From an uncultured bacterium (GTDB lineage Bacteria; Krumholzibacteriota; Krumholzibacteriia; Krumholzibacteriales; Krumholzibacteriaceae), in assembly GCA_965371515.1 (NCBI GenBank), contig CBDUYR010000069.1, positions 1 through 11,539 of the forward strand: a stretch of 11,539 nucleotides of DNA. Direction: 5' to 3'. Shown in pieces: positions 1 to 11,539 of this stretch (the first letter of the stretch is position 1; the number at the start of each line of letters is the position of its first letter). A program made the translations under genes and the position numbers. Under the pieces are notes generated by a model. The model was given only the letters and a program-made list of their open reading frames with translations, searched no databases and was not told the DNA's origin.

Positions 1-155
1 TCGATGATGACAAGGCGATATCAGTGGTCAACGAGGCCATATGCCGGGGATGCGGAAACTGCTTCGGTAGTTGTCCCTCAGGCGCCCTGAGAACGAAACA
101 TTTTACGAACACACAATTGATGAAGGAAGTAGCCGAGGCGATAAGACAGAGTTGA
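1..155 (+). CDS. hdrA: HdrA-family protein, 3' end only (C-terminal ferredoxin domain)
   Basis: My translation of frame 3 (not in the ORF track): DDDKAISVVNEAICRGCGNCFGSCPSGALRTKHFTNTQLMKEVAEAIRQS*, TGA at 153-155. It has a CxxCxxCxxxCP motif and matches the C-terminus of the 2866..5925 HdrA (VAVVNEALCKGCGACVASCRCGALDLRGFSNDQL). The gene is truncated by the window edge. Confidence 0.8.
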   Translation, partial: DDDKAISVVNEAICRGCGNCFGSCPSGALRTKHFTNTQLMKEVAEAIRQS

Positions 156-177
156 TCTTCCCGCCGACAGGTCGATT

Positions 178-1320
178 ATGAGTGACAGCAATAGCAAGGG
201 CAGGAAACTGGAGGGGCAGGACGCGAGGTCTTCTATAAGGACTTTCGTAAGGGAGTCTCTGGCGAAAGGCGAAATCGACGCGGTCCTCATGCCGGTCGAG
301 GTCCCGGCAGGTGACTCATACGCATGGATTCTTATGAACGATGTGGAAATCGTCGATATAGCGAATCCGATCGCGCCGGTGATGCCGGTTCAGGGCGCCA
401 AGGCTCTGAAGGCTCTTACCAGAAAGGGCGAGGGAAGCATCAAGGTGCTTGCCCTGATGAGGCCTTGCGAGATCAAGGGATCGATAGAGCTTGCCAAGCT
501 CAACCAGGTGCATCTCGACAACGTCATACTGGCTAGTTACGACTGCCCCGGCGCCGTTTCTCTCAAAGATTATACGGAGGATCCTGAGAGCTCAGAGAAG
601 AAATTCGATGCTATGCTCGGTGAGGAGGACAGGATTGCCAGCGGAGTGAAGAGAGTCTGCACAGTCTGCACAGATTTTTCCTTTGTCGATTCGGACATAC
701 ATTTCGGAAGATACGGGACAGGCGGAGATACGATCGCGATAAGCCGAAGCGAGAAGGGTGCGGATTTCCTCGGGGAGACCGACGCTGATATCTCGGCCTG
801 GCGGAGCAGGGTCGAGGAGATGACAAATAAGGCGCAAGAGGTGAGGAACGCATCGGCGGCGGAGATCGGTTCGATGATCCAGGGCCTCGAGGGCATGGTC
901 ACAACGTTTGCCAACTGCATAGGATGTCACAACTGCCAGAGCGCGTGTCCGATATGCTATTGCCGCCAGTGCTACTATGATTCGGAAGTTGCAGTCCCGG
1001 AACCCGACTCCGTTCACGACAAGGCCGGAATCAGGGGAGGGATCTCATTTCCGCGCGATCGAGTGCTCTTTCACACTGGACGCATGGCTCACATGACACT
1101 CTCATGCGTCTCCTGCGGACAGTGTACCGATGCGTGCCCCGTATTCATTCCCGTTGCAAGCGTTTTCAGCTATATGGCCGACCAGGTGCAGACAGTATTC
1201 GAGTACAGGGCCGGGGTGAACGACGGTATTGCCGTGCCGCTGAGGCGATTCCAGGAAGACGAGACGCCTCTCATCAGGGAACTCCTCGAGGGAGCGAATG
1301 AGGAGGCGCATCATGAGTAG
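178..1320 (+). CDS. FdhB/FrhB-family (F420 hydrogenase/dehydrogenase beta-subunit-like) protein with C-terminal 2x[4Fe-4S] domain, paralog 1
   Basis: 380-aa ORF with FdhB-like motifs MRPCEIKGSIELAKLNQVHLDNVILASYDCPG and KRVCTVC, then CIGCHNCQSACPICYCRQC and FHTGRMAHMTLSCVSCGQCTDACP. AGGT at 169-172 is a possible weak RBS. Confidence 0.8.
   Translation: MSDSNSKGRKLEGQDARSSIRTFVRESLAKGEIDAVLMPVEVPAGDSYAWILMNDVEIVDIANPIAPVMPVQGAKALKALTRKGEGSIKVLALMRPCEIKGSIELAKLNQVHLDNVILASYDCPGAVSLKDYTEDPESSEKKFDAMLGEEDRIASGVKRVCTVCTDFSFVDSDIHFGRYGTGGDTIAISRSEKGADFLGETDADISAWRSRVEEMTNKAQEVRNASAAEIGSMIQGLEGMVTTFANCIGCHNCQSACPICYCRQCYYDSEVAVPEPDSVHDKAGIRGGISFPRDRVLFHTGRMAHMTLSCVSCGQCTDACPVFIPVASVFSYMADQVQTVFEYRAGVNDGIAVPLRRFQEDETPLIRELLEGANEEAHHE
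1301..1306 (+). promoter_or_regulatory. Shine-Dalgarno site for the 1313 start
   Basis: AGGAGG 6 nt upstream of ATG 1313. It lies downstream of the alternative ATG at 1298, so 1313 is the likelier start. Confidence 0.7.
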
Positions 1321-2413
1321 CATAAGTATCGCCGGAACTCCAAACAAGGTGGTGACCGATTATCTGCGGCACCTTCTGACGAGCGGAAAGGCCGGGGCGG
1401 TATTAACCCTGCGCCGGTGTGAAGATACAGGCTCGTACGATTATGGATTGATTACCGATCCAGACGGCCTGGCGCACGCAGCTCCTCTCGATCCTGTAAT
1501 GCCGATGAATGGAGGAGAAGTTCTCTCCGATGTGACTCCATCGAAGGTCAAGATCGCCGCTGTGCTGAAGCCCTGCGAAGTCAGGGCGTTCATCGAGCTG
1601 GTCAAACGCGAGCAGGGTTCGATGGAAAACGTCATGATCATATCTCAGACATGTAGTGGGACTTATCCTCTGCAAATGGTTGCGAACAGGACGCTGGAAG
1701 GAAAGCTGACCGAATATTTCGAGGCTGCAGAACAAGGCGAAATACCTGAAGGGATCAGGCCCACATGCGCAGCGTGTGAACATTTCGTTCCCGGGAATAC
1801 AGATATTACAGTCTCACTGGCCGGAGAGAAGGATTCGTCCGGATCGTGCGTGCTCTATTTCAATACCGAGGAGGGCACTGCATCGGCCGAGGGATTTGAG
1901 GGGCAGAAAGAAGATAGAGATTACGATACTGGTATGGTCGAGGAACTTCTCGAGAAACGCCTCGAGGCGAAGGATAAGCTGTACTCCTCGATGATTGACG
2001 GGAAGAAGGGAATAGACGCACTGGTCGATACCTTCGGCAAATGCGTAGGCTGTCACGGCTGCAGTCATGTCTGCCCGATCTGCTATTGTATAATGTGCGA
2101 TTTTGAGTCACGAAATTTCGACTATGACATGCCATCTTTTGAGAAGGAACTCCAGCAGAAGAAGGGACTGAGACTTCCCCCCGACACGATTTATTTCCAT
2201 CTCGGAAGATTGACGCACATGAGTTTCTCCTGCGTCGGCTGCGGGCTATGTTCGGATGTCTGCCCCGCGGATATCCCCGTATCGCAGGTATTCAAGAGGA
2301 TTGGTGAGCAGACTGCAGGGTTGTTCGAGTATGTCGCCGGCAGGGACGTCGAAGAGCCGATTCCCGTACTGGTGTTCAAGGAAGAAGAACTTCTCGAATT
2401 TGACAAGGACTAG
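1313..2413 (+). CDS. FdhB/FrhB-family protein with C-terminal 2x[4Fe-4S] domain, paralog 2
   Basis: Motifs LKPCEVRAFIELVKREQGSMENVMIISQTCSGT, RPTCAAC, CVGCHGCSHVCPICYCIMC and FHLGRLTHMSFSCVGCGLCSDVCP. It is colinear with 178..1320. Start moved from 1298 to 1313 on the SD; overlaps the upstream ORF by 8 nt. Confidence 0.82.
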   Translation: MSSISIAGTPNKVVTDYLRHLLTSGKAGAVLTLRRCEDTGSYDYGLITDPDGLAHAAPLDPVMPMNGGEVLSDVTPSKVKIAAVLKPCEVRAFIELVKREQGSMENVMIISQTCSGTYPLQMVANRTLEGKLTEYFEAAEQGEIPEGIRPTCAACEHFVPGNTDITVSLAGEKDSSGSCVLYFNTEEGTASAEGFEGQKEDRDYDTGMVEELLEKRLEAKDKLYSSMIDGKKGIDALVDTFGKCVGCHGCSHVCPICYCIMCDFESRNFDYDMPSFEKELQQKKGLRLPPDTIYFHLGRLTHMSFSCVGCGLCSDVCPADIPVSQVFKRIGEQTAGLFEYVAGRDVEEPIPVLVFKEEELLEFDKD

Positions 2414-2417
2414 CGAA

Positions 2418-2843
2418 ATGAGCAATGAGTTCACCCCTAAGATTACAGCGTTTCTCTGTAAGTGGTGCTCATATACCGGCGCCGATCTGGCAGGAACGGC
2501 CAGGATACAGTACCCCACCTCGATCATTCCGATCCTGGTCATGTGTTCGAGCAGGGTCGATCCCGTATTCATAATCAAGGCATATCTGAAGGGCTCCGAC
2601 GGTGTCCTCATCGGCGGGTGCCATCCAGGCGACTGCCATTACGAGGTAGGCAACTATCATACGAGGAGGCGCTTCGCGATAGTGAAGACTATCTTCGAAT
2701 CGCTCGGTCTTGAGGCCGAGAGACTCAAACTCTCGTGGATCTCCGCGTCGGAAGGGCCGAAGTTCGCAAGGGTCAGCCATGAGTTCACCGAAAAAATAAA
2801 GGAAATAGGCGAGAATCCAGTCCGGAAAAACATGTTCCTGTAG
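2418..2843 (+). CDS. mvhD: MvhD/FlxD-like [2Fe-2S] protein (methyl-viologen-reducing hydrogenase delta subunit family), copy 1
   Basis: MSNEFTPKITAFLCKWCSYTGADLAG, VMCSSRVDP, GGCHPGDCHY and WISASEG are MvhD signatures. The likely start is ATG 2418 (AAGGA at 2405-2409, 4 nt gap after the upstream TAG), not 2256. Confidence 0.92.
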   Translation: MSNEFTPKITAFLCKWCSYTGADLAGTARIQYPTSIIPILVMCSSRVDPVFIIKAYLKGSDGVLIGGCHPGDCHYEVGNYHTRRRFAIVKTIFESLGLEAERLKLSWISASEGPKFARVSHEFTEKIKEIGENPVRKNMFL

Positions 2844-2865
2844 ATGAAAGGGCCATGAGACTTAC

Positions 2866-5800
2866 ATGATCAAGAAGAGCAAATCAGTTCTGGTCGTCGG
2901 AGCAGGGATCGCCGGCATACAGGCGTCGCTAGATCTCGCCGAACTCGGTGTGGAAGTTCATCTCATCGAGGACACTCCGTCGATAGGCGGGAGGATGCCG
3001 CAGCTCGACAAGACATTCCCGACCAACGACTGCTCGATGTGCATTCTCTCCCCCAAGATGAGTGAGGTAGTGCGTCATTCGAGGATAACCCTTCATATCA
3101 ACTCATCGCTCGATTCTATCTCGGGAGACCCTGGAGACTTCACCTGCACGGTAACACGGAGAGCCACGTACGTTGATGCCGAGAAGTGCGTATCCTGCGG
3201 GCTCTGTGAAGAGAAGTGTCCCGTAAAAGTGGACGACACATTCGATGTCGGTTTGAGGAAGCGGAAGGCGATATCGCGCTACTTTCTCCAGAGTATCCCC
3301 TCCGAATACACAATCGACAGGGACAACTGCCTGTACCTTACGAAGGGCGTTTGCAAACTCTGCGAAAAAGTATGCCCGGCCGACGCGATAAATTACGAGG
3401 ATGAGGACAGGGAGATCGTTCTCAATGTGGGATCGGTGATCCTGGCAACGGGTATCGACCCCTTCGATCCTATCGGTTTCGGCCACTTCGGCTATCACCG
3501 GTTTGACAATGTTATTACCTCTCTGGAATTCGAAAGAATGCTTTCAGCTTCCGGTCCGATAGGCGGCCATGTGGTCAGGGCGTCGGACGGGAAGGAACCG
3601 AAGAAGATCGCGTTCATCCAGTGCGTCGGGTCGCGGGACGAGAGCATAGACAGGAATTACTGCTCGTCGGCCTGCTGCATGTTTGCCATCAAGCAGTCGA
3701 TAATCGCAAAGGAGCACATCAAGGATCTCGAGCCGACGATCTTCTACATGGATATCAGGGCCTTCGGGAAGGATTTCGACAAGTACTACGATAAGGCGGA
3801 AAACCAGTACGGCGTGAGGTTCGTACGCTCGAAGGTGGCCGATATCAGCGAAACGGAGACCGGCGACCTGCGGCTGAGGTTCGTATTCGAGAACGGCGAC
3901 GTGACATACGAGGAATTCGATATGGTCATTCTTGCAATAGGGCTTCAGCCTCGTGAGGGGAGCGCGGACCTGTCCCGGAAAGTCGGTTTCAAGCTCAACG
4001 AGTACGGTTTCTGCAGGTCGGATACTTTCATGCCTCTCCAGACGACTCGAGACGGAATCTACGTGTGCGGCGCGATGAACGGCCCAAAGGATATCCCCGA
4101 ATCGGTCATCTCCGCATCGGGCGCTGTTGCCAATGCGGCGAGATTCCTGGAGTTCGAGCGCCAGGACAGGACCATCGACCCTGATGCCGTCCCGGAGAGG
4201 AACGTAACCGGGGACAGGCCGAGAGTCGGCGTTTTTGTCTGCCACTGTGGGATCAACATAGCCGGTGTTGTAGATGTAAAAGATGTGGCAGATTACGCCG
4301 CTAGCCTCGAAAATGTCGAGCACTCTGAGGACGTCATATACGCCTGTTCGACCGACTGCCTCGAGACGATAAAGAAAAGGATAGAGGAGCATGACCTGAA
4401 CAGGGTGATAGTGGCTGCCTGCACTCCGAGGACGCACGAGCCCCTCTTCAGGGAGACCGCCGCCGAGGCGGGTCTCAATCCCTATCTCGTCGAGATGTCC
4501 AATATAAGAGACCAATGTTCCTGGGCCCATATGGACGAGCCGGAGCTGGCCACAGCCAAGTCGAAGGACCTTGTGGAGATGATGGTCGCCAAGTCGAGGG
4601 GTCTCGAGCCTCTTGAACGTCTGCCGGTCGAGATCGATCCGAAGGCCCTGGTGATCGGAGGCGGCCTGTCCGGCATGAACGCGGCCCTGGCGCTCGCCGA
4701 GGCGGGACACGATGTCTTCCTCGTCGAGAAGGAGGAGGAACTCGGCGGAAACCTGAGAAACATCTTCTTCAACTTCGATGATACCGATCCGCAGGAGTAC
4801 CTTGCCGATCTGATCAGCCGTACCGAATCGAACGAGAGGATCAGGGTCTTCAAGAGCTCGACAGTCGAACAGGTCCTCGGGTCTGTGGGAAATTTTGTGA
4901 CGACGGTGAAGGCTACGGAGACCAGCGGTTCCGAGAACGTTGAACACGGCGTTGTAATCGTGGCGACCGGCGGCGAGGAGCATGCGACGGAGGAATACCT
5001 TTACGGTAAGTCGACGAGGGTCGTCAGCCAGGTCCAGTTCGAGAAGATGATTCACGAGAGAGGTTTCCCCGCTGGACGTCTCAATAACGTAGTTGTCATC
5101 CAGTGTGTCGGCTCAAGGGAAGAGGGCAGGATGTACTGCAGCAGGGTTTGCTGCACCAAGGCGGTGAAGAACGCGCTAGAGCTGAAGAAGATCAAGCCGG
5201 GCACAAACGTATTTGTCGCCTATCGTGATATGAGGACGTACGGATTCAGGGAGAAGTACTACACGAAACTCCGGGATGAGGGCGCAATCTTCATGCACTA
5301 TTCGCTCGAAAGGAAACCGGTCGTTGAGTTGCTCGATCAGGCAAATCCCGACAGCAGGCTCAGTGTGACGATGTTCGATCCGATCCTCGACGGCGAGGTC
5401 GCGGTCGACGCGGACCTGGTTGTCCTGTCGGCGGCGATCGACGCTCCGGAGAGCAACGACGTATTGGCGAAGATGCTGAAGGTACCCCTGAACTCGGACG
5501 GGATGTTCCTCGAGGCCCATGTGAAGCTGAGACCGGTCGATTTCGCGACGGAGGGGATCTTCGTTTGCGGGCTGGCCCACGGGCCGAAGGACATGGATGA
5601 ATCTATTGCACAGTCGAAGGCAGCGGCAAGCAGAGCGCTGACCTTTCTCAATCAGAAATCGATACTTGCCGAGGGAACCATCTGCCGTGTCAGGGAAGAC
5701 AGGTGCACGGGCTGCGCGTACTGCGAGTCGATCTGCGCCTATGCAGCTATCGAGGTAGATCCTGAGAAGCAGGTAGCCGTCGTGAACGAGGCCCTATGCA

Positions 5801-5925
5801 AGGGATGCGGCGCCTGCGTCGCGTCGTGCCGGTGCGGGGCGCTCGATCTACGAGGATTCAGCAACGACCAGCTCTTCTCGGTATTCGAATCGCTCGAGCT
5901 TGCGGCAGTGGAGGAGGCGGAATAG
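2866..5925 (+). CDS. hdrA: Large (1019 aa) heterodisulfide reductase subunit A family flavoprotein with two FAD/thioredoxin-reductase-like modules
   Basis: Module 1: VLVVGAGIAG, QLDKTFPTNDCSMC, inserted ferredoxin (CVSCGLCEEKCP; CLYLTKGVCKLCEKVCP), IQCVGSR...YCSSACC. Internal VGVFVCHCGINI...AACTPRTHE...IRDQCSW domain. Module 2: ALVIGGGLSG, IQCVGSR...YCSRVCC, EAHVKLRPVDF. C-terminal ferredoxin CTGCAYCESIC and CKGCGACVASC. Confidence 0.95.
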   Translation: MIKKSKSVLVVGAGIAGIQASLDLAELGVEVHLIEDTPSIGGRMPQLDKTFPTNDCSMCILSPKMSEVVRHSRITLHINSSLDSISGDPGDFTCTVTRRATYVDAEKCVSCGLCEEKCPVKVDDTFDVGLRKRKAISRYFLQSIPSEYTIDRDNCLYLTKGVCKLCEKVCPADAINYEDEDREIVLNVGSVILATGIDPFDPIGFGHFGYHRFDNVITSLEFERMLSASGPIGGHVVRASDGKEPKKIAFIQCVGSRDESIDRNYCSSACCMFAIKQSIIAKEHIKDLEPTIFYMDIRAFGKDFDKYYDKAENQYGVRFVRSKVADISETETGDLRLRFVFENGDVTYEEFDMVILAIGLQPREGSADLSRKVGFKLNEYGFCRSDTFMPLQTTRDGIYVCGAMNGPKDIPESVISASGAVANAARFLEFERQDRTIDPDAVPERNVTGDRPRVGVFVCHCGINIAGVVDVKDVADYAASLENVEHSEDVIYACSTDCLETIKKRIEEHDLNRVIVAACTPRTHEPLFRETAAEAGLNPYLVEMSNIRDQCSWAHMDEPELATAKSKDLVEMMVAKSRGLEPLERLPVEIDPKALVIGGGLSGMNAALALAEAGHDVFLVEKEEELGGNLRNIFFNFDDTDPQEYLADLISRTESNERIRVFKSSTVEQVLGSVGNFVTTVKATETSGSENVEHGVVIVATGGEEHATEEYLYGKSTRVVSQVQFEKMIHERGFPAGRLNNVVVIQCVGSREEGRMYCSRVCCTKAVKNALELKKIKPGTNVFVAYRDMRTYGFREKYYTKLRDEGAIFMHYSLERKPVVELLDQANPDSRLSVTMFDPILDGEVAVDADLVVLSAAIDAPESNDVLAKMLKVPLNSDGMFLEAHVKLRPVDFATEGIFVCGLAHGPKDMDESIAQSKAAASRALTFLNQKSILAEGTICRVREDRCTGCAYCESICAYAAIEVDPEKQVAVVNEALCKGCGACVASCRCGALDLRGFSNDQLFSVFESLELAAVEEAE
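2999..3042 (+). repeat. Dispersed near-identical segment shared by two hdrA paralogs (second copy at 11021..11064)
   Basis: cgcagctcgacaagacattcccgac is an exact 25-nt match at 2999-3023 and 11021-11045. By manual alignment 42 of 44 nt are identical. It encodes QLDKTFPTNDCxMC. Confidence 0.75.
5912..5917 (+). promoter_or_regulatory. Shine-Dalgarno site for mvhD/flxD at 5926
   Basis: AGGAGG 8 nt upstream of ATG 5926, inside the last codons of hdrA. Confidence 0.7.
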
Positions 5926-6345
5926 ATGAAGGAATGGCAGCCGAAGATACTGGCAATTCTCTGCAACTGGTGCTCGTATGCGGGTGCGGACCTCGCGGGA
6001 GTTTCCAGGATACAGTACCCGGCGAACATTCGGGTGGTGAAGGTCCCCTGCTCGGGGAGGGTCGACCCACTGTTTATAATGAAGAGTCTGCAGAGCGGTT
6101 ACGACGGGATCCTCATCTCGGGGTGCCACCCGGGGGACTGTCACTATATTTCGGGCAATTATGTTGCCAGAAGGCGGTTCGCCCTGCTCAAGCCCCTGCT
6201 CGAGTTCATCGGGGTCGAGCCGGACAGGGTCCAGTTCTCGTGGATCTCGGCGGGCGAGGGAGAGAGGTTCGCTCAGGTCGTTACTAAGGTTACAGAAGAC
6301 GTCAAGAAACTCGGTCCGGCAAAAAGGCTGGTCAAACAGGCATGA
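5926..6345 (+). CDS. flxD: FlxD/MvhD-like [2Fe-2S] protein, copy 2
   Basis: CNWCSYAGADLAG, VPCSGRVDP, SGCHPGDCHY and WISAGEG motifs. It sits between hdrA and flxCBA, as in hdrA-flxDCBA clusters. Confidence 0.9.
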   Translation: MKEWQPKILAILCNWCSYAGADLAGVSRIQYPANIRVVKVPCSGRVDPLFIMKSLQSGYDGILISGCHPGDCHYISGNYVARRRFALLKPLLEFIGVEPDRVQFSWISAGEGERFAQVVTKVTEDVKKLGPAKRLVKQA

Positions 6346-7313
6346 ACGTAAACGATGAATTGAGAGATGCAGCGAAGAAGCTGCTCGCCGATGGCGGAGC
6401 AGATATGGTCATAGGATGGGGCCGGGGATCCCTTCCCATGTCATCGACCCCGGTATTCGCCGCGACGGAGGAAGAGGCCGATGGACTCATCTTTGACGCG
6501 ACATGTGGTTCCAATCTTGCCGTGTATTTCACGAAGGACAGGCGACAGCTTGCCCGTGACGGCAAGAAGACTGCGGTCGTTGCAAAGGGGTGCGACGCCA
6601 GATCGCTCGTGCTGTACATCAAGGAACGCCAGATAGAAAGGGACAACGTGGTCATCATCGGTGTTCCATGTGACGGCATCATAGACAGGAGCAAGATCTC
6701 GGAAATGACCGGCGGGAGGGAGGTCCTCGAGTTCTCCGACAACGGGGCGAAGGTCTCGGTTAAGGGGAAGGATTTCGAGCTGGATATTCCGCGGGAGGAT
6801 GTCCTCAGCGATTCCTGTCTATCGTGCGCACACCCGGACGCAGAGATGTCTGACATCTTTGTCGGCGAACATCGTGGAAGAGGAGAAGTGAAGGATCAGT
6901 ACGCAGAGGTGGAGGAATTCGAGAAGCTCTCCATCTCGGAGAGATGGGAGAGGATGCAGCAGGAGTATTCGAAATGCATTAGATGCTACGCCTGCCGTAA
7001 CGTCTGCCCGTCATGTTACTGCAGCGAGTGTTTCGTAGATCAGAACGATCCGCAGTGGATAGGGAAGACGCTGGATTTCAGCGATACGATGATATTTCAC
7101 GTAATAAGGAACCTTCATGTCGCCGGGCGATGTGTCGAGTGCGGTTCGTGTGAGAGGGCATGCCCGATGGATATCAAACTTCTCCTGCTCAACCGCAAGG
7201 TCGCAAAAGAAGTCGCCGAGAGGTTCGGGATGGAGACGGGAGTCGATCTGGACGCTAAGCCGGCCATGTCCGATTTCAGGGAAGACGAGAAGCAGGATTT
7301 TATAATGGGGTAG
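6342..7313 (+). CDS. flxC: FlxC-like 4Fe-4S dicluster protein (FrhB/FdhB-like N-terminal region)
   Basis: AKGCDARSL, GVPCDG, CLSCAHP, CIRCYACRNVCPSCYCSECF and FHVIRNLHVAGRCVECGSCERACP. ATGA overlap with flxD; position fits flxDCBA synteny. Confidence 0.82.
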   Translation: MNVNDELRDAAKKLLADGGADMVIGWGRGSLPMSSTPVFAATEEEADGLIFDATCGSNLAVYFTKDRRQLARDGKKTAVVAKGCDARSLVLYIKERQIERDNVVIIGVPCDGIIDRSKISEMTGGREVLEFSDNGAKVSVKGKDFELDIPREDVLSDSCLSCAHPDAEMSDIFVGEHRGRGEVKDQYAEVEEFEKLSISERWERMQQEYSKCIRCYACRNVCPSCYCSECFVDQNDPQWIGKTLDFSDTMIFHVIRNLHVAGRCVECGSCERACPMDIKLLLLNRKVAKEVAERFGMETGVDLDAKPAMSDFREDEKQDFIMG

Positions 7314-7317
7314 GGCT

Positions 7318-8343
7318 ATGATAAGGCTCGACAGAAAAAGATTCGAAAGATTCATCGAAGAGCTTGCCGAGGAATACACCCTCTTTGCTCCCGTCATGAA
7401 AGACGGACAAGAGGTGTTCGACGTGGTCTCTTCGGCCGGAGATATCGATTCATCGCGCCTCAACACGGTGAGATCACCGAAGGAGATCTTCTTTCCTCAT
7501 TCCGAGGTCCTTTTCGAATACGACGAGAACAGGATAAGGACCGCTGGAGGGGAGGAGAAGCCGATTGCAGTCTGGGGGATGCGGGGTTGCGACGCAAGAA
7601 GCCTCCCGATGCTCGATAAGGTGTTCGGAAGCGATGGTGAGAGACCTGACAACGTTCGTTTCGATGACCCGTATTGGAGCGGGCGCTACGACAAGTCGCT
7701 CATCTTCTCCCTGGCCTGCAACGAGCCTCTTTCGACCTGCTTCTGCAACTGGTTCGACAGCGGGCCTCACGACCGGAAGGGCGCCGACGTATTCGTTGTC
7801 GATACGGGAGATCTCCTGCTCATGGAGCCGGGCAGCAAGAAGGGCGAAGATTACCTGAAAAGAATGAAAGATGTGGAGAAAGCGACAAAGAAGGACGAGG
7901 AGAAAGCCTCGGCGCTTGCCGCTGAAGCAGAAGGGATGCTGAAGGAGCGGACGGACATTGACGGACTGAGCGAAAAACTGAAGGAAATATTTCACAAGCC
8001 GGTCTGGGACGCCATAAGCGCGAAGTGCGTAAACTGCGGCGCATGCTCGTTCACCTGTTCGACCTGCCACTGTTTCGACATACAGGACGAAGGCAGGAGA
8101 GGGCGTGGAAAGAGGATCAGGATATGGGACACGTGCATGTTCCCGGTCTTCACGAAGGAGGCTTCGGGTCATAATCCCAGGGTGCTATCCAAGGAACGCG
8201 TCCGGCAGCGCGTCATGCACAAGTACAGTTATTTCGTGGATAATCACGGCGAGTTCCTCTGCACGGGGTGCGGCCGGTGCGTTGCCGTATGCCCCGTCAA
8301 CCTCGATATCAGGGAAGTGATCAGAGAGGTGCTGGCCTCCTGA
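7318..8343 (+). CDS. flxB: FlxB-like 4Fe-4S protein (AsrA / sulfhydrogenase beta-subunit family)
   Basis: SPKEIFFP, GMRGCDARSL, ACNEPLSTCFC, CVNCGACSFTCSTCHCFDIQD, RIRIWDTC, HNPR...RVRQRVMHKY and CTGCGRCVAVCPVNLDIREVI. Confidence 0.85.
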   Translation: MIRLDRKRFERFIEELAEEYTLFAPVMKDGQEVFDVVSSAGDIDSSRLNTVRSPKEIFFPHSEVLFEYDENRIRTAGGEEKPIAVWGMRGCDARSLPMLDKVFGSDGERPDNVRFDDPYWSGRYDKSLIFSLACNEPLSTCFCNWFDSGPHDRKGADVFVVDTGDLLLMEPGSKKGEDYLKRMKDVEKATKKDEEKASALAAEAEGMLKERTDIDGLSEKLKEIFHKPVWDAISAKCVNCGACSFTCSTCHCFDIQDEGRRGRGKRIRIWDTCMFPVFTKEASGHNPRVLSKERVRQRVMHKYSYFVDNHGEFLCTGCGRCVAVCPVNLDIREVIREVLAS

Positions 8344-8359
8344 GGACAAGGACGTTCGG

Positions 8360-9193
8360 ATGAGTAACACATATCTGCCCATACAGATGAAAGTAAACAG
8401 GATAGTCGTAGAGGACCCTGCCAAAACGCTCAGGACCTTCGATCTCACTTTCGTCAGGGATGATGACCGAAAAGCCTTCAAATACATGCCGGGACAGTTC
8501 TGCGAGTTCTCGATTCTCGGCAAGGGCGAATCGCCGTTCGGTATAGCCTCTTCTCCTACAGAAGAGGGGTTCCTGCGCTTCACGGTGAGCAGGACAGGCT
8601 CGGTGACCAATGAGATACATTATCTCAGGGAAGGCGATACAGTCGGTATACGCGGGCCCCTGGGCAATTGGTACCCCGTCGAGAAATTCAAGGGAGAGAA
8701 CGTCGTCATTGTCGGCGGTGGATTCGCTTTCACCACGCTGCGCTCGCTTATAGTCTACATGCTCGAGCACCGGGGTGACTACGAGGACATCACCGTCATA
8801 TACGGGGCGCGAAATCCCGACCTCTTTATTTACAAGGACCAGCTGGAGGAGTGGAAGGGCAGGGACGACATCAATGTGCATCTGACCATCGACAACCCGG
8901 TGGACGGATGGGACGGACTCACCGGATTTGTCCCCGCTGTGACAAAGGATATATCGCCGAGCCCGGAGAAGGCATGGGTCGTACTCTGCGGACCGCCGAT
9001 CATGATCAAGTACACACTGCCCGTGATCTCGGATCTCGGCTTTACGGACGAAAGAGTATACACGTCGCTCGAACGACGTATGAAATGTGGAATAGGAAAA
9101 TGCGGAAGATGCAACATCGGCTCGCGCTATATCTGCGCCGACGGGCCGGTATTCTCGATGGCCGAAATCGAGGATATTCCCGAGACTGTGTAG
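8360..9193 (+). CDS. flxA: FlxA-like FAD/NAD(P)-binding [2Fe-2S] oxidoreductase (AsrB / PyrK / sulfhydrogenase gamma family)
   Basis: PGQF, GESPFGIASSP, IRGPLGN, GGGFAFTTLRS, LCGPPIM and the [2Fe-2S] motif ERRMKCGIGKCGRCNIGSRYICADGPVF. AAGGA RBS at 8348-8352. Confidence 0.9.
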   Translation: MSNTYLPIQMKVNRIVVEDPAKTLRTFDLTFVRDDDRKAFKYMPGQFCEFSILGKGESPFGIASSPTEEGFLRFTVSRTGSVTNEIHYLREGDTVGIRGPLGNWYPVEKFKGENVVIVGGGFAFTTLRSLIVYMLEHRGDYEDITVIYGARNPDLFIYKDQLEEWKGRDDINVHLTIDNPVDGWDGLTGFVPAVTKDISPSPEKAWVVLCGPPIMIKYTLPVISDLGFTDERVYTSLERRMKCGIGKCGRCNIGSRYICADGPVFSMAEIEDIPETV

Positions 9194-9209
9194 CAAGGAG
9201 ACTGGCCGG

Positions 9210-9683
9210 ATGGAAAAAATCATACTGAGCGAGAAAGACCCCCGCTTCAAATATGAAGTGGCTTCGAAGCCCGGCGCTGAAGCGTTCATGCGCTGCTTCA
9301 CCTGCGGCACCTGCACTGCGTCGTGCCCCGTGGCTGAAGTCCACGACGAATACGATCCGAGAAAGATCATAAGGATGACCGTTCTCGGGATGCGCGAGGA
9401 AGTCCTCTCCTCTGACATCCTATGGATGTGCTCGAGGTGTTACACCTGCCATGCCCTCTGCCCCCAGAACGTCAAGTTCACCGATGTTATTTCCATACTC
9501 AGGGAGATGGCGATAAAGGAGGGGTACGTGCCAAAGGAAAGGTACGAAAAGGCGAGGGAGCTCGACAGGCGGATACAGGAATTAAGGTGCAGGATCATCA
9601 ACAACAAACTGCATCCGGAAACGAATAATGTGAAAGAGATCAAGGCCATGGTCGAGGAAGAGCTCGGCGAGGAATGGGCATAA
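9210..9683 (+). CDS. hdrC: Heterodisulfide reductase subunit C-like 2x[4Fe-4S] protein
   Basis: CFTCGTCTASCPV, YDPRKIIRMTVLG and LWMCSRCYTCHALCPQNVKFTDVISILREMAIKEG. AAGGAG RBS at 9195-9200. Confidence 0.9.
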   Translation: MEKIILSEKDPRFKYEVASKPGAEAFMRCFTCGTCTASCPVAEVHDEYDPRKIIRMTVLGMREEVLSSDILWMCSRCYTCHALCPQNVKFTDVISILREMAIKEGYVPKERYEKARELDRRIQELRCRIINNKLHPETNNVKEIKAMVEEELGEEWA

Positions 9684-9707
9684 TACGATAAAATGACAGG
9701 GGACGCC

Positions 9708-10832
9708 ATGAATCAGGACAGGATCTGGTCGTTTACCGATCTCAGGAACGAAGTGATAGATGGGGGTATCTGTGGAAAGTGCGGCGGATGTGTCTCCTTC
9801 TGCTCGGCAAACAGGATCGGTGCCCTGAAAATCGGCGAGAACGGATTTCCCGCCTACGATGACGAGGACAAATGCCTCGAGTGCGGGCTGTGCTACATGG
9901 TCTGCCCGCAGACCCATCCCCTTCAGGAGGAGGTCAACGCGGCATATGACTGGGAGCCTCCGATAGGTAATTTTATCGATGTATTCTCGGCCCGCAGCGC
10001 CGATACGGAGATCCTCGAGTCCGGTACTGACGGAGGTGTTGTTACCGCTCTGTTGATTCATCTCCTGGAAAACGGATTTATTGACGGGGCGGCCGTATCG
10101 ATATCAGAGGGTCCCTTCAAGAGAAAGGCGATCGTTGCTACTTCGAGGGAGGAACTCCTTCAGGCCGCCGGCTCTCACTGGGCCGAGTTGCCGCATCTCG
10201 AGGAGGTAGGAACAGGGTATACGAACTTCGTGCCGGTGATCAGGTCCATTCATGAACTCGAACCGAAGAAGTTGAAGAAGATCGCAGTGGTCGGCACACC
10301 GTGCCAGATAGGCGCAGTAAGGAAGATGCAGGTGCTCAACATCGTTCCGTCAGACATAGTCGTGCTGACGATCGGCCTGTTCTGCATGCAGTGTTTCGAG
10401 ATAGATCACCTGATGGACAAGGGCTTCATGAAGAACCACAATGTGACCCCGGACGACCTGGACGGGGTGAACATCAAAGACGACTTTATGCTGAAGCTCA
10501 AGTCCGGGATCACACTCCACGTTCCTCTCAAGGAGATCGAGGAGATAGCGAGACCTGCCTGCCTGGCCTGTAAGCTCTTCGCCAACGATTACGCTGACAT
10601 CTCAGTCGGCGGACTTGGCTCGCCGGATGGGTATACGACAGTGGTGATAAGGACGATCAACGGTAAGCGGATGTTTGCGGACGCCGTATACGACGGAAGC
10701 ATCGAGTACAGGACGAGAAGATCGATGAGCGACTACGCGGTTGAGATGAGCACGATCGTATCGCAGATAGTCAAATTCGCCGACAGCAAAAAAACACGGG
10801 GGCTGAAATACAGGAAGCAGTACAGGAGCTAA
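9708..10832 (+). CDS. frhB: FrhB/FpoF-like coenzyme F420 hydrogenase/dehydrogenase beta-subunit family protein with N-terminal 2x[4Fe-4S] domain
   Basis: CGKCGGCVSFC and CLECGLCYMVCP, followed by GTDGGVVTALL, AAGSHW, VVGTPCQ, IGLFCMQCF and RPACLAC...ADISVGG. Start is ATG 9708 (AGGGGA at 9698-9703) or ATG 9693. Confidence 0.85.
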   Translation: MNQDRIWSFTDLRNEVIDGGICGKCGGCVSFCSANRIGALKIGENGFPAYDDEDKCLECGLCYMVCPQTHPLQEEVNAAYDWEPPIGNFIDVFSARSADTEILESGTDGGVVTALLIHLLENGFIDGAAVSISEGPFKRKAIVATSREELLQAAGSHWAELPHLEEVGTGYTNFVPVIRSIHELEPKKLKKIAVVGTPCQIGAVRKMQVLNIVPSDIVVLTIGLFCMQCFEIDHLMDKGFMKNHNVTPDDLDGVNIKDDFMLKLKSGITLHVPLKEIEEIARPACLACKLFANDYADISVGGLGSPDGYTTVVIRTINGKRMFADAVYDGSIEYRTRRSMSDYAVEMSTIVSQIVKFADSKKTRGLKYRKQYRS

Positions 10833-10872
10833 GGGATAACCTGAAATATTGATCGGGCAGGAAAACAGTTTG

Positions 10873-11539
10873 ATGAATAATAATTCTAAAAAATCAAAAT
10901 CAGGATCCGTTCTCGTAGTGGGTGGAGGGATCGCTGGTATCCAGTCGTCTCTGGATCTAGCAGAGTCCGGATTCAAGGTTTATCTACTCGAGGAAACCCC
11001 GGCGATCGGGGGTACTATGGCGCAGCTCGACAAGACATTCCCGACAAACGACTGCGCGATGTGCGTTATCTCTCCAAAGCTCGTCGGTGCCGGCAGACAC
11101 CTGAACATTGACCTGATCACAAACTCGGAGCTGATGGGTGTGAGTGGTGAGGCGGGGAAATTCAGGGTGCAGGTCAAAAAGAACCCCAGGTATATCGACG
11201 CAGAGAAATGCACTGGTTGCGGCGCGTGTACACTGAATTGTCCGGTGGTTAATGTGATACAGCCTGTTGAAGAACCATATATAAGACTAAGTGACGAAGA
11301 CCTGCAAAAAGTCAGGCCTGTTTTGGATAAATATATTGGTCAAAAAGGCAATCTGATGCCGATACTGCAACAAATAAATCAGATGTTCAATTATTTGCCG
11401 CCTGACGTATTGAGGTATGTATCAATAAGATTGGGTGTAGGATTGTCGGATATATATAATATAGCCTCATTTTATAATTCTTTCAGCCTTACGCCGCGGG
11501 GGAGGCATACAATAAAAATATGTATGGGAACAACCTGCT
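10873..11539 (+). CDS. Partial HdrA(N-terminal)-NuoE/HydC fusion protein, running off the window end
   Basis: My translation gives an open frame of 222 codons with no stop. HdrA part: MNNNSKKSKSGSVLVVGGGIAGIQSSLDLAESG...QLDKTFPTNDCAMCVISPK...PRYIDAEKCTGCGACTLNCP. NuoE-like part: VLDKYIGQKGNLMPILQQINQMFNYLPPDVLRYVSIRLGVGLSDIYNIASFYNSFSLTPRGRHTIKICMGTTC. Confidence 0.88.
   Translation, partial: MNNNSKKSKSGSVLVVGGGIAGIQSSLDLAESGFKVYLLEETPAIGGTMAQLDKTFPTNDCAMCVISPKLVGAGRHLNIDLITNSELMGVSGEAGKFRVQVKKNPRYIDAEKCTGCGACTLNCPVVNVIQPVEEPYIRLSDEDLQKVRPVLDKYIGQKGNLMPILQQINQMFNYLPPDVLRYVSIRLGVGLSDIYNIASFYNSFSLTPRGRHTIKICMGTTC

Follow-up and report, generated by a model that had tools for sequence, protein, structure and literature searches.

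hdrA split within its inserted ferredoxin by a bfuCBA cassette: a new wiring of two known bifurcation modules in an uncultured Krumholzibacteriaceae bacterium and its relatives

The class II benzoyl-CoA reductase (BCRII) is described, in the cited parts of a preprint, as the sole characterised complex reported with two different bifurcation modules (bioRxiv 10.64898/2026.04.10.717634), and the enzyme of Geobacter metallireducens, BamBCDEFGHI, is referred to as Bam-Bfu (PMC9304861; bioRxiv 10.64898/2026.04.10.717634). According to the cryo-EM sections of that preprint, electrons from Bfu pass through BamI to a C-terminal ferredoxin, then to BamF and finally to the FAD that bifurcates, whereas low-potential electrons leave for BamBC by way of the inserted ferredoxin (bioRxiv 10.64898/2026.04.10.717634). 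A second arrangement is HdrL, an HdrA with a GltD(NfnB) insert, which has been reported in Desulfobacterium autotrophicum (PMC2702500), in ANME-1 (HdrA9-11; PMC9012536) and in Moorella thermoacetica (PMC9430772). Clusters in which hdrA, mvhD and nuoEFG occur as separate genes have also been reported (PMC4046663). Where Schut et al. 2022 classify these enzymes (PMC9304861), a fusion of the BfuA-HdrA type does not appear, the term 'Hdr' does not occur in one supplement file of the same paper, and a split HdrA is not mentioned in passages of PMC11237513, PMC5736913, PMC6085437, PMC8671834 and PMC12318220. No description of a split HdrA was found in the literature searched; the HdrA review of Appel et al. 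(2021) or supplements could hold a mention.

The locus described here lies in an uncultured bacterium of the Krumholzibacteriaceae with a genome of 3.08 Mb (G000), and the window analysed is the entire contig C69, 11,539 nucleotides in length, on which all features given below occupy the + strand. In this locus and its relatives, hereafter the split form, hdrA is divided within its inserted ferredoxin by a bfuC-bfuB-bfuA (NuoE/F/G'-like) cassette; judged from sequence, there is a good probability that the two HdrA pieces reassemble in trans, and direct electron exchange between the NADH/ferredoxin module and the ferredoxin arm of HdrA is predicted. The split form is a new wiring of two known modules. 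It shares with Bam-Bfu the combination of a HydBC-type module (BamGHI) with a two-FAD HdrA (BamE), joined there in one complex and encoded as the same two modules in split loci, and BfuA lacks the His-ligated A3 cluster in both. However, BamE is a single chain reached via BamF (MvhD-like), whereas the split form has two HdrA chains, with Bfu fused at the inserted ferredoxin. The window locus does not combine an intact BamE, the order hdrA-mvhD-bfuCBA and a tungsten BamB, as Bam-Bfu does, and no BamB/BamC-type gene occurs among the 11 window proteins scanned; a Bam-like order, hdrC-hdrA-mvhD-bfuCBA, occurs separately (e.g., loci L076, L090 and L038). HdrL resembles the split form in that a two-FAD HdrA has its inserted ferredoxin broken, at the identical place, by a module for pyridine nucleotides, but the HdrL insert measures ~500 aa, belongs to one polypeptide and binds FAD, whereas that of the split form consists of three genes with a predicted FMN and a ferredoxin-docking domain, and HdrA is cut in two. 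The insert of the window locus is bfuCBA and not a GltD/NfnB module within a single HdrA chain, GltD being found only on BfuB, in L043 and P0004.

Two further groups of enzymes come close to the split form. The BfuABC family (HydABC, NiFe-HydABCSL 7T2R, WorABCSL 9MQX and NfnABC) has the same BfuBC core, with FMN as well as motifs B1-B5 (B5 degenerate in several split loci) and C1, but in the split form BfuA has the greater part of an HdrA as its third-substrate domain, and the piece that this HdrA lacks is located on BfuC. The MvhAGD-HdrABC complexes of methanogens (PDB 5ODC, 8RVU) and FlxABCD-HdrABC of sulfate reducers resemble the split form in the HdrA residues, including E356/K409, and in having mvhD, hdrC(B), mvhGA or flx-like genes nearby. 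Their inserted ferredoxin reduces free ferredoxin, whereas the split form ties it covalently to BfuA; in methanogens, the inserted ferredoxin of HdrA may serve FwdF instead of free ferredoxin. The split form is a second wiring of the two modules combined in BCRII. Its hosts are archaea as well as uncultured bacteria of sediments that belong to many phyla, and its pieces are labelled simply NuoE or HdrA in databases. If the chains assemble, they would provide a fixed path from the inserted ferredoxin of HdrA to a defined acceptor, which would bear on how HdrA gates the low-potential electron and on the roles of Hdr/Mvh/Flx/MetVF clusters in non-methanogens.

The hdrA-N::bfuC fusion gene occupies positions 10873-11539 and is truncated by the contig end. 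Counted from ATG 10873 (or TTG 10849), its frame stays open up to 11539, where the contig ends, without a stop; ~291 aa are expected for the complete product, and orthologues measure 291-292 aa at 84-90% identity. A preliminary description of this DNA had pointed to an in-frame HdrA-NuoE fusion missing from the list of open reading frames. The open frame was confirmed, and its absence from the list is likely due to the lack of a stop before the contig end. The HdrA N-piece (aa 9-125; 10897-11247) is the initial part of the FAD-binding domain, equivalent to residues 146-258 of PDB 5ODC chain A, and it is colinear, as had been noted, with the intact two-FAD HdrA paralogue of 1019 aa encoded at 2866-5925, the unsplit comparison in this window (60% identity over aa 9-125, E 9e-45). 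It contains the GxGxxG dinucleotide-binding motif (GGGIAG, 10921-10938), invariant in 51/51 aligned N-chains, and the pair Cys61-x-x-Cys64 (11053-11064) within TNDCAMC, which, by its position in the sequence, is likely the counterpart of the Cys59-Cys62 redox pair that the cited parts of the BCRII preprint describe in BamE (bioRxiv 10.64898/2026.04.10.717634). The piece closes with a single half of the inserted 2[4Fe-4S] ferredoxin (CxxCxxCxxxCP, 11209-11244), whose four Cys are invariant in the 51 N-chains and whose partner half is located on the downstream BfuA::HdrA-C chain, where the motif is invariant in 12/12 C-chains. A variable linker (11248-11319), of low pLDDT in the model of the G017 chain, leads to the BfuC (NuoE/HydC) domain at 11320-11539. 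The latter matches PF01257 at residues 150-222 (E 3.6e-19; 69.5 bits, the cut-off being 24.8), so that the NuoE-type assignment stands, and its first two [2Fe-2S] Cys lie at 11521 and 11536; all these motifs had been placed correctly from the letters. The second Cys pair, which had been expected downstream, is kept in 50/50 full-length relatives, and contigs of the C69 haplotype are gap-free across that part.

The HdrA-N/BfuC fusion is real, conserved and widespread, and its function we infer from sequence. Since the G+C content falls from ~0.55 to 0.38 after about 11250, the 3' part is nearer to another genus and the contig ends there, two explanations have to be weighed: an assembly chimera, or a remnant now in decay after hdrA was disrupted by an insertion. 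The chimera, which the preliminary description had proposed to check with reads across the junction, is ruled out by contigs from two studies: in runs X1-X3 of one study (X1 possibly the source run) one contig spans 11082-11539 with 0 differences, and in run X4 of the second a 792-nt contig spans 10695-11486 with 67 differences (91.5% identity). As to a remnant, the fusion is intact in 7/150 other genomes sampled from the phylum, the layout recurs across several phyla, and 26/33 codon changes between the N-pieces of C69 and contig C68 are synonymous, which together make this explanation highly improbable. Moreover, contigs of 1921, 2168 and 1073 nt placed on the G016 locus run gap-free through the bfuC end into bfuB at ~88% identity, and the anticipated NuoF-like partner is present, as the C69 haplotype continues into bfuB, visible over its first 410 nt only. 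The codons place a recombination breakpoint near 11230: over codons 9-118, C69 shares 77/110 with C68 and 47/110 with G016, whereas over codons 151-222 it shares 19/72 with C68 and 50/72 with G016, the 3' part being nearer to G016 than to the C68 copy. The G+C step at the junction is, on these comparisons, a recombination scar. A second, diverged version of the operon, 87.6% identical in nucleotides across 11.2 kb, is found on contig C68 and likewise contains the fusion (73% aa identity over 203 residues). C68 and C69 share with the end of C75 the same overlap of ~55 bases, and their depth is similar in three runs; the pair of 11.5-kb Hdr/Flx operons reflects duplication of the operon or else two haplotypes that occur together.

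The remainder of HdrA was sought in related loci. In the phylum sample, the fusion occurs in 8/151 genomes, this one included, and in 0/5 sampled genomes of the same genus; Ca. Krumholzibacteria and Latescibacterota are among the labels given to close homologues at NCBI, and the full fusion is present in 4/40 relatives (291-311 aa, terminating after BfuC). A profile search of 50%-identity representatives ranked 8 full-span fusions at the top among 150 rows. A species-level contig scan with at least 612 stretches, a sample and not a census, yielded at least 76 loci, of which at least 11 have HdrA-N adjoining BfuC; these 11 belong to Desulfobacterota, Bacillota, Spirochaetota, Acidobacteriota, Cloacimonadota, Chloroflexota, Thermoplasmatota and unclassified records. 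Together with 7 relatives they form a set of 18 loci, in all of which bfuB is the next gene (truncated in G016, broken in L077). The order hdrA-N(::bfuC), bfuB, bfuA::hdrA-C is found in 15/15 loci whose DNA extends that far, that of L048, L077 and G016 ending before the position of bfuA::hdrA-C. HdrA-N is in frame with BfuC in 15/18 loci and forms its own small ORF in the other three (L049, L077, L101); the in-frame join is not essential. The bfuB product has 596-655 aa, except in L043, where a GltD module brings it to 1022 aa. BfuA::HdrA-C (1074-1111 aa) combines a NuoG/HydA-type N-terminus with the rest of a two-FAD HdrA; in L050, a one-FAD HdrA is split in the same manner. The preliminary description had considered that the remaining HdrA may continue in this ORF or be fused to a downstream NuoF, and that its absence downstream would suggest a remnant. 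It does lie downstream in each of the 15 sufficiently long loci, but on the NuoG/HydA-like N-terminal Fe-S domain beyond bfuB. N-chains terminate after BfuC, which rejects the first placement, and the longer forms observed (P0004-P0006, P0016, P0019) continue into BfuB or BfuB-GltD, not into HdrA.

The assembly of this genome is without the stretch from the bfuC end to the bfuA::hdrA-C junction. Contig C84 starts inside the HdrA C-part and has 79% identity to the G017 C-chain, with which it groups at SH-aLRT 100, so that the link between C69 and C84 rests on orthology. Two more bfu-type sets of the same genome lie at C25:6676-11880 and C38:8789-14825, of which one encodes a BfuC-BfuB fusion of 1068 aa and a BfuA-like protein of 665 aa, and the other a BfuA-like protein of 1299 aa. 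They were rejected as the missing piece, as they have only 53-58% identity to the BfuB of the relatives and are followed by other BfuA types.

The FAD domain and its inserted ferredoxin are divided over two genes instead of being complete in one polypeptide, and the C-chain resumes where the N-piece (5ODC residues 146-258) stops. Among the best 120 of 6702 N-chain matches, 120/120 retain GxGxxG, all four Cys of the half-ferredoxin and the two Cys pairs of BfuC, 119/120 retain DCxxC, and the C-part motif CVGSR is found in none. Conversely, the best 120 of 1145 C-chain matches all contain BfuA-N, the other half-ferredoxin and the C-part of the FAD domain, and the N-piece motif DKTFPT occurs in 0/120. 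Two ferredoxin motifs belong to BfuA itself, so that only the N-piece, in trans, can complete the HdrA insert; the total of four half-motifs yields two complete ferredoxins only with the one that the N-piece contributes. FAD binding and both clusters of the insert would require the N- and C-chains together. Another explanation is that the N-piece completes a different HdrA (e.g., the intact paralogue of the operon) or serves as a structural tether, with BfuA::HdrA-C working via its second FAD domain alone. The operon does encode several HdrA paralogues, the second FAD domain of the C-chain is complete, and the lone N-piece models poorly: in the predicted G017 N-chain (mean pLDDT 71, pTM 0.36) BfuC is confident, the linker loose and the HdrA piece poorly ordered (pLDDT 43-50 over residues 41-70), which fits an incomplete domain, and the 30-row alignment could also be the cause. 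However, the one-FAD HdrA of L050 is split alike, without any second FAD domain, the residues of the first domain are invariant in both pieces, and the examined DNA of the split loci L042, L043, L044 and L047 contains no intact HdrA, so that a different HdrA or a tether appears quite improbable.

Both bifurcation signatures are kept in the split form. Firstly, E356 and K409 (5ODC numbering), given as marks of bifurcating HdrA in the cited part of PMC9430772, have invariant equivalents in 12/12 C-chains, and these residues as well as the ligands of the FAD-proximal [4Fe-4S] cluster are present in the 12 C-chains and in C84. As the second FAD domain also keeps E in 11/11 and K in 10/11, the signature does not single out the bifurcating flavin. 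Secondly, BfuB, whose best PDB match is 7T2R_B (E 2e-237), contains the FMN domain, with B1 and the Cys/His/Cys/Cys of the B2 site invariant in 13/13 relatives and the C-terminal 2[4Fe-4S] (B3/B4) present in 12/13. The N-terminal [2Fe-2S] (B5) is complete in G017, the closest full-length relative, and lacks at least one Cys in several others (e.g., L033, L044, L048); some loci with a degenerate B5 carry a separate thioredoxin-like gene. The BfuA part, best matched by 9MQX chain A (E 9.4e-33), keeps the 12 Cys of clusters A1, A2 and A4 in 12/12 and has an LLxxxP stretch at the A3 site. The proposal that a NuoEF-type module occupies the inserted-ferredoxin position of HdrA is therefore upheld, the module being of the NuoE/F/G' type (HydCBA, Bfu).

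In the mechanism proposed for the reassembled enzyme, Flx-like or Mvh partners would supply HdrA, by way of MvhD, with electrons of middle potential, and the flavin of HdrA would send one electron to HdrC and then to HdrB or, here, to the FrhB-like protein. The low-potential electron would enter Bfu, where BfuA would pass it via clusters A4-A2-A1 to the FMN of BfuB, to be shared between NAD+ and ferredoxin. This outward direction, from HdrA to Bfu, is slightly favoured because BfuA is fused at the inserted ferredoxin, the low-potential exit in BCRII, and by analogy with this arm in methanogen HdrA and BamE. In reverse, NADH and reduced ferredoxin would feed HdrA through the same wiring, as is supposed for the insert of HdrL that takes NAD(P)H. 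Here, a single enzyme is likely to have both energy-coupling devices built into it; that the two bifurcation reactions are actually coupled we infer. More tentatively, the split form may be a widespread, undescribed two-stage bifurcating enzyme, in which the low-potential arm of HdrA is covalently joined to Bfu via a flavin domain and a ferredoxin, each built from two polypeptides, and in which two stages in series would work as a gear. With potentials of -280 mV for NADH and -500 mV for ferredoxin (PMC9304861, Table 1), our own arithmetic indicates that such a series could yield one reduced ferredoxin from 3 NADH with an acceptor at ~-170 mV, whereas one stage needs ~-60 mV. It would suit weak acceptors such as methylene-THF, for which reductase-like genes occur after the split hdrA in L042 and beside it in L046, and the HdrA insert site would be a general socket for nothing, GltD or Bfu.

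A simpler alternative is that the complex assembles but only one flavin system bifurcates, Bfu being a plain NADH diaphorase for HdrA, or HdrA a mere wire between Bfu and its partners. The diaphorase role is that given to the GltD/NfnB insert of HdrL, and the M. thermoacetica HdrA with a GltD insert oxidises NADH, as the cited part of PMC9430772 states. Likewise, near-identical HdrA backbones in split and HdrL forms (L047 with L092 and L099) suggest interchangeable function, the B5 ligands are degenerate in some loci, and the GltD module replaces B3/B4 in L043. Nevertheless, the features of bifurcating BfuB named by Schut et al. 2022, namely the B2-site ligands and B3/B4, are kept in all 13 and in 12 of the 13 relatives, respectively, and the HdrA E/K pair in 12/12 C-chains, which leaves bifurcation by a single flavin system unlikely.

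Between the intact hdrA and the fusion, the window contains mvhD/flxD, FdhB-like, AsrA-like and HydG/AsrB-like genes (5926-9193), a set that we take to be Flx-type, followed by an hdrC-like gene (9210-9683) and a gene of the FrhB/FpoF family (9693-10832), where other split loci have hdrCB. The same replacement of hdrB after hdrC is observed in G000, G016, G017, G061 and G087, and FrhB-like genes adjoin hdrC-hdrA in two archaeal loci, L070 and L113; the FrhB-like protein may be an alternative end point of the HdrC branch. An mvhD gene follows the C-chain gene in 10/15 loci. It is absent from this position in G000, G017, G061 and G087, a clade that has two mvhD genes upstream, and, since the operon also lacks hdrB, the other two ports are uncertain here. 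An mvhD gene and then metV/metF-like genes, the latter identified by N-terminal sequence only, adjoin split hdrA in L042:6917-9069 and L046:6705-8771, a layout resembling the Moorella MetFV-Hdr cluster with Bfu replacing GltD. At the same level of identification, a second AsrA/AsrB-like pair and membrane Nuo/Ech-type-like genes lie past the C-chain gene in L118:2332-6000 (G017) and L130:15489-19700 (G061), where the latter genes hint at a membrane link.

The distribution of the insert was traced on a tree of the FAD-domain C-part, built from 110 rows by a quick method, with form labels taken from automatic neighbour order (a few 'HdrL' labels, those of L088 and L091, may be wrong). Split, GltD-inserted (HdrL) and intact HdrA interleave on this tree, the 16 split forms requiring 9 changes, and the split L047 is sister to the HdrL forms L092 and L099 on very short branches (SH-aLRT 99). 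A single origin of the split form is rejected by an AU test (p = 1.4e-5 against monophyly), carried out on a 47-row subset picked after the first tree. Thus, the HdrA insert site likely acts as an exchangeable socket. The pairing of L047 with two HdrL forms, together with the breakpoint in C69, suggests that the ferredoxin motif is a recombination site, where a GltD or Bfu module is acquired by HdrA backbones or exchanged between them.

Several variants of the layout were observed. DRTGG, CBS, PHP and histidine-kinase-ATPase genes, types known from [FeFe]-hydrogenase operons, lie between bfuB and bfuA::hdrA-C in L032:3218-6033, L033:11343-14318, L047:13175-15941 and L048:3061-6220, so that the HdrA pieces are ~5 kb apart there. 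In P0082, receiver and histidine-kinase domains precede HdrA-N::BfuC (669 aa; one cluster member), possibly as a read-through. Finally, free-standing HdrA N-pieces of ~130 aa at L049:9700-10090 and L077:10000-10380 are skipped by ORF callers and carry an in-frame TGA at the second Cys of DCxxC, which likely encodes selenocysteine.
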